A stretch of 64,000 nucleotides of DNA from a virus (Duplodnaviria; Caudoviricetes), in the IMG/VR virus record IMGVR_UViG_3300034061_006011. One strand, written 5' to 3'. Both the position numbers and the translations under genes were made by a program. Numbering within the stretch: position 1 is the first letter of the stretch; each line of letters begins with the position of its first letter. Positions 1-64,000 of the stretch are shown piece after piece. The notes under the pieces were generated by a model. The model saw nothing but the letters and a program-made list of their open reading frames with translations. It did not search any database and was not told the origin of the DNA.

Positions 1-507
1 GCCGCCGCCGCCACCAGCATCACCTCCAGTATATTTATCATATATTTTTTCGACTTTTCTTTTGCTCATCAATTTAGCATCTGTTGCTTTGCCTTGCATT
101 TGCAACATGATGTTTTTCAACAGTCTGTGTGACACAATGTCAGCTACATAAATACTACCTTTTTTCAATCCATGCTTTACCAGTTCTTTCATGTCTTTTA
201 AAGCACCATCACCACCTGATTTTCTAAAGTTTTGTTTATCTCTTTGAGCCAATCTTTCATTTAAAGTAAGAAGCTCTTTCATTATTCTGTTTTGTGATTT
301 ATCAGATGAAAAATAAGCTTTAATTGCAGCAAGCATTTTTTCAGTTGCTTTTAAATTTTGATCAAATTTAGCAGACATTTTAGACAAAAGACCAGCTAAT
401 TCATTTTCTCCGCCTTTTTCTGTGCCTTTAACAGTTTTAACGCTTCCAAGCATATCAGCAGCACTAGGTGCTGCTGAATATTGTTTACCAAGATTGTCTA
501 TTGCCAT
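1..507 (-). CDS. Hypothetical helical protein, runs off the window (MAIDNLGKQYSAAPS...); possibly tail/tape-measure associated
   Basis: ATG at 507 immediately after the stop of 509..1006; frame open to position 1 by manual translation. Confidence 0.6.
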   Translation of the reverse strand, partial: MAIDNLGKQYSAAPSAADMLGSVKTVKGTEKGGENELAGLLSKMSAKFDQNLKATEKMLAAIKAYFSSDKSQNRIMKELLTLNERLAQRDKQNFRKSGGDGALKDMKELVKHGLKKGSIYVADIVSHRLLKNIMLQMQGKATDAKLMSKRKVEKIYDKYTGGDAGGGGG

Positions 508-508
508 G

Positions 509-1006
509 TTAAACCTTTTTTATCATATCACTAACAGAGGCATTTACTAAATTCGAAATTTGACTTTTAATGTTATCTCTAATTGCTTCTGATTCTTGCG
601 GATCTAAAGCTCTTGCACTACCCATTGCATTTAAAATCAAATTGCAATCTAGAATCTTTAGACTTTTCAGTCCACCTCTCTTATAAGTTCTGTAAGCACT
701 AATTATATATTTATAAGATTTAACATTTTGATAATTAAAATCAGGACGACACGCATTTATTCCACTTCCTTGTAAAATAAATTTGACATCATTAAATGTT
801 AAATAATGTAAGTTCAATCCACTTATGTAGTTATTGCTAACATTTGTTAAAATAACTAAAGGATAAACATCATGTTTTGCAAAAGAATATTGAAATGTTA
901 CCAAAGCTCCACGAGAAACAGTTTTTAACGAAGGACCATATTGATTAGATCTTACGTTGTTGGTAACAAGATCTTTAAATAAACTACCATAAGTGTTACG
1001 AGCCAT
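509..1006 (-). CDS. gp2: T4 gp2-like DNA end protector protein
   Basis: Motifs D-x-YPLVI, GLNLHYL, AYRTY recalled from the gp2 family; T4-like context. Confidence 0.65.
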   Translation of the reverse strand: MARNTYGSLFKDLVTNNVRSNQYGPSLKTVSRGALVTFQYSFAKHDVYPLVILTNVSNNYISGLNLHYLTFNDVKFILQGSGINACRPDFNYQNVKSYKYIISAYRTYKRGGLKSLKILDCNLILNAMGSARALDPQESEAIRDNIKSQISNLVNASVSDMIKKV

Positions 1007-2384
1007 TCATCTTCTCTTTAATGGATTTATCTAATAGCATTTTCTTTGTATTATTAATTTCATCATAATCAGGAACTCTTCCAAGTAACTTAGTGTAAGA
1101 TGGGTTAGGACGTGTTTCTCCCATACTTCCGCCAACAAATTTCTTTGTTACATCAGAATAATCTTGCTTGAATACCTTCTTATAAAGGTCTCCCTTACCA
1201 AACAAATTTAGGAAATCAAGAATTTTGGAATGAGGAAGTCTGCTTGGCTTAGTAAGTAAATCATGAATTAAACTTGTTTCATGATTCCTTCCAGAACACC
1301 ATTGCCCAAGCTTCATAAAATTACCTATTTCTTCCACATCTCCTTTTGGATAACCTTGAGCTAAAAGGAGATTCTTAACCATTTCGACATCGTTGTTGTG
1401 CAACAAATATGCAGTTGTAAGAATTTTGTTATTAGGAAGATCGTTTATGATTTCTGTAATGTGACAATTTGGGAAAATTTTCTGTAATAAATTTATTTGT
1501 TTTAAATTTTTAAGAAATTGAGTTGGTGAAACATCTTGGTTATCAATACTTGCCAAGTAATAAGATTTAAGTATTTTCCCGTCATATTTTGCATCAACAT
1601 GTGTTTTCTTTAATACGTCAGCAAATTTTTCTGGGAAATTTTTCTGAGAAGAAAATCTACAAGCAAGATTTGCAATTCTAAAAGGAAGATAAATATCTCT
1701 TTTGAATGCTGTTTCTGGCAGCTCTATTGTAACAATTTCTCCTGTTTTGAGGTCATGGGCACCACCGACTGGATCAATTAATTCACCATTGTCTCCATCT
1801 GAACTTTTAAGTTTTAGATATAAAGCATTCATGGTGATGTCTCTTGTGTGAGCATCTTCTTCAATGTTTGTTGTAAATCTTGCTTCTGTTGGTGAAAGCA
1901 TTCTATTTTTTGTATTTTTATTCATTGTGGCAATGTGTGCTTTTTGCATGCCTTTTTGGACAGTTATTTCAATTGGATGATTTTTTTGATCAAATCTAGA
2001 TGGATAAAATACAAATTCTTTTTGATCAAATTGACCATGACCACTTACTTTTTTAATTGGTGTTTCTGAATTTTTCAGTATTAATATTATTTCATCAGGA
2101 GTTGCATCTGTGACTATATCAAAATTTTTGTATGTTTTACCTTTCAAATGATCTCTTAATGCTCCACCAGTCAAGTAAATTGACTTCCTTTTCATTGTTG
2201 GTTTAATCATTCCTTTACTTTTATCCATAGTGGTGTAACCAAGATGGACTTTATCGCTATTTTCAAAAGCATCTATAATAGGCTTTAGGAGAGAATTGAC
2301 AGTTGAATTTACTTTCAACGGTCTAAAATTGATTGATTCCTTGCTGTCTTTCAAGCGTATTTTAGATAAAATCTGTTCGCTCAT
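996..2384 (-). CDS. Class II tRNA nucleotidyltransferase / poly(A) polymerase family protein with altered catalytic motif
   Basis: YLTGGALRDHL..NFDIVTDATP (motif A), EEDAHTRDITMNALY (motif D region), LIDPVGGAHDL. Confidence 0.85.
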   Translation of the reverse strand: MSEQILSKIRLKDSKESINFRPLKVNSTVNSLLKPIIDAFENSDKVHLGYTTMDKSKGMIKPTMKRKSIYLTGGALRDHLKGKTYKNFDIVTDATPDEIILILKNSETPIKKVSGHGQFDQKEFVFYPSRFDQKNHPIEITVQKGMQKAHIATMNKNTKNRMLSPTEARFTTNIEEDAHTRDITMNALYLKLKSSDGDNGELIDPVGGAHDLKTGEIVTIELPETAFKRDIYLPFRIANLACRFSSQKNFPEKFADVLKKTHVDAKYDGKILKSYYLASIDNQDVSPTQFLKNLKQINLLQKIFPNCHITEIINDLPNNKILTTAYLLHNNDVEMVKNLLLAQGYPKGDVEEIGNFMKLGQWCSGRNHETSLIHDLLTKPSRLPHSKILDFLNLFGKGDLYKKVFKQDYSDVTKKFVGGSMGETRPNPSYTKLLGRVPDYDEINNTKKMLLDKSIKEKMNGS

Positions 2385-2770
2385 TATTGTTTAACCCCTA
2401 AAATGTATAAAATGTATGCTATTAAAACTGGTATGCTGATATTATAAATAATAACTGCAATATTTTTAATTTGGTTTTCTGTACCAGATTTAAATCTTTT
2501 TAAATCGTGTATAAAAGTTTCTAAATCAAAAGCTCTATTGTTAACTTCTTCAATGCTAGCATCAATTTCTTCAAACTTATTTTCAAAAATCATGATCTTT
2601 GTTTGCATTTCTATATTTTTTTCAATAATCTTTTCAAATTTATCGTAAATTTTTTCTTGATTCTCAAGTAGAATTTTAACTCTTTCATCAATTCTTGAGG
2701 TCATGTCGTAAAGTATCTTTACTCTAGACTCAAGTTCTTCATCAGCAGTTAATTTTCTTGCATTTACCAT
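2384..2770 (-). CDS. Coiled-coil protein with C-terminal transmembrane helix
   Basis: Heptad-rich body; hydrophobic IAVIIYNISIPVLIAYILYILGV; TAAATA 6 nt upstream of ATG. Confidence 0.6.
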   Translation of the reverse strand: MVNARKLTADEELESRVKILYDMTSRIDERVKILLENQEKIYDKFEKIIEKNIEMQTKIMIFENKFEEIDASIEEVNNRAFDLETFIHDLKRFKSGTENQIKNIAVIIYNISIPVLIAYILYILGVKQ

Positions 2771-2807
2771 TAATACTATTTAGAATTTCATACATAAAAA
2801 TAAAAAA

Positions 2808-2832
2808 AGAACCCCAATTTAAATGGGGTTCT
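2808..2832 (-). terminator. Rho-independent terminator
   Basis: AGAACCCCA / TGGGGTTCT stem with A-run on its left (T-run on minus strand). Confidence 0.7.
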
Positions 2833-2859
2833 ATAAAAATATAATTTTTATTTAACTTT

Positions 2860-2982
2860 TTAATTAATTTTCTTATTCGGAAAATTGCCAGTAATATAAC
2901 CAATTGCTAATGTAGCACCTATTGCAGGATTCATGACACTTACTGTACCAGCAATAAGCCACCAACAAGCGTTATTAAACAT
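2860..2982 (-). CDS. Small membrane peptide (40 aa, MFNNACWWLIAG...)
   Basis: Manual translation; AGAAGG SD-like upstream; lies between a sigma70 promoter and a terminator. Confidence 0.5.
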   Translation of the reverse strand: MFNNACWWLIAGTVSVMNPAIGATLAIGYITGNFPNKKIN

Positions 2983-3045
2983 GATCGTCTACCTTCTACA
3001 AAAAATGTGGATCTACATGTCACCTTTATTCAAGTTGACTCCTTA

Positions 3046-3073
3046 ATTATAGCATGTCACGCAAGAAAGTCAA
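3046..3073 (-). promoter_or_regulatory. Sigma70-type promoter with extended -10
   Basis: TTGACT-16-TATAAT, preceded by TGC, on minus strand. Confidence 0.7.
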
Positions 3074-3161
3074 AAAAATTTCATCGTTTTTTTTACTATA
3101 TAAGTGATTGGGGTATTTACCCCTAATCTTAAAAAGGCTGGGGTTCATACCCTGAAAAATT

Positions 3162-3590
3162 ATGAGTGACCAATCAATTATTCCGCCGCTTCCAATTGTT
3201 ATGCCTGAGAACAATCAAAGTTCACCAGTTTCTGATAATGATCTTCTCGATATATATAATGAAATATTAGATGATCTAAGAAATGACAGAAAGGAAGTAG
3301 ATTCAATTTTAGCTAACTTTGTTGAAATGGTCATGAACGAAGGCGATTCTACTTCATCAAGCAAAGAAGCATTAGTTAATTTGGCAAAATTAAAATCAGA
3401 TATCGCAATAGGAAAGACTAAAATTGCCGATCTTATGACATCTTTGAAACTTAAAGAAAAGCAAGGATCAAAAATTCAAGCAACACAAAACAATAATATA
3501 ACGATAACTGATAGAAGAAATTTGATTGATACCATAAATAAATTAACGAATAAGAAGGAAGCAAAAAATGCCGAATTTGATCAATCTTGA
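3162..3590 (+). CDS. Hypothetical protein, possible gp16-like small terminase subunit
   Basis: Helical body then TQNNNITI..L..L tail resembling gp16 C-termini; weak. Confidence 0.4.
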   Translation: MSDQSIIPPLPIVMPENNQSSPVSDNDLLDIYNEILDDLRNDRKEVDSILANFVEMVMNEGDSTSSSKEALVNLAKLKSDIAIGKTKIADLMTSLKLKEKQGSKIQATQNNNITITDRRNLIDTINKLTNKKEAKNAEFDQS

Positions 3591-4842
3591 AAGCTGGTTG
3601 TTAAAAGAACAAGAAAACCCAGCACCGGGACCGGAAGCATTGGCTGGATCAGATCCTTCCAGTCTTCCTCCCGAATCGTTTAATAAAACAACTCAGGTAA
3701 GTGTTCCACAGCAAAATCAGCCTATGGATCAACCAACTGCTAATCTTGAAGAACCTAAATCACCAGACATGCCCAAAAGCAAAGACGTGTCTGATTTTAG
3801 TTCATGGAAGAATAAATTCTTCAAAGAAAGTATTAAAAACGATCCCAACACATTATTACAAATGATAAATTCTATAAGAGATGGAGAATTATCTTCTTAT
3901 CAGAAAAAGTTTGTAGAAGACAATTTGCAAATTGTCTTCCTAAGACAAAATGCAAATATTAATAAAGCATCTGGAGAAATGAGAAAGAAAATACGAGATG
4001 ACTTGGATATGGCTAATCCCGGCACATCTCTTGCAAATCACTTTTCTTCTGTTCTAAGCACAATGCCAGAACTTATTAATACTTTTATAAGAATTTCTGG
4101 ACTGGGAAGTAACAAAGCTGATCTTCATAGAAAGTATATTGCATCTCTGATCGGAGCAATTCAAGTTGGATCTGGAGCACAACAAGAAGATATTATTTAC
4201 AACGAAAAAACATTTTCAATTAGAATTTCTACTAGATTTAATAGTAAATTTGGTTTGATTGATGTTGGTCGCTGGACCCTTCAACAAGATGATCCACAGA
4301 AGTATTTGGCTGAACCAGAATTAGAAAAATTAGACTCTGGAGCACCTGAAGAAAAAAGAGTTTTAAGGCATAGAATTATTGTTGAATCAATAGCAAACTC
4401 TTTTGAGAAGAGAGTTTTTGTGACCAATGTGCTTGCTGATAATGGCACTGTTTACTTTGTTGGAATGGATCTGTCAAATATTCTTAGAAGTGGATATGAC
4501 AACGGTGTTTTCAATGTTCAATCATATCAAAATGATGCATCAGAAGCATTATTTGATACAGATGGTAATTTGGTAACACTTCAAGATATAAAAATTCAGT
4601 ATGAAAAAGAAAGTGGAGAAATGGATGAGAACGGTAGTCCTGTGAAAGATAGGACTGAATTCTTAGTCAAGAAGGATGGTATTTTATTCATCAATGCTTC
4701 TCTTGAAACATTGATGGATGCTGCTGGCAATGTCAATGGATTAAATGTCAAAGAATTACCATTTAATGGCAATCCAAGTGATTTGGTTAGTCTAACACGT
4801 TGTGTTCCTTCAGCACCTGAAATTATTTTAAGGAACTGTTGA
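3568..4842 (+). CDS. Hypothetical phage protein with Pro-rich N-terminus
   Basis: 424 aa ORF overlapping the previous stop. Confidence 0.7.
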   Translation: MPNLINLESWLLKEQENPAPGPEALAGSDPSSLPPESFNKTTQVSVPQQNQPMDQPTANLEEPKSPDMPKSKDVSDFSSWKNKFFKESIKNDPNTLLQMINSIRDGELSSYQKKFVEDNLQIVFLRQNANINKASGEMRKKIRDDLDMANPGTSLANHFSSVLSTMPELINTFIRISGLGSNKADLHRKYIASLIGAIQVGSGAQQEDIIYNEKTFSIRISTRFNSKFGLIDVGRWTLQQDDPQKYLAEPELEKLDSGAPEEKRVLRHRIIVESIANSFEKRVFVTNVLADNGTVYFVGMDLSNILRSGYDNGVFNVQSYQNDASEALFDTDGNLVTLQDIKIQYEKESGEMDENGSPVKDRTEFLVKKDGILFINASLETLMDAAGNVNGLNVKELPFNGNPSDLVSLTRCVPSAPEIILRNC

Positions 4843-4843
4843 T

Positions 4844-5347
4844 ATGATATTATTCAATGAATATGTTAACAGGCATCATTTTATGGCGAAGAAAAGACTT
4901 CGCCTATTGAGGCGTGTATTAGAAAAAGACGGTCTTGAAGTTGAAGATTTTACTCATGATAATCAAGACCCTTATATATTTGTTTATTCCTATCCAGTAT
5001 CCACTACGTTCCAAGGTGTAAGATTTTACATGCATGGAGAAATATTAGCTTTCAGGACACAAAAGAAGCCCGAAACGCAACCATACGGCGAAGCTTACGA
5101 ACTTGATGTACAAACAATGTTGGTTGATGTATTTGAAACAGAAGATGACAAATCTGAAAAGCATATTACGAAAATTTTGATGAAGTTGATTAGCAGAGAA
5201 GTTAGAAATCATTTTAAGAAAGAAAAGGTTGCAGAAGAAGAATTATTGACAGGACAGATCAGTAATGCTAAAGATGCAGCTGGACAGATAGTGATTAGAA
5301 ACACAGGAACTGATTACAGTAACACGGTGTTCAGTAAATTCAATTAA
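4844..5347 (+). CDS. Hypothetical protein
   Basis: 167 aa ORF in operon; weak CTS-like start MILFNEYV. Confidence 0.65.
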   Translation: MILFNEYVNRHHFMAKKRLRLLRRVLEKDGLEVEDFTHDNQDPYIFVYSYPVSTTFQGVRFYMHGEILAFRTQKKPETQPYGEAYELDVQTMLVDVFETEDDKSEKHITKILMKLISREVRNHFKKEKVAEEELLTGQISNAKDAAGQIVIRNTGTDYSNTVFSKFN

Positions 5348-5355
5348 GGTGAGAA

Positions 5356-6213
5356 ATGATAAACTTTTTTGATTTTATTAATGAATCAATTCTTGGGAAA
5401 AAGCTTGATGATTTTTTATCAAGCTTTCCTTTTTCAAATAATACAATAATTGTTTTTGATGTTGAGACAACTGGATTTAATCCTCGTTTACCACATGTTC
5501 AAATTACAGAACTTTCTGCCATTCCTGTTGATTTAAAAACTGGCGATCTTGGAGATCCTTTCGTTAGAAATATCAAATTAAATCCTGAAACATTAAAGAA
5601 AATGGAACATGAGAAAGAAAACCCTGTTGTTCAAAAATCAAGAGTAATGTCAGTTGCGGATGTGTTAAAGTTTCAATCATACGATATTGAGTCGTCCACA
5701 CATGATGAAGTTGATGCTGCTGTTGATTTTAAGAATTATGTTGAGTCACATTCAAATGTAATTATGGTTGCTCACAATGCAACATTTGATATGAGTTTTA
5801 TTAATGGTTTATTGCAGAGAGAAGGGATTGATAGAATCAAAAGACCTGTTATTGATACTTTCAAGCTTGCCAAAGTTTATTTAGAACCAATTTTAAACAT
5901 TATGGCATCTGGTGGAGATGCTGCTGGTTTAGCTATTTTGGAGAAACTGAAAGATAAATCTGGATATGTTAGAACAACATTATCATCTTTAGGATCAGCA
6001 TTTGGAGTTGCAACGCAAGGCAGTCATGTGGCAATTAATGATGTAATACAAACTGCAATTTTGCTTAAGAAAATTATTGAATTTATACAGGAACATTACC
6101 ACAAATTGGATCAAGAAGTGGTTCAGTCAGCTTTTGATTCATCCAAACGAAATTGGCAAAAATTTAAAAAGAAAGTTAATCTTCAAAGAAGAGGAATTGA
6201 ACTAAAAAAATAA
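5356..6213 (+). CDS. DEDDh 3'-5' exonuclease (DnaQ/epsilon-like) with CTS-like N-terminus
   Basis: ExoI VFDVETTG, ExoII AHNATFD, ExoIII HVAIND; starts MINFFDFINE. Confidence 0.88.
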   Translation: MINFFDFINESILGKKLDDFLSSFPFSNNTIIVFDVETTGFNPRLPHVQITELSAIPVDLKTGDLGDPFVRNIKLNPETLKKMEHEKENPVVQKSRVMSVADVLKFQSYDIESSTHDEVDAAVDFKNYVESHSNVIMVAHNATFDMSFINGLLQREGIDRIKRPVIDTFKLAKVYLEPILNIMASGGDAAGLAILEKLKDKSGYVRTTLSSLGSAFGVATQGSHVAINDVIQTAILLKKIIEFIQEHYHKLDQEVVQSAFDSSKRNWQKFKKKVNLQRRGIELKK

Positions 6214-6228
6214 ATTTAAGGTAAATTT

Positions 6229-7137
6229 GTGATAAAAATATTAAGAGAAAATTCTTGTTACGAAATAAATAATAATATTCCTTTAGAATATCGTGCTCCT
6301 AAAGAAATTCTTTTAACTGGAGGAATTGGCGATTTAATTGCACTTGATAGTCATTTCCCAAGAATTTGGCATTTTTCTGTTGAAAAAATTGTTTTAGCAA
6401 CAAGGGTCGCCGATTTTGTTTTTAGTTTATACAAAAATAAACTTTTTGGTTTTAAGAATGCAAAAGTAGAAATTATTCGCACAAACTATGCTGATCCAAT
6501 TCATAATATTAATGAGTTAAGAAGAAAAACTAATTATAAAAATTCTCCTAATCTTTTAGATTGTAGCATAGCAAAAATATTTCCATTTATTAATAGAAAT
6601 CAGCTTCCTTATTTCAAAAGTTCTCTTTTTAATATTGAACAAAATTTGGATAAGTTTAATTTGCCAGAAAAATATATTGTTATTTGTCCTATTACAAATC
6701 ACGATAGTATTTGCTCTCGCTCTGGCTCAAATTTAATTCCCAAAAGACCACCAAGGAATTTTGAGAGTGAAGAATTAGAAGCAATAAATTTATTTTTAAA
6801 TAATAAAAAAATTAAAGGAGTTGTTTTGCATAATGATAAGATTGAAAATTTAGATGAAAATAATATAATTAATTTAACTGGTGAAACAAAATTCATAGAG
6901 AGCATAGGCATTATTAATAATGCATCTGGTTTTATAAGTATAGATTCTTGTTTAGCTGTTTTGGCTTGCCAAATATTTAACAAAAATGAAATATTAATTA
7001 AATCAAATAATAAACAATATTATGACAATATAAAACCATATACAAATCCTTTAAATACAAATGAAATGATTGTAAGAAATATTTGTGAAAATAATTTTAT
7101 TTATAAAAAGAGAAATGGACTAATAATAGTTCGATGA
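6229..7137 (+). CDS. GT9 (heptosyltransferase-like) glycosyltransferase
   Basis: GGIGDLI; PEKYIVICP; INLTGET; FISIDSCLAVLA. Confidence 0.7.
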   Translation: MIKILRENSCYEINNNIPLEYRAPKEILLTGGIGDLIALDSHFPRIWHFSVEKIVLATRVADFVFSLYKNKLFGFKNAKVEIIRTNYADPIHNINELRRKTNYKNSPNLLDCSIAKIFPFINRNQLPYFKSSLFNIEQNLDKFNLPEKYIVICPITNHDSICSRSGSNLIPKRPPRNFESEELEAINLFLNNKKIKGVVLHNDKIENLDENNIINLTGETKFIESIGIINNASGFISIDSCLAVLACQIFNKNEILIKSNNKQYYDNIKPYTNPLNTNEMIVRNICENNFIYKKRNGLIIVR

Positions 7138-7985
7138 TAAAATTAAAACATTGTAATTTTAACAGTTGGTATAATTGTTTGCAAAATAAAGAATTTATTT
7201 ATTCAAACGAAGGAATCGGAGATACAGTTATTAGTGTAAATTTCGCCAAACATAGAAATACAGGAATAATAAGATATTACGACAATGATTATAGAAATAA
7301 ATTTATTGATGAATATTGTAAATTAATCGGTGTTTCCTATTACTTGATTGATAGAAAAGAAACTGATGCAATAATAAAAAATAATAATTATAAAAAAATA
7401 TATCAATTTAATTTTCATAATCATTACAACATACCAAACAAAGACGAAATAATGAGTAGCATTTACATGATGAATCATGGATTCATTAAACAAAATGATT
7501 GCGATCCAAACACAATTTTTATTTGTCCTATGGGATCAACTAATATCGATATGAGAAATAGAAGATTTATGGATAAAAATTATTTTTATCCAATGGTTGA
7601 AAATTTAATAAGAAAAAACAATAAAATATATTTTGTTGGAATAGAAAAAGATATACAAGAGTACGGATTTATAGATGGAACTAAATGGATTAATACAAAT
7701 TATATTATTCATAATTCAAATGACAAAGAAAAAATAAATATTTCTACTTTTTTACAAATGGTTGCAAATGCTAAATTAGCAATTGCTGCACCAACATCGT
7801 TTCCATTAATTTCTTCAATGTTTGCTATTCCGACACTAACTCTGCATAGATACAATGCTTCCAATCACCCAGTGACAAGTAATGGAAACGATAATTTTCA
7901 TTATCATTTTTATAATACAAAATGGTATAAAACTTTAAGAATGGTTTCTTACCAAGAAATAATCTCTCATATAGACAATATGTAA
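7134..7985 (+). CDS. GT9-like glycosyltransferase
   Basis: EGIGDTV; IFICPMGS; LQMVANAKLAI...PTSFPLISSMFAIPTL. Confidence 0.55.
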   Translation: MIKLKHCNFNSWYNCLQNKEFIYSNEGIGDTVISVNFAKHRNTGIIRYYDNDYRNKFIDEYCKLIGVSYYLIDRKETDAIIKNNNYKKIYQFNFHNHYNIPNKDEIMSSIYMMNHGFIKQNDCDPNTIFICPMGSTNIDMRNRRFMDKNYFYPMVENLIRKNNKIYFVGIEKDIQEYGFIDGTKWINTNYIIHNSNDKEKINISTFLQMVANAKLAIAAPTSFPLISSMFAIPTLTLHRYNASNHPVTSNGNDNFHYHFYNTKWYKTLRMVSYQEIISHIDNM

Positions 7986-8002
7986 ATCAAGAAAGGTCTG
8001 TA

Positions 8003-8611
8003 ATGTTACTTATTAAAAGGAAAGAATTAAAAAGATTTGATCAAATTTTTAATAGTATTCAATCTGATTTTGAATTTTGCCTTATGGGAGAAGGTAAAAC
8101 AAAAACTGTATATGATGAATTTATAAGTATTGGCAAAAAAGGAATTACTGCTGAAATCGGCGTTTTCATGGGTTTTACATCAAAAGTCATAGCCCTTTCA
8201 AATGGCGGAAGTACACATTTTTGCTACGATACCTTTGAAGGAATAGCACATGTTAATTCCCAAATTGATGTCCACCAAAATGGAGAATTTTCTTGCAGTC
8301 TTGAAAAAGTAAAACAAAGTATTAATTTGCCAAATGTTATATACAAAAAAGGAACATTTCCAGAAACATTTGCAGAAAGCAATTTAGAATTTATATTTGT
8401 ACATAGCGATACTGATACTTATCATGGAACTAAAACAACATTTGATAATTTTGCAGAGATTATGTGTATGGGTGGTAAAATGTTATTTGATGATTATAAA
8501 TGGAAAAATTGTCCCGGCGTAGAAAAAGCTGTACATGAATTTCTAAATGTAAATAATAATTTTTCTTTTAAAGAATTTACGCACCAATGTGTCTTGACAA
8601 AAATCAAATGA
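8003..8611 (+). CDS. TylF/MycF-family O-methyltransferase
   Basis: AEIGVFMG, YDTFEG, KGTFPETF, FVHSDTDTY, LFDDY.W..CPGV.KAV.EF. Confidence 0.85.
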   Translation: MLLIKRKELKRFDQIFNSIQSDFEFCLMGEGKTKTVYDEFISIGKKGITAEIGVFMGFTSKVIALSNGGSTHFCYDTFEGIAHVNSQIDVHQNGEFSCSLEKVKQSINLPNVIYKKGTFPETFAESNLEFIFVHSDTDTYHGTKTTFDNFAEIMCMGGKMLFDDYKWKNCPGVEKAVHEFLNVNNNFSFKEFTHQCVLTKIK

Positions 8612-8659
8612 CAGAACTTTTAACATTCTGTCATTTGATTTAAAATTATAATTATCCAA

Positions 8660-8788
8660 CTATCCAGCTATCCAGCTTTTAATTTTTGTAACAGCAAATT
8701 CATACATCATTTTAACCCACATTGGCTGAGGAATAAGATTCCAACCAACCAACAAACCACAACCGAACCAAAACATTGCTTCCATCAT
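8660..8788 (-). CDS. Small membrane protein (42 aa, MMEAMFWFGCGLLVGWNLIPQP...)
   Basis: Manual translation; GGAGG SD 6 nt upstream. Confidence 0.6.
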   Translation of the reverse strand: MMEAMFWFGCGLLVGWNLIPQPMWVKMMYEFAVTKIKSWIAG

Positions 8789-8841
8789 GGTACACCTCCA
8801 AATGTATATATTATTACTCCTTTATTTTCTTCTCAAATCAA

Positions 8842-10251
8842 TTAACGGCTAACAGTTATTGAAAACGGTATTGCGACAGAATTCAAACTAGGATTTTGAT
8901 TAAGTTTTTCAGTTTCATTGACACCAATTTTGAAATTAGTAGTTTTATGAAATGGGGAATGAAACTTGTAATTTTGTTTGATATGAGAAAATAAAAATTC
9001 TTCACCAAATGATGGTCCGTCTGTCATATCTTTAGAAAAAGAATATCCTAATGCTCTATCAACTGCGTCTCCTATTCTATATTGATATAGGTCTGACCAA
9101 GACATTACATCTTCTTTGTTCATTGGTCTGTCATTTCTTGCAATTGTAACAAAGCCTGAAACAGTTACTTTGCCTGATTGATCATAATCTATTTTTTTGA
9201 AAATTATTTTTGACTGTTCAGCGTTTTGACCCCATGAAAGCGATGCACCCGTAAATCTGTTTTTAAATGCATTAATTGCTCTATTTTCTTGTGCGCTTTG
9301 TGATTGTACTTGTTGTACCTGTGCATCAGGTATAGCTGAATCACCAGCATTTTGAGGAAGCGCACCAATCGCACCAAGACCTAATGCTCCAGCAAGAGCA
9401 ATATTTCTTCCCTGCCTTGCAGCAAAACTAGCTAAATCACTAACCATATTCTTCAATGAAGAATTGGAAGATCTAGCTAAAGAATTGCTAAATATTTTCT
9501 TGACAGACTCGCCACCAGAAGAAAGAGCTTGTTTTACTTTCGGTTCAAGTTTAGTAGCAATGTCTTTCTCTTCATTGTCTAATAATCTAATTTCTATTTT
9601 TTTGTCAGCCTGATTAAGCTCACTTACGTTCCTTATAACTTCTTGTTTAAATATTTTAAAGAATGTCTTAGTAGTGTTTAAATCAAAACCTTTTGTAATT
9701 TCATCTTTAAAAGCATCGACGGCTTTTGATAAAACATAACCAGAATTATACATACGATAAACTTGGAGTGCTTGGTATGGAATTTCAAAATAATAGTTCA
9801 GAATGTCATTTATAGTATTCTTATCATACTTGTTTTGCTCAAACTGTTTTCTTAATGTTTCTTTCATGTGAATTAAAGATAAAGCATTTCGTGCAGAATT
9901 GGCAAATTCTTGTGTATCTTGTACTGTTTTTAATATCGTTACTATTCCTGTAAATATAGTTTTAGGACTAAAAGTAAGAGCAGCATCCACTAGTTCAACA
10001 ACATTGCCTCCCAATTTTTTTGCACCAGTACCAGCAGCAGCAGTTGTTATATCAGCAGCATCTCTACTTCCTGCGCTTGAACCTGTTAAAGCTCCAAATA
10101 CTGGTCGGAATCTGTCCAATAAAGATTCTTTCAAAATAGATTCTGATCTACTAAACCAGTCTACTATAGCTTCCATGTAAATGACATCTTCTGTCAATAC
10201 ACTAATTCTTTCCTGCTCTACAAAAAAACTCTTAAAAGATTTGGTTTTCAT
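8842..10251 (-). CDS. Hypothetical protein with CTS-like N-terminus and internal hydrophobic segment
   Basis: Start reassigned to 10251 (AAGGA SD; MKTKSFKSFFVEQE); IALAGALGLGAIGAL segment. Confidence 0.7.
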   Translation of the reverse strand: MKTKSFKSFFVEQERISVLTEDVIYMEAIVDWFSRSESILKESLLDRFRPVFGALTGSSAGSRDAADITTAAAGTGAKKLGGNVVELVDAALTFSPKTIFTGIVTILKTVQDTQEFANSARNALSLIHMKETLRKQFEQNKYDKNTINDILNYYFEIPYQALQVYRMYNSGYVLSKAVDAFKDEITKGFDLNTTKTFFKIFKQEVIRNVSELNQADKKIEIRLLDNEEKDIATKLEPKVKQALSSGGESVKKIFSNSLARSSNSSLKNMVSDLASFAARQGRNIALAGALGLGAIGALPQNAGDSAIPDAQVQQVQSQSAQENRAINAFKNRFTGASLSWGQNAEQSKIIFKKIDYDQSGKVTVSGFVTIARNDRPMNKEDVMSWSDLYQYRIGDAVDRALGYSFSKDMTDGPSFGEEFLFSHIKQNYKFHSPFHKTTNFKIGVNETEKLNQNPSLNSVAIPFSITVSR

Positions 10252-10259
10252 TGTTGTCC

Positions 10260-10535
10260 TTAAGTACATTCAATCATTTTTCTTTCGCCGTTTTCAATTA
10301 TTTCTATATATTCACGCCAACTTAAAGTTTTATGCCTTCTGATAATTTTTATTTGACCAGCATGAACTTTTCTATGACAGTTAGAACACAATAAAACGCA
10401 ATTTTCATGGTCATATGTGCCTTTATTTGCCCCTTCATGAATTCTATGAATGTCTAAGGTAGCAAGATTGCTCTCACCACATAAAACACATTTTCCTCTA
10501 GACAATTTGTATGTTTTTTTGTTTTTAATTCTCAT
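10260..10535 (-). CDS. HNH endonuclease
   Basis: CVLC..LDIHRI..N..LLCSNCHRKVH. Confidence 0.85.
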   Translation of the reverse strand: MRIKNKKTYKLSRGKCVLCGESNLATLDIHRIHEGANKGTYDHENCVLLCSNCHRKVHAGQIKIIRRHKTLSWREYIEIIENGERKMIECT

Positions 10536-10579
10536 AGTTTAACTAAATAAATGTATAACAATTTATTTATGGGTAAAAC

Positions 10580-11545
10580 ATGAAAAAAGAATTATTAGAT
10601 ATCATGGAATCAATTAAATCAAAATTGAATGAATTAGAATCGAAAATAAATTTAATTGAAGAAACACAACCAACTGCTATTGTTCCAGAACCAATTCCAG
10701 AACCAATTCCAGAACCTGTTCCAGAACCTGTTCCAGAACCTGTTCCAGAACCAATTCCAGAACCTGTAGTAGATCCATTATTGCCTTTGAAGAATTTTGT
10801 TAATTTACAAGAATGGGTTGAAGCTGTTCCTCCAGACCTTATTTGTGACGAAACAAGCCATGAAGACAAAATGGATAGAGCAAGAGGAATTAGAGATATT
10901 TTTTATTCTGGATATGCTTTTGAAGGAAAGAAAATATTGGATCTTGGGACAGGCTACGGTCATTTAGTAGAAGCAATCACAGAAAGAAATCCAGCTTTTG
11001 TTGTCGGATATGATATAAGAAATGAGTTTCAAGTTGGAAACAAAAGCAATTCTTTGCTCACAACTTCTTGGGACGATGTAGTTAACAATGGTCCTTATGA
11101 TTTGATTTATCTTTATGATGTTCTTGATCATGTGGAACATGATTCTCCAACAGGAGTAATGAACGCCGCAAAATCGGTTCTCGCTGATAATGGTGTTATC
11201 AGAATACGTTGCCATCCACTGATTTCAAGACATGGCGGTCATACTTACAATAAAGTAAATAAATCTTATGCACATCTAATTCTTACAAGAGAAGAATTGG
11301 CTTCATTAGGTCATGATTTTAAAAATTACCCAACACAAAAAGTTATATATCCAATGAAAATGTATCGAGGACTTATTGCTGGTGCTGGATTAAAAATGAT
11401 TTCAGAAAATGTTGTGACAGAACCAGCAGAACAATTTTTCCTTCAAGGAGAATCAGCCGAAAGAATAAAAAGAAACTTGGGAATTGGCAATCTTCTAATC
11501 CCACAAATGGGAATGCAATTTTTAGATTATACTGTAAGTAAATAA
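10580..11545 (+). CDS. Class I SAM methyltransferase with N-terminal coiled coil and (PEP[IV])7 linker
   Basis: ILDLGTGYG, VGYD, YDLIYLYDVLDHVE. Confidence 0.8.
   Translation: MKKELLDIMESIKSKLNELESKINLIEETQPTAIVPEPIPEPIPEPVPEPVPEPVPEPIPEPVVDPLLPLKNFVNLQEWVEAVPPDLICDETSHEDKMDRARGIRDIFYSGYAFEGKKILDLGTGYGHLVEAITERNPAFVVGYDIRNEFQVGNKSNSLLTTSWDDVVNNGPYDLIYLYDVLDHVEHDSPTGVMNAAKSVLADNGVIRIRCHPLISRHGGHTYNKVNKSYAHLILTREELASLGHDFKNYPTQKVIYPMKMYRGLIAGAGLKMISENVVTEPAEQFFLQGESAERIKRNLGIGNLLIPQMGMQFLDYTVSK
10684..10767 (+). repeat. 12-bp coding tandem repeat (CCAGAACCAATT / CCAGAACCTGTT / CCAGAACCTGTA), 7 units
   Basis: Seen directly; encodes PEPI/PEPV. Confidence 0.9.
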
Positions 11546-11583
11546 TTAATCACAAAAAGAGTATATAATACAAGGAGGACGCT

Positions 11584-12183
11584 ATGGCTGATATAGTCAC
11601 TGGTCTTGGAATACAGATATTTGACAAGACATATACCGGAAGCGACACTTCCAAAATAGCTAATGTTACTTCAGGAAAACTTCTTGTTGATGCAGGAATT
11701 GTTTCTGTTGTCAATTCCGGTACTCAATTAATAGCAGGCACACAAAATGCTGGTACAGTCTACACAAGTGGCTTAATAACCGTTCAAGGCACTACATCAG
11801 GCGTTCAACTACCTGTAACCATTGGCGAAATAACATCAAATACAATCGCTGTCTATAACACAGCAGCTAATGTTACAACTACATCAAGCTCAATCGTTAC
11901 CTATTATGACGTAACAGCGGGAACTACTTTTTACTTAAAAGAAATTATCGCAAGCGCATCTTCTGGTCCAGTTAAAGTGATTGTAGAATACGCAGCAGCT
12001 GCAACCGGAGCTTCTTCTGGAACTTATGCAGTTGGATTCTTCTCATCAGCAAATCCAACGATTACAATGCCATTTTACCAGCCTATAGCCGTAACTGGTC
12101 CAATATACCTAAGAGTAACAATGAAGAACGATTCAGCGTTTACTCAAGATCTTTATGCAACAATAATCGGTAGAACTATATAG
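11584..12183 (+). CDS. Probable virion structural beta-sandwich protein
   Basis: Thr/Ser/Gly-rich beta-type composition; AGGAGG SD; ends in TIIG like 34027..34668. Confidence 0.55.
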   Translation: MADIVTGLGIQIFDKTYTGSDTSKIANVTSGKLLVDAGIVSVVNSGTQLIAGTQNAGTVYTSGLITVQGTTSGVQLPVTIGEITSNTIAVYNTAANVTTTSSSIVTYYDVTAGTTFYLKEIIASASSGPVKVIVEYAAAATGASSGTYAVGFFSSANPTITMPFYQPIAVTGPIYLRVTMKNDSAFTQDLYATIIGRTI

Positions 12184-12187
12184 TTCT

Positions 12188-13204
12188 ATGTACATTCAAT
12201 ATCTCTTGAATTTAAACACAAGTGTAATCCGTTATAATGGTTCAGGTCAATTTGAACTAGTTGGTCAAGCATTAACAAATTTAGTAGATTCTTTCAATGG
12301 ATCTGGATCATTTGAAATGTTCGGCAGTGCAGCAGAACAAGCTCTTAAATTAAAATATATATCTGGAGGTTCTTTTGAATTATTTGGATCTGCTCCACCA
12401 AATATTCCAGTAAAATACACAGACGCAGTAAAATTCTTTATAAATCAATATGGAACCAATTACGCAAATCAAAAATTCAGAATTGTACAAATAGGCGGAA
12501 GTCCAACAAATCCTGTCTACGTTGCAGTTAACGAAGAAGGAGCACAAAGCTTTAGTAACAACACACTATTCAGCGATTCTGAAATAGTAAACGTATTAAC
12601 AAACAAATATGCAAATGATATTCAAAAATATCATGATAAAATTGATTATATCAACCAAAAACTTAACACCATTCCTCTGCCAACAGATGAAAATAACTTG
12701 ATGTCTCTTAAGTTCAATTTAAAAGATTACTTTACTGATAAACAAAATGAAAACAACCAAATAATATCCATATTTGGATTCTCAAATTTTCCTAATTATA
12801 ATAGTGAAAAACAAACAGCAACTAATTCGGAAGCTTTAACTCCAACAGAAAACGTAGGATATAGAACAAATGTTTATGATAAAGCAATAAATAAGTACAA
12901 CAATAAGATAAGCGAGATTAATCAAAGACTTTCTGGCTTGACTCCACCGACACCAGAAAACAATTATACAAATTTAAAATTCACAATAAATCAAGACCTT
13001 TTTGGATATAATAAATATGAACCAATAGAAGTGATTGCTGGAAATATAAATAACAAATATTATGTTACTGATCAATCAGTGTACACCCAAGAAAATGCTT
13101 TTGATCCTGTTGATAAGAATAAATATCTCAAAATTAAATATGAAAATTTGTTAGATACATACATAAACAAACTTGATAAAATAAATGGGAGGCTAGATGC
13201 CTAG
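12188..13204 (+). CDS. Hypothetical protein with internal duplication
   Basis: ORF track; two similar KI.EIN..L...P.PT.ENN...LKF segments. Confidence 0.6.
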   Translation: MYIQYLLNLNTSVIRYNGSGQFELVGQALTNLVDSFNGSGSFEMFGSAAEQALKLKYISGGSFELFGSAPPNIPVKYTDAVKFFINQYGTNYANQKFRIVQIGGSPTNPVYVAVNEEGAQSFSNNTLFSDSEIVNVLTNKYANDIQKYHDKIDYINQKLNTIPLPTDENNLMSLKFNLKDYFTDKQNENNQIISIFGFSNFPNYNSEKQTATNSEALTPTENVGYRTNVYDKAINKYNNKISEINQRLSGLTPPTPENNYTNLKFTINQDLFGYNKYEPIEVIAGNINNKYYVTDQSVYTQENAFDPVDKNKYLKIKYENLLDTYINKLDKINGRLDA

Positions 13205-13535
13205 TTATACTGCAAGCGGTGGTTTAAAAGTAGGCATTTGTTCAAAGTATTGGATGACTAAAAATTATCCATACAAATGGAGACCCGGAGATGTTTTATT
13301 CTCTAAACAAAAAGCATTAGTAGGTCAATTTGAAAAAGTTGCTATTAAAGATGTAAGAATTATTATGAATCAATCAACAGTTGGAAAATTGTTTTTCATT
13401 TATGTTGATAGCCTCAATTCTTTGTGGAATGAAAATGATCTTGTTCAAGAATATGATGCTTTGTTAATGGCTAAAATGTATTATGAAAAGAAAATAGCAG
13501 AAACAGTTAGCGCAAGCTATTGTTGCAATCTTTAA
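13197..13535 (+). CDS. Hypothetical protein
   Basis: ORF track; overlaps previous stop. Confidence 0.6.
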   Translation: MPSYTASGGLKVGICSKYWMTKNYPYKWRPGDVLFSKQKALVGQFEKVAIKDVRIIMNQSTVGKLFFIYVDSLNSLWNENDLVQEYDALLMAKMYYEKKIAETVSASYCCNL

Positions 13536-14626
13536 TCCATCATAACGATTTCTTCAACTGTTTTGACTTCTAGTTTTTCCCAAAGATCTTTATTAAGGAA
13601 TATGTGATCACATGGATCAGATCCAATAGGTAAATATCTACCTCTACATCTGTTATTGAAAACAGTTGTAGGGATGCCACAAAGTAAACTGTAAGACTTC
13701 AACCATGTGTCAGCAGATATTACTTTTTCTACGGAATGAAGTATCTTTAAGAATATTGATAAATCTATGGGAGTGCTAGATTTATTTCCTGTCATTCTAT
13801 TTGAGGTAAGAAACCAATTGTTTTCACGATTTGGTTTCCATTTATAGAATTCTTTATCACCATCAGATCCAGTTGTTATTACATTGTATCCAAGACCAAG
13901 ATATTTATTAACAATGCAATCGTATTCAAAAACTTCTAAATATCTTTGTCTGTTTGAATCTCTTACTGAGCCGCTTGGTTGAATTATTATTGATTTTTGA
14001 CTTTCAAAATGTGGATGCTTGCCAAACTTTTCAATCCAATTAGTTTTAAAAACCATTCTTTGTTTGTAATAGTTTATATCTCTGCCCCAGTCACCGTAAT
14101 CTAATCCTTTTGCAAGATGTCCGCTTGCTTTAAAATTAATCTTTTTTATCATATAGTCGTAAACTACATTTGCATTTTTTGAACCCATTAAGTTTCTTGC
14201 AACGTAATTATCAAGTCTGAAAAATTGTAAAAATTCTCTACAGAAATCCATACTGCCAGTATTAGCAAAAAATGCAACTTGTGCGTTGGGATCTTCATGA
14301 CAACATGCAAGAAGAAGAATTAAGTCGCCTGTACCACCAAAATTTAAATACCAATTTTTAGAAGGTAACAAAAATTCTTTCAAGCCTCTTACAGCATTGA
14401 AAGCAATATTCTCTTCTAAAAGTTTTCTTTTATTTGTAGATAACTGATCTCTTTTTATCGTGCTTATGATGGTGTGTTTATTAGAAACAGGGTTTCTCCC
14501 CACAGGGGGAGAAATTGTTTCATTCAGCTTTTCAACATTCTTGTTTTGTTTGAACTTGGCTTCAAACTGAGCTTGCTTGAGGAGTCTTTCAATATCTTCC
14601 CGCTTAATATTACTCTGGTGATTCAT
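13532..14626 (-). CDS. GT9-like glycosyltransferase
   Basis: GGTGDLILL; IIIQPSGS; VISADTWLKSYSLLCGIPT. Confidence 0.6.
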   Translation of the reverse strand: MNHQSNIKREDIERLLKQAQFEAKFKQNKNVEKLNETISPPVGRNPVSNKHTIISTIKRDQLSTNKRKLLEENIAFNAVRGLKEFLLPSKNWYLNFGGTGDLILLLACCHEDPNAQVAFFANTGSMDFCREFLQFFRLDNYVARNLMGSKNANVVYDYMIKKINFKASGHLAKGLDYGDWGRDINYYKQRMVFKTNWIEKFGKHPHFESQKSIIIQPSGSVRDSNRQRYLEVFEYDCIVNKYLGLGYNVITTGSDGDKEFYKWKPNRENNWFLTSNRMTGNKSSTPIDLSIFLKILHSVEKVISADTWLKSYSLLCGIPTTVFNNRCRGRYLPIGSDPCDHIFLNKDLWEKLEVKTVEEIVMMD

Positions 14627-14900
14627 CTGTTGGTCTGCTTTTTAAATATCTGTTTAATGCTGTCATAATTCTTCCTTTAATATCAGGATCATCCACAAAT
14701 GGAATCATTTTTTTAACAATTGATGCCAACTTTGTTGCATCTAAACCTTCGAAAGCAGTCATCAAAATATTTAGACCACCTGTTCCAGCAGTCCCAAGTT
14801 CTTTAGCTTTTGCTTTGTAGTCTGTAATTGCAGCAGAAGCACTTATGGGAACATTTTCATTAAACTGCTGACACCATTCGCCAAATTTCTTAATAGCCAT
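14610..14900 (-). CDS. Small protein with CTS-like start
   Basis: MAIKKFGEWCQQFNE. Confidence 0.6.
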   Translation of the reverse strand: MAIKKFGEWCQQFNENVPISASAAITDYKAKAKELGTAGTGGLNILMTAFEGLDATKLASIVKKMIPFVDDPDIKGRIMTALNRYLKSRPTDESPE

Positions 14901-15037
14901 TGTTAGCCTTTCATATTTTTACATATCTTGTTCAAAATCATCAGGTCTCATTATGTGACGCTTTTTTGGTCGTTCTTCAAATTCGTCATCACTACTATGA
15001 TATTTAGTAAGATATTTCTTTATTTTGCTACGCCAAG
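14896..15037. repeat. 142-bp direct repeat, copy 1
   Basis: Matches 15803..15944 with a few substitutions. Confidence 0.92.
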
Positions 15038-15060
15038 AAGAATATTTAATTTCCCAATAG

Positions 15061-15807
15061 CTAAAGATTAGTTTTGGGATAAAGTATTATGTCACAAGAA
15101 CTATGGTAAGGATATTGTTTAATCATTCTTTCTTTAGATATAGGTGTATTTTTTTGATCAAAAACATTGTAACCAAGTTCATATATGTGATCAATAAATA
15201 AAGGTATGCCTCCATGTTTAATATGATCAATGTAAAGAGAGAGTTCTAAAAGAATGATTGGTTTAAATTTATCAATTGTTTCTTTTGCCCCAAGAAGAAC
15301 TTTGTGTTCATAACCTTCAACGTCAATTTTCAATAAATCTACACGATTTAGATTCTTGCAGTAATCGTCAAGTGTAATTAATTCTGTATCAAAAACAGTT
15401 GGTTGTAATTCAAGAGCACCGGGACTTACTGGAAGATTTATTTCTTGTCCATCTCCACACATTACCCATGAATTGAGCAATTTAACATTTTTAAGAGAAC
15501 TCTTTGAATCGCTAATTCCAACTTGATTATAAACACATTTATCTCCAAATGATTCCAATAATTTCTTACTGCTTTCGATCATGCATGGAGATGGCTCAAA
15601 TAAATGAACTTTTGAATATCCTAGTAGAAGAAAAGAATGAGCCATTCCTCCTATGTTTGATCCTACGTCTAAAGCAACACTTTCATTGTCTTTGAGTGCT
15701 TTTTCCATAGCTTGTTGAAAAGCTGGACCATTTGAAGCCATTGATTGATTTTCAAGGGATTGCTGTGGTGGTTTGTTTTTTGAAGGTTTGTTGCCTGAAT
15801 ATGCCAT
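15061..15807 (-). CDS. FkbM-family methyltransferase
   Basis: ALDVGSNIG, FEPSP, LDDY..VDLLKIDVEGYEHKVLLGA. Confidence 0.9.
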   Translation of the reverse strand: MAYSGNKPSKNKPPQQSLENQSMASNGPAFQQAMEKALKDNESVALDVGSNIGGMAHSFLLLGYSKVHLFEPSPCMIESSKKLLESFGDKCVYNQVGISDSKSSLKNVKLLNSWVMCGDGQEINLPVSPGALELQPTVFDTELITLDDYCKNLNRVDLLKIDVEGYEHKVLLGAKETIDKFKPIILLELSLYIDHIKHGGIPLFIDHIYELGYNVFDQKNTPISKERMIKQYPYHSSCDIILYPKTNL

Positions 15808-15944
15808 TGTTAGCCTTTCATGTTTTTACATATCTTGTTCAAAATCATCAGGTCTCATTATGTGACGCTTTTTTGGTCGTTCTTCAAATTCGTCATCACT
15901 ACTATGATATTTAACAAGATATTTCTTTATTTTGCTACGCCAAG
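15803..15944. repeat. 142-bp direct repeat, copy 2
   Basis: Covers the 3' end of 15826..16158, the intergenic AAAGGC and ATGGC. Confidence 0.92.
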
Positions 15945-16158
15945 TAGCAACTTTTTGTTGATTAACATCAAGGATGGCAGAGAAACCCCTGCCATCCCCG
16001 ATTACACGAAGAAAATCATCCCAGAAAGAATCTCCACCAATATCAATACCCCGTGCTATTAGCTCCAGAGCTTGCTCATCGGTACGCTTTCTATCTTCTT
16101 CCTTATAAGATCGAATACTTTCATTTAAACTAGCAAAATTTGCCATTTCACCACTCAA
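15826..16158 (-). CDS. Hypothetical protein
   Basis: ORF track; its C-terminus is duplicated at 14896..15037. Confidence 0.65.
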   Translation of the reverse strand: MSGEMANFASLNESIRSYKEEDRKRTDEQALELIARGIDIGGDSFWDDFLRVIGDGRGFSAILDVNQQKVATWRSKIKKYLVKYHSSDDEFEERPKKRHIMRPDDFEQDM

Positions 16159-16459
16159 TGCTAACGACTTTTAACAAATCACTGGCGGTCCCAGCTGCAT
16201 ATGTTCTCTTTAAATAGAGTGCATTTAAACCATAAGCAACAACAGTATCCATGTTTTTTCCAGCAATATTAGCACCAGAACCTGTGCCACCTTCTGAACC
16301 ATTTGTCAAAGATGACAACCAAGATGATCTTGCATTAACTTGAGCAGAAGCTTCTGTCACAGTTTCATTACCAACCAAATTAATATTATATGGGAGAGAT
16401 GCACTCTCTGGATTAGCTAAATTTAATGTAAATGTAATTGTAGGTTTTGGATTAGCCAC
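16148..16459 (-). CDS. Small hypothetical (possibly structural) protein
   Basis: GTG start with AAGGAG SD. Confidence 0.6.
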   Translation of the reverse strand: MANPKPTITFTLNLANPESASLPYNINLVGNETVTEASAQVNARSSWLSSLTNGSEGGTGSGANIAGKNMDTVVAYGLNALYLKRTYAAGTASDLLKVVSIEW

Positions 16460-16667
16460 GGTTTCTCCTTTTTTTATTATGTTTTCTATATCTATCTTTC
16501 TTAGCGCAATTTATTCCTAAAAATTTGCAATCAGATACAGGAACCTCACCTAATGGTCTGGCTTCAACAGCTCCATATTTACTTTTTAAACCAGAATTTT
16601 GCATGATGGCATCATTGTAATGACTGCCTACAACTGGTCCACCTGCCCATTCCCAAAAAGTTAACAT
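16452..16667 (-). CDS. Basic micro-protein with CTS-like start
   Basis: Start reassigned to 16667 (TAAATA 4 nt upstream; MLTFWEW); C-terminus KKDRYRKHNKKRRNRG. Confidence 0.55.
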   Translation of the reverse strand: MLTFWEWAGGPVVGSHYNDAIMQNSGLKSKYGAVEARPLGEVPVSDCKFLGINCAKKDRYRKHNKKRRNRG

Positions 16668-16674
16668 GACATAT

Positions 16675-17277
16675 TTACTTGCGTAGAAACAAATTATTAT
16701 CCAAAACTTCATAATTTCTTTTTTTGAATTCCAATACCATACCACGTTTACTCAAAACCATGATATTTGAACTCTTAATTTTGTCTAAAAATTTAAAATC
16801 ATTCACATCTTTTAAGTTAAAAAATACAATCGCTTCTTTGGTATCAAATGTTTTTAATGCAATATCTATAGTATCATGCACTATAAACGCCTTGCTTAAT
16901 CTATTTGATATGGATTTTATATTATTAGAATATTCGTCAACATCAAGTTTAGTTAACTTCTGTTTTACTTCATTTCTTTTCTTGTTAAGATACATTTCCA
17001 AGTAATCATTAATAATTAAGTCTTGTTTGGTGAAATGATATTTCTTGATATAATCTATAAAAATATCTGGCTTATCTCTTAAATAACGAAGAAGCATGCA
17101 TTGTTCTTTATCAGAACAATGAATAATTTCTTCTTCTCTTTTTTCTTCAGGAAGATATATGTCTTCAGAAAAATTTAATAAAACAAATTCAGATTTATCA
17201 ATTTGCTCTTTTATTTTTTCACATGTTTTTTTGCTTATCTTCTTGAACTTGTTCCTGAAAATATTCTTAACAAACAT
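16675..17277 (-). CDS. Hypothetical protein
   Basis: ORF track. Confidence 0.55.
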   Translation of the reverse strand: MFVKNIFRNKFKKISKKTCEKIKEQIDKSEFVLLNFSEDIYLPEEKREEEIIHCSDKEQCMLLRYLRDKPDIFIDYIKKYHFTKQDLIINDYLEMYLNKKRNEVKQKLTKLDVDEYSNNIKSISNRLSKAFIVHDTIDIALKTFDTKEAIVFFNLKDVNDFKFLDKIKSSNIMVLSKRGMVLEFKKRNYEVLDNNLFLRK

Positions 17278-17282
17278 AATAC

Positions 17283-17471
17283 CTACTTTTTTACTTCATA
17301 TATGATCTTTTTGCAATTTTCACAGACAACGTCATATTGTCCATAACCTCTTTTGGAGCCTTGCCAAAAAAATTTGTTATCTTGATTATCTTTACAGCAT
17401 GGAACGCACTTGGCGCTCATCCTTTTTTTGCCATTGTCTGTTATAATTTCAAAAAAACAATCTTCATACAT
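17283..17471 (-). CDS. Small Zn-ribbon protein
   Basis: CxxC(C) and CxxC pairs. Confidence 0.55.
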   Translation of the reverse strand: MYEDCFFEIITDNGKKRMSAKCVPCCKDNQDNKFFWQGSKRGYGQYDVVCENCKKIIYEVKK

Positions 17472-17511
17472 ACAATAATTAAGTTATTTTGTTGAAAAAT
17501 ACAAACACTAT

Positions 17512-17519
17512 TATAAATA
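17512..17519 (+). promoter_or_regulatory. T4-type late promoter TATAAATA
   Basis: Exact T4 late consensus 4 nt before ATG 17524. Confidence 0.65.
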
Positions 17520-17523
17520 ATAT

Positions 17524-18828
17524 ATGAGACATTTTCATCCTACCACTGTACATCTAATGCGTGAATGTGCAACCTTGTTTTGCAAAACAAAAATAGACCC
17601 ATATCTTTACCTAGAAAGATTCATAGAAGTAAACAAGTCTTTCTTCGTAGAAAATGCACAAGTCAAATTCGCCACCCTACTGCTAGAAGCAGATGCAGCT
17701 GGTGGTAGAGACTGGGATCAATACATGAGACAAATGCATGCCTATTGGACAGGAGGACAAGCAGGCATGACTAAAGAAAAATCAGATATATCATATAGCT
17801 ACAATCAAGCTATGAAACATATAGGAAATATGTTAGAATTAGTTAATCAGAATCCAGAAGCTGATGATCCAGCTGTTTTAAGACAAGTAAAAAACAATCT
17901 TAATAAATTAAAATTAAGTTTTGATAATGTCAAACCAATGATTGACAATGTCAGAGACAGAATTATGAATGTCGCTGTTAATAAAATGCAAGGAACCGCT
18001 GCTCCTCTTGCTGGATCTGTTGATTTTAGCCAATTTAGCAATCTGAAAGATGAACAAGTTTTCCCAAAAATGGCAGATATAATCTCAAGGAATCCAGCTG
18101 CTAATACGCCTGAAGGTAAATTCTTGAATATGGTCAAAAACAATCCACTAAGATTCGGTGATACTGCAATAAATGATGCTAAGACACAGCTTCAATTTGT
18201 TGATGAAAGATTAGCTAAAAAAATAATAAAAGACCAAAGATTGATTAGAACCAATGTTATGAGGTCTGGATCGAGTGCTGGAAAAATAAAAATTTACAGT
18301 ATACTTAAAAACAGTTTATTTGGGGTGTTAACACCAGATATAAAATCAGTTTTGATAAAATTTTTCGGAGACGAAAATGCTGTGTTATTGGCATTCTTAA
18401 AGTTCAAAAATATTATGCCACAACAAGATGCACCAAGTAGAATGGAGACTAATCCAACAAAAATTCAAGAAAACAATCAGAACATTGATCGCATACAAAA
18501 TAAATTAACACCAATAATAACCAGTCTAAAATTAAGAATACCTGCAATTACAAACTTGAAAGATATTGTTAAATATGTAAATAACAATAATCCTCCCATC
18601 AATGATCCTACAAATATTATAAATAGAGTTGCAGTTGCAATGGGACCGGGTACAAACCCAGTAAATCTTGCAAATAGTTTTAAATTTGTATTAGATATAA
18701 TTAATAACTATGGTAACGTACCACCCGCTAACAGAAAGTTTTTTAAAGCACAAAACGAAAATTTTAAACTACTATATCAAATGTTAGATAATTTCAGTGC
18801 TGCCTTAGCTGGGTTGCCAACTCCTTAA
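17524..18828 (+). CDS. Hypothetical late protein
   Basis: 434 aa ORF behind the late promoter. Confidence 0.7.
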   Translation: MRHFHPTTVHLMRECATLFCKTKIDPYLYLERFIEVNKSFFVENAQVKFATLLLEADAAGGRDWDQYMRQMHAYWTGGQAGMTKEKSDISYSYNQAMKHIGNMLELVNQNPEADDPAVLRQVKNNLNKLKLSFDNVKPMIDNVRDRIMNVAVNKMQGTAAPLAGSVDFSQFSNLKDEQVFPKMADIISRNPAANTPEGKFLNMVKNNPLRFGDTAINDAKTQLQFVDERLAKKIIKDQRLIRTNVMRSGSSAGKIKIYSILKNSLFGVLTPDIKSVLIKFFGDENAVLLAFLKFKNIMPQQDAPSRMETNPTKIQENNQNIDRIQNKLTPIITSLKLRIPAITNLKDIVKYVNNNNPPINDPTNIINRVAVAMGPGTNPVNLANSFKFVLDIINNYGNVPPANRKFFKAQNENFKLLYQMLDNFSAALAGLPTP

Positions 18829-18977
18829 CGTCTCTTTTTCTTTTTCTTATTGCATCCTAAATCGGACATAGCACCCCAAACTTGGAAGTTTGGGTTGTTT
18901 TTGTCTTTACAACTAACAATAGCTCCAGTTCCAGCCATTTCTAATTTTAATAACCATTTCTTAAATTCGATATTCAT
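18825..18977 (-). CDS. Basic micro-protein with CTS-like start
   Basis: MNIEFKKWLLKLE...CNKKKKKRR; start reassigned from 19109. Confidence 0.55.
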   Translation of the reverse strand: MNIEFKKWLLKLEMAGTGAIVSCKDKNNPNFQVWGAMSDLGCNKKKKKRR

Positions 18978-18993
18978 GATCATATATATTCTC

Positions 18994-19254
18994 ATGAATT
19001 TAAACTTTAAAAAATGGCTCACTGAAGCCGCTCCAGCCGCTCCAGCACCAGCAGCGGCTACTGCTCCATCTGGTGGTGGAGGATCGCCCGGAGGCGGTTT
19101 AACAGGCACAGGAACGGCATTTAAATATACACCATCAAATAGTAATAAAAATAATTGGGCAAAGACACCAGATCAATGGTACAAAAGAGATATTGCAAAT
19201 AAATTTAACAAAGGATGCAGCGGATCACCTTGTCCCAAAAGTCTAACTGGTTGA
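18994..19254 (+). CDS. Low-complexity small protein with CTS-like start
   Basis: MNLNFKKWLTEAAPAAP...; start reassigned from 18850. Confidence 0.6.
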   Translation: MNLNFKKWLTEAAPAAPAPAAATAPSGGGGSPGGGLTGTGTAFKYTPSNSNKNNWAKTPDQWYKRDIANKFNKGCSGSPCPKSLTG

Positions 19255-19356
19255 TTCAAAATTTAATTCAACACGCATATATACAAATGTCAAATGTGTT
19301 AAAAAACAATTTATGACAAAAACACTAAGTATTTTTAATAAAATTTAGGAGGAAAA

Positions 19357-19686
19357 ATGGGAGCTACATCAGTAACAGGAGTTGGTCAAGGCAGCGCAGA
19401 ATCTGCATGCAAAGGCGCACCGGGTCGTCAGACCCTCGGAGTTGGTCATCTAATCGGACCACACGTTGTTAGCGCAGGAACAACTACACTAGCTGGCGGT
19501 ACAAAAGCACTTGAAATCGCACCACTAACAGGTGTTGCAGCTGATTATATCGTACTTGCTACAGACTATACCGCTGCTGCGGCAGTTAAAGCTGTTCTTA
19601 CAGTTTCTAGCGATATCTGGACTATTACCTTCACAGGCACAAGCACAGATGTTATTCAGTATGCAGTTGTAAGCGTTGGCAACTGA
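19357..19686 (+). CDS. Probable small virion structural protein
   Basis: AGGAGG SD; Ala/Thr/Gly-rich beta composition; followed by a terminator. Confidence 0.6.
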   Translation: MGATSVTGVGQGSAESACKGAPGRQTLGVGHLIGPHVVSAGTTTLAGGTKALEIAPLTGVAADYIVLATDYTAAAAVKAVLTVSSDIWTITFTGTSTDVIQYAVVSVGN

Positions 19687-19707
19687 ATTTAATAATTAAA
19701 TAAATAT

Positions 19708-19745
19708 AAAACCGTATTAAAGTTATTTTAATACGGTTTTTTTAT
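19708..19745 (+). terminator. Rho-independent terminator
   Basis: AAAACCGTATTAAA / TTTAATACGGTTTT stem plus T-run. Confidence 0.75.
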
Positions 19746-19872
19746 GTAAAAATAATTAGAAATATATGCCGCTGATATCGAACCTCATGAAGAAATCATG
19801 AATAAATAACATTAATCATTTGTAATAATTTTATTTTGTTCGGCACCTCTAAATATTGTTAGAGGTGCAAAA

Positions 19873-20823
19873 ATGATCAGCAAAACATTAGCTGCCAATT
19901 ATCAGGAAGATGCAAAACTCTATGTCATCACCCCAATAATTAACCCTCAAAGATACAACAGCAGATACAAACTATACAAAAAATTTGAAAAAATGGTCAA
20001 TGACTCTGGAGCAGTTCTGTACACAATAGAAGCTGCATACGGAAATAGACCATTTGAAGTCACTACATCAGACAACCCACAAAACATTCAAGTAAGAACT
20101 ATATCTGAATTGTGGCACAAAGAAAACATGATCAACGTAGCTGTACAAAGACTTCCATCAAATTGGGAATACGTTGCATGGATTGACGCAGATGTTGCCT
20201 TCGCAAGACCAGATTGGGTCGAAGAAACCATACATCAACTACAACACCACCCAGTAGTCCAAATGTTTAGCACTGCTGTAGACCTTTCTCCTAAACACGA
20301 AATGATAAAAGCACACAAAGGATTTGTTTATAGCTATCTCAACCGTGTACACCAAAAATGCGACAAATATGATCATTGGCACCCCGGTTTTGCTTGGGCA
20401 GCTACAAAATATGCCTTTAATTCATTCGGTGGACTAATAGAAGAAGCAATATTAGGTTCTGGAGACAGACATATGGCTTTTGGTCTAGTAGATAAAATTG
20501 AAATGACTATAAATAAAAAATTCACACAAGCATACAAACGTGTACTAAAAAAATGGGAAACTCTTGCAGTTGAGCATATCAAGAAAAATATAGGATATGT
20601 TGAAGGAACACTATTACATTATTGGCATGGAAAGAAAAAAGATAGAGGTTATAGCTGGAGAAGCAATGTTCTAGTCAAAAATAACTATGACCCAGATACA
20701 GACATAAAAAAAGATTGGCAAGGAATTTATGCCTTAACAGGAAATAAAATTAAATTTAGAGATGAATTGGTACAATACTTTAAATCAAGAAATGAAGATA
20801 GCATAGATGAAGAAATTTGTTAA
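19873..20823 (+). CDS. GT-A fold glycosyltransferase-like protein
   Basis: YVAWIDADV (DxD), WHPGFAWAA, LLHYWHG. Confidence 0.65.
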   Translation: MISKTLAANYQEDAKLYVITPIINPQRYNSRYKLYKKFEKMVNDSGAVLYTIEAAYGNRPFEVTTSDNPQNIQVRTISELWHKENMINVAVQRLPSNWEYVAWIDADVAFARPDWVEETIHQLQHHPVVQMFSTAVDLSPKHEMIKAHKGFVYSYLNRVHQKCDKYDHWHPGFAWAATKYAFNSFGGLIEEAILGSGDRHMAFGLVDKIEMTINKKFTQAYKRVLKKWETLAVEHIKKNIGYVEGTLLHYWHGKKKDRGYSWRSNVLVKNNYDPDTDIKKDWQGIYALTGNKIKFRDELVQYFKSRNEDSIDEEIC

Positions 20824-20888
20824 TATATAAATCATGAAAAAACAATTTTATTTGTAATAATTTTATTTAAAAAAGTATATATTTTAAT

Positions 20889-21752
20889 ATGATAAGCTTT
20901 ATTGAATATCTTGCAGAAGCTACTACTAATAATAACGACAAAATAAAAATTGTTGTTTTTCAGGGAAGCCCCAGAACAAAAGATTCTTGTTCTGGTGGAG
21001 ACAGTAAAACAAGTTTCTTAATGAACAAAGCAATAAAAGAAATAACAGAAGATGTCAAATTTACAATTGTTGATTTAAAAGTAATGAATGACGATCCACA
21101 AGTTCGTCCATGCAAAGGATGTGTTGGAACCAGTAATGGATTCCAATGCCATTACCCATGTGATTGTTATGCCAAAGATGATGGAACAAATGATCTCATG
21201 TCTGAAGAAGACGTTTATAAAAAAATGGAAGAAGCAGACGGATTTGTTGTTTTTACACCTGTTTATTGGTCAGGTCCATCCAGTCAAGTCAAATCATTGT
21301 TCGACAGACTTGTTTGCGTTAGTTTAACATTATCTGTCGAAGATGCGAAAAAGATTTATGGTAAAGATGTTAAAGATCCCAAGAAAACAATAGCAGCAGA
21401 ACAAAGTGGAAAATATCGTGATCTTTTAAAAAATCATTATGAGGGTAAAGTTGGAGCATTTTTCATACATGGAGACGATGGCGCAAATGATTATGTTGGG
21501 CGCAAGATGCCATTAGCTATGGCTGATTCTAAACCACAAGACTATATCAGCCCAAAAGAAGCTATTATGCCTATTGTTAATCAGTGTCGCTATAGTGGCA
21601 TTTTTGTTCCAGAAAATTGTATAGAAGGAAATGTTTTTGGATATAAAGAAAAATATAGTCAAAATAATATTGATGTTCGTAAAAGTGATTTAATTGACAA
21701 ATCAATTAAACTAATTAAAAATCTAATTAAAGAAATTAAGAAACGAAGATAG
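20889..21752 (+). CDS. NADPH-dependent FMN reductase / iron-sulfur flavoprotein with CTS-like N-terminus
   Basis: FQGSPR, CKGCVG..C.YPCDC, ADGFVVFTPVYW..PSSQVKSLFDRL; starts MISFIEYLAE. Confidence 0.88.
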   Translation: MISFIEYLAEATTNNNDKIKIVVFQGSPRTKDSCSGGDSKTSFLMNKAIKEITEDVKFTIVDLKVMNDDPQVRPCKGCVGTSNGFQCHYPCDCYAKDDGTNDLMSEEDVYKKMEEADGFVVFTPVYWSGPSSQVKSLFDRLVCVSLTLSVEDAKKIYGKDVKDPKKTIAAEQSGKYRDLLKNHYEGKVGAFFIHGDDGANDYVGRKMPLAMADSKPQDYISPKEAIMPIVNQCRYSGIFVPENCIEGNVFGYKEKYSQNNIDVRKSDLIDKSIKLIKNLIKEIKKRR

Positions 21753-21773
21753 CATCGACCATGAAGATTAATC

Positions 21774-22049
21774 TTGACAAAACGATTCAATATAGAGCAT
21801 TGGCAGAAATACCCCTTCCTTCACGCTGAAGCCGATCTTTTGCTCAAATTGGATGAGAAGCACCATAGCAAGAGAACTACGATCCTAAGCCTAAAAATCA
21901 ACCGGCATGGACGATTCAGATTGGCTAAACCATGTTATAAGTGTGAAATAGCTCTTTCTAGATCAAATCTCACAAACGTAATGTGGAGCTTGACAGATGA
22001 AAAAAATCTTTATATGCCAATTTTAGATAGCGCATTAATAAACAAGTAA
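21774..22049 (+). pseudogene. Cytidine/dCMP deaminase-like, apparently N-terminally truncated
   Basis: HAE and AKPCYKC zinc motifs; only 16 residues before HAE; in-frame stop at 21762; TTG start. Confidence 0.55.
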
Positions 22050-22050
22050 A

Positions 22051-22380
22051 TTAGATTTTAATTTTTATAATCAACAACCCTATTATCATTAAAATCAGTC
22101 CTACATATCCATTTTTTTCAAGTTTTATATCAAAAAATATTAATGGCAAGAAATAATAAATAGTAACAAATAAAACATCCCAAATAAGACTAAATGCATA
22201 TAATTTTTTCTCATCTTCAAAGTACTTAGTAGTTAAAATCCAAATGCTATTACTTGTTAATCCTAACAATAATGCAAGAGGAATGTACCACCATTTGTTA
22301 TGCAAAGATTTATCAAAACTAATATAACACATTAATGAACAAATTATTCCAACAAATATTAGTGTAATAAATTGGATCAT
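22051..22380 (-). CDS. Small multi-pass membrane protein (SMR/DMT-like)
   Basis: 109 aa, four hydrophobic segments. Confidence 0.6.
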   Translation of the reverse strand: MIQFITLIFVGIICSLMCYISFDKSLHNKWWYIPLALLLGLTSNSIWILTTKYFEDEKKLYAFSLIWDVLFVTIYYFLPLIFFDIKLEKNGYVGLILMIIGLLIIKIKI

Positions 22381-22498
22381 ACAATATTTATTCGATCTTT
22401 ATACAAAATTAGAATATATCAGTAAATTTTTGATTTTTCCTTCAGAAAGTTTTTACGCCAGACTAACTATTGCTAATTTTTACATGAATACAAACGAA

Positions 22499-22524
22499 GA
22501 AACCGCTTGTTTCCAAGCGGTTTC
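22499..22524 (-). terminator. Hairpin downstream of the major capsid gene
   Basis: GAAACCGCTTG-TTTC-CAAGCGGTTTC 11-bp stem. Confidence 0.7.
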
Positions 22525-22549
22525 AGCGAAGTTAGCAATGCTCAGAGCG

Positions 22550-24007
22550 TCATACTCTGAAATTTGCAATATTTAATCGGGCATAGAACTTTGCGCCTTC
22601 CCTTAATAACTTTTTTCCGTATCGAACAAGCAAACCACGTCTTGGGCAGAATGATTCTGGGTCAAGAACGACTGGGGTCTGGGTGAGTGGAACGTATGGG
22701 CAGTAGAAGTAACCGCTGTCCATGTAGCTGTCGCCCTTATAACCCATGAGCAACTGGTTGCTTGGGAAGAGTGGATCTTTGTATAGACGATAACGGTTAG
22801 CGACCGTACCGACATACTGAACGCCGAGTGAGCTTGTGAAGGTCTCAGAAGGTGCAGGAGCGAAACCAGCAGTTGCTGTTTCGAAGATTGAAGCAACTTC
22901 AGGTGAAGTCACGATGAAGTTTGCGCCGCCACGGAGGGTCTTCCTGTGGATCACGTTAGAAACTTCGATGATCTTAACATAAAGGGCTTCGTACTTTTCC
23001 TTGATGGTCTGACCGATTGCAGTTGAGAAGTCCCAAGCTGCGACAGTACCAGCGTTATTACGGAGGTCACCAAGAACTTCTCGGTCGATTTCGAGGTTGA
23101 TTTCCTGTGCAAGAACAGCGGTCAACTCAGCTTCAGCATCAAGATTGTGCTGACTACGGAGATCTTGCTGTGCTTCATAGGACCATACAGCCTTGAGCTT
23201 ACGGGTCTTAGCAACGATATCTTCTGATTCAATAACGAGGTTGATTTCAGGAAGATCCTGATTGCACTCCATATTGTACTCATAAGAGACTGTGCAGTTG
23301 TTTGAACCGGGTGCATTATCCCAAGTGAGTGTGAATTCGCCAGTGGTAAGATCGATGCTACCAGTTGTTGCTCTGTTAGCAGGTGAACCAATTGCGGTAA
23401 AGGTGAAGGTGCCGTTTGAAGAGACAACGAATGTCTGAACAGCGGTTGAACCATCATAAACAGTACCAGTAATGGTGCCAGCAAGGATTGGAGTGTGTTC
23501 AAGTGGGCTGAATACGCTAGTGGTGTCTGCGCCTGCATCAGTGCTGGTTGCTTCGTTGTTTACGAACTGTGAAGAGTAGTAAACGTCGAGGTTAGCAGTA
23601 CCATCAGCAAGCTGCTGGAGTGAATTAATATCATCTCCGGGGAAACCACCGTTGTTGCTAGCTCCACGAACGCTACCCTTGTTAGAGGAATAACGGAAAC
23701 GGAGATAGTACACCAAACCGGTTGGTCCGAGTAGTGGCTGAACGCTTACAATCTTATTAGCGATCAACTGTGGGTAAATTCTGCGGACGAGAGGAATTGA
23801 AATCCTCTTGAACTGTGCGACATCTGCGGTGTCGGTTGAAACTTCGTTAAATAGCTTTTCTCTTTCGAGCATTAGGCGTTGGTTCTCAAGAAGCACTGCG
23901 GTTGCAGCACGGGTATGAGTATCTTCGATACCCCTGAGAAGACCAGTTTTTGCCCAACGGCTCTCTAGTTCTTTAGCTTCGTTCAAATAAGTTGAATTGA
24001 GACTCAT
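22550..24007 (-). CDS. gp23: T4 gp23-like major capsid protein
   Basis: TAVLLENQ, VSVQPLLGPTG, TRKLKAVWS.EAQQDL, EINLEIDRE, YCPYVPL, RYG. Confidence 0.97.
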   Translation of the reverse strand: MSLNSTYLNEAKELESRWAKTGLLRGIEDTHTRAATAVLLENQRLMLEREKLFNEVSTDTADVAQFKRISIPLVRRIYPQLIANKIVSVQPLLGPTGLVYYLRFRYSSNKGSVRGASNNGGFPGDDINSLQQLADGTANLDVYYSSQFVNNEATSTDAGADTTSVFSPLEHTPILAGTITGTVYDGSTAVQTFVVSSNGTFTFTAIGSPANRATTGSIDLTTGEFTLTWDNAPGSNNCTVSYEYNMECNQDLPEINLVIESEDIVAKTRKLKAVWSYEAQQDLRSQHNLDAEAELTAVLAQEINLEIDREVLGDLRNNAGTVAAWDFSTAIGQTIKEKYEALYVKIIEVSNVIHRKTLRGGANFIVTSPEVASIFETATAGFAPAPSETFTSSLGVQYVGTVANRYRLYKDPLFPSNQLLMGYKGDSYMDSGYFYCPYVPLTQTPVVLDPESFCPRRGLLVRYGKKLLREGAKFYARLNIANFRV

Positions 24008-24034
24008 TGTAGTTACCTTTCTTTATTATAAAAC

Positions 24035-24916
24035 TTACTTAGATTTCTTAACTCCTGAAAGAACAAGAAGATCGTTGACTTCGTTTAGTGAGTTTGATTC
24101 AGAAATAACCTGAACATTCTCAGTTACTAACTGACCTCTCCCGCTTGCAACTCTTGCTTTCATTCCACGCTCTTTCTGCTCACTGATGACTTTCTTAGTG
24201 CGATCAACACGGTGTTCACCAATGACTTCGGAAGCTCTACGAACACTTTCATTCAACTTTGTATTCTCTGTTGAAAGACGAATGTTCCTTGCTTCCATGA
24301 TTCTTAACTGACCCTTAAGATCTTCTGATGACTTACGGGCTTCTTCAAGCTTGCCGGAAGTTGAGAAGAACTGTTCGTCGCCGGAAATGTAATCGGAAGC
24401 AATGTTTACGATCTTATCAAGAGCAACCTTGTGTTCGACCATTCTTGGATCAGCCATAAGGTCTGTCTTAGCTTGTTCGTAAATTTCTGCGCCCTTGATC
24501 TGGAGGAATTCGTCAACCTTGTCAACGATGTATTCCTTCATTTCCTTAAGCTTGCCATCATATTCTTCGTATAGGTCGCTTTCGACGCTATTCTTATTGC
24601 TTCTTTCAGCAAGAAGCATCTGATATGCTTCTTCGTAGCCTTCTTCAAGAGCAGTTTCAAATTCCTGCTTCTGATTGCCAATTCTTTCCTGAAGATCAGA
24701 AATAATTGCGTAGGCTTCGTTATAGCCATGATAGGCGGTCTTTTCAGCCTGAGAAAGTTCATTTGTAAGCTGAACATAAGCCTCTTCGAGATTCTTATTG
24801 TATTCCGCTTCCATTTCTTTCTTTGACTCTTCAATCATCTCAGAAACAGCCTGAGCAACCTCGTTGATCTGGTCTGCTGGAAGAAGATTCCTTAATGAGC
24901 TTAAAATCTTATTCAT
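24035..24916 (-). CDS. gp22: Prohead core scaffold (gp22-like)
   Basis: Acidic coiled coil between protease and MCP, as in T4. Confidence 0.75.
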   Translation of the reverse strand: MNKILSSLRNLLPADQINEVAQAVSEMIEESKKEMEAEYNKNLEEAYVQLTNELSQAEKTAYHGYNEAYAIISDLQERIGNQKQEFETALEEGYEEAYQMLLAERSNKNSVESDLYEEYDGKLKEMKEYIVDKVDEFLQIKGAEIYEQAKTDLMADPRMVEHKVALDKIVNIASDYISGDEQFFSTSGKLEEARKSSEDLKGQLRIMEARNIRLSTENTKLNESVRRASEVIGEHRVDRTKKVISEQKERGMKARVASGRGQLVTENVQVISESNSLNEVNDLLVLSGVKKSK

Positions 24917-24917
24917 C

Positions 24918-25562
24918 TCACAGTCTCCCTATTATGTTACTGGTTTTATTCTTAATTAGCCCGCCTAAACAAGCTATTACTGCGTCCTTATTAACACTAT
25001 GTATGCGTCTGCTTTCATTTTTTGCAGAAAAATTATCATAATTATAATTTTCTTTAGTAACTTTCTTCTGAAATGCCTGATAAGTAGACGGATCAGCAAC
25101 AGCATCGAATGTGATGAGCTTGTATGATTCTGTAATCATCAAGACACCTTTTTCATTTGTTGTACCGTTTCCGACACCTCTTGAAGAAATGCCGACACGC
25201 ACACCGTCATTAATAAGTGCTTTCAGTATTTTTCCATGTGGTGTATTTAGGATTTCGCCTTCACCCATTAGGGTTTTGCCTTCCCACCACAATTTTGTTA
25301 CAACATGAGAAGCTTTTTCAAAGTGAATAATTGAATCAGAAGGGTGATCCAATTCGCCAACCAAGCCTCTTGCGTTAACACAGTCCATCAGCTCCTGAAC
25401 ATTCTTGTCTAGGACGCTGAAACCATATGATCTATTGTTTTTATTGACTTCATCAGCCTGCTGGAATTTACCACGAAATTTTGTGAGTCCGCCAATTGCG
25501 GACTCATTTAAATTCATGACTATACCGCCGCTATTGCAAGAATCGACTAGCAGCATATTCAA
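24918..25562 (-). CDS. gp21: Prohead protease (gp21-like)
   Basis: KNNRSY, GELDHP, SHVVT, GISSRGVG, TFDAVADPS. Confidence 0.95.
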   Translation of the reverse strand: MNMLLVDSCNSGGIVMNLNESAIGGLTKFRGKFQQADEVNKNNRSYGFSVLDKNVQELMDCVNARGLVGELDHPSDSIIHFEKASHVVTKLWWEGKTLMGEGEILNTPHGKILKALINDGVRVGISSRGVGNGTTNEKGVLMITESYKLITFDAVADPSTYQAFQKKVTKENYNYDNFSAKNESRRIHSVNKDAVIACLGGLIKNKTSNIIGRL

Positions 25563-25563
25563 A

Positions 25564-27342
25564 TCAACCCCTTTCGCTACCCTTAAGTAGTTTAAAGCTG
25601 TTTGCTAAAGTCATGCCATTGGATGGAATATAAGGATTTTTCAACTTGTCCCAAGTGTCTGGACCATCATCTTGACCAAGGACATCACTGTCAGCGTCAA
25701 TAGTCTTTTCACCATGAATCTTGAAATCACCAGCCTTGGGTACATATGGGTTTCTGACATTTGGATAAACATCAGATCCGTCATGTGTAAGATAGCCCTG
25801 CTTGAGGTCTTCTATACCTTGTTTATCGTAAGACTTGCCATCACTAACGAATGGTGATCTTGTTGAAGCGTACTTGCCGGGAGCGCCATCAATCTTGGAG
25901 TACTTTGACATAGATTCGATATCACCTGTTACAGTGTGACCAACTTTGTCAGAAACCTGCCATTCACCGCTCATTGGAAGATTAGCTAATGCCTTTAGCA
26001 TAACAGCGGCTTCTTCTAGAACATCAAGATCAAAAGGCTTCTTTCCAGATAAAGAATGTTCAATGTCAGACATATAACCTGAAATTTCATGCTTAATACT
26101 TGCATCTCCGAAGTGTTCAGCAAGACCAGCAAGACTGTTCAAGGACTTGTATGCATCCTCAAAAGCCATTCTTTCGGTTCTCTTGACTTCTTCAAGCTTG
26201 TCAACCATGATTTCAGAAGCATACTTGAAACCTTCATAACTCTTTGATTCAAACATATCAGCAAGCTTGTAAATCTGGTTTACCTTGTCCTTATAATTGT
26301 CGTAGCAGGTTCTTAGTAAACCTTCTGCCAAGAACAAGCAGGTTTCGTCATCGAAATTCTTGACATTTTCGCTGATCAAAGTATCACTGATCAACTTAGC
26401 CAATTCATTTTCGGTCAAGTAAACAATGCTTGGGAAAGCAGCTACTACATTTTCAACAGTTTCCTGTAGCTTAGATGCATCACTCATTGCATTGCACTTC
26501 TTCATATCTTTGCAAGCAAGACCCCAGTGAGCATTGTGACCAAGAAGCCTCATAAGGTCTCTCTGGTGCATTACATCAGTGTTAAGAGTCTTCCAATTGA
26601 AAGAAAGGATCTTTGCTTCATTTCTTAGTTGAGCACGGGGAATAGCAACTGTGACAACATTACCAAGCTTGTCCTTAGCAACTTCATTGAGGCTAGGAAC
26701 ACCGTAAGTTCTGAAATCAACATAATCAAGAATATTCTTGGAAACAGCTGCCCATTCCTTCAAATTCTTTGAAGAAACTTTGCTGATAAAGTCCATCTTC
26801 TTCTTGCTCTTATGCTTGCCCATCTTCTCGTCACGCTTGTCGCTCTTCTTGCCCTTGCCCTTACCCTTCTTAGCTGCTTTCTTCTTAAGATAAGCTGCAA
26901 ACTGTGGAGGAATCTTACCCTTTTTGCTACCCTTTGCTTCGTTGATAACGCCTTCTTGTAGGCTAACACGAACGTAAGGAAGGTTAAAGTAGTTTGAGAA
27001 AAGGTCGCTGGCTGCATCCTTTTTGTCGTCAAGAATTGAGTCAACCATTCTATCGAGAATATTCTTGCCTTCATTGACCTGAGAAGACTCATCAACAACC
27101 AATTCTTCGATGTTTTCAAGCAAAAGCTTGGAATCATCAATAAGATAAGTTGCATGAACGAGTGTACCCTGATCTGTAGCAAAAGTGGCTTCATTTTCTG
27201 TGATGCCAAACAGAGCAATATTATCTTTGCCCAATGCGTTGGCAATGGAATCAGAAGCTTCTGTTAACTCTTTTTCTGCTGTTTGAAGAAACTTGCGCTC
27301 GATCTGCTTGAAGACATCATAGTCGATGAGTTTTCTCTTCAT
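25564..27342 (-). CDS. Large head-gene-cluster protein with Lys-rich insert; possible prohead core component
   Basis: Position between portal and protease; KKAAKKGKGKGKK tract; codon usage like head genes. Confidence 0.6.
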   Translation of the reverse strand: MKRKLIDYDVFKQIERKFLQTAEKELTEASDSIANALGKDNIALFGITENEATFATDQGTLVHATYLIDDSKLLLENIEELVVDESSQVNEGKNILDRMVDSILDDKKDAASDLFSNYFNLPYVRVSLQEGVINEAKGSKKGKIPPQFAAYLKKKAAKKGKGKGKKSDKRDEKMGKHKSKKKMDFISKVSSKNLKEWAAVSKNILDYVDFRTYGVPSLNEVAKDKLGNVVTVAIPRAQLRNEAKILSFNWKTLNTDVMHQRDLMRLLGHNAHWGLACKDMKKCNAMSDASKLQETVENVVAAFPSIVYLTENELAKLISDTLISENVKNFDDETCLFLAEGLLRTCYDNYKDKVNQIYKLADMFESKSYEGFKYASEIMVDKLEEVKRTERMAFEDAYKSLNSLAGLAEHFGDASIKHEISGYMSDIEHSLSGKKPFDLDVLEEAAVMLKALANLPMSGEWQVSDKVGHTVTGDIESMSKYSKIDGAPGKYASTRSPFVSDGKSYDKQGIEDLKQGYLTHDGSDVYPNVRNPYVPKAGDFKIHGEKTIDADSDVLGQDDGPDTWDKLKNPYIPSNGMTLANSFKLLKGSERG

Positions 27343-27442
27343 TTTGTTCTCCCAAAAAAAACAATGTTTAATTCACATAGAGTGCGAATTTTTTTAATTC
27401 TAACTCATATCTATGCAGGTGATTAAAAAAAAGAAGGATATT

Positions 27443-27775
27443 ATGCAAACATTTAGCGATTTTATTGGTAAAAGATTTGAATACAATGAAAACAGCGATT
27501 CAAATCCTCAAGTAGTTAGTCAAAAAAATGCAAAAAGTGCCAAAGATTTAGAAGATATTATTTCAAAAATTTTAAACAACACAAACTACCACAAAGAATT
27601 TTTAAATTTATTATCAGATTTTATCGAAAGCAAAGATGATCAAGGTTTGCAACAAATGATGAATCATTTTAAACAAAATAATAAAATAGATAATTTTAAT
27701 GATGATAGTGGACTTGGAACACTATCAGGCGTTCTTAATAGACCAAACAATCTACCACCAAATATGGGTGGCTAA
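27443..27775 (+). CDS. Hypothetical protein with CTS-like start
   Basis: AAGGA SD then MQTFSDFI (start reassigned from 27413). Confidence 0.55.
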   Translation: MQTFSDFIGKRFEYNENSDSNPQVVSQKNAKSAKDLEDIISKILNNTNYHKEFLNLLSDFIESKDDQGLQQMMNHFKQNNKIDNFNDDSGLGTLSGVLNRPNNLPPNMGG

Positions 27776-27794
27776 GATTTCTTGAGTCTTAGCC

Positions 27795-30308
27795 TTATTC
27801 TATGCTATAATCTTGGCTCTCCATGTCTTCTTCAGAAGCATAATCTTGAATGCTGAGATCATACTTTTCAATGTCTTCTTCACTTGGTTCTGGCAAAGGT
27901 TCAACAGATGTTGATGGTGCGCTAGGTTGAGGAGTTTCAGCGCCGCCCATGGCTGGAGGTGCGCCTTCTGGTGGTGCTTCAGACGGAACTTCAAGTTGTT
28001 TATTTGGTCCTTCTTCAGTTGCACCAACTTCTTCATCTTCTTGTGAAGGAATACCAACACCGAGAAGTTGTGGATTCTGTTGCAATACTTGCAATCTTGC
28101 ATCTTCAAGTTTCTGCAATTTGCTTCTTGCAAGAATATCTTTGGTTTCTTCTTCTGTGTAATGCATCCAATTACGCAATAAATCAAAGTCAGAAATAAGA
28201 CCAGCTGATTTCAAACTTGTTACATTTTGAATTCTATTGTTGACAATTTCAGCTCTACTAAGTTCTCTCCATTCAGATGGCGGTGTCATCTGAATCTTAA
28301 GATCATCATAAGTTTCAGGTGGAAAACCACGCATATGTAAATGTCTTTGTGCTATTTCAAAAATACCATCTTCCAAAGATGACTGATATCTTTCAACAGT
28401 TCTTGCAAATTTTACATCTTGTGAAGACAAAGTAATCTTTGTCTGTGCTGGATCATCAACATTCAAATAGTTTTTAGGGAAGTTTAAAGCTGTCAAAAGC
28501 TTAAGTCTAAAGTAGATTGCATCATCGATTTCACCAAGGTTCTGGGCACCCGGTAATGTTTCAATTTTTGTATTTGAATTTGGTCTTGTTGGAATCCAGT
28601 AATCTTCTTCAACTGCTGGTGGCTGATACCTTTCTTCAACAGAAGAAGATCCACCAAAGCCATTTTGGTTCAAGCTTACCTTTTTCTTTCTAAACTGATC
28701 TTTCATTCTTTCAATGAATGCTTCAGCTTTAAAACCGGGAAGTTGACCAACATCAATATAAAACACTCTGCGTTCAGGTGCTCTGGCAAGACGGTATGTT
28801 AACATACTGTCTTCCATCAATCTAAGCTGATAAGCTGGACCTCTTGCTGGTTCAATGATTGAACTGCCATAGGGATAGAATTGTCTTCTGTCTTCATTAA
28901 TTCTTATATGGGCAATTTGCTCAGGAGCGAATCTAATTGCCGTAGCCATCTGAATTTCTTGATCTGTAGCTACAGTTACAGGCGCTCTAACCAAGCTTTG
29001 GTAATCTGGTCCTTCTTTTGATTGTTGGAATTCAATTACTTTACCTTTTGTCGTTTCAATTCTGTAAATGCTTTCTGGGGGAAGCCTTTGAATTTTTAAA
29101 ATACCATCACTAGGGGAATCAAGGCTTGTAATTAGTTCGTAAAACAAATCCCCATAAACCATCAAACTCTTAAAGTCTGACCAAATTCTCTTATTAAAAT
29201 TAAGCATTTGTCTTGACATAAGAAGAAATTCAACTTCTTTTCTTACATCATCGTTAGATGCTTCAATCTTTAAAACATTTCCATGTTCATCTTTTTGGCA
29301 GTTATGAACAATTGTTTGGTCTGTAGCAAAATTGTGATGACCGTCTACTGTTAGGTCATACACATCTTGCATCGGTCCTTTAAATTTACCAATTACTTTT
29401 CTATGATCTGTTCTGCTTTTAGCAAGATTTTTTAGTTCCTTGTATGTAAATCCAAATCTCTTAAGTCTTTCTTTCACTGTAACCCAAGTTTCATCAATCA
29501 TGGACAACATTTGATCCATATTGAGACCTTGGTTGATTAGTCTTGCATAAAAATTAATTCTTTCATATTTTTGAATTGATTTACCTGCTCGCCATTCATC
29601 AACAAGTTGTCTTTCTGTTACCCAACCGTTATTGAATGTGAATACTCTTGGGAATTGTCCAGAGATTAAGCTATTATGTTCTGTATCGGGCTTTTCTCTA
29701 TAAAATGGCATTAGGTCATCGCCAACTTTAATATCGCCAGCTTGAATCCATTCTCCCGTCCTTAATAGGACTTTGTGATCTTCTGTGCATTCAAGCTTAC
29801 CACCATTATCAAAAATCAGTTCAACTGTTTCTGCTGTTTTAGTTTTTCTTGGATGATGACCCCATCCAAGTGTGTAATCTTTCTTTTGAAAATCGTAGCA
29901 ATACACTAAAAATTTATCTTCAGAATTATCTTCTGTTAAGCTTTTAATTGTTTTAAAGCCGAATGGAGTTGCAACTTTTGTATTACCTGAGACGCATGCT
30001 TCATCAGAGAAAATAGTTAAACATGTTTCAACTTCTGGTACAGCTCTTAATCTTTCATATTCCTTATATCTTGAAATTCTATTACTTACTGTGGACAGGT
30101 CAATAAAGTCCTGAGTTTCACGAAGTCTAATGAGTCTGTTATCTTGTCCGTTCCAATAAGATCCATCTGGAGAAATACTGGGAATAGAATCGGGGCTGAT
30201 AATACCAGCACCAACGAGTTCTTTAGGTTCTAGCTTACGGCTTAATGGATCTGCCGAAAAAGCATAGGTGAAAGTTTTGAAAATATCAGACCAAAGTGGC
30301 GTAGGCAT
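27795..30308 (-). CDS. gp20: T4 gp20-like portal protein containing an intein
   Basis: RLARAPERRVFYIDVGQLP, EEDYWIP.R, IETLPGAQNLGEIDD..YF, LNFP. Confidence 0.95.
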   Translation of the reverse strand: MPTPLWSDIFKTFTYAFSADPLSRKLEPKELVGAGIISPDSIPSISPDGSYWNGQDNRLIRLRETQDFIDLSTVSNRISRYKEYERLRAVPEVETCLTIFSDEACVSGNTKVATPFGFKTIKSLTEDNSEDKFLVYCYDFQKKDYTLGWGHHPRKTKTAETVELIFDNGGKLECTEDHKVLLRTGEWIQAGDIKVGDDLMPFYREKPDTEHNSLISGQFPRVFTFNNGWVTERQLVDEWRAGKSIQKYERINFYARLINQGLNMDQMLSMIDETWVTVKERLKRFGFTYKELKNLAKSRTDHRKVIGKFKGPMQDVYDLTVDGHHNFATDQTIVHNCQKDEHGNVLKIEASNDDVRKEVEFLLMSRQMLNFNKRIWSDFKSLMVYGDLFYELITSLDSPSDGILKIQRLPPESIYRIETTKGKVIEFQQSKEGPDYQSLVRAPVTVATDQEIQMATAIRFAPEQIAHIRINEDRRQFYPYGSSIIEPARGPAYQLRLMEDSMLTYRLARAPERRVFYIDVGQLPGFKAEAFIERMKDQFRKKKVSLNQNGFGGSSSVEERYQPPAVEEDYWIPTRPNSNTKIETLPGAQNLGEIDDAIYFRLKLLTALNFPKNYLNVDDPAQTKITLSSQDVKFARTVERYQSSLEDGIFEIAQRHLHMRGFPPETYDDLKIQMTPPSEWRELSRAEIVNNRIQNVTSLKSAGLISDFDLLRNWMHYTEEETKDILARSKLQKLEDARLQVLQQNPQLLGVGIPSQEDEEVGATEEGPNKQLEVPSEAPPEGAPPAMGGAETPQPSAPSTSVEPLPEPSEEDIEKYDLSIQDYASEEDMESQDYSIE
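29301..29996 (-). mobile_element. Intein (232 aa) in the portal gene
   Basis: Block A CVSGNT after DEA; block B CTEDHKVL; block F VYDLTVDGHHNF; block G IVHN followed by Cys. Confidence 0.93.
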
Positions 30309-30397
30309 AATGTACTTTTACTTCCTATCAATCTAATCAAGTTATTTAGTTGTTTTTTTAAAAATTTGCCATAACTTAAATCACTATTAACAATTTC

Positions 30398-30961
30398 TTG
30401 AAAATTAAACTAAATAATAACATGGAAAGTTTATTTGTTATAAGCTATCATGGTTCGTCATATGACAAATTAGATAAAACTCTTTCCAGTCATATCAAGC
30501 TGCAAAAAGTTCAAAAAAGATTAGATATCAAGACAGTATATCTCAATTGTCAGGATATTTTGGAACTGCATAAAAACCATAAATACAAGTTCGGTGGAGC
30601 TTGGTTCTATGATATTTGCCTTGAAAACTACGAATTAGCTTCTTTAGATATTTTTAAAAATTATTTATTTGTTTTTTATCTTGATGAAGTGTTTGCTGAA
30701 CAAAACTCTATGTATCTCAATTATAGACTTAGAAGAATTTACGAGATGATGCATCATTGTAAAAACTTTATTATATTTTTTAATAATACAAATAATTTTC
30801 CAAGATTGATGAAAACATTGGAAGAAAGACTTGAATTGGATATACCTTTAGTTGAAGCAAAAGAATATGTTGTAAGAATTGATCAAGGATTTGACAACAG
30901 CAACAATTATTACTTCAACTTAATTAAGAACAAATTTGCAGCTAACATATTAGCCGATTAA
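30398..30961 (+). CDS. Hypothetical protein
   Basis: ORF track. Confidence 0.5.
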   Translation: MKIKLNNNMESLFVISYHGSSYDKLDKTLSSHIKLQKVQKRLDIKTVYLNCQDILELHKNHKYKFGGAWFYDICLENYELASLDIFKNYLFVFYLDEVFAEQNSMYLNYRLRRIYEMMHHCKNFIIFFNNTNNFPRLMKTLEERLELDIPLVEAKEYVVRIDQGFDNSNNYYFNLIKNKFAANILAD

Positions 30962-31255
30962 AAATTGATCCGATTCTTTAGCCTTTTCTTTTATTGGTTT
31001 GTTTAAATTTTTATTTTCCATCTCAATCATTTTATCAATTTCTTTTAAAGCTAATTTGGCACTGTTGAGATCAAGAAAAGATTTTTCTTGTTGTTGAATT
31101 TGGGTTTCTCTTTTAACTCGTTTCTTTTGAGTTTCTTTCATTTCGTTAATTGCTTTACGACAAAAGAATCTTGCATCTTGCAAAGCAAAATCATCAGGGA
31201 TTTCTGTGTAGATTCGTTCTAGCTTGGCTATAGTTCCGCTTATGTCTTTTTTCAT
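30950..31255 (-). CDS. Hypothetical helical protein
   Basis: ORF track; overlaps upstream stop. Confidence 0.55.
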   Translation of the reverse strand: MKKDISGTIAKLERIYTEIPDDFALQDARFFCRKAINEMKETQKKRVKRETQIQQQEKSFLDLNSAKLALKEIDKMIEMENKNLNKPIKEKAKESDQFLIG

Positions 31256-32004
31256 ATTGCCCTTATGTTCAAAACATGAATTGGTTCATTGGTAATAGAA
31301 AATTCATTTCTACCATCACCAACTGTTTGATTACCGATATATCTTATTTTATACTTAGATGGTTTTGTTGAAAGAATTTTAACACCATGCAAAGGAATAC
31401 TCTTCATGAATATCATTCTTCTTTGACAGTCTTTTAAATGAGGGATTTCATCAGCATAAGCTGTCTTTAAAAACTTGCTAATCATTCTCTTATTGAAATA
31501 ATCTGCAAGATTTTCATTTCCACTTATCTTCAATCCACCTCTCACAATCTTTGCTTTACATTCACCATCATCATGAATCATCTTAAACTTATTAATTGGC
31601 ATATAAGTATCTTCTTCATTCTCTGGGAAAGGAATGATTTTATATGATTTGAACACTCTTGTACTCATTCCATATTCATTTAAAAGTTTTGCTAAAATAT
31701 TAGCAAAGTATGATGTCTTCTGAAATGTTTCATTCACATTCTGTAATAAAAAGTTTTTTTTATTTTCATTAAAATTCAAAACATTTTCATCAACATAAGA
31801 TAAATTATTTTTATTTTTATAGTTTATAACATCTTCAACAAGAATTTTATTCTTAACCACATCAATGTTTAGAGATGTTCCAAAGTATTCTTTAAATATT
31901 TCTGGATATTGAACAGAATTGGATATCCATCTGTCATCTTGAGCAGACTCCATCAAAGCCTGATGATATGAGTCCAAAACTATTTTTATTTGATTTTTTA
32001 ACAT
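31252..32004 (-). CDS. Hypothetical protein
   Basis: ORF track. Confidence 0.6.
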   Translation of the reverse strand: MLKNQIKIVLDSYHQALMESAQDDRWISNSVQYPEIFKEYFGTSLNIDVVKNKILVEDVINYKNKNNLSYVDENVLNFNENKKNFLLQNVNETFQKTSYFANILAKLLNEYGMSTRVFKSYKIIPFPENEEDTYMPINKFKMIHDDGECKAKIVRGGLKISGNENLADYFNKRMISKFLKTAYADEIPHLKDCQRRMIFMKSIPLHGVKILSTKPSKYKIRYIGNQTVGDGRNEFSITNEPIHVLNIRAI

Positions 32005-32007
32005 AAT

Positions 32008-33213
32008 CTATTTATTTACCGCATCAAATTGTTTACAAGCATTTAAAAAATCTTCTTCTGCTGTACCTTCAACATTGTCACTTATTCTATTTATATATAT
32101 CTTTTCTGCAATATCGTAAACTTCTTTTGGAAGATCAAGAGATAACATGCTAAGACTTTTAGTCAAAGTGTATCCCTGATTTTTAAATTCTGCCAACCTA
32201 ATCAATTGATCAAAGTTAACGCCTTTGACATATTTATTCCAAGGTTCAGGTATAAATCTATTGACTGTCTCGGTATTGGGATCAGGAAATTCTCTAACTA
32301 TCTTGAATCTTGATGGTCTGTGCTTAAGAGATTCATCTACCTTTTCAATGTCATTTGCTGTCAATATGAAAATAGTTTTATCAAATGAAGTATAAACTCC
32401 ATCAAGAGAATTAAGGATTGTATCAAAAGTGAATTTTGGAGCATTAATTCCAATTGATGAATTTTGCATTACACATGTTCTTTTATTAAAATATGAATCA
32501 AAATCTTCTAGAATGACAAGAGATCTGGCTGGAATTTGAGAAAACATTACCATCAAGTGAATATTGTCATATTCGGGAGAGAATGTTACATAATATGTTG
32601 GTAATTTGTATTTTTCAGAAACATATTTGATAAAGCTTGTCTTTCCATTTCCCGGTTTACCATGAAGGATAAGACCTAATTTCTTATCTTCTTCACTCAT
32701 GCAAAGTTCAATTTGTTCTTCAATATCTTTCCACACTTCTTTAGGTTGAATTGGAACAATTGATTTACTTTTAATCTTACCAATATTATCAACATAGTGT
32801 GGAGTTAACACATAAACGGGCATTTCTGTTCTGTGGTTGATTGTATAGTCACAAAGATCTCTCAAGAATTTTCTTACTTTGCCATATTGCCATCGCATGA
32901 AAGTTATTCTTGTTGTTTGATCTTTACCTTGCCATCCTGCATTAAGAAGTCTTTCGCCATGATTAACTAAGAAAAAAGGTGATTCTTTATATTTGAGAAG
33001 TGCTGAAAATTCTAAAGCTGACCTATTTTCAATTTTTATTTCTTCTGAAAATATTACTTTGAAAGTAGTAACATCAAGAGAACTGTATATGTGTCGGAAT
33101 ATTGCAGGTTCCAGACGCATTTCCATTGTTATTACATATTTGAAAAGTGCCCAGACACTTACAAATGCTGTTCCAAAAGCCAAAACCAATGTAAACAAGT
33201 TTTGTGTAAACAT
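32008..33213 (-). CDS. AAA+ ATPase (BCS1-like) with N-terminal membrane anchor
   Basis: GKPGNGKT Walker A, VILEDFD Walker B, LNSLDG, RPSRF. Confidence 0.85.
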   Translation of the reverse strand: MFTQNLFTLVLAFGTAFVSVWALFKYVITMEMRLEPAIFRHIYSSLDVTTFKVIFSEEIKIENRSALEFSALLKYKESPFFLVNHGERLLNAGWQGKDQTTRITFMRWQYGKVRKFLRDLCDYTINHRTEMPVYVLTPHYVDNIGKIKSKSIVPIQPKEVWKDIEEQIELCMSEEDKKLGLILHGKPGNGKTSFIKYVSEKYKLPTYYVTFSPEYDNIHLMVMFSQIPARSLVILEDFDSYFNKRTCVMQNSSIGINAPKFTFDTILNSLDGVYTSFDKTIFILTANDIEKVDESLKHRPSRFKIVREFPDPNTETVNRFIPEPWNKYVKGVNFDQLIRLAEFKNQGYTLTKSLSMLSLDLPKEVYDIAEKIYINRISDNVEGTAEEDFLNACKQFDAVNK

Positions 33214-33240
33214 ATATTAAATTAGTAACTAATTTAGATT

Positions 33241-33555
33241 ATGAATGAAACCAAACTAAAACAAAAACTTGAATCAAGTCTGCAAAATGATGAGAAATTA
33301 TCAGCTGTAGTTTTAATAACAGTTATATCAATTGCAATTGATATATTCGTTTTCATGTATCAAAACTGCAATACTGCAAAGGGTCTAATTAAAAGATCAG
33401 CAAAGAAACAAGGATTTTTATATCGTAAGTTTTTGAAGACACATGTGTATCCAAAACTTAACGAATCATCTTTGACAGATGAAGAAAAAGAAACATCTAT
33501 TGAAAAAATTAGACAATTGATTTTGAATGATCAATTAGACGAATTTATTCAGTAG
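33241..33555 (+). CDS. Hypothetical protein with one hydrophobic helix
   Basis: ORF track. Confidence 0.5.
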   Translation: MNETKLKQKLESSLQNDEKLSAVVLITVISIAIDIFVFMYQNCNTAKGLIKRSAKKQGFLYRKFLKTHVYPKLNESSLTDEEKETSIEKIRQLILNDQLDEFIQ

Positions 33556-34030
33556 GATCACTTTCGTCTGTTATTTTATAATTAATATCTTTGTCTGCAT
33601 ATTTTGCAGCTAAACTTGTTGCTCTTGCTAGCAAGCCACAAATAAATGTTGGATTGCCACTTGCTTCAAGAGTCATGTTGTTTGGCAAAGAATGATCATA
33701 CATCACAAAAGCAAAACTAATGTTTTCTCTAGTATTTAACTCTTCAATCATTTGTTTAACTGTAACAATTGAAAGATCTGGAATTCCTAAATCGTTTTTT
33801 CCAATAAAATGATTCATGAATTCTTTTAGCTTGTGTCTGTGCAAACAGAATAAAATCTTGTTTTCGTCTGCATGTAATGACAGAAAATTATCTGTACTAT
33901 CAGCAGATTTAGTTATTTTTACAATTAGTTTTTCTTCAGTAACGTAGAAATATAATCTATCAGCATCATATTTGCTGATAACAATTCCATCTACTTTAGA
34001 AAACCATTTAACAAATTCTTGTGTAGTCAT
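33545..34030 (-). CDS. Hypothetical protein
   Basis: ORF track. Confidence 0.55.
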   Translation of the reverse strand: MTTQEFVKWFSKVDGIVISKYDADRLYFYVTEEKLIVKITKSADSTDNFLSLHADENKILFCLHRHKLKEFMNHFIGKNDLGIPDLSIVTVKQMIEELNTRENISFAFVMYDHSLPNNMTLEASGNPTFICGLLARATSLAAKYADKDINYKITDESDPTE

Positions 34031-34668
34031 GTTGGAATTTCAAAACCTAATATAGTACCTTCAAAATCACAAGCCATTGAAGGGTTGCTACTATTATAGT
34101 AAATTACTTTTATTGTTATTACATCTGATGCAGATAATTCAAATGGAGGGATATTAAAGTATAAAAATCCATCTAAGTTTGTAGCAGTTGTTCTTAATGA
34201 ATAAAAAGTTGTAGCATTTACATTTACTGTATATTTTGCTGCTACATCACCACTTACTTTAATTCCAAGGAAAACAAATAATGTAGAAGATGGAACAGTA
34301 TAAGTAGTTACTGTTGTTAAACTATTAGGATTTACCGATGGCGCAGAATCAAATTCATTAACTGGATTATCAAAAGCTCTTATTGAATTTTTAATAACAA
34401 GACCGTACTCATCACCAATTAAATTTGCATTTTTAACCGATGTTATTTCTTCTAAATTTTGCCCAGTTACTACCGTTCTTGCTCTTCTTCTGTATACAGG
34501 CGCACCGGGAGCTAATGGGTATGGATTAGATACTGGAGCAACATCACCGTAATCTACGGCTGTTTCGTCCATTATCGAACCAGATTCACCAATATTAAGC
34601 GATGTGTAGTTATTTGGATCTATAGGCATGAATATATCTATTAAAGTTGTGGTCTTTTTATCAACCAA
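34027..34668 (-). CDS. Probable virion structural beta-sandwich protein
   Basis: Thr-rich beta pattern TYTVPS..; ends in TILG like 11584..12183. Confidence 0.5.
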   Translation of the reverse strand: MVDKKTTTLIDIFMPIDPNNYTSLNIGESGSIMDETAVDYGDVAPVSNPYPLAPGAPVYRRRARTVVTGQNLEEITSVKNANLIGDEYGLVIKNSIRAFDNPVNEFDSAPSVNPNSLTTVTTYTVPSSTLFVFLGIKVSGDVAAKYTVNVNATTFYSLRTTATNLDGFLYFNIPPFELSASDVITIKVIYYNSSNPSMACDFEGTILGFEIPT

Positions 34669-34684
34669 CGACTAAATAGTTTTA

Positions 34685-34909
34685 ATGTTTTCATTTAAAG
34701 AATTTTTAAACCTGCAAGAAATAGCCTCAGATTCATGGCTAACACCACCTCTTGAACCAACAAGTGGTTATATTGGTGTCTATGGTGGTCCGATTGAAGG
34801 CATTCACAGAAAAAATGAGGAGCCAATTGGATCAATGAAAACAAGACTTGACCCAGTTATGGCTCCTTCTAAAAGAATACGTCATAGCAAAAAGATGAAG
34901 AAGATTTAA
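34685..34909 (+). CDS. Micro-protein with CTS-like start and basic tail
   Basis: TAAATA 6 nt upstream; MFSFKEFLNLQE...KRIRHSKKMKKI. Confidence 0.6.
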   Translation: MFSFKEFLNLQEIASDSWLTPPLEPTSGYIGVYGGPIEGIHRKNEEPIGSMKTRLDPVMAPSKRIRHSKKMKKI

Positions 34910-35133
34910 TAGTGTCCGTATCTGTCTTCAAAACCATCATCATCTAATAAATCAGAATCATCACACTCATGTTGTCTGTACCATTCATCTTCTGGATCTT
35001 CTTCTGGTTCGTCATTGTCATGTAGACTGTGCCACTTATCTTCGTCATCTGGTTCTTCATTATCATTTGTGGACGAAAATAATTCATCCACAAATTCTTC
35101 ATCATCATAATCAACATAATCATCGTCATGCAT
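34906..35133 (-). CDS. Highly acidic small protein (DNA-mimic candidate)
   Basis: 35 of 75 residues D/E by hand count; GGAG SD upstream. Confidence 0.6.
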   Translation of the reverse strand: MHDDDYVDYDDEEFVDELFSSTNDNEEPDDEDKWHSLHDNDEPEEDPEDEWYRQHECDDSDLLDDDGFEDRYGHY

Positions 35134-35145
35134 GACTGTCTCCTG

Positions 35146-36681
35146 TTATCGTGAGCATGCGCTAGATCTTGTTTCAGCACACTTAATAACATAGTTTGGA
35201 GAGCAATAATTCTTAACAGGTGCTTCTACTTTCTTTTCAATTTCAGGACAGCCATAAGGACCACCACATCCACAACCACTGATTCTGTACTTCCAACATT
35301 TGCCGTATTCTGGCTGACCCGGAATTAAACAATTATCTTTAAATCCATCACAACGAACCATAATCCTCTTAAGAAGACCATCATCTGCAACTTTCCATGT
35401 GTTGTCAATTAAATCATTCTTCAAAATATACTTAGCAGCTTCCTGACCACATTTAATTGAATCATCCATGTCAGATAACATCATTCCTGAAAATCCCATC
35501 GCATCATCAACAAGATCATCAACAGGAAGTCTAATCTTCAAGTTTTTATATTTTTCATTAGTAATTTCAAGCAAATCATCAACTCTAACTTGATGCTCAT
35601 ATCTCATCATTGTGAAATTGAATTCTTTTTCTTCATTAATTTTCAACTTGTTCTTATTCTCATGCATATTCATCTTTGCAGAACCAACCATCATGTTCTT
35701 GCTAACAAATACATTCTGCGCTATTGTTGCCAATTCTGGATTGATTGTCTTACCAATATCAACAAAAACTTTAGCAAAAGCAGCATAGAACTTTGGTGTT
35801 GATGGCACAAGCTTGATACATTTGAATAAAGAATCTCTCACAAAATCTCTTGCCATCTTCAAAGATGCAACATTCTTGCCTTTAGCAGTATAAATTTCTG
35901 CAAATATTCGGTACAAAGCTCCACTCATAACCCTTGAAAAGTCATGTGGTTCTTTGCTTAACTTGCTTGGATCATTGTTATTATCTGGCAATGTTGCTGG
36001 ATCAACATAAATCAAATCATTGTCAACATTTCTTAAATAACCATTCATACCCAATCCATTGCCAAATTGTTCAGCTAATTTACTTATAATACTGCTTTGG
36101 AACAAATCACCTTTTGTTTCTGATAACATAAAATTTATCATGGTATCATGATGTAATGATGCCAAGAAAGCAAACACATCACCAAAAGCTTCATGAAAAG
36201 CCCAGATTTCCATACTGCCAACAGACCAAAAGTCTGGTCTATTATAATCTAAAACTGCATGACCTAATTCATGTGTGATAATCTCAGCAGACAATGCAGT
36301 AAATATTTTCTTGCCAGCTCCCATAAACCAAAAGAATTTAAGATTGGTTCTGTCGTAATAAGCATTAGGCATCTGCCCAGCACTTGGATAGATCGATAAA
36401 GTTTTTACCTTAGACCAGTTTGCTATTTTATTTGGTGAATAAGAATTGTAAAAATTATTCATGGCGAAATTTAATACGCCATTTACATTTGAAGCCAAAC
36501 CACCAGTAGTGGTAAAGTTTTCATTTGGCGCTGTATAACCAACCACGTTAAATAACTTACTTGGTGTAAATGTTACTGTTTCTACCAAATCTGGTGTTGT
36601 AGGATCATTTAAATAATATTTGATTGTTTGTTTTGCTACTTTAGCTCGAACTTGATTTATTAATTTTTTCTTTCTTGCCAT
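35146..36681 (-). CDS. Thermolysin-like (M4/M36) zinc metallopeptidase
   Basis: NAYY, IITHELGH, AFHEAFGD, EPHDFS; Cys-rich C-terminus. Confidence 0.85.
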   Translation of the reverse strand: MARKKKLINQVRAKVAKQTIKYYLNDPTTPDLVETVTFTPSKLFNVVGYTAPNENFTTTGGLASNVNGVLNFAMNNFYNSYSPNKIANWSKVKTLSIYPSAGQMPNAYYDRTNLKFFWFMGAGKKIFTALSAEIITHELGHAVLDYNRPDFWSVGSMEIWAFHEAFGDVFAFLASLHHDTMINFMLSETKGDLFQSSIISKLAEQFGNGLGMNGYLRNVDNDLIYVDPATLPDNNNDPSKLSKEPHDFSRVMSGALYRIFAEIYTAKGKNVASLKMARDFVRDSLFKCIKLVPSTPKFYAAFAKVFVDIGKTINPELATIAQNVFVSKNMMVGSAKMNMHENKNKLKINEEKEFNFTMMRYEHQVRVDDLLEITNEKYKNLKIRLPVDDLVDDAMGFSGMMLSDMDDSIKCGQEAAKYILKNDLIDNTWKVADDGLLKRIMVRCDGFKDNCLIPGQPEYGKCWKYRISGCGCGGPYGCPEIEKKVEAPVKNYCSPNYVIKCAETRSSACSR

Positions 36682-36724
36682 GATAGCTCCTTGAAAAAAA
36701 TGTTGCTATTACTTAATTATATAT

Positions 36725-37240
36725 GTGAGAAGCATTGAAGAAAAAATTATTGAGTTGAGACTCGCTGAAGCTGTCCAAAAAGACTTCTTCGGTCAATCTA
36801 GTATATTACACACAATTGTTAAATCGCTTGGTTCAGAAATAATACAAGATAATTTTCCAAATAGCACTTTAGACTTCATGAATGACGATTACCTTGAAGA
36901 AAAAGTAAGAGAATTTGATATAAATCATACAAGTACTATAATTGGATATCACTTTGATGGTCTAAGAATGGGATTTTCTCTTGAAATACTTTATAAAGAA
37001 AATTATGGTAGTTTAAAAGTTATTTGGCAAAATAGAACTGTTTATGAAGAATGTGACGGAGAATTAATTTCTTATAACCCATTGAATGAATGGGAAGATA
37101 AAATAAATCAGCTTTATAAAAAAGCTGAAATTAAAATTAAAAATATTGCAGCAAGTCAAGAAGAATTGCTGCAATCTCAAGCTAAAAAAGAAGAAGACAA
37201 AGAAATCAAAAGACTAAGAGAGAAGTGGGGCATCAATTAG
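36725..37240 (+). CDS. Hypothetical protein
   Basis: ORF track. Confidence 0.55.
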   Translation: MRSIEEKIIELRLAEAVQKDFFGQSSILHTIVKSLGSEIIQDNFPNSTLDFMNDDYLEEKVREFDINHTSTIIGYHFDGLRMGFSLEILYKENYGSLKVIWQNRTVYEECDGELISYNPLNEWEDKINQLYKKAEIKIKNIAASQEELLQSQAKKEEDKEIKRLREKWGIN

Positions 37241-38061
37241 GGAGGCGTGATTAAATCACCACTTGCAATAATATGTGGAATCTCACATATTCCAATTAAG
37301 CTTGAGCCAGTATATTGATAGGTAGTCTTGAATGCAGCATCACCTTCAGAAGCACCAGCAGGATATTTTATTTCGGCAGAAATAAGTCCGCTTGTATAAA
37401 CCTTCTTGGTGAACATATACTGATCATTACAACCCTTAAGAAGCTGCCAATCTGCACTTGGGGAAGATGAATTAAATCCAGCAGCATTTATGTAACCAGC
37501 TTCAATTGTATTGCTTGTGTCTAATAAAATAACTCTTTCTGATCCAAGATTAGTAAAATCAAATCTTTTAGCAATATCATATCTTTCAAAATAAGTTGGT
37601 AATTCTTGAATTGGTGCAAATTTATTGAATTGAATAAACCCTTCTGCACTTGAATTTACAACATGCGCCTTGAAATTAGACTTCGGCTTCTTAGACTTAA
37701 TAAGAACTTTATTGCCAGTTACACCAATAATGTTTGTCTTGAAAACAGATGCTGTAAAGAATGTGGAAAATAAATTGTCGGCATTTAATGCAGTTACAAC
37801 TTCAGCAGCAGTAGTTGCAGAAGCAGTACTACCAGATATATCAACAGTAACATTCGCATAATTGACTTGTTCAACATCATAACAAAAAGATATTGTCAAA
37901 TCAGTTTCAGATGAAAAATCATATGGCTCAGTGTTTCCACTAAGAATATAATCTGATCTGTTAGTATTCGCTTTAATTTTGAACGTCTGCTGATATTGTC
38001 TATCAGCAGATAACAAACTACCACGAAATTCAAAATCGTAAACATTCATGAAAAAAGGCAT
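37237..38061 (-). CDS. Probable virion structural protein
   Basis: TA.EVVTALNA helix and Ser/Thr-rich beta content typical of tail/sheath-associated domains. Confidence 0.5.
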   Translation of the reverse strand: MPFFMNVYDFEFRGSLLSADRQYQQTFKIKANTNRSDYILSGNTEPYDFSSETDLTISFCYDVEQVNYANVTVDISGSTASATTAAEVVTALNADNLFSTFFTASVFKTNIIGVTGNKVLIKSKKPKSNFKAHVVNSSAEGFIQFNKFAPIQELPTYFERYDIAKRFDFTNLGSERVILLDTSNTIEAGYINAAGFNSSSPSADWQLLKGCNDQYMFTKKVYTSGLISAEIKYPAGASEGDAAFKTTYQYTGSSLIGICEIPHIIASGDLITPP

Positions 38062-38071
38062 AGTTTTTTCC

Positions 38072-38575
38072 TCAATAGCTTAATAGTCTCTTATATCTAT
38101 CTACATCGCTGCGACTTTTTTCTATTTGTTTTTCATAAAAAACTTCTAACCACTTCCTAGTAACTGGATCTTCTTCTTTTTCAATTTCACTAATTCTAGT
38201 CACATAATTCTCTACAACTTCTTCTTCCATATGTAATGCATATTTCAAAGCATACTCAGTATTAAGATTAACATCAAATGGTTCAAAACCTTTTGCGTCA
38301 TTATCAAGTAAAGTACCGCCAACACCAACAATCATATCTTGAAATTCCTTTACATGCTTCATTTCTTCAGCAGCTTCTTCCGTGAAAATTTCTTCAACTT
38401 CTATTGAATCTAATCCTTGTACTGTACTTGCATTGGTCAAATAAAACATCATATGTTTGCGCTCATTACGCAAATCCATATACAATTTTTTCAAAAGCTC
38501 TTTGCTAACAGCTGGCATATTAAATCCCTCCATAAACATAAAATAGTATTGGAAAATAATCTTAAGATAAGGCAA
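38072..38575 (-). CDS. Ferritin/bacterioferritin-like protein
   Basis: E..HMMFY, EEMKH, E...VENY four-helix diiron pattern. Confidence 0.8.
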   Translation of the reverse strand: MPYLKIIFQYYFMFMEGFNMPAVSKELLKKLYMDLRNERKHMMFYLTNASTVQGLDSIEVEEIFTEEAAEEMKHVKEFQDMIVGVGGTLLDNDAKGFEPFDVNLNTEYALKYALHMEEEVVENYVTRISEIEKEEDPVTRKWLEVFYEKQIEKSRSDVDRYKRLLSY

Positions 38576-38605
38576 TTTTCAAAAAATGACTATATATTTA
38601 TATAG

Positions 38606-40372
38606 ATGGATAATTGGAAGAAAAAATACAAGTCTTTAAAAGACTACTATTTAAATCAATATGACTCAGAATTCTATTCAATAGATAACTATCAATTGGA
38701 AATTGATCCAAATGAAACTATTGATGATGTTTCTGCTTATAATCAACAAAGACAAGAAGAAGAAACATATAAATGCATGCAATCTTTTTCTTATTTTTGC
38801 CATAAATATATCAGAATTTTGCATCCAACAAAAGGCTTAGTGCCATTTATAATTTTCAAATACCAGCAAAGAGTAATTGATGATTATGAAAACCATAGAT
38901 TTAATATTATCTCAAAATTCCGTCAGGGTGGTTTAACAACAGTAACATTGCTTCACGGACTTTATAAAGCATTATTCACACTCGATTTTTCAATGATGCT
39001 TATATCAAAGTCTGACCGTGAAGCTGTAGAAGCTGGATACATCGTCGATAGAGCTATTGAACATTTACCAGAATGGCTTAAACCTAAAAAAGATGGTAAG
39101 TGGAATGACCACCTTAAACAAATTACTGAAACAGGTGGTAGCCTTAGATTTTATTCGCCAGAAGCCGCCCGTGGAAAGTCTGTGGCATTCATTTGTATAG
39201 ATGAAGCAGCATTCTTACCTAATATGGAAACGGACTGGAGAGCTTTGTATCCAGTTCTTTCAACAGGTGGTAAATGTTCAATTATTTCTACAGTCAACGG
39301 TACAGGTAACTATTATTACGAATTATATACAGGAGCAAAAGAAGGTAGAAACAAATTTAATATTATTGATATTGACTATCACGAACATCCTTTCTATAAT
39401 TCGAAAGTAAATCCAGAATGGGCAGATGAACAAAGAGCACAGCTTGGCGAAAAAGGTTTCTTACAGGAAATTCTTAGAGTATTCCTTGGATCTGGTGACA
39501 CATATATTCCCGGTAAAGAATTAGCAAGACTTGATGAAGAAGTAAAAAATGGTTTTCCTAAAAGGAAACTTTTTGCAAAATATCAAAATAAAACTAAAAA
39601 CGATGATCCAGATATGAAAGAAGAAAATAAAGGAGCATTGTGGATTTGGAAAGAACCAGCACCAGCAAAAGAATATATATTCGGTATAGATTGCTCAGAA
39701 GGAGTAATGGCTGATAACTCTTGTATTCAAATTGTAGATACAGAATCAAGAGAACAAGTTGCTGAATTTTATTCCAACAACATAACACCTTATGAATTTG
39801 CACAAGTAGTTTATGAATTGGCAATTTTATATAACAATGCTTTGCTAGTGATAGAAGATATGGCTGCTGGCATGTCAGTAATTAACACTTTGCAAAATGA
39901 GCTTTATTATGATAATTTTTATTATCACAATCCAGATTCAAGAAATGCTAGAATTGGAATTAAAACAACTGTCTCTACAAGACCGTTGATATTGACAAGC
40001 TTTCAAACAGCAATTTTGCAAAAATCATTAAAAGTAAATTCTGTAAGACTATTGCATGAAATGAAAACATTTGAATACAATAATACAACTAAAAAACCAG
40101 AAGCTCATAAAGGTAAACATGATGATGCAATTATGGCTTTGGCTTTATGTTTGTATGTCCTGTCAACTCAAAACAAATCTCAACCAGCAGGATATGATGG
40201 TAAAAAAGCTAAAGCATCAATACTGCTAGAAGATATAAAAAAAGAAATCAGCGAAAATATGAAAGCGAATTTTAAGTCAAAATTTAAACCAAAAGAAGAT
40301 AATAAAGATTATTCAGAAATGATTGCACTATATCGACCAAAAAATACACTCTTAAATGAGTTTGGGTGGTGA
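38606..40372 (+). CDS. gp17: Terminase large subunit (gp17-like)
   Basis: KFRQGG.TT, ICIDEAAF, ISTVNG, FGIDCSEG, HDDAIMA. Confidence 0.95.
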   Translation: MDNWKKKYKSLKDYYLNQYDSEFYSIDNYQLEIDPNETIDDVSAYNQQRQEEETYKCMQSFSYFCHKYIRILHPTKGLVPFIIFKYQQRVIDDYENHRFNIISKFRQGGLTTVTLLHGLYKALFTLDFSMMLISKSDREAVEAGYIVDRAIEHLPEWLKPKKDGKWNDHLKQITETGGSLRFYSPEAARGKSVAFICIDEAAFLPNMETDWRALYPVLSTGGKCSIISTVNGTGNYYYELYTGAKEGRNKFNIIDIDYHEHPFYNSKVNPEWADEQRAQLGEKGFLQEILRVFLGSGDTYIPGKELARLDEEVKNGFPKRKLFAKYQNKTKNDDPDMKEENKGALWIWKEPAPAKEYIFGIDCSEGVMADNSCIQIVDTESREQVAEFYSNNITPYEFAQVVYELAILYNNALLVIEDMAAGMSVINTLQNELYYDNFYYHNPDSRNARIGIKTTVSTRPLILTSFQTAILQKSLKVNSVRLLHEMKTFEYNNTTKKPEAHKGKHDDAIMALALCLYVLSTQNKSQPAGYDGKKAKASILLEDIKKEISENMKANFKSKFKPKEDNKDYSEMIALYRPKNTLLNEFGW

Positions 40373-40381
40373 GAAAAATAT

Positions 40382-40410
40382 TTGACATATTTTTTTGTTC
40401 ATGCTAGAAT
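40382..40410 (+). promoter_or_regulatory. Sigma70 promoter, probably giving a leaderless transcript
   Basis: TTGACA-17-TAGAAT with TG extension, 6 nt before ATG 40417. Confidence 0.75.
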
Positions 40411-40416
40411 ATCATC

Positions 40417-41121
40417 ATGAGAACCAATCATATAAAACGTGGCACTGTTCGTGAAGACGGTAAAGTATTTTGGGTTTACCGAAAAGGTAAAGAAGTTTGG
40501 GCAACAAAAGAACAATATGACAAAAGAGAGAATACAAGAAAAGCATATGTTCGTATGTGCCAACAAGAATATAGAAAATCACAAGCGAAAAAATTACCAC
40601 ATGAAAGAAATTATCTCGGTAAATATGATTGTTCCAAAAATTTATACTTCATTAGTATTTCTACCGCAGGTAAAGAAGTATGGGGAACCAAATTCCAACT
40701 TGAAAAACATAGAAAAAGACTGAACGATAGAAGAAAGGACATGACCAAAAGACTTAAAGAACTTCAAACTAATCTTAAATTTGGTGATCCCAATCCAAAT
40801 AACCCAAAAGAATTTGTTTGCTTCTTTATTGGTAAAAAACCATATTTTGGATCTGCCAAAAGATTGGAAGAAAGGAAAAAAAGCAGAGCAATATCTTACA
40901 GGAAATTAGACATGTTTTATAGAACGAAAAGAAAACTTGTATTGCAGTCTTTGGAAAAAAGAATTCGTAGAGGAACTGTTAATGAAGAAACAGGTTTGGT
41001 ATTCTGGGAATATAATGAAGCAGGTAAAGAAAAATGGTTTTCAAAAGAAGAATTTAAATTAAGACATGAAAAAGAAAAAGTAAGAAGAAATAAATATAGA
41101 AAGAAATCAGTAGACGCTTAA
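40417..41121 (+). CDS. Basic protein with 3-4 repeats of an aromatic G-x-x-FW-x-Y..GKE-x-W module
   Basis: DGKVFWVYRKGKEVW, NLYFISISTAGKEVW, TGLVFWEYNEAGKEKW. Confidence 0.65.
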   Translation: MRTNHIKRGTVREDGKVFWVYRKGKEVWATKEQYDKRENTRKAYVRMCQQEYRKSQAKKLPHERNYLGKYDCSKNLYFISISTAGKEVWGTKFQLEKHRKRLNDRRKDMTKRLKELQTNLKFGDPNPNNPKEFVCFFIGKKPYFGSAKRLEERKKSRAISYRKLDMFYRTKRKLVLQSLEKRIRRGTVNEETGLVFWEYNEAGKEKWFSKEEFKLRHEKEKVRRNKYRKKSVDA

Positions 41122-41167
41122 TCCTCGACCTTGTGTAAAGAAAGCCGAGGATTCAGCTTATAAACAT

Positions 41168-41593
41168 TTATCCAAAATATCCTTTATTTTTCAAGTTATC
41201 AATGATAATATCCAGATTTGGGACAAGATTTAATTTTTTGCAATCTTCATAATCACACCATTCGTATTTATCATGTTCAAAATTCAATCTTATTTTTGGA
41301 TTATCTACAACTGTTGCATGGACAAAATTAACATAATCATCTTCAACTCTTGTTTGAACCTTTTTTAATTCATATGGAGGAATATCAAGTCCTATTTCTT
41401 CTATCATTTCTCTTGATGCAGCATCTTCTGGAGTTTCTCCCTCTTCAACACCACCACCAGTAAGACAATAATATAAAGGCATCCATGGAGCAGTACTGCT
41501 TCTTCTTAACAATAATAATTTATTATTGTTAAAAACCGCTACTGTCGCAGACTTGGGCAATCTTCCTTTTAAAAAATCCTGAAAACTTTTCAT
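41168..41593 (-). CDS. Nudix hydrolase with CTS-like start
   Basis: Perfect Nudix box GGVEEGETPEDAASREMIEEIGL; starts MKSFQDFL. Confidence 0.92.
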   Translation of the reverse strand: MKSFQDFLKGRLPKSATVAVFNNNKLLLLRRSSTAPWMPLYYCLTGGGVEEGETPEDAASREMIEEIGLDIPPYELKKVQTRVEDDYVNFVHATVVDNPKIRLNFEHDKYEWCDYEDCKKLNLVPNLDIIIDNLKNKGYFG

Positions 41594-41708
41594 TTTTTTT
41601 CCTCTTTATTAACTTCATTTTTAACTTCTTTTTTAATCTTCCTGCTTTTACTTTTTGTTTTTGATTTTTTTGAAGGTCTTCCACAACACATTTTTGACTC
41701 CTATCTTA

Positions 41709-42353
41709 TTACGAGGATATGATTTTCTTCATTATCAAACAATCACCATTAACAATATCTTCTTTTTGACAATATTGAAGAAGAAAATTAATTGCTTTTC
41801 TTGTAGTAACATGTGAATCAACTTCATGCCAATGTATGTCATCAAAAAATATATAACCTCCAATTTTTACTTTTGAGAAATACAATGTTGCATCTTTATA
41901 AGCTAATAATTCTGAATGATTCCCATCAATATGCAATAAATCAATACTATCATCCTCAAATTGATTATAAACATTTTCTGCTTTATCTTTAATGATTTTG
42001 CTTACACCTTTGATATCAAATTTTTCTAAGTTAGCAAGAAAGTGTCTGTATACATAATCGATATCTAACTTGCTCCACCAATCAACATTTGCTTCATCTT
42101 GCATTTCTTCTAAAGCTGATTCATTAGACCAAGGATCAATACCTACTATTTCTCCTTTACCGTTTTCTTTAATTGCAAGAGCTTGTGGAATAAAAGAAGA
42201 ACCACCGAAAACGCCAATCTCTACGCACAAATCGGGTTTAATATCAGCTATGCAGTTGACAAGTTTAGTAGCTTTTTCTAAGCTACACCATCCCTCAATA
42301 GATTTTAAATTTTCCTGTACAATATCAATTACATTTTGCATTACCATCTCCAT
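41709..42353 (-). CDS. Class I SAM methyltransferase (Methyltransf_24-like)
   Basis: VEIGVFGGSS, GIDPW, IDLLHIDGNH, GGYIFFDD. Confidence 0.88.
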   Translation of the reverse strand: MEMVMQNVIDIVQENLKSIEGWCSLEKATKLVNCIADIKPDLCVEIGVFGGSSFIPQALAIKENGKGEIVGIDPWSNESALEEMQDEANVDWWSKLDIDYVYRHFLANLEKFDIKGVSKIIKDKAENVYNQFEDDSIDLLHIDGNHSELLAYKDATLYFSKVKIGGYIFFDDIHWHEVDSHVTTRKAINFLLQYCQKEDIVNGDCLIMKKIISS

Positions 42354-43405
42354 TCTTTGTTGTTTCTTAGTTGATCTCTTTCTTGTTTTAAATCAAAATT
42401 AGGAGTTCCTAACCATACATTTAACTTTTCACGATTAGATTCACTGAAAATATCAAAGTTTCTATATTTCAATGTTTCTCTTCTTATAATTTCTAAATGC
42501 TTGTCTGTAATTTTGTTGGAATTAGCTCGCATTTCATACAATTCTCTTCCACATATCAACATTCCATAATTTTCTATAGCAATAAAATTGTCAATTTTCT
42601 TTTTCATCTTAGTCACATCTTCACAATTTTGTTTTTGACAATCTTCTCCAACTTCCCAATTGGTTTTCTCTTTGTAATCTGTATAACTTGTGTGATCCAA
42701 AATATAAAGAAATCCATTTTCATCTAAAGTAAAATTAACTCCTAATTGAACTAGCCTATCACCAAAATCACAATCCTCTAAACTTTTGCAACCATCCATC
42801 TTCTCATTATAGCCATTTATAATCAAAGCATCTTTCAAGCTAAAACTAGTACCAGCAAAAGCCCAACTACCATTTCTATGATTATAAACAGCTTGAGATA
42901 GATTTTTTAACCTGTGATCATTGATGTAAATTTTACCACTTATAGGAAAATTAATTACTCCGTTAGAAGTATTTATGTTTTCCAATCTTTTGTGCATTCC
43001 GAGCATGAAATGCCCATTTTTATAATGATTCCAATATATTTGTAATAAATCATCAGGGAAAAACTCAGCATCATCGCAACTTATTACCAACTCACCATCA
43101 GCATACAATATCCCAGTATTCTTTGCGGCAGAAATATAGACATATCCTTTATCATACCAATATCTATGATTTGGATGTATGGGAACATGCTTGACAATAA
43201 AAGGTAATGTTGGAATAATTTTACTGAATTTTTCTTTGTTATCTTCATAAAATGTATCAACATAAATGAATTCAAATTCCTTTAATGTTTGTCTTTTTAA
43301 ATTTTCAACAACAGAAAAAAAATAACTATCTATTCCTTGACTTTCTAAAAAATTATCACAAGATGCCGTGTGTATTATAAAAGATATTTTGTGTACATAA
43401 TGCAT
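42341..43405 (-). CDS. GT2-like glycosyltransferase
   Basis: FEFIYVD, AAKNTG, VISCDDAEFF, GYNE..DG..LEDCDFG.RL. Confidence 0.75.
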   Translation of the reverse strand: MHYVHKISFIIHTASCDNFLESQGIDSYFFSVVENLKRQTLKEFEFIYVDTFYEDNKEKFSKIIPTLPFIVKHVPIHPNHRYWYDKGYVYISAAKNTGILYADGELVISCDDAEFFPDDLLQIYWNHYKNGHFMLGMHKRLENINTSNGVINFPISGKIYINDHRLKNLSQAVYNHRNGSWAFAGTSFSLKDALIINGYNEKMDGCKSLEDCDFGDRLVQLGVNFTLDENGFLYILDHTSYTDYKEKTNWEVGEDCQKQNCEDVTKMKKKIDNFIAIENYGMLICGRELYEMRANSNKITDKHLEIIRRETLKYRNFDIFSESNREKLNVWLGTPNFDLKQERDQLRNNKEWRW

Positions 43406-43552
43406 AATTAATCCTCACATTAATTTAGTTATAATCACAATAATGATTTAAAATCTTTATTGGGTTTTTTCCAGTTTTTTCTTAGTTCGTTTCTCTCTTG
43501 GTTCAAAAATATATTCTACACATTTTTCCTTCCTATCTTAATATATTAAGCT

Positions 43553-44215
43553 GTGAATCTATTAATTTCAACAATGCCCAGATCAGGCAGTACATTACTA
43601 TTTAATCTCTGCCGAATATTATTTGAAGAAGAATACGGCAAAGATAAGACTTATGCCACTTGGACTCAATTTTTCAAAGAGAATCAACAAAAAAAATATA
43701 ATATTATAAAAAATCATGATAGAGTGCAAAAGCTAATTGATTGGGCTGATTTAATCATCACAAGCGTAAGAGACCCAAGATACGTTATCGCAAGCTATTC
43801 TGATTTTAATCCAAAATTTAATGTCAATTCAGAATCACAAATCAAAAGCGTTTGCTCGTCTTATATAAAAACATTTGAAATCATGAAACCTCTATCAGAT
43901 TATACTTTCAGATATGAAAGCTACTTTAACGACAAAACAAAAATAATAAAAGAAATAATGAATGTTTTAGGAATAAATGAATCAAAAATAGATATAAATA
44001 AAATAATAAAAAATTTAGATGCAATTAAAAATACAAAATACGAAAAGCTTGATCGCACTGTCACACAAATGCATCCAAACCATATAAGCCCTAAAGCAAA
44101 TAAAACAATACATGAAAGATTAACCAAAGAACAAATAAGATTTATTGAATCTAATTTTTCTAAATTTATGCTTGATCATGGATACAAACCAGTCAACTTT
44201 ATAAAAATGTTATGA
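43553..44215 (+). CDS. Sulfotransferase-family protein
   Basis: MPRSGSTLL (5'-PSB loop), SVRDPR..IAS, FRYE. Confidence 0.8.
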   Translation: MNLLISTMPRSGSTLLFNLCRILFEEEYGKDKTYATWTQFFKENQQKKYNIIKNHDRVQKLIDWADLIITSVRDPRYVIASYSDFNPKFNVNSESQIKSVCSSYIKTFEIMKPLSDYTFRYESYFNDKTKIIKEIMNVLGINESKIDINKIIKNLDAIKNTKYEKLDRTVTQMHPNHISPKANKTIHERLTKEQIRFIESNFSKFMLDHGYKPVNFIKML

Positions 44216-44221
44216 GGAAAT

Positions 44222-44821
44222 ATGCATCTCGAAGGAAAAGAATTGTGCGGAAAAAATGTTTATTGTTTTGAAAAAGATAATAAAATTATAATGCATCACT
44301 TCAATAAAAAAGTCGCAGAATTACAATTTAACAATTCAGAAAATGTTACACATATAAAAATATATAAAAAAAGATATGTTAAAAACATTTTGCTATTCAT
44401 TGATCTTAAAAAGAATTTAACATTTGATGACATCATTGGTCTACCTATAGAATTTAAAAATGTTGACCAACTGAAAGAAAGATTGCCCTTAAATAAAATT
44501 CTTTACTACGGAACAATATTAAATTCCTTGACATTGGTAAAATATGCTGTTGACAGAGAAGTAGAAATGGATCATAATACTTTTGTTCATGCGGCGAAAC
44601 ACAGCAAATTTTCTCTGTTGTTTCACTTGAGGAATAATGTTTCATTCCCAGAAGAAGGAATGATTGCAGCTTTAGAGCACAAAAATTATGCAACAATTAA
44701 ATTATTATGTAAGAAAATAAAGTCAGTAGAAAAATATATAGAATTAATTAGCACCAAAGAAGATCACAAAAAAATAAAAGAAATGTTGATCAAAGAGTTG
44801 GCAACAAGATACAAAAGGTGA
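44222..44821 (+). CDS. Hypothetical protein with ankyrin-like C-terminal repeats
   Basis: LVKYAV.., AAKHSKFSLLFHL, AALEHKNYATIKLL. Confidence 0.45.
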   Translation: MHLEGKELCGKNVYCFEKDNKIIMHHFNKKVAELQFNNSENVTHIKIYKKRYVKNILLFIDLKKNLTFDDIIGLPIEFKNVDQLKERLPLNKILYYGTILNSLTLVKYAVDREVEMDHNTFVHAAKHSKFSLLFHLRNNVSFPEEGMIAALEHKNYATIKLLCKKIKSVEKYIELISTKEDHKKIKEMLIKELATRYKR

Positions 44822-44824
44822 ATC

Positions 44825-45316
44825 ATGAATCTCTTTCTTGAAGTTTCTTTATCAGATCTTTATAACAGCACAGACACTCACTTTCCTGAAAAGATTGTTA
44901 GATCTACTTCAGTTGAAATCGGTGATATTACATTCAACTTTTTACCACCAAGTACACTTCTAATTAGATCTGATGCACACGGAGAAGGCGTTTATCCTCT
45001 CACAATTCTTTTAAATAATGTAAAAAAAGGCAGAACAACAATAGAAACTGTAACCGGACCTGTTAAAATAGCCAAAATTAATCCAAGAAATGGCAATGCA
45101 CAAGTCTTCTGTGGTTGTACCAACTTTGCCTATACATGCAATAGACAAAATGATGCCGTCAATTCACTGTACGATAGTTCCAGAAACTTGCGCCCACCAT
45201 ACATAAAAACCACAAATAGAGCCTTCCTTAATGAAGGCAATCATCCCGGTTTATGCAAACATTTAATTAAATTAGTTCAAGAATTAAAAAACATGGGAGT
45301 ATTAACAAAACTATGA
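44825..45316 (+). CDS. SWIM-type Zn finger protein
   Basis: FCGCTNF...LCKHL. Confidence 0.65.
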   Translation: MNLFLEVSLSDLYNSTDTHFPEKIVRSTSVEIGDITFNFLPPSTLLIRSDAHGEGVYPLTILLNNVKKGRTTIETVTGPVKIAKINPRNGNAQVFCGCTNFAYTCNRQNDAVNSLYDSSRNLRPPYIKTTNRAFLNEGNHPGLCKHLIKLVQELKNMGVLTKL

Positions 45317-45337
45317 TAAATGTAAACAAACCTTATC

Positions 45338-46435
45338 TTACAAATCTACTGAGACCATAGTGTTAAGTAAATCTTGTAGTTTATATTCAGCAATTTTAAC
45401 TACAGAATCATTGTCGCCATAACTTATTATAATTTTATCTTTTTTTCTTACCATTCCAATAGGGAATATACAAGCAATTTCATTTTGTTTTCTAAAAGGC
45501 GTTTCACATGCTGCATCTGCTGGCAAATAAGTTCTATTAGCACATTTTAAAACATTAAATGGAGGCTCACCAGAAAACAAATAAACTCCATTGTCATAGT
45601 GATGTTTGTGACTATGAATCATTGATGTATGAAAAGTGCCAAGATAATTACCATCATCTAATCTAACAGCATTAGTATTTCCTCTCAAATGAGCATCTAT
45701 CTTCCATGGAGATACCCAAGAACTTTCAAAAACTTTCTTGCATTTAAAGTTGTTATCTAATTCATAAATCCCATGAGGACAAACAGAGTTTATAATATAT
45801 ATTTTACCATTATGATCAAAAGGCATCCAATTTTTCTGCCTTGAATTCATATGAGCAGGACTTATTCTAAAAGATGTATCTTCAATAAATTTACCAGAAG
45901 ATCTGTTATCCATTATAACAGTTCCTCTCATGTATTCTGTTTCATACTTGTCGTTTTCAATATAAGAATAAATCATCAACAACTGATTATCTTTAGTCCA
46001 AATTAATCTTGGATCAGCACATTTGTTTATATTAAATTTATGATAAGACTTTTCAACCACCTTGTAATTTTTGTCTAATATACAACCGACAAACTTTAGT
46101 TCATTTGGGCGGTATACACAAACATAATGATCATCATCTAATTCGACTAAACCAGCATTGAATGAACCTTTTTCTGGGATATCAATCTTGATAAATTTTG
46201 CATTTACAGTTGTTAAAAAGTCTTTATCTGGTCTAGGTTTCTCAGGAACAATATTATTTTTATTTCTTCCACCAATAGATTTTACAATTTTTTGTCCACT
46301 GCCTAAAGAAGAAGAAGCTAGTAAATTATTTTTGATTCTACTAGCCATGTCTCCCTCATTTATTATTTTGTTTAAACTGTTAAGATTAATTACAGCAGCT
46401 CTTCTTCTTGATGCTACATCTTTTTTTTTGTCCAT
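45338..46435 (-). CDS. Five-bladed beta-propeller glycosidase-like protein (GH130/GH43-like)
   Basis: DPRL, QKNWMPF, RGNT, IFPIGM..IIISYGDND. Confidence 0.7.
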   Translation of the reverse strand: MDKKKDVASRRRAAVINLNSLNKIINEGDMASRIKNNLLASSSLGSGQKIVKSIGGRNKNNIVPEKPRPDKDFLTTVNAKFIKIDIPEKGSFNAGLVELDDDHYVCVYRPNELKFVGCILDKNYKVVEKSYHKFNINKCADPRLIWTKDNQLLMIYSYIENDKYETEYMRGTVIMDNRSSGKFIEDTSFRISPAHMNSRQKNWMPFDHNGKIYIINSVCPHGIYELDNNFKCKKVFESSWVSPWKIDAHLRGNTNAVRLDDGNYLGTFHTSMIHSHKHHYDNGVYLFSGEPPFNVLKCANRTYLPADAACETPFRKQNEIACIFPIGMVRKKDKIIISYGDNDSVVKIAEYKLQDLLNTMVSVDL

Positions 46436-46532
46436 ATAAACCTATCCTTATACTATAATAGTTATTATATTCAATAGTAATTTTTAGGTTTAACCAATAA
46501 ACATCATAAATTAAAGACGAGCTTTTATAATT

Positions 46533-47348
46533 TTAATCCTCTATTACTTTTCCTCGACAATATTCCAATGATTTTTTTATTTCTTTTTCTATTTTGGTAA
46601 AAGCAATATTAACTGTTTTCTCAACAATATTTTCAGTATGGTTAATAGGAGAATTTTCATTACAAAACTTAGTCAATTTTTTGAAATCAGGACGTTTTAA
46701 TTTACCACCACCATATAAATAAGATACAAAAATTTCATATGCCAATTCGTCGGCATCTTGTACAGTTTTATTTTCCACAGTTGATTTTGCAGATGCAAAA
46801 TTAAACAATAAAGGCAATATTTTGTTTGGTTTAAATTCTACTGAAGGAAATTCATTGTTGTCATAGAATTTATTCACTGTTGTAAAAGGTATTTTGCCAA
46901 ATGTCAGATGTGTAACTAAATTGAAAACAGCCATCTTAATTGTATCTTTAGAAGACGAATTTCCCATTTCAAACACTGCATGACCCATATTGTGCAAAAT
47001 CATCCAAGGAGTTAGTAAATCTCCTTGTGATGATTTCTTAAGAAAAACTATATCCTCTTTTGGAATTTTATCAAAAAAGTATTTTTGAATATCTATGTCA
47101 TCTCTGTTATATTCACCAAAGTATATATGAAAATTAAAGCCTTTGACTCTTGCCAATACTGTGTCTAAAACAGATATTATGCCACCACGAAGCTTGCTAC
47201 GACTACTAATAACAAGCGGTCTTTTATACATGCCAGAAATATATTCAGTATCTTTTTCATTAAGAGATGGCTTAAATTCATCTCCATGTGGCATCGTAAA
47301 GCCACCATGACTCGATAAAGCTTCCAAAAATTGATAAAAACTTTTCAT
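46533..47348 (-). CDS. CTS-tagged protein, zincin-like HxxxH; paralog of 58550..59713
   Basis: MKSFYQFLE; LTPWMILHNMGH; ends CRGKVIED. Confidence 0.7.
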   Translation of the reverse strand: MKSFYQFLEALSSHGGFTMPHGDEFKPSLNEKDTEYISGMYKRPLVISSRSKLRGGIISVLDTVLARVKGFNFHIYFGEYNRDDIDIQKYFFDKIPKEDIVFLKKSSQGDLLTPWMILHNMGHAVFEMGNSSSKDTIKMAVFNLVTHLTFGKIPFTTVNKFYDNNEFPSVEFKPNKILPLLFNFASAKSTVENKTVQDADELAYEIFVSYLYGGGKLKRPDFKKLTKFCNENSPINHTENIVEKTVNIAFTKIEKEIKKSLEYCRGKVIED

Positions 47349-47430
47349 TGTACCTATATAGAAAAACCCCGGCGAAATATTTTAACTTCTCTACTAGCAA
47401 TTTATTTAAAATTATCACTAAATATACACT

Positions 47431-47997
47431 ATGAATACTTTCAAACAATTTCTAGAATCTAGAAACGATGAACTAAGAAAAGCATTAGAAGACATTACAG
47501 CCAATTTCGCTAAATATGGATCGCCAGTTCCTCCACAACCAATCGATACAGATCCAGATCTCCTAAAATGGGAACCAGAACTATTAGAATTTAACCCAGA
47601 ATTAGTTAAATGGACTCACGAACTACTCCATAAACGCAAAGATCAAAACCAAACAGCAAAAGAATTTAAAAAATGGATCGAAATGAGAACCAGAGCTGAA
47701 ATGAGAACCAAAGCATCAGCACCACCTCCTCAACCAAAACCACCATTGCCACCAATAGAAGACTTTATCAAAGAATATAAGCCAAAAAGACATCCCGAAA
47801 AAGACTACGGAGGATATAACGATGGAATGAAATACACTGTAGTATCTACATCAAAATCTGTACCACATGAATTAAGACAACTAATAGCAAGATCACTAGG
47901 AGAAGAATGGTCATACCGTCAAGAAGTTGATAGAAAACCTTCAGATAACAAAAGAAGACACTATTACCTCGTTTATTGCCCAAGCCTAAGCTTGTAA
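47431..47997 (+). CDS. CTS-tagged hypothetical protein
   Basis: TAAATA then MNTFKQFLE. Confidence 0.7.
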   Translation: MNTFKQFLESRNDELRKALEDITANFAKYGSPVPPQPIDTDPDLLKWEPELLEFNPELVKWTHELLHKRKDQNQTAKEFKKWIEMRTRAEMRTKASAPPPQPKPPLPPIEDFIKEYKPKRHPEKDYGGYNDGMKYTVVSTSKSVPHELRQLIARSLGEEWSYRQEVDRKPSDNKRRHYYLVYCPSLSL

Positions 47998-48050
47998 AAT
48001 AAATTGACATAAATACTAATTTATAATATAAAAATAGAGGCAACTATGTC

Positions 48051-48551
48051 ATGATCGAAATCCCTATCACAAAAATCATGCTAGATTATGCAAACCACAA
48101 AGCATACCAACTCGGAAAATTAAAAAACTCAATAACAAAAGGCGAAGGTAATATCGCCGGATTCCTTGGCGAAATAGCAACAAAAATGTATCTAAACATA
48201 CCATATAACAAAGAAGAAAACTCTATACACTACGATATAATACACAACAACATAAGAATAGATGTTAAAACAAAAAGAACCACAACTACTATAAAACCAT
48301 ACTACGAAACCAGTATCGCCAACCTCAATACACTACAAGATTGTGACGATTATCTCTTTACAAGAGTGTATCAACCTACATATTCAAATATGCCAATATC
48401 AGTATTCCTGCTAGGTATCTACCCAAAAGACCTATACTTCGAAAAAGCTAGATTTCTATCCAAAGGAGATATTGACGGAGATAATAACTATATCGTAAAA
48501 AGCGACTGCTGGAATATGACTATTGATGAATTATACAATATTAACTACTAA
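48051..48551 (+). CDS. PD-(D/E)xK restriction-endonuclease-like nuclease
   Basis: GFLGEIA, YDI..RIDVKTK; TTGACA promoter and GAGG SD upstream. Confidence 0.7.
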   Translation: MIEIPITKIMLDYANHKAYQLGKLKNSITKGEGNIAGFLGEIATKMYLNIPYNKEENSIHYDIIHNNIRIDVKTKRTTTTIKPYYETSIANLNTLQDCDDYLFTRVYQPTYSNMPISVFLLGIYPKDLYFEKARFLSKGDIDGDNNYIVKSDCWNMTIDELYNINY

Positions 48552-48652
48552 TCATCACACAAATCTTCATTAAAAATTCATCCCATTATGCCCCAAACTT
48601 CCATAAATATTATATGGAAGAAATTAATCATATAGTGAATCATATCACAACC

Positions 48653-48775
48653 ATGAACCCAGCACTACCTAATTCTCAACAAGAATTAATTAGCACCCTG
48701 TCATTCATTGCTATCGTACCAGCAACCACCATGTTCATCCTCTACGCAATCTATGAAGAATATTTTCACTGCTAA
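48653..48775 (+). CDS. Small membrane peptide (40 aa)
   Basis: Manual translation MNPALP..FIAIVPATTMFILYAIY. Confidence 0.4.
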   Translation: MNPALPNSQQELISTLSFIAIVPATTMFILYAIYEEYFHC

Positions 48776-48787
48776 TCTAAATATACC

Positions 48788-49270
48788 ATGATCACCTTCA
48801 AACAATTTTTAGAAAATAAAGAAGACTTAGAACTACCACCAGAAATGGGAACCGCTCCAATACCAGATGGATGCGTAAGACTCTATCATCAAACAAATCC
48901 AGAAAATGTTCCATCAATTAAACAAAATGGCATAACTAAATCTTTGTCAACAGGAAAATCGCACCACGAACCATCTGTAATCTGGGCTGCAAGAAAACCA
49001 TTCTATAACATCAAATCAGACCTAGCTACTATCGAATTCTTCATCCCAGAAGAACAATTCTCACCACCAAGCTACGTCTTGGTAGACGTAATACCACCAG
49101 AACAAATTATAGGCATACACGAAAGATGGACCGACCTCGCAAGACACCTAATAAAAGATTACCCAGAACCAAATCAATCAAAAATAGACTTCTGGATGTC
49201 TATCGACGATAATTACAAAAAAGCTACCCAATTTTATGTCAACTATATGAAATCAATAGATAAATTGTAA
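48788..49270 (+). CDS. CTS-tagged ADP-ribosyltransferase-like (Tpt1/KptA-like) protein
   Basis: MITFKQFLE; LYHQT..NV.SIKQNGI; IPPEQI. Confidence 0.65.
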   Translation: MITFKQFLENKEDLELPPEMGTAPIPDGCVRLYHQTNPENVPSIKQNGITKSLSTGKSHHEPSVIWAARKPFYNIKSDLATIEFFIPEEQFSPPSYVLVDVIPPEQIIGIHERWTDLARHLIKDYPEPNQSKIDFWMSIDDNYKKATQFYVNYMKSIDKL

Positions 49271-49289
49271 ATATTATCATAAATACAAC

Positions 49290-50603
49290 ATGACCACTTT
49301 CAAACAATGGCTGTTAACCGAAGCAATAATTGACAAAGAAGAATTTATTAAAGAAATTAATTCTACAGAACATTCTTATTTACACTTACAACTGTCCCCT
49401 AATGGAAAAATATTAATTACAAGCCCTCATATTGAAACCAATATAATAAAAATTGGGAAAAAATATAAGTCAATCGAAGCAACAGGATCATTACAACCAT
49501 TATCTAAAAATTTTGCTAATGTAATTAACACAATTAAAAAAATATATCCTGAAATATTAAACTATGTCGTTTCCGAGACAGGAGTTGCAGGATTTAGAAA
49601 TCCTTCAACAAAACATAGAACAGTACAATATTGGCTTGACCAACAAAGAACAGAACCAAAAGTAAATCTACCAAAATATTTTTATCACGGCACCTCTACA
49701 AACTTATATAATATGTTCATCAAAGAACAAGGATTGGTCCCAAGACAAATATCTGGAAGTTCTGGATCTTATGGTGCATCATCAGTCAGAGCCTTATCAA
49801 GAGGAATGTTTAATTATCTTACAATTCATCCTGATTATGCTACAAGAGAAGCAGCTACACAAGCAGCAAAAAATCATGGCGGTCTTCCACTCATATTAAA
49901 AATAAATTCATATGCAATAGATCCAACAAGACTTTTTCCCGATGAAGACGCAAGAGCAGAAACTTGGGAAGAATCCATGCACAAGATAGGAACAGTTGCC
50001 TATAAAGGCATTATCCAAAACTCAAGCATCATGCCATATGAAATTAGCAAAGATATCAATAGATTAAAATGGTTGCCTTATGAAGAAACACCAACAATGA
50101 ATCATCCCACATACGAAAAATTAATTACAACAAAAGAACATAGAAACAAAGATTCCGTATTCTTTGCACTTTATGATAAAGAAATAATTGATAGAAAAGG
50201 TAGCTTACTCAAACCAATAACCAGCGAAGAATTTAACGAAATAATAAAGAATGCAAAATGGGCAACTAATGCATGGTTAATTTGTGAATCAATAAACGAA
50301 GGTATATTGGAAAAGACAAGAAATTCTGTTATCAGCAGAAGTAATTTCGATAAAGAAGCACAAAAAATTGTACTTGATTTGTATAAGCATGATATTTTTG
50401 ATGAATATCTGCAAATGAAAAGCGAATACATTAGAATATATGATTACGCAATACAAGTAATAATAAAATATGCTAAATACCTTGGCAAAAATTCATGGAA
50501 AGAAATAGATCAAAAATTAAGAACTGTTTACTCAAGAAACAATAGAGATCAAAATGACCACTTATATTCCACTGAAGCTAAAGAAATATTAGGAATTAAA
50601 TAG
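49290..50603 (+). CDS. CTS-tagged ADP-ribosyltransferase-like (Tpt1/KptA-like) protein
   Basis: MTTFKQWLLTE; FYHGTS..IKEQGLVP; YLT..A...A; PLILKI; AYKGII. Confidence 0.72.
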   Translation: MTTFKQWLLTEAIIDKEEFIKEINSTEHSYLHLQLSPNGKILITSPHIETNIIKIGKKYKSIEATGSLQPLSKNFANVINTIKKIYPEILNYVVSETGVAGFRNPSTKHRTVQYWLDQQRTEPKVNLPKYFYHGTSTNLYNMFIKEQGLVPRQISGSSGSYGASSVRALSRGMFNYLTIHPDYATREAATQAAKNHGGLPLILKINSYAIDPTRLFPDEDARAETWEESMHKIGTVAYKGIIQNSSIMPYEISKDINRLKWLPYEETPTMNHPTYEKLITTKEHRNKDSVFFALYDKEIIDRKGSLLKPITSEEFNEIIKNAKWATNAWLICESINEGILEKTRNSVISRSNFDKEAQKIVLDLYKHDIFDEYLQMKSEYIRIYDYAIQVIIKYAKYLGKNSWKEIDQKLRTVYSRNNRDQNDHLYSTEAKEILGIK

Positions 50604-50715
50604 AAAGATTACCCGCAACTCCCGAAGAAGCAAGTATGTGGAAACTCAAAACTCTTAACCACCCATTCCATTTCAAATTCATTTCAGAAAATCCACAAGT
50701 AATCATAAATAATAC

Positions 50716-51867
50716 ATGACTAATTTTAAACAATGGCTACTTACAGAAGAAATTGACCGTAATGGCAAAACGGCAATAGTTTATCATAGAACCGACGAAA
50801 TTGAAAATGCACTTTCAATACTCCAATATGGATCTAAATCCGATTTTGATAAAGACCATCCTATGTTATCCGATTTTGATAAAGACAATCAACCGGGGCA
50901 GATGTTCTTCGTCTTTGATCTTGAAAGCACTATGGGAAAGGCAGAAACTTACGGAAATGCTATAATAAAATTCAAAGTCACTGATCTTGATAAATATCTT
51001 GTATTCCATACAAATATGGCTAAAAGAATTCATGGAGAGAATTACAAATTAAGTGATCAACTTAGAGAATTCAAAATTTCACAAAAATTCACACAAAATT
51101 ATCTTGATGATATAGACGAAAAACTAGTCACAAATCAATATAACCACATCACTGACGTTTATTCTTTTTTAATTGAAAACGAATGGATAAAAAGTAAAAT
51201 AAAAGGCGTTATTTATTGGGGATATGATGATGGATATTGCTTGCTTAAATTCCGTCCAGTAAATGACGGAACAATTACTATGATCGGATATGCAACCGAC
51301 CCACACAAAAATTATGAAAAAGATGGGATAATAAAAAGCAAAAATAGAATGAAAGATTTAGAAAAATCTCAAAATTGGACAACATCAACAGATATAGCCA
51401 AATTAAAATCTATTGATAAAACCCCATACGGACAAAGAGAAAAATATATTAAAATAAAAGAAAAAAATCCAACTGTCTTGGAAATAATCAAAAAACTAAA
51501 ACTAGAGAAAAATATTGAAAAAGATGAATTATTAAAAATAATGAATTCTGTTAAAAATAAAAACGCATTTGCAAAAATAATTATACAAAATAAAAAAGAA
51601 TTAACAGTTGATGATATTTCATTGTTAATGAAATATTCAACAGACTCATGGGAAATTTGTTCATTTATACTTAAGAATAGACCAGAATTGTCTGATTTTA
51701 TTTCTAGAGCTATGTTTCCTAAAACCTACAGACCAATGGACACTCAAACCAGCAAGGTATGGTCTGATTATACATCAGATCCAGACAGAAGACCAATAGA
51801 CACTAAAACCGGCGAAAGACCAGAATTGTCTGATTTTATTTCTAGAGCTATGCGTTCCCGTAAATAA
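50716..51867 (+). CDS. CTS-tagged PARP/ART-like protein, paralog of 54638..55720, with internal duplications
   Basis: MTNFKQWLLTE; VYHRT; YGNAIIKFKVTDLDKYLVFH. Confidence 0.68.
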   Translation: MTNFKQWLLTEEIDRNGKTAIVYHRTDEIENALSILQYGSKSDFDKDHPMLSDFDKDNQPGQMFFVFDLESTMGKAETYGNAIIKFKVTDLDKYLVFHTNMAKRIHGENYKLSDQLREFKISQKFTQNYLDDIDEKLVTNQYNHITDVYSFLIENEWIKSKIKGVIYWGYDDGYCLLKFRPVNDGTITMIGYATDPHKNYEKDGIIKSKNRMKDLEKSQNWTTSTDIAKLKSIDKTPYGQREKYIKIKEKNPTVLEIIKKLKLEKNIEKDELLKIMNSVKNKNAFAKIIIQNKKELTVDDISLLMKYSTDSWEICSFILKNRPELSDFISRAMFPKTYRPMDTQTSKVWSDYTSDPDRRPIDTKTGERPELSDFISRAMRSRK

Positions 51868-51910
51868 AATTTATTTAACAATTAATTAAATATACACCAA
51901 TAAATACAAC

Positions 51911-52561
51911 ATGATCAACTTTTATCAATTCCTTGAATTTGCTAGAGAAATCATCCCAATAGGTACTGTTACTGACCCAAATGTCAGAAAATCGCTGGCA
52001 GGAAGAAGAATTAATTCCGCTGATGCGAAAAAATATTTGGATCAAGGTTTCGTTTATGTCTATAGATTTGAAGGATTCGCACCACGTCTCAGGAAGTATT
52101 CAAGAGGAGTTTGGTATTTTATAGGAGATGAAAATGATACTAAACTTGATCTGGGCAAATGCTTATTAGCATGGAATAAAGTACATGCACTTCACCTATT
52201 AGGATTTCCCAACAATTATATATTGTTTTATATTAATCCTGCAAATTTTTTACGACTTGCTGCTGACCAAAATTTAAACAATAGATATATAAATCAAGTA
52301 ATAAAATCACACTTTAATGAAAATGGACCTACCAAAGATTTCAATTCTTATGATAAATTAGATTTTCCCATGACTGGTATCGCAAAAAGTCAGGGATATG
52401 ATACTATCATGTTAGTTGCAGAAGGTGATTCCAAATCAGCAGAATTAATCGATCTTAGAACAGAAGTAACTCCTAAATCATTAGAAGATTATTTAAAAGA
52501 AATAGATGTAGATGAAGTTATGAAAGATTTAAAGAAAAAAAAGGGGAAAAAATCTACATGA
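51911..52561 (+). CDS. CTS-tagged protein, possibly ART-like
   Basis: MINFYQFLE; VYRFEG, GVWYF, AKSQGYDTI. Confidence 0.55.
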   Translation: MINFYQFLEFAREIIPIGTVTDPNVRKSLAGRRINSADAKKYLDQGFVYVYRFEGFAPRLRKYSRGVWYFIGDENDTKLDLGKCLLAWNKVHALHLLGFPNNYILFYINPANFLRLAADQNLNNRYINQVIKSHFNENGPTKDFNSYDKLDFPMTGIAKSQGYDTIMLVAEGDSKSAELIDLRTEVTPKSLEDYLKEIDVDEVMKDLKKKKGKKST

Positions 52562-52617
52562 TCACTTTCAAATAATCACCGTAACAACTCCAGTTAATTC
52601 TAATAAAATTAATATAA

Positions 52618-53301
52618 TTATTCTGAATCTGAGGAATAAGTGCCTATACCATAGTACTCTTTAATCTTATCAATCGCATCATTGTAAAGAATTGTTGCAT
52701 AAGAAGGACGAATATTCAATTCTGCCGCAATATCTTTATTCATTACATCCTCAGACCTGCGAGTCAAAATAATCTTCTGCCTTGGACTCAAATTGGGAAC
52801 CCTTAACAAATCCTCTAATCCCATCTTTTCAGACGATGGATCATCAGCAAATGAACTAGGCTCATGAATAGTACCAACTGTGTTAAAACTCACATTTCCT
52901 TTCTCACTCTTCCAATTATTACGCCTTATAATGTCCACAACAGATGCTCTAATCATGTTTGTAATCAAACCACCAATTAAATTGTAATTCAATTTTCTAT
53001 TTCTTATTTTTTTTTCAACCGTATTGTGAACCCTCAGCAAAGTCCTGTTGATAATGTCCTCTTCATCAACAATGTTTCTTATAACCATTCTACGCTGATA
53101 AGGCAAAAGACTATTCCTAAAACAATTTCTTATATTATTGTCCAATCTATCATAAAACTTTTCCTTCTTACCCAAATTATCAGAATACCATAAAAATAAA
53201 TTCTCCAAATTCCTCTTACACTTAAAAATTATCTCGGCTGCTTCTGGATCTACAGATTCATGAAAATCTCTATTAATAACATATTCAAAAAATGTTTTCA
53301 T
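52618..53301 (-). CDS. CTS-tagged sigma70/ECF-like sigma factor
   Basis: Region 2-like EEDIINRTLLRV..LITNMIRASVVDIIRR; region 4 LSPRQKII..NKDIAAELNI..A..LYNDAIDKIK. Confidence 0.78.
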   Translation of the reverse strand: MKTFFEYVINRDFHESVDPEAAEIIFKCKRNLENLFLWYSDNLGKKEKFYDRLDNNIRNCFRNSLLPYQRRMVIRNIVDEEDIINRTLLRVHNTVEKKIRNRKLNYNLIGGLITNMIRASVVDIIRRNNWKSEKGNVSFNTVGTIHEPSSFADDPSSEKMGLEDLLRVPNLSPRQKIILTRRSEDVMNKDIAAELNIRPSYATILYNDAIDKIKEYYGIGTYSSDSE

Positions 53302-53381
53302 AATAAACTATATATTCCACTAAACAAAAAAATCACACCACATCTCTATAAATTAAATCCACAAATAAGCATAAATACTAC

Positions 53382-53762
53382 ATGATCACTTTCAAACAAT
53401 TCCTAGAATCCTACAGAATGGAAGACCAAACCTTCTCCGATAACAACGGCACCTACTCCGTACCACAAATAGTCAACTACGCAACAGAAAACAAAACAAT
53501 AAAAGAAATGCCATTAGAACCCCTACTACATAACCTAGAACCATCCCCACACGAAGAAGGTGATGAACTACCCGGTCATCCAGAATTTATCAAAAGAACT
53601 GAACTAACTGACCTCAAATACCCAATCATTATCGTCAAATACCCAGACGGTCTCTTTATCGCTGACGGTGTCCATAGACTAGCAAAAGCTCACTCCCTAA
53701 ACCAACAAACTATCAAAGCTTATGTCCTAGACCAAAATGAATTAGAACAATTCAAAATGTAA
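53382..53762 (+). CDS. CTS-tagged ParB/Srx-like domain protein
   Basis: MITFKQFLE; DLKYPII..IADGVHRLAKA. Confidence 0.8.
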   Translation: MITFKQFLESYRMEDQTFSDNNGTYSVPQIVNYATENKTIKEMPLEPLLHNLEPSPHEEGDELPGHPEFIKRTELTDLKYPIIIVKYPDGLFIADGVHRLAKAHSLNQQTIKAYVLDQNELEQFKM

Positions 53763-53768
53763 CATTCT

Positions 53769-54563
53769 TCAAGACTCAATCCAATCCTGTCCATTATGAA
53801 CTAAAATTTTAGTCACAGGTAAAGAACTTTCTCCTGTGTACTTCAAAGCCATAGGATTCTTTCCATAATTATTCTGGAAAAACCAAGATTCCAGTTTTTT
53901 ATGCAATTCTGGATTCCGATCCTGATGTCCATAATAAAAAGGAGCTATATTAGATGCTGCTCCTGCACTGTAATAAGGGTTATCATTCAACAAAGGATCA
54001 CGAACACTTCCTATTCTACCGGGAAATTTACCATACAAACTTCTGGCTACAGGATTCTTCTTGATAGTCGAAAATGGAATTGGCTCGGCATCAATACCAG
54101 TCAACTTTTCTCCAACTTCATCCTTTGACAAATATTCTTTTGTCTTGTCTGTTAAATTAACATCTCCCAACTTGTTCAGCTTTCCAACTCTTTTAGAAGC
54201 ATAAGTAAGAATGTCCTTCGCATGATTCTCAATGTCCAAATCCCATTCACCAAAATCAATATTTGGAACATCTATTACAACAACTATAGGATTACCCTCT
54301 AAAGAACCCTTCAAACCATACAATTCTCTGTTCATACGAGCCAAAGCATGAGTTTTTGCGCTTTCATCCGATGTCCAAAGAAATAAACCACCTCCCTGAC
54401 CATGACCGTATCCCGAAGACCTAGCACCATCCCTCTTAAATGAATTCAATACCTCATCGTTCTTTCCAGAACTAGTTCCATGATAAAACCTGAAAGGACC
54501 ATTAATAACAATATCATGTGAATAACCTTCATCATGTCGAAGCCACTCTTTGAAATTATCCAT
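53769..54563 (-). CDS. CTS-tagged PARP/ART-like protein
   Basis: MDNFKEWL; FYHGTS; GQGGGLFLWTS..A..HA; PIVVVI. Confidence 0.65.
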   Translation of the reverse strand: MDNFKEWLRHDEGYSHDIVINGPFRFYHGTSSGKNDEVLNSFKRDGARSSGYGHGQGGGLFLWTSDESAKTHALARMNRELYGLKGSLEGNPIVVVIDVPNIDFGEWDLDIENHAKDILTYASKRVGKLNKLGDVNLTDKTKEYLSKDEVGEKLTGIDAEPIPFSTIKKNPVARSLYGKFPGRIGSVRDPLLNDNPYYSAGAASNIAPFYYGHQDRNPELHKKLESWFFQNNYGKNPMALKYTGESSLPVTKILVHNGQDWIES

Positions 54564-54590
54564 AATGTTTATATATAAAAAATCCAGAAA

Positions 54591-54632
54591 AATATCAACC
54601 CTCTACACAAATTAAATCAACATACATAAATA
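54591..54632 (+). repeat. 42-bp intergenic late-promoter repeat, copy 1
   Basis: AATATCAACCCTCTACACAAATTAAATCAACATACATAAATA, identical at 55719..55760. Confidence 0.92.
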
Positions 54633-54637
54633 TAACC

Positions 54638-55720
54638 ATGAACTTTAAACAATGGCTCATCAACGAAGAAATTTATCCCAATAACACCGCTACGGTTTAT
54701 CATAGGACTGAACACGCTAGCAATATTGAAAGAATTCTACAATCTGGATACAAAACCGGTGGTGGTCAAATGTATGGTAATGGTCTTTACACTACCATCT
54801 CACTAGAAAGCCAATTTAAAAGTTATATGAGCATATATGGTAATTATGTTATCAAGTTTCATGTCACCGATCTTGATAAATATCTTGTATTCCACCCCAA
54901 TATGGCTAAAAAAATTCATGGTCAAAATTACAAAATCAGTGATCAATTGAAAAATTTTAATTTAGCAGGAAGCTTTACAGAAGATAAACTTAGACAATAC
55001 GATGAAGCACAAGAAAAAACCGGAACTGTTAATGGTAATAATGCAGTTAAATTTTGTAGAGAAAATATTGGGATACTGCATACAATAAAAGGCATTATTT
55101 ATTATGGAACAAATGATGGCTATTGTTTAGTAAAATATAAACCAGTGAACGATAATACAATAAAAATGCTTGGTTACGCAGAAGCACAAGTTGAAGATAT
55201 CAATAAAATGAACGAACTGTACGCAAATAAAGGATGGAATACATCAACAGATAAAGCTAACATCAAAGATATACAAGATTTAGAACCAGATCAAAGAGAA
55301 AAATACGCAACAATTACTCCAAATAATTTGAAATCTGTATCAGAAATTGTAACCCTTATAAAGGATGAAAAATCTAATTTTGAAGAAATATTCGAATACA
55401 TAAAGAGAAATAAATTAATAGATCAAAAATACAAAAATACTATTGTAAGACTTATATTAAAATATAAAAAAGAAATATCCGTGGAACAATTGCTAGAACT
55501 AGTAAAATACAAAAAAGAAATCTCCATAGAAGAATTAATTGAACTAATAAATTACAAAAAAGAAATCTCCATTAAACAATTACTAGAACTAATGAAATAT
55601 ACAAACATGTCCACATCAGAAAGAGAAAAATTTATTGCAACTTACTTACCAGAAAAAGTAAATTCAATTAAACAATATGTTAACGATCCATCAAACTTTA
55701 CTTCAACACATGATGATTAA
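54638..55720 (+). CDS. CTS-tagged PARP/ART-like protein with C-terminal 15-aa tandem repeats
   Basis: MNFKQWLINE; VYHRT; YGNGLYTT; KYKKEIS.EQLLEL-like x3. Confidence 0.75.
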   Translation: MNFKQWLINEEIYPNNTATVYHRTEHASNIERILQSGYKTGGGQMYGNGLYTTISLESQFKSYMSIYGNYVIKFHVTDLDKYLVFHPNMAKKIHGQNYKISDQLKNFNLAGSFTEDKLRQYDEAQEKTGTVNGNNAVKFCRENIGILHTIKGIIYYGTNDGYCLVKYKPVNDNTIKMLGYAEAQVEDINKMNELYANKGWNTSTDKANIKDIQDLEPDQREKYATITPNNLKSVSEIVTLIKDEKSNFEEIFEYIKRNKLIDQKYKNTIVRLILKYKKEISVEQLLELVKYKKEISIEELIELINYKKEISIKQLLELMKYTNMSTSEREKFIATYLPEKVNSIKQYVNDPSNFTSTHDD

Positions 55721-55760
55721 TATCAACCCTCTACACAAATTAAATCAACATACATAAATA
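55719..55760 (+). repeat. Late-promoter repeat, copy 2
   Basis: Identical to 54591..54632. Confidence 0.92.
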
Positions 55761-55766
55761 CACATC

Positions 55767-56048
55767 ATGAAACTTAAAGATAAAGCTACCATCAAAACAA
55801 ATTTTCCAGAAGCTGACTTTTGGATCGTTCGCAGAGGATCAGAATCAGACGTTGGTAAACCTACCAAAAAATTTAGCGAATATCACATAGGAATTAAAGT
55901 TACATCTGATGACCTATTACCAGATTATCTCTACTACGCAATGACATATCTCTACAACCAAGGATACTATAAACCATTAGCCACAGGAATGTCAAGCTTG
56001 GTAAACATACAAGTTAAAGATGTTAAAAATATTAAAATGGGCGAATAA
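55767..56048 (+). CDS. Small protein resembling a type I R-M specificity (TRD) half-domain
   Basis: LLPDYLYYAM..L...G..S.VNI...DVKNI pattern. Confidence 0.5.
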   Translation: MKLKDKATIKTNFPEADFWIVRRGSESDVGKPTKKFSEYHIGIKVTSDDLLPDYLYYAMTYLYNQGYYKPLATGMSSLVNIQVKDVKNIKMGE

Positions 56049-56061
56049 TAAAACCACACTA

Positions 56062-56111
56062 CCTCTACACAAATTAAATCAACATACATAAATATAACCA
56101 TGAACTTTAAA
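56062..56111 (+). repeat. Late-promoter repeat, copy 3, extending through ATGAACTTTAAA
   Basis: Identical to 54600..54649, including the first four CTS codons. Confidence 0.9.
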
Positions 56112-56693
56112 GAATTTATTTATAATGAAACATCAACAGCTAGCCTAGACCTCGTTGGCTATAACTGCCGTCAAATAGAACCAGACACAGATCCACACTT
56201 CGGTCAAGTACATGTCTCTGGTCCCAGCGAAGAAGACATGAGTGCTGAAGTATTCGTCAAAAGATATATCGAAAATATCATAGAAGAAAAGGACTACTAC
56301 GAATTCATAAAAGAATATGGAGACGATCCATATGAGAAAAATCAATCACTCACAACAGAACGCCAACAATGGATGGTAAAAGCTGCCAATTTTCTTAACA
56401 AAAAAGGATACAGAATGCTATTCTGCGGCGATAAACCAGAAAAAATCTATGGAGAAAATTGCTACGCAGTCTATATCGATAAAACAAAAATTATTAATAT
56501 CACACGTCGTGACTATTACCCAATGACAGACGAAATAGACGAAATCACAGAAGAAACTATCATCACTTGGAAAATACCATACAACCCAATCCTCGTAAAT
56601 ATCAAAACATTACCAACAAAATTACCAAAACCAATTCCACTCATCAGACCAAGAAGACGATCAGATCGAAATGGAGATCACGAATTCCTATAA
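56100..56693 (+). CDS. CTS-tagged hypothetical protein
   Basis: MNFKEFIYNE behind the repeat. Confidence 0.7.
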   Translation: MNFKEFIYNETSTASLDLVGYNCRQIEPDTDPHFGQVHVSGPSEEDMSAEVFVKRYIENIIEEKDYYEFIKEYGDDPYEKNQSLTTERQQWMVKAANFLNKKGYRMLFCGDKPEKIYGENCYAVYIDKTKIINITRRDYYPMTDEIDEITEETIITWKIPYNPILVNIKTLPTKLPKPIPLIRPRRRSDRNGDHEFL

Positions 56694-56721
56694 CCCAATA
56701 CCAGAAATATTACACACCACT

Positions 56722-56755
56722 TCTACACAAATTAAATCAACATACATAAATACAC
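56722..56755 (+). repeat. Late-promoter repeat, copy 4, with no downstream ATG (empty)
   Basis: TCTACACAAATTAAATCAACATACATAAATACAC followed by CTGAG. Confidence 0.88.
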
Positions 56756-56773
56756 CTGAGCAAATCATAACAC

Positions 56774-57682
56774 CTAATAAATCCGTTCTCCTCTGACGGA
56801 CTCACTCGTCCTCTGCTTCCATTGGTCCCTTAAAACATCTCTTCGCATCATAGCTGCCTTGGAAAACGGCTCAACAGCCAAATGTGCAGCCGGAAGGTCA
56901 AATGCCTGCTGCGGCGTTTCTCCCACCAATAAGTCCTTCACAGTCATAGTTGTTACTGATTTCCCACCCTTATCAAATGTATTTACAAAAATAGTTGTAT
57001 TCATAGTAGCAGGCTGATACAGGAGAGCTTCATCATCACTAGTTGACCTGACACGCTGATTCTTGGCACAAATAGCCTTAAGGCAATTTATCAATTTCTC
57101 CTTGTCATACGAATACATGTCGAAATTGTTGGCACCCCTCACAAGTATCATACCAGCATCCTTCATCGCCTCTACTTCAAGCTGCTCTTCTCCATGACCC
57201 ATAGCTATCTTCTGCAAAATTGATGAAGCCGATCCCAAAGCCTCATCCAACCCTTTAGCCATTATTTGCTCAATATAATTTTCACATTCTTTATCATTAT
57301 TATACACATCAGAGGATATCATGTCGCTAATTACCGAATACATCAAACCAAAATTTTCATGATTGATGTATGTCTTATCGGAAGGAGGAAAAAAGAAACC
57401 GGAAGAATGAACATGACCACGCCTGACATCTCTCTCTTCTCTCTCAAGCTTTTCCTTGTTAACACAAGGATTGTTCCTAAAATTAGTATAAAAATCAAAT
57501 AAAGCTTTTTTGTATTTCGTGACATAATATTGCGATATTAAATCTGTATGTCCTCTGGATCTGTCAGATCTTATGGCATTCTGCAACTTACCATTTGGAT
57601 AATATATCCATTCGCCCTTGATGCAGGACTCTCCTTCACTCTCATTTTCTCTCATCAAAACCCAATCCATAAAACGAATCAT
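56774..57682 (-). CDS. CTS-tagged hypothetical protein
   Basis: MIRFMDWVLMRENE; TAAATA upstream. Confidence 0.68.
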   Translation of the reverse strand: MIRFMDWVLMRENESEGESCIKGEWIYYPNGKLQNAIRSDRSRGHTDLISQYYVTKYKKALFDFYTNFRNNPCVNKEKLEREERDVRRGHVHSSGFFFPPSDKTYINHENFGLMYSVISDMISSDVYNNDKECENYIEQIMAKGLDEALGSASSILQKIAMGHGEEQLEVEAMKDAGMILVRGANNFDMYSYDKEKLINCLKAICAKNQRVRSTSDDEALLYQPATMNTTIFVNTFDKGGKSVTTMTVKDLLVGETPQQAFDLPAAHLAVEPFSKAAMMRRDVLRDQWKQRTSESVRGERIY

Positions 57683-57731
57683 ATAATCTCCAATATTTAA
57701 TTACCCATGTATATTTATTCCAAATAATTAA

Positions 57732-57941
57732 AAACCTCACCCAATAGAACAACTAAAAGCCAAAAGAATTAAAATAACCATCAACCCCGGAGATTGGGTC
57801 TGCCTCACAAGAAATTATGCAAAAGAACACGGAGAAGGAAGCCTGAATAACGTATTCAAAATAATATCCAAAACAGTACCAGCTAAACACCTATTCACTA
57901 ACGGTGACATGCTACAAGAATTCGGTTACGACCCTTCTTAA
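57732..57941 (+). pseudogene. Start-less fragment of an ART-like phage domain
   Basis: Manual translation INPGDWVCLTRNYAKEHG..ISKTVPAKHLFTNGDMLQEFGYDP; in-frame TAA at 57729 and no upstream ATG. Confidence 0.55.
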
Positions 57942-57948
57942 TACACAT

Positions 57949-58545
57949 TTATACCGCACGAATATTTTGTAAAAATTTCTTCTTTTCCAAAGGACTCGAC
58001 TCCATTGTCAAATTCTCTGGAATAGATGGATAACCCTTCGGAACATATTCCCTTTCATATATATCTCTCCTCATCCATTGATTTATTTTTACCGAAACAT
58101 ATGAAGGAAATAAACCCTTGATGGCAAAAATATCATACGCATCTCTGCGACCTTCAGGATTCGTTATTATTCCAGTAACAGGATTGGCAGTTTTTGTTTT
58201 TGACGGACTCCATATCAGATAATCAGGATTATTATTTTTGATAAACTCACCAATTGCATAAAAAACAGCACCAATCACCTTAATACCAACTCCACGCCTC
58301 TCATCCTTAGAATTGTTACTTCCCCTTTTAAACTCAACTTCATAACTATTCGATTTCAACTCCTCAAACCAGACCAAATAACACCACTTGGGACTACAAT
58401 CATCACCCTCAACATCGAAGTAAAACAAATCATTGCGACTCCACTCCGAATGCTTCGGCTTACCTCCATCAGTTCCCACAATAGTCATCTCGCTTAACCA
58501 CAAATAATCATCTGTTCGGTCCAAATATTCAAAAAATGTTTTCAT
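57949..58545 (-). CDS. CTS-tagged hypothetical protein
   Basis: Start reassigned to 58545 (MKTFFEYL); N-terminal DNA identical to that of the sigma gene. Confidence 0.68.
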   Translation of the reverse strand: MKTFFEYLDRTDDYLWLSEMTIVGTDGGKPKHSEWSRNDLFYFDVEGDDCSPKWCYLVWFEELKSNSYEVEFKRGSNNSKDERRGVGIKVIGAVFYAIGEFIKNNNPDYLIWSPSKTKTANPVTGIITNPEGRRDAYDIFAIKGLFPSYVSVKINQWMRRDIYEREYVPKGYPSIPENLTMESSPLEKKKFLQNIRAV

Positions 58546-58549
58546 AATA

Positions 58550-59713
58550 TCAACTGCCCCTTCTATCCATAATAACTTCACCCCTGCAACCATCTATAAT
58601 TGAATGGTAAGAGGCTGCAATTTCATTAAATCTACTGTCCAAACCATCTAGCAAACTATCAAAATTTTCCGGTTCCCTACCTGCAAATAATTTTTGCAAC
58701 TTTACTTTGTAATTAGGATCAACTATCGGCAACCTTCCTCCTTGAGTTAACCAAAATACAAATATCTCCATTTGTAACTCCCCAGAATTTAAAGCCTGTT
58801 GTAAATCCATTTTCGATTTTATAAATTGACCCGATCTGGCTCCAGATATTATCTTAAACGCTTCCTTTATACTCCAAATACTAGGAAACAAAATTGTTAG
58901 AAAATCTATAGTTATATTCCCTATTCTTTTTTGTATTTCTTCATCAGTATACAAAGCTTCTTTATTACCATCTTTCAACACATCAATCCAACCTTGATAA
59001 AACTGTGGATACATCGGACTAACCAAAAAGTCTTTCAAAAGTTCCTTAACTAAATTTTCAGCTCTAACACAATCCTCCTGAATTTTATTCATGTATGTGT
59101 TGCCATAATCTGCTGTACGAGCAAGTGACCCTCTATCAAAAATACCATGTGCAAATGTGTGAAGAATCAACCAAGGAGTCAAAGGATCAGCAGCAGTACT
59201 CGTCTTCATGTAAACAATATCATTCTCACTTATGTTCATTCCGTCACGACCATAAAAATAATTTTTTAATTGATTGTAGTTGTCTTTAGTTAACTCTTTA
59301 CTTATGGTAAATCCTGACTTAATATCATCTTTAGGATAACCAAAATAGAAATGTATGTTCACAATACCAAGCTTCTCTAACTTCTTTTCAAGACCAGACA
59401 TTATCAATTTAAAATTTCTAGGATTCTCTATAATTTTCTTGTCACCACCTTTAAAATTGTGATCCCAACCAGAACTACCATATCGACTACCAACATCATC
59501 AGAATCAATATCCTTGTCTGGAAAATGCTTTTTATACTCATCACCATAATTTGAACCAAATTGAGAAGACCAACCATAATCATTAGACGGCGGCTGATTT
59601 TGCAAACCCTGTGAAAGATTATGCTGAACCGGATAACCTCCAACTGACCCTAAAACTTCATCAATTGTAAATTTATTGTCATTAATCAAAAACCACTCTT
59701 TAAATCTTTTCAT
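58550..59713 (-). CDS. CTS-tagged protein, zincin-like HxxxH; paralog of 46533..47348
   Basis: MKRFKEWF; LTPWLILHTFAH; ends CRGEVIMD. Confidence 0.72.
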   Translation of the reverse strand: MKRFKEWFLINDNKFTIDEVLGSVGGYPVQHNLSQGLQNQPPSNDYGWSSQFGSNYGDEYKKHFPDKDIDSDDVGSRYGSSGWDHNFKGGDKKIIENPRNFKLIMSGLEKKLEKLGIVNIHFYFGYPKDDIKSGFTISKELTKDNYNQLKNYFYGRDGMNISENDIVYMKTSTAADPLTPWLILHTFAHGIFDRGSLARTADYGNTYMNKIQEDCVRAENLVKELLKDFLVSPMYPQFYQGWIDVLKDGNKEALYTDEEIQKRIGNITIDFLTILFPSIWSIKEAFKIISGARSGQFIKSKMDLQQALNSGELQMEIFVFWLTQGGRLPIVDPNYKVKLQKLFAGREPENFDSLLDGLDSRFNEIAASYHSIIDGCRGEVIMDRRGS

Positions 59714-59851
59714 AATACATATCTATCCCACAAAAACAAAAACCCTACCACCCCCAAAAAAATACCCCGGCGCATTTTTTTAAACCCCATACCTTCATAT
59801 ATTTTTAACCTATTACCACATATACACAATACCATGTCACAACATTTCTGT

Positions 59852-59975
59852 AAAATGAAATAAAATTATTCCAGATTTTTAGAAAATGAAATAAAATTAT
59901 TCCAGATTTTTAGAAAATGAAATAAAATTATTCCAAAATTTTAGAAAATGAAATAAAATTATTCCAAAATTTTTT
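59852..59975. repeat. AT-rich 31-bp tandem repeat x4
   Basis: AAAATGAAATAAAATTATTCCAGATTTTTAG units at 59852, 59883, 59914, 59945. Confidence 0.92.
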
Positions 59976-60156
59976 AAATAAATCAAGATGAACAACAAAA
60001 GGGAGCCATGATGGCGGGGGGATACCCCCCTACCCCACTCTCTTTTGGGGAATGTCAAGTGCAATTATGTTATGGCAACTTTGTAACATAATTAAAAAAC
60101 CCCTATAAAACAAGTGCGGCGCAATTGTGTTATCACGCCGCCTGCCTATTCTGTTA

Positions 60157-60327
60157 TCACCTTACCCACTTCATAGTTATGTTAGCCTGAACCTTTGGCT
60201 TATCCCCCTCCCATTCAGTATTGATATTCACTTCTGTTATCTGCCTTGTCGGCTTGCGGTCATGGTGTTGAACGTGTTGGCAACCTACCGACAACACCAC
60301 AACCAATAACATAATTAACCTTACCAT
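60157..60327 (-). CDS. Small lipoprotein-like protein
   Basis: Start 60327 (AAGGA SD); hydrophobic leader ending in lipobox-like LSVGC. Confidence 0.6.
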   Translation of the reverse strand: MVRLIMLLVVVLSVGCQHVQHHDRKPTRQITEVNINTEWEGDKPKVQANITMKWVR

Positions 60328-60470
60328 GGTCATCATCCTTGAATGCCGATTGATCCCCACACTACTATTATCGGCATTCAACCAACCAGACTTGAACCAA
60401 CCTAAAGATTCTTCCTAACCACATTTTAGTATCCTAAGTTTGTCCGCATTGTCTCAATTGAAATAACAAT

Positions 60471-60503
60471 AAAAAAACCCCCTTCTCCGGGTGGAGAAGG
60501 GGG
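60471..60503 (-). terminator. Rho-independent terminator
   Basis: CCCCCTTCTCC / GGAGAAGGGGG stem plus A7 (U-run on minus strand). Confidence 0.9.
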
Positions 60504-60524
60504 CTGTTGATTATTGTTAGCCTA

Positions 60525-61190
60525 TCATTCAGATAACAGAATCATTTCTAATTCCCCCCCACGGATTCCCATTGAAGGGAATCCCTTGGCTGAATAAATT
60601 CTTTCGATTGCGTCTTCGGACGTTAGCCCGAAGACGTTTTGCAATTGTTGGAACAGGCACTTCAAATGGCGATCCAGTGCCAACTTTGTTATCACAATAA
60701 CAAAGTTTTCAATGGTGCCGTTAACACGGCACGCCGTCCCAGTGGGACGGTTGATTTCAAAATTAACCGTCCCAAGACGGTTCACATCCCACTTATAACG
60801 CCCACTGGCGGATTGATCCGCCGGTGTTGGTAGTGGGTGTTGACAATTACAATAAGTATCCTGATCCGCATTGAAATAGTCCGCCCAATCAATGGGCGTT
60901 CCAATGCACGCCCAAAGATGCCCAAACGAATGGGCGATTTTACGGGACACCCGCAATTGTGCGGGTGTCATTTTTGAAGTCTCAAAACTGAATTCATCGG
61001 GATACCGAAGTGGCTCGCCACTCCAGTGGCGTGAACAGTCTCGCTTGCCCCGTAGGGCAAGCGATGCGATTTCAGCGGCATTGGGTGCCGCAGCGTTCTT
61101 CCTGATCCAGTGGTTGAGATACGCAACACGACCGGTTGCGGTTGCGGTTGCGGTTGCGGTTGCGGTGGCGGTGGCGGTTGAAATGGTCAT
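60525..61190 (-). CDS. Early hypothetical protein with (TA)n N-terminus
   Basis: Start reassigned to 61190 (GAGAG SD after structured leader). Confidence 0.65.
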   Translation of the reverse strand: MTISTATATATATATATATGRVAYLNHWIRKNAAAPNAAEIASLALRGKRDCSRHWSGEPLRYPDEFSFETSKMTPAQLRVSRKIAHSFGHLWACIGTPIDWADYFNADQDTYCNCQHPLPTPADQSASGRYKWDVNRLGTVNFEINRPTGTACRVNGTIENFVIVITKLALDRHLKCLFQQLQNVFGLTSEDAIERIYSAKGFPSMGIRGGELEMILLSE

Positions 61191-61269
61191 GTTCGATACT
61201 CTCATGCCCGTTTCAGGTACGGGTGGACCTTGGCTAAGGTGAACCACAACATGCGGTTCACCTACGACT

Positions 61270-61297
61270 ATCTTAACATCATCCCCAACTAGGTCAA
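61270..61297 (-). promoter_or_regulatory. Sigma70-type early promoter
   Basis: TTGACC-16-TAAGAT with TG extension. Confidence 0.75.
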
Positions 61298-61496
61298 GAG
61301 AAAATCCACCCAAGAGAAAAGATTCCTCCCATCCACATTTTAGTATCCTAGTGTTGTCTCAATTGTCCAGCAATAGGATTCCTCCCATCCACATTTTAGT
61401 ATCCTAGTGTTGTCCACATTGTCCAGCAATAGGATTCCTCCCATCCACATTTTAGTATCCTAGTGTTGTCTCAATTGTATCAATTCAGATAACAAT

Positions 61497-61529
61497 AAAA
61501 AAACCCCCTTGACTTGTCTGTCAAGGGGG
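61497..61529 (-). terminator. Rho-independent terminator
   Basis: CCCCCTTGAC / GTCAAGGGGG stem plus A-run; same at 61950. Confidence 0.9.
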
Positions 61530-61552
61530 TGGTTGATTAAGTTAGCCGATTG

Positions 61553-61759
61553 TTATTTAATTTTGTCGAGCCACATATCGATGATTCCAGAAACCAGTTT
61601 CCTTTCCTTTGGTTTCATTCTTAGAAACATTTTTAGATGTTCAACGATTTTCTCGAATCGTTCCAGCTCATTTTTGATTCTTTTAAGTTGTTTGTCTACC
61701 CTCTTTGGGCGAGAAACCTTTCCATCAACAATGCGGCTTGATTCGTTTTCAGTTCTCAT
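61553..61759 (-). CDS. Small early hypothetical protein
   Basis: Within a promoter/leader/terminator cassette. Confidence 0.65.
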   Translation of the reverse strand: MRTENESSRIVDGKVSRPKRVDKQLKRIKNELERFEKIVEHLKMFLRMKPKERKLVSGIIDMWLDKIK

Positions 61760-61833
61760 GGTATTCGATCCATACGGTTTTCAGGGGAACCGGGAACCTA
61801 GAAGCGGCACACTATGCGCCGCCTCATGCATTC

Positions 61834-61861
61834 ATTCTACCATCATCCCCAACTAGGTCAA
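61834..61861 (-). promoter_or_regulatory. Sigma70-type early promoter
   Basis: TTGACC-16-TAGAAT with TG extension. Confidence 0.8.
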
Positions 61862-61949
61862 GGGAAAAGAAAAGATTCCTCCCATACACATTTTAGTATC
61901 CTAGTGTTGTCTCAATTGTCCAGCACAATATCAAAATTGAAATAACAAT

Positions 61950-61982
61950 AAAAAAACCCCCTTGACTTGTCTGTCAAGGGGG
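61950..61982 (-). terminator. Rho-independent terminator
   Basis: Identical to 61497..61529. Confidence 0.9.
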
Positions 61983-62006
61983 CTGTAGTTTTGTTATCTG
62001 ATATTG

Positions 62007-62273
62007 TTATTTTGTGAACGCCTCCAGTATTGCCTTCATGGCAACGTCTCTTATTTCACTCTTAGGCAAACGCATGATTGCCCGCATACAAGAGATTTTA
62101 TTCTTGTAGCTTTTGAGTAGGTCATCCAATGGCGTTTTCTCCCTTGCGTGGGGTATTTCCGGCAGATTAAACCGCTGTGGCTTATCGCACTTAATGTATT
62201 CCTTGTATTCCTTTTCCCGCTTGTCGGCGGTTGGAGAAACGGTTGCGGCAACGGCGTTACGCTCAATTTTCAT
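62007..62273 (-). CDS. Small early hypothetical protein
   Basis: Within a cassette; leader nearly identical to that of 61759. Confidence 0.65.
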   Translation of the reverse strand: MKIERNAVAATVSPTADKREKEYKEYIKCDKPQRFNLPEIPHAREKTPLDDLLKSYKNKISCMRAIMRLPKSEIRDVAMKAILEAFTK

Positions 62274-62347
62274 AGCAGTCGATCCAACCGGTTTTCAGGG
62301 GAACCGGGAACCTAGAAACGGCACACTATGCGCCGCCTCATGAAGTC

Positions 62348-62375
62348 ATTCTAACAACGTCCCCAACTAGGTCAA
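62348..62375 (-). promoter_or_regulatory. Sigma70-type early promoter
   Basis: TTGACC-16-TAGAAT with TG extension. Confidence 0.8.
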
Positions 62376-62583
62376 GAGAAAATCCACCCAAGAGAAAAGA
62401 TTCCTCCCATCCACATTTTAGTATCCTAAAGTTGTCCGTATTGTATCTTAAGAGGAATTCCTCCCATCCACATTTTAGTATCCTAAAGTTGTCCGTATTG
62501 TATCGTAATAGGAATTCCTTCCATCCACATTTTAGTATCCTAAAGTTGTCTTAATTATCTAGAACGATATCAAAAAAGGGTGT

Positions 62584-62700
62584 AATAGTGTTAGCCGATA
62601 ACGAAATAGCGGAGATAACGAAATGGCGGGAATAGTGTTAGCCGATAACGAAATAGCGAAGATAACGAAATGAAGGTAATAGTGTTAGCAGATAACGAAA
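62584..62700. repeat. GATAACG / AATAGTGTTAGC array 1
   Basis: 5 GATAACG and 3 AATAGTGTTAGC copies. Confidence 0.88.
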
Positions 62701-62716
62701 TTAAAGATATGAAAAC

Positions 62717-62749
62717 AAAAAAACCCCGCAAGCCTTTCGACTTGCGGGG
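62717..62749 (-). terminator. Rho-independent terminator
   Basis: CCCCGCAAG / CTTGCGGGG stem plus A-run; same at 63785. Confidence 0.9.
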
Positions 62750-62770
62750 CAGATTGACCGGCAGGGGTTG

Positions 62771-63283
62771 TCATGTTGTCGTGTGTGATGTAATCTTGAT
62801 CACATTATTGGAAACACCTTGATAAACCGGAGACATCTTACCCGCATGAGTGAACTCAATTCCGTAATTGGCACCGACACGGAATTCGGTTTCCGTTCCG
62901 GGTTCATAAGCCACGAAACCGATATTCGTTGCCTCATGAACAAAGTTCACGATGCGAGTTGGTTTCCCATATCCCCAGCGTACTGGTGAAACCCCTACGC
63001 ATATCACTTCAATATTGTAATTACCCGGCTCAATCGCTTGAGTGATTGGCGTTGGCAATTTAATAGCTGCAATTGGTGCAAGTGGTGCAATTGGTGCAAT
63101 TGGTGCCACTGGTGGCACTTGCGCCACTGGTGCCACTGGTGGCACTTGCGCCACTTGCGCCAACGCTGCCCTAAGCGTTGCCAATTGTTCGGGGTTGAAA
63201 CCCCGAACAAGATCAAGCATCGACTGGCTTGCATCGATTGCCACTGGTGCGGAAACGGACTTGGCGTTCTTGCGGGGTGCCAT
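62771..63283 (-). CDS. Early hypothetical protein with Ala/Pro/Val repeat linker
   Basis: Start reassigned to 63283 (GGAG SD; MAPRKNAK). Confidence 0.65.
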   Translation of the reverse strand: MAPRKNAKSVSAPVAIDASQSMLDLVRGFNPEQLATLRAALAQVAQVPPVAPVAQVPPVAPIAPIAPLAPIAAIKLPTPITQAIEPGNYNIEVICVGVSPVRWGYGKPTRIVNFVHEATNIGFVAYEPGTETEFRVGANYGIEFTHAGKMSPVYQGVSNNVIKITSHTTT

Positions 63284-63362
63284 GGTCATAAACTCCATGC
63301 CAGTTTCAGGATACTGGCGGAACCGGTTAAGGTGAACCACAACATGCGGTTCACCTACAAGC

Positions 63363-63391
63363 ATCATAGGGAAACCGTTTCACTAGGTCAA
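63363..63391 (-). promoter_or_regulatory. Sigma70-type early promoter
   Basis: TTGACC-17-TATGAT. Confidence 0.78.
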
Positions 63392-63604
63392 GCGAATTCC
63401 CAAGAAAGTTTCCTTACAAATTCTTAAGATCCGCGGACCCCCCCCCCTCCCATCCACATTTTAGTATCCTAAAGTTGTCTCAATTGTCCAGTCTGGTAAC
63501 AAAAAAGGAATTCCTCCCATCCACATTTTAGTATCCTAAAGTTGTCTCAATTGTTTCTAAAAAAAACAAAATTAAATTATAATATTTAATTTCATAATTA
63601 AAAT

Positions 63605-63770
63605 AGTTATCAGATAACGAAAGTGGCAATAATGTTAGCCGATAACGGAATAGGGGAGATAACGGAAACGGTAATAGTGTTAGCGGATAACGTAAGTGGG
63701 AATAGTGTTAGCGGATAACGGAAGTGGGAATAGTGTTAGCGAATAACGGAATAGGGGAGATAACGAAATT
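63605..63770. repeat. GATAACG / AATAGTGTTAGC array 2
   Basis: 6 exact GATAACG plus 1 variant; 3 AATAGTGTTAGC plus 1 variant. Confidence 0.88.
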
Positions 63771-63784
63771 ACCGATATGAAAAC

Positions 63785-63817
63785 AAAAAAACCCCGCAAG
63801 CCTTTCGACTTGCGGGG
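63785..63817 (-). terminator. Rho-independent terminator
   Basis: Identical to 62717..62749. Confidence 0.9.
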
Positions 63818-63841
63818 CAGGATTGCCGATATGTTATTCGA

Positions 63842-64000
63842 TTATGCACCAAGCCAGATGATCTTGGTGTTCTTATTGGCAAGATGACGGGTGAGCAGGA
63901 AGACGAGATCAGTGTCTTCCTTTTTTGAAATCATCTTGATTACGTCACCGTTTCGATCAACGGTCAATTGAACCGAAGTTCCTTCAATCTGGTTCATTCC
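63842..64000 (-). CDS. 3' part of a small hypothetical protein (may start beyond the window)
   Basis: Open frame ...MNQIEGTSVQ..IIWLGA* ending just before the terminator. Confidence 0.5.
   Translation of the reverse strand, partial: GMNQIEGTSVQLTVDRNGDVIKMISKKEDTDLVFLLTRHLANKNTKIIWLGA

Follow-up and report, generated by a model that had tools for sequence, protein, structure and literature searches.

An RBS-adjacent, covarying RNA hairpin carried by a shuffled promoter-leader cassette of uncultured T4-type phages

Background

The closest described system is the PeSL (promoter-early stem-loop), a repeated composite unit in which an SD and start codon are joined to a strong sigma-70-like early promoter and to a terminator of stem-loop type (Arbiol et al. 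2010, PMC2839356; Comeau et al. 2014, PMC4122927). PeSLs flank genes of unknown function in the variable regions of T4-type genomes and provide crossover points for gene gain, loss, and replacement (PMC2839356, PMC4122927). Portable promoter-terminator cassettes are thought to drive T4-type gene shuffling. A hairpin between promoter and SD is absent from the PeSL description (PMC2839356). Two control systems of T4 are also relevant, namely the gene 43 operator, which consists of a hairpin and sequence overlapping the RBS and whose loop bases are decisive for binding, and RegA, which represses about 30 early mRNAs (PMC3014915).

The locus described here resembles PeSLs in several respects. By sequence, it has a repeated intergenic unit with a sigma-70-like promoter and a stem-loop terminator, its genes have unknown functions and belong to a T4-type genome, and differences between related genomes map to the units. 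The described PeSL stem-loop, however, is a terminator upstream of the promoter and the leader is unstructured, whereas the present cassette also has a 5' leader with two hairpins (approximately 75-85 nt) and, in its upstream part, 57-bp-spaced repeats and parS-like arrays.

The island and its transcription units

The window (the whole stretch of 64,000 nucleotides that was analyzed) carries T4-type capsid, portal, and terminase genes, which assign it to a T4-type phage. The leaders sit within a GC-richer island of one-gene units adjoining parB. The phages that carry them are uncultured T4-type phages from freshwater (one contig is 238 kb long, another 305 kb), and gene content varies among otherwise near-identical contigs. 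Look-ups of the island genes in Pfam, PHROG, and a protein atlas gave nothing usable, and no recombinase was seen among them.

The order of parts in the cassette is terminator, repeat arrays, sigma-70-type promoter, hairpin 1, GGUYC, hairpin 2, SD, and AUG. The predicted promoters have the layout TTGACC, 16-17 nt, TAnnAT at 4 sites of the window and in all relatives, and hairpin 1 of the window units starts 6-8 nt past the -10 hexamer. Both the transcription start and the transcription of the units are predicted from these consensus promoters. Putative terminators with GC-rich stems of 11-13 bp and T runs appear to end every unit, all in one orientation. On the minus strand, the AUGs of genes A-D are at 61190, 61759, 62273, and 63283, respectively. 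The features of the four units are as follows.

61270..61297, minus strand: promoter of unit A, sigma-70-type (TTGACC, 16 nt, TAAGAT), predicted from sequence
61237..61263, minus strand: hairpin 1 of leader A, at or adjoining the expected transcription start (MFE fold, sequence)
61225..61229, minus strand: spacer motif GGUYC of leader A, here GGUCC (conserved)
61207..61223, minus strand: hairpin 2 of leader A, CCCGU / ACCUGAA / ACGGG (19 bits with R1, 52.6 bits with R2)
60525..61190, minus strand: gene A, 221 aa, without known family; SD-like GAGAG at 61203-61199
61834..61861, minus strand: promoter of unit B (TTGACC, 16 nt, TAGAAT, TG before -10), predicted from sequence
61801..61825, minus strand: hairpin 1 of leader B (MFE fold)
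61798-61794, minus strand: spacer GGUUC, 5' of hairpin 2 of leader B
61775..61792, minus strand: hairpin 2 of leader B, CGGUU / CCCCUGAA / AACCG (68 bits)
61553..61759, minus strand: gene B, 68 aa, without known family; SD-like GGAU at 61771-61768
61503..61530, minus strand: intrinsic terminator of unit B
62348..62375, minus strand: promoter of unit C, predicted from sequence
62315..62339, minus strand: hairpin 1 of leader C (MFE fold)
62288..62307, minus strand: hairpin 2 of leader C, 6 bp, CCGGUU / CCCCUGAA / AACCGG (66 bits)
62312-62308 and 62285-62281, minus strand: MFE extension of hairpin 2 of leader C, GGUUC pairing with the SD GGAUC
62007..62273, minus strand: gene C, 88 aa, without known family
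63363..63391, minus strand: promoter of unit D (TTGACC, 17 nt, TATGAT), predicted from sequence
63330..63356, minus strand: hairpin 1 of leader D (MFE fold)
63324-63320, minus strand: spacer GGUUC of leader D; UCC is able to pair with the SD GGA (63296-63294)
63299..63318, minus strand: hairpin 2 of leader D, GCCAGU / AUCCUGAA / ACUGGC (55 bits)
62771..63283, minus strand: gene D, 170 aa counted from the AUG behind the SD
60476-60505, 61955-61984, 62723-62750, and 63791-63818: equivalent terminators

Gene callers often prolong the frame of gene D through the leader, giving 198 aa. Several structural contexts across the island contain the 8-mer GGTTCACC or one of its relatives. Some early leaders of the same island have a single hairpin, and there are neighboring cassettes with the same kind of terminator and without hairpin 2.

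Structure and covariation of hairpin 2

The initial annotation had reported four covarying mRNA-sense hairpins at a fixed place before the RBS, each preceded by a first hairpin. All four were recovered on the minus strand (61223-61207, 61792-61775, 62306-62289, and 63318-63299), and MFE folds place a first hairpin before each of them (61263-61237, 61825-61801, 62339-62315, and 63356-63330, respectively). Since one stem occurs twice among the four, the window alone provides three stems. Hairpin 2 has a stem of 5-6 bp and a loop of 7-9 nt. In 30 distinct sequences, substitutions affect both partners at 5 of the 6 stem pairs, and pairing holds in 95.5% of cells, thus bearing out the claimed covariation; in the control with the partner slid, pairing falls to 59% or less (30 distinct sequences). 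There are four stem classes (CCCGU, CCAGU, CGGUU, and CGAUG) with at least 6 separate compensatory changes among them, although these classes may represent only four independent lineages, all within one phage group. G.U and U.G pairs on the sense strand correspond to A.C mismatches on the opposite strand. Hairpin 2 is thus kept by covariation and probably acts as RNA on the sense strand.

The position of the hairpin is constant as well. The distance from the end of its 3' arm to the start codon equals 13-16 nt in 34 of 34 first-round leaders and 14-16 nt in the four from the window, and the gap to the SD core is 2-3 nt. The single-stranded stretch between the two hairpins comprises 8-14 nt in the MFE folds. 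Of the 37 CCTGAA sites on the two strands of the window, only 5 are flanked by a stem of at least 5 bp; these are the four leaders and one AT-rich chance case (chance rate 3.4% per site).

Regarding the loop, the pattern is N(1-3)-CC-N-N-A-A, with the conserved CC-N-N-A-A on the 3' side. The earlier statement that all hairpins keep CCUGAA and close with U-A holds inside the window, whereas relatives also have ACCGUAA, ACCUAAA, ACCUUAA, CACCUUAA, and AUCCCUAAA, with G-C or U.G as further closing pairs, so this universality is limited to the window. In 41 distinct sequences, CC and AA of the loop and GG of the spacer are invariant, and the 5' spacer GGUYC is conserved to the same degree as the loop. 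The stems, the hairpin 1 loops (which differ by class), and the SD-to-AUG spacer are the variable parts. Because the spacer GGU and the loop CC-N-N-A-A stay constant while the stem changes, together they probably form a surface read by a shared factor. The initial annotation had overlooked the conservation of GGUYC and the variation of CCUGAA, as well as the cassette to which the hairpin belongs.

Several other readings were considered and rejected. A coding leader is open in A and D, but the loop stop closes the frame in B and C, the stems covary, and the peptide is unconserved. A start codon right after the hairpin (NUG) is common, not universal, and the feature is better described as the beginning of the SD. 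Pairing between loop and SD is sterically impossible with a linker of only 2 nt, an antisense RNA on the loop would have its pairing disrupted by the variable loop positions, and an intrinsic attenuator lacks a U run.

Cassette shuffling and cargo genes

One and the same leader can precede different genes, and one gene can carry different hairpin classes. Between strains, the gene MAPRKNAKSV has CCAGU or CCCGU, the gene MFKLSRNGNRVS has CGGUU or CGAUG, and the loop of gene E is CACCUUAA or CCCCUGAA. The classes of both hairpins recombine freely with one another, with the SD segments, and with the genes. Nucleotide identity is higher in leaders than in their cargo (82% versus 68% for gene D, and 93% versus 85% for gene E), and in other contigs the gene D protein drops to 47-63% identity while the same hairpin classes are retained. 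Hairpin 2 is one module of a reusable, shuffled promoter-leader cassette; its stem classes are interchangeable, and the element is restricted to the island. Frequent recombination among cassettes, instead of a reader, is another potential source of loop and spacer constancy.

Distribution and specificity

Further instances exist in related metagenome contigs, which provide 41 distinct leaders before approximately 15 gene families. Covariance models R1 and R2 match only these leaders (members score at least 44 bits, the best noise 11 bits), with 4 matches in the 64-kb window, 5-6 per genome, and none elsewhere. Neither megablast nor blastn found a match in the phage collection. LR756511.1, the nearest sequenced relative by capsid protein (76% aa identity), has no DNA match and no match to the R1 or R2 model. 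In IMG/VR, scans with the upstream repeat, with the commonest hairpin, and for relatives of parB gave no match, and the species-genome scan returned 5 single matches, approximately the estimated chance number, with the RNA motif in 0 of the 5. As for Rfam 15, no family reaches the gathering threshold anywhere in the window, in agreement with the proposed novelty; the sub-threshold matches within 59800-64000 are terminators, with none on the leaders.

Proposed function and alternative explanations

Approximately 15 unrelated small gene families use a cassette in which hairpin 2 is the element nearest the RBS. With its 3' arm ending 2-3 nt from the SD core, hairpin 2 would lie at the platform edge of a 30S-bound message. 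In most classes, UYC of the spacer may pair with the first three SD bases, which would lengthen the stem and leave the SD partly closed. MFE folds of several leaders indeed prolong the stem onto the SD GGA, and in the model-fitted alignment pairing at the three basal positions reaches 98.9% and includes a change from C-G to A-U. The predicted closure is, however, modest and uneven: the probability that the SD is unpaired ranges from 0.2 to 0.8, the basal helix has just 3 bp, and the CCCGU class requires an extra bulge. Hairpin 2 might thereby set or gate translation, with a shared factor, most likely a protein, reading the spacer GGU and the loop CC-N-N-A-A; a single shared reader would make the carrier genes one post-transcriptional group. 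This reading of the leader, in which an RBS-adjacent RNA element of a portable, PeSL-like cassette would set or gate translation with a factor as its probable reader, is tentative, with a chance slightly short of even. An effect on translation or decay, like the existence of a factor and the protein binding already suggested by the initial annotation, is inferred. No candidate for the binding partner was found among the island genes, all of which are without a Pfam or PHROG match. The CsrA family is absent from precomputed Pfam matches for approximately 40 kb around the island in one relative, and a crude signature search of the available sequences found none.

The two hairpins could also simply protect the message and shield the RBS from whichever gene has been recombined in, for which any stable hairpin suffices; loop and spacer likeness would then reflect recent shared ancestry and continuing recombination. 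The shuffled cassette parts and the differing gene content of near-identical contigs, as in PeSLs (PMC2839356), are consistent with such a role, as are the one-hairpin early leaders found elsewhere in the island. The ompA 5' UTR stabilizer likewise has a 5'-terminal hairpin and a second hairpin adjoining the RBS, a layout similar to that of the present leaders, which by prediction also consist of a 5' hairpin, a single-stranded spacer, a second hairpin, and then the SD. The ompA hairpins, however, are not known to have a sequence-conserved loop common to many genes. Here the stems have diverged at 5 of 6 positions while CC..AA of the loop and GG of the spacer are unchanged in 41 distinct sequences, and hairpin 1 loops, by contrast, differ between classes, so protection alone is on balance unlikely. 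It is quite improbable that the hairpin and GGUYC mark or block cleavage by a host or phage endoribonuclease and thus determine when early messages decay. The 8-14 nt of single strand flanked by hairpins would suit this role, the hairpin-single strand-hairpin layout being typical of RNase E entry sites. T4 RegB cleaves GGAG in early SDs (PMC3014915), and GGAG is present in leader D. RNase E-type recognition, however, does not need a conserved loop, and a nuclease candidate was not found.

Processive antitermination, either boxB-like (protein-dependent) as the initial annotation had proposed or put-like (hairpins acting on RNA polymerase), would allow read-through of inter-unit terminators. It agrees with the location of both hairpins immediately 3' of the promoter and with the strong terminators that end each unit in one orientation, and the leaders, like lambda-type nut sites, have a small hairpin in the promoter-proximal transcript that precedes terminators and whose loop is purine-rich in its 3' half. 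The boxB comparison nevertheless fails on the loop, which has 7-9 nt with CC-N-N-A-A in place of a GNRA-like pentaloop (GAAAA, GAAGA, or GACAA type), and on boxA (YGCUCUUUA-like), for which no match with at most 1 mismatch occurs beyond window position 59702, i.e., none in the island. For an N-type arginine-rich antiterminator, the search covered the island genes, which have no Pfam or PHROG match. Every unit has its own promoter, the SD distance is fixed, an Rfam match is absent, and adjacent cassettes with the same terminator kind lack the element; antitermination is therefore very improbable. Hardly more can be said for a DNA-level element, be it a recombination linker, a folded single-strand exchange site, or the operator of a DNA-binding protein, which is likewise very improbable. 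Crossovers do map around hairpin 2, and the 8-mer mentioned above has its several contexts, but a variable stem with a fixed loop is not what a dyad operator would show, wobble pairing is specific to one strand, the position is always a transcribed leader in gene sense, and the island shows no recombinase. Finally, GG(U) of the spacer might pair with (A)CC of the loop to form a small pseudoknot or switch, with the 3' adenines packed in the groove, competing with the extension that closes the SD. This arrangement would account for both invariant motifs together and its geometry is permitted (2-4 nt between helices, 3-4 nt after CC; 78% of cells pair). Its helix, however, has only 2-4 bp (2 bp in the CCAGU class) and by estimate would not be stable alone, and covariation is absent because GG and CC never vary, which leaves it extremely improbable.

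Comparison with known systems

Relative to the promoter-terminator cassettes of other T4-type phages, the present one is richer by a structured, sequence-constrained leader. A captured gene would receive its promoter and terminator from the cassette and would probably also come under a common post-transcriptional control. If a factor reads the loop, the leaders would constitute a new translational regulon of very large, uncultured phages and offer a compact, natural, interchangeable leader part for testing in E. coli-type expression systems; if there is none, they still represent a clean natural case of selection for an RBS-adjacent hairpin. More specifically, the GGU spacer and the CC-N-N-A-A hairpin might serve as operator for a dedicated RNA-binding regulator, of phage or host origin, that switches the swappable early genes of the island on or off post-transcriptionally, which is possible though doubtful.

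Such an operator would resemble that of T4 gene 43, another short hairpin that adjoins the RBS on its upstream side, with AC or AA as the 3' loop bases. The T4 operator, however, has a UAAC-type loop and is found only at the polymerase gene, whose own product binds it, whereas the loop here is CC-N-N-A-A and the carriers are approximately 15 unrelated small genes. In the latter respect the closer parallel is RegA, a single phage protein that controls many early messages, the multi-gene group being a proposal in the present case. RegA sites are unstructured and AU-rich and overlap the AUG, while the leaders described here are structured. If the hairpin is indeed the operator of a dedicated regulator, it would constitute a hairpin-specific counterpart of the T4 RegA regulon placed within a mobile cassette, and a newly captured gene would be enrolled in the regulon at once.

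The four leaders in the window

The initial annotation had placed four hairpins with three different stems next to ribosome-binding sites, and all four (hairpin 2 hereafter, hairpin 1 being the first leader hairpin, near the expected mRNA start) are read from the minus strand with exactly the positions and sequences it gave, 2 of the 4 sharing one stem.

61207-61223, minus strand: hairpin 2 of unit A (AUG at 61190)
61775-61792, minus strand: hairpin 2 of unit B (AUG at 61759)
about 62289-62306, minus strand: hairpin 2 of unit C (AUG at 62273)
63299-63318, minus strand: hairpin 2 of unit D (AUG at 63283)

In these leaders 14-16 nt separate the end of hairpin 2 from the start codon. According to MFE folds, hairpin 1 forms in all four, and three also form hairpin 2 in the stated shape; for leader B the MFE structure pairs the hairpin 2 stretch otherwise and the centroid leaves it open. 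CCTGAA occurs 37 times in the window, and a stem of at least 5 bp encloses it only at the four leaders and one AT-rich site, the chance of such a stem being 3.4% per site.

Every gene between 60.5 and 64 kb lies on the minus strand, and each stands singly, with a consensus promoter (TTGACC, 16-17 nt, TAnnAT) at one end and an intrinsic terminator at the other. The intergenic stretches are assembled from reused parts, with hairpin 1 starting 6-8 nt past the -10.

Order of parts in the intergenic stretches
Start: terminator, followed in certain units by 26-28-nt repeat arrays
Middle: 1-3 copies of a ~57-bp-spaced repeat directly upstream of the -35, then the promoter
End: hairpin 1, short spacer, hairpin 2, Shine-Dalgarno-like (SD) purine run, AUG

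Repeats and last unit of the region
62582-62701 and 63598-63752: arrays of the 26-28-nt repeat (3 and 5 copies), core TGTTAGC(C/G)GATAACG
60389-63571: upstream repeat, core TAGGATACTAAAATGTGGATGGGAGG, at least 7 copies (e.g., 61415-61495, 62438-62575, and 63424-63571)
60157-60381: last unit, leader 60382-60470, product of 74 aa whose start resembles a signal peptide or lipobox

The core of the 26-28-nt repeat is an imperfect palindrome, which we take to be similar to parS and KorB operator sites. Its arrays stand between a terminator and the following promoter, ~1-2.5 kb from parB, which lies just past the window end (L002:4678-5808, in a related contig); they are likely ParB binding sites. 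The TAGGATACTAAAATGTGGATGGGAGG repeat, with 1-3 copies directly upstream of each -35 (spacing 56-57 bp where there are several) and inverted copies upstream of parB (L002:3930-4677), is a candidate binding site for an island-wide transcription factor. As for the last unit, its leader differs, having one 10-bp hairpin that touches an AAGGA SD and no TTGACC promoter.

Genome setting and distribution

Among the large reading frames of the window are those for the major capsid protein (Gp23), large terminase, and portal, all T4-type; the portal contains an intein (gene at 27795-30308; splicing domain at residues 120-336). By capsid protein, the closest sequenced relative is LR756511.1, an uncultured 595-kb phage (76% amino-acid identity). 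G+C content is 25-41% up to ~60 kb and rises sharply to 44-45% in the last 4 kb. This GC-richer island spans ~11 kb, contains parB, and varies in gene content among otherwise near-identical contigs. At its border with the 31% GC part, an AT-rich unit of 31 bp, ATTTTTAGAAAATGAAATAAAATTATTCCAG, is repeated five times in tandem (59813-59998), upstream of a 387-aa gene (58550-59713).

Further instances, which the initial annotation had left as a question, do exist in metagenome contigs of related phages. Exact look-up of the gene C product returned ten contigs spanning the same island, and scanning contigs with the upstream repeat added 26 stretches. When all sequence following the promoter word TTGAC[CG]T[AG]G was collected, 34 distinct leaders resulted. 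The first covariance model (R1, built from 16 leaders) matched 109 times (30 distinct sequences) in the 257 kb searched, and over the whole 64-kb window nowhere beyond the leaders. With all filters off, the rebuilt model (R2) scores members at 44 bits or more vs at most 11 bits for the best noise. Homologues of gene D (47-63% amino-acid identity) led to three more contigs with the same island and hairpin classes, adding 11 distinct leaders. In one of these, of 304.6 kb, the motif occurs five times, always downstream of parB, and is absent from the ~17 kb of early-type genes examined upstream of parB; ~14 kb upstream of its island, such genes include a 232-aa one with a sigma-70 region 4 domain (L054:3920-4618). 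Copies number 5-6 in a row downstream of parB. LR756511.1 has no match to R1 or R2, and IMG/VR scans with the upstream repeat, the commonest hairpin, and parB relatives found no relative. In the sequences searched, the element occurs solely in a single group of large T4-type phages from fresh water.

Covariation and sequence conservation

Hairpin 2 is a genuine, structurally constrained element. Both sides change in 5 of its 6 stem pairs with 95.5% of cells paired, and sliding the 3' partner by 1-3 columns lowers pairing to 59% or less. There are at least 6 separate compensatory double changes; the five inner pairs are never disrupted, and the outermost is frequently open. Several G.U and U.G pairs on the sense strand would be A.C mismatches on the other, which fits a sense-strand RNA. 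Hairpin 1 likewise falls into four sequence classes with compensatory differences.

Stem classes of hairpin 2 (six positions)
Class 1: 5' arm ACCCGU, 3' arm ACGGG(U/C)
Class 2: 5' arm GCCAGU, 3' arm ACUGG(C/U)
Class 3: 5' arm CCGGUU, 3' arm (A/G)ACCG(G/U/A)
Class 4: 5' arm C(C/U)GAUG, 3' arm CAUCGG

Neither the invariant CCUGAA nor the fixed U-A closing pair proposed initially holds across relatives: the closing pair is U-A, U.G, or G-C, and the loops are ACCUGAA, CCCCUGAA, AUCCUGAA, AUCCCUAAA, ACCGUAA, ACCUAAA, ACCUUAA, and CACCUUAA. What stays constant is CC and AA with two free bases between them, a block that always touches the 3' arm and leaves 1-3 free bases on the 5' side. Equally constant is the spacer GGUYC, ending 0-1 nt ahead of the stem. 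Because hairpin 1 loops, stems, and the SD-to-AUG spacer vary between classes, loop and spacer look selected for sequence.

All loop variants include one of the stop triplets UGA and UAA, which shares the reading frame of the downstream gene in units B and C only; two free positions yield one by chance in 6 of 16 cases, and it is possibly meaningless. The parB leader (L002:4640-4690), not scored as a member by the model, has an 11-bp stem whose 3' arm includes CCUGAAA, paired with UUUCUUUCAGG. The 5' arm of this stem, if free, would be the complement of the CCUGAAA loops in other leaders, which may be chance.

Modularity and cargo genes

Recombination mixes the classes of both hairpins with SD segments and genes. 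The gene starting MAPRKNAKSV has the CCAGU class in some strains and CCCGU in others, the MFKLSRNGNRVS gene has CGGUU or CGAUG, and MNNTFGLVGNIP combines the same hairpin with two SD segments. For gene E, a further cassette gene, two genomes share the stem and differ in the loop (CACCUUAA vs CCCCUGAA) by a handful of point changes. The leader serves ~15 gene families, none matched in Pfam or PHROG. Leaders are conserved better than cargo where compared (82% vs 68% nucleotide identity for gene D, 93% vs 85% for gene E). parB too is swapped as a cassette, with the boundary near the start codon; the same leader precedes alleles with only 65% protein identity in contigs that are otherwise nearly identical (L002 vs L004/L038). 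Genes A and D contain in-frame tandem repeats, a 6-bp unit encoding Thr-Ala runs (61133-61180) and a 9-bp unit encoding Pro/Val/Ala-rich repeats (63062-63124), whose length varies among strains according to the N-termini compared.

Possible mechanism

The SD core (GGA, GGAG, GAG, or GGG) follows the 3' arm after 2-3 nt. Several folds extend the stem by pairing UYC of the spacer with the start of the SD over a bulge of two bases (GGUUC/GGAUC in leader C, UCC/GGA in leader D), and the lengthened stem would partly close the SD. In the model-fitted alignment, pairing at the three basal pairs reaches 98.9%, with one C-G replaced by A-U; this fit is biased towards the model, and an additional bulge is required in the CCCGU class. 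With a predicted probability of 0.2-0.8 that the SD is unpaired, folding points to partial closure rather than a lock. Alternatively, spacer GG(U) and loop (A)CC could form a small pseudoknot with the loop adenines in its groove. This idea is sterically allowed and accounts for both invariant motifs; however, its helix has just 2-4 bp, only 78% of cells pair, and there is no covariation because neither side ever varies. Constant loop and spacer sequences on variable stems, an unchanging SD distance, and use across many genes would together fit an operator that one shared factor reads; this is an inference, and the Pfam and PHROG searches of the island genes brought up no partner. Precedents in T4 are the hairpin operator of gene 43 and the regulon of RegA (PMC3014915).

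Comparison with known systems

The Rfam check suggested initially returned no family at threshold, weak matches in the region coinciding with terminators. The proposed boxB likeness fails on the features tested, as neither pentaloop nor boxA is present. Leaders of the ompA type have a two-hairpin layout, which is alike here, the 5' end being only predicted in our case. Promoter-early stem-loop (PeSL) cassettes of T4-type phages consist of a strong early promoter, a terminator stem-loop, an SD, and a start codon, and act as crossover points (PMC2839356; PMC4122927). The whole cassette described here shares every PeSL feature tested, and recombination of parts in this island is the behaviour described for PeSLs. 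PeSLs, however, lack a structured leader, and hairpin 2 falls outside their description. The hairpin 2 element is not catalogued and is best filed as a variant of two known kinds, the portable cassette of early genes and the hairpin next to a ribosome-binding site.
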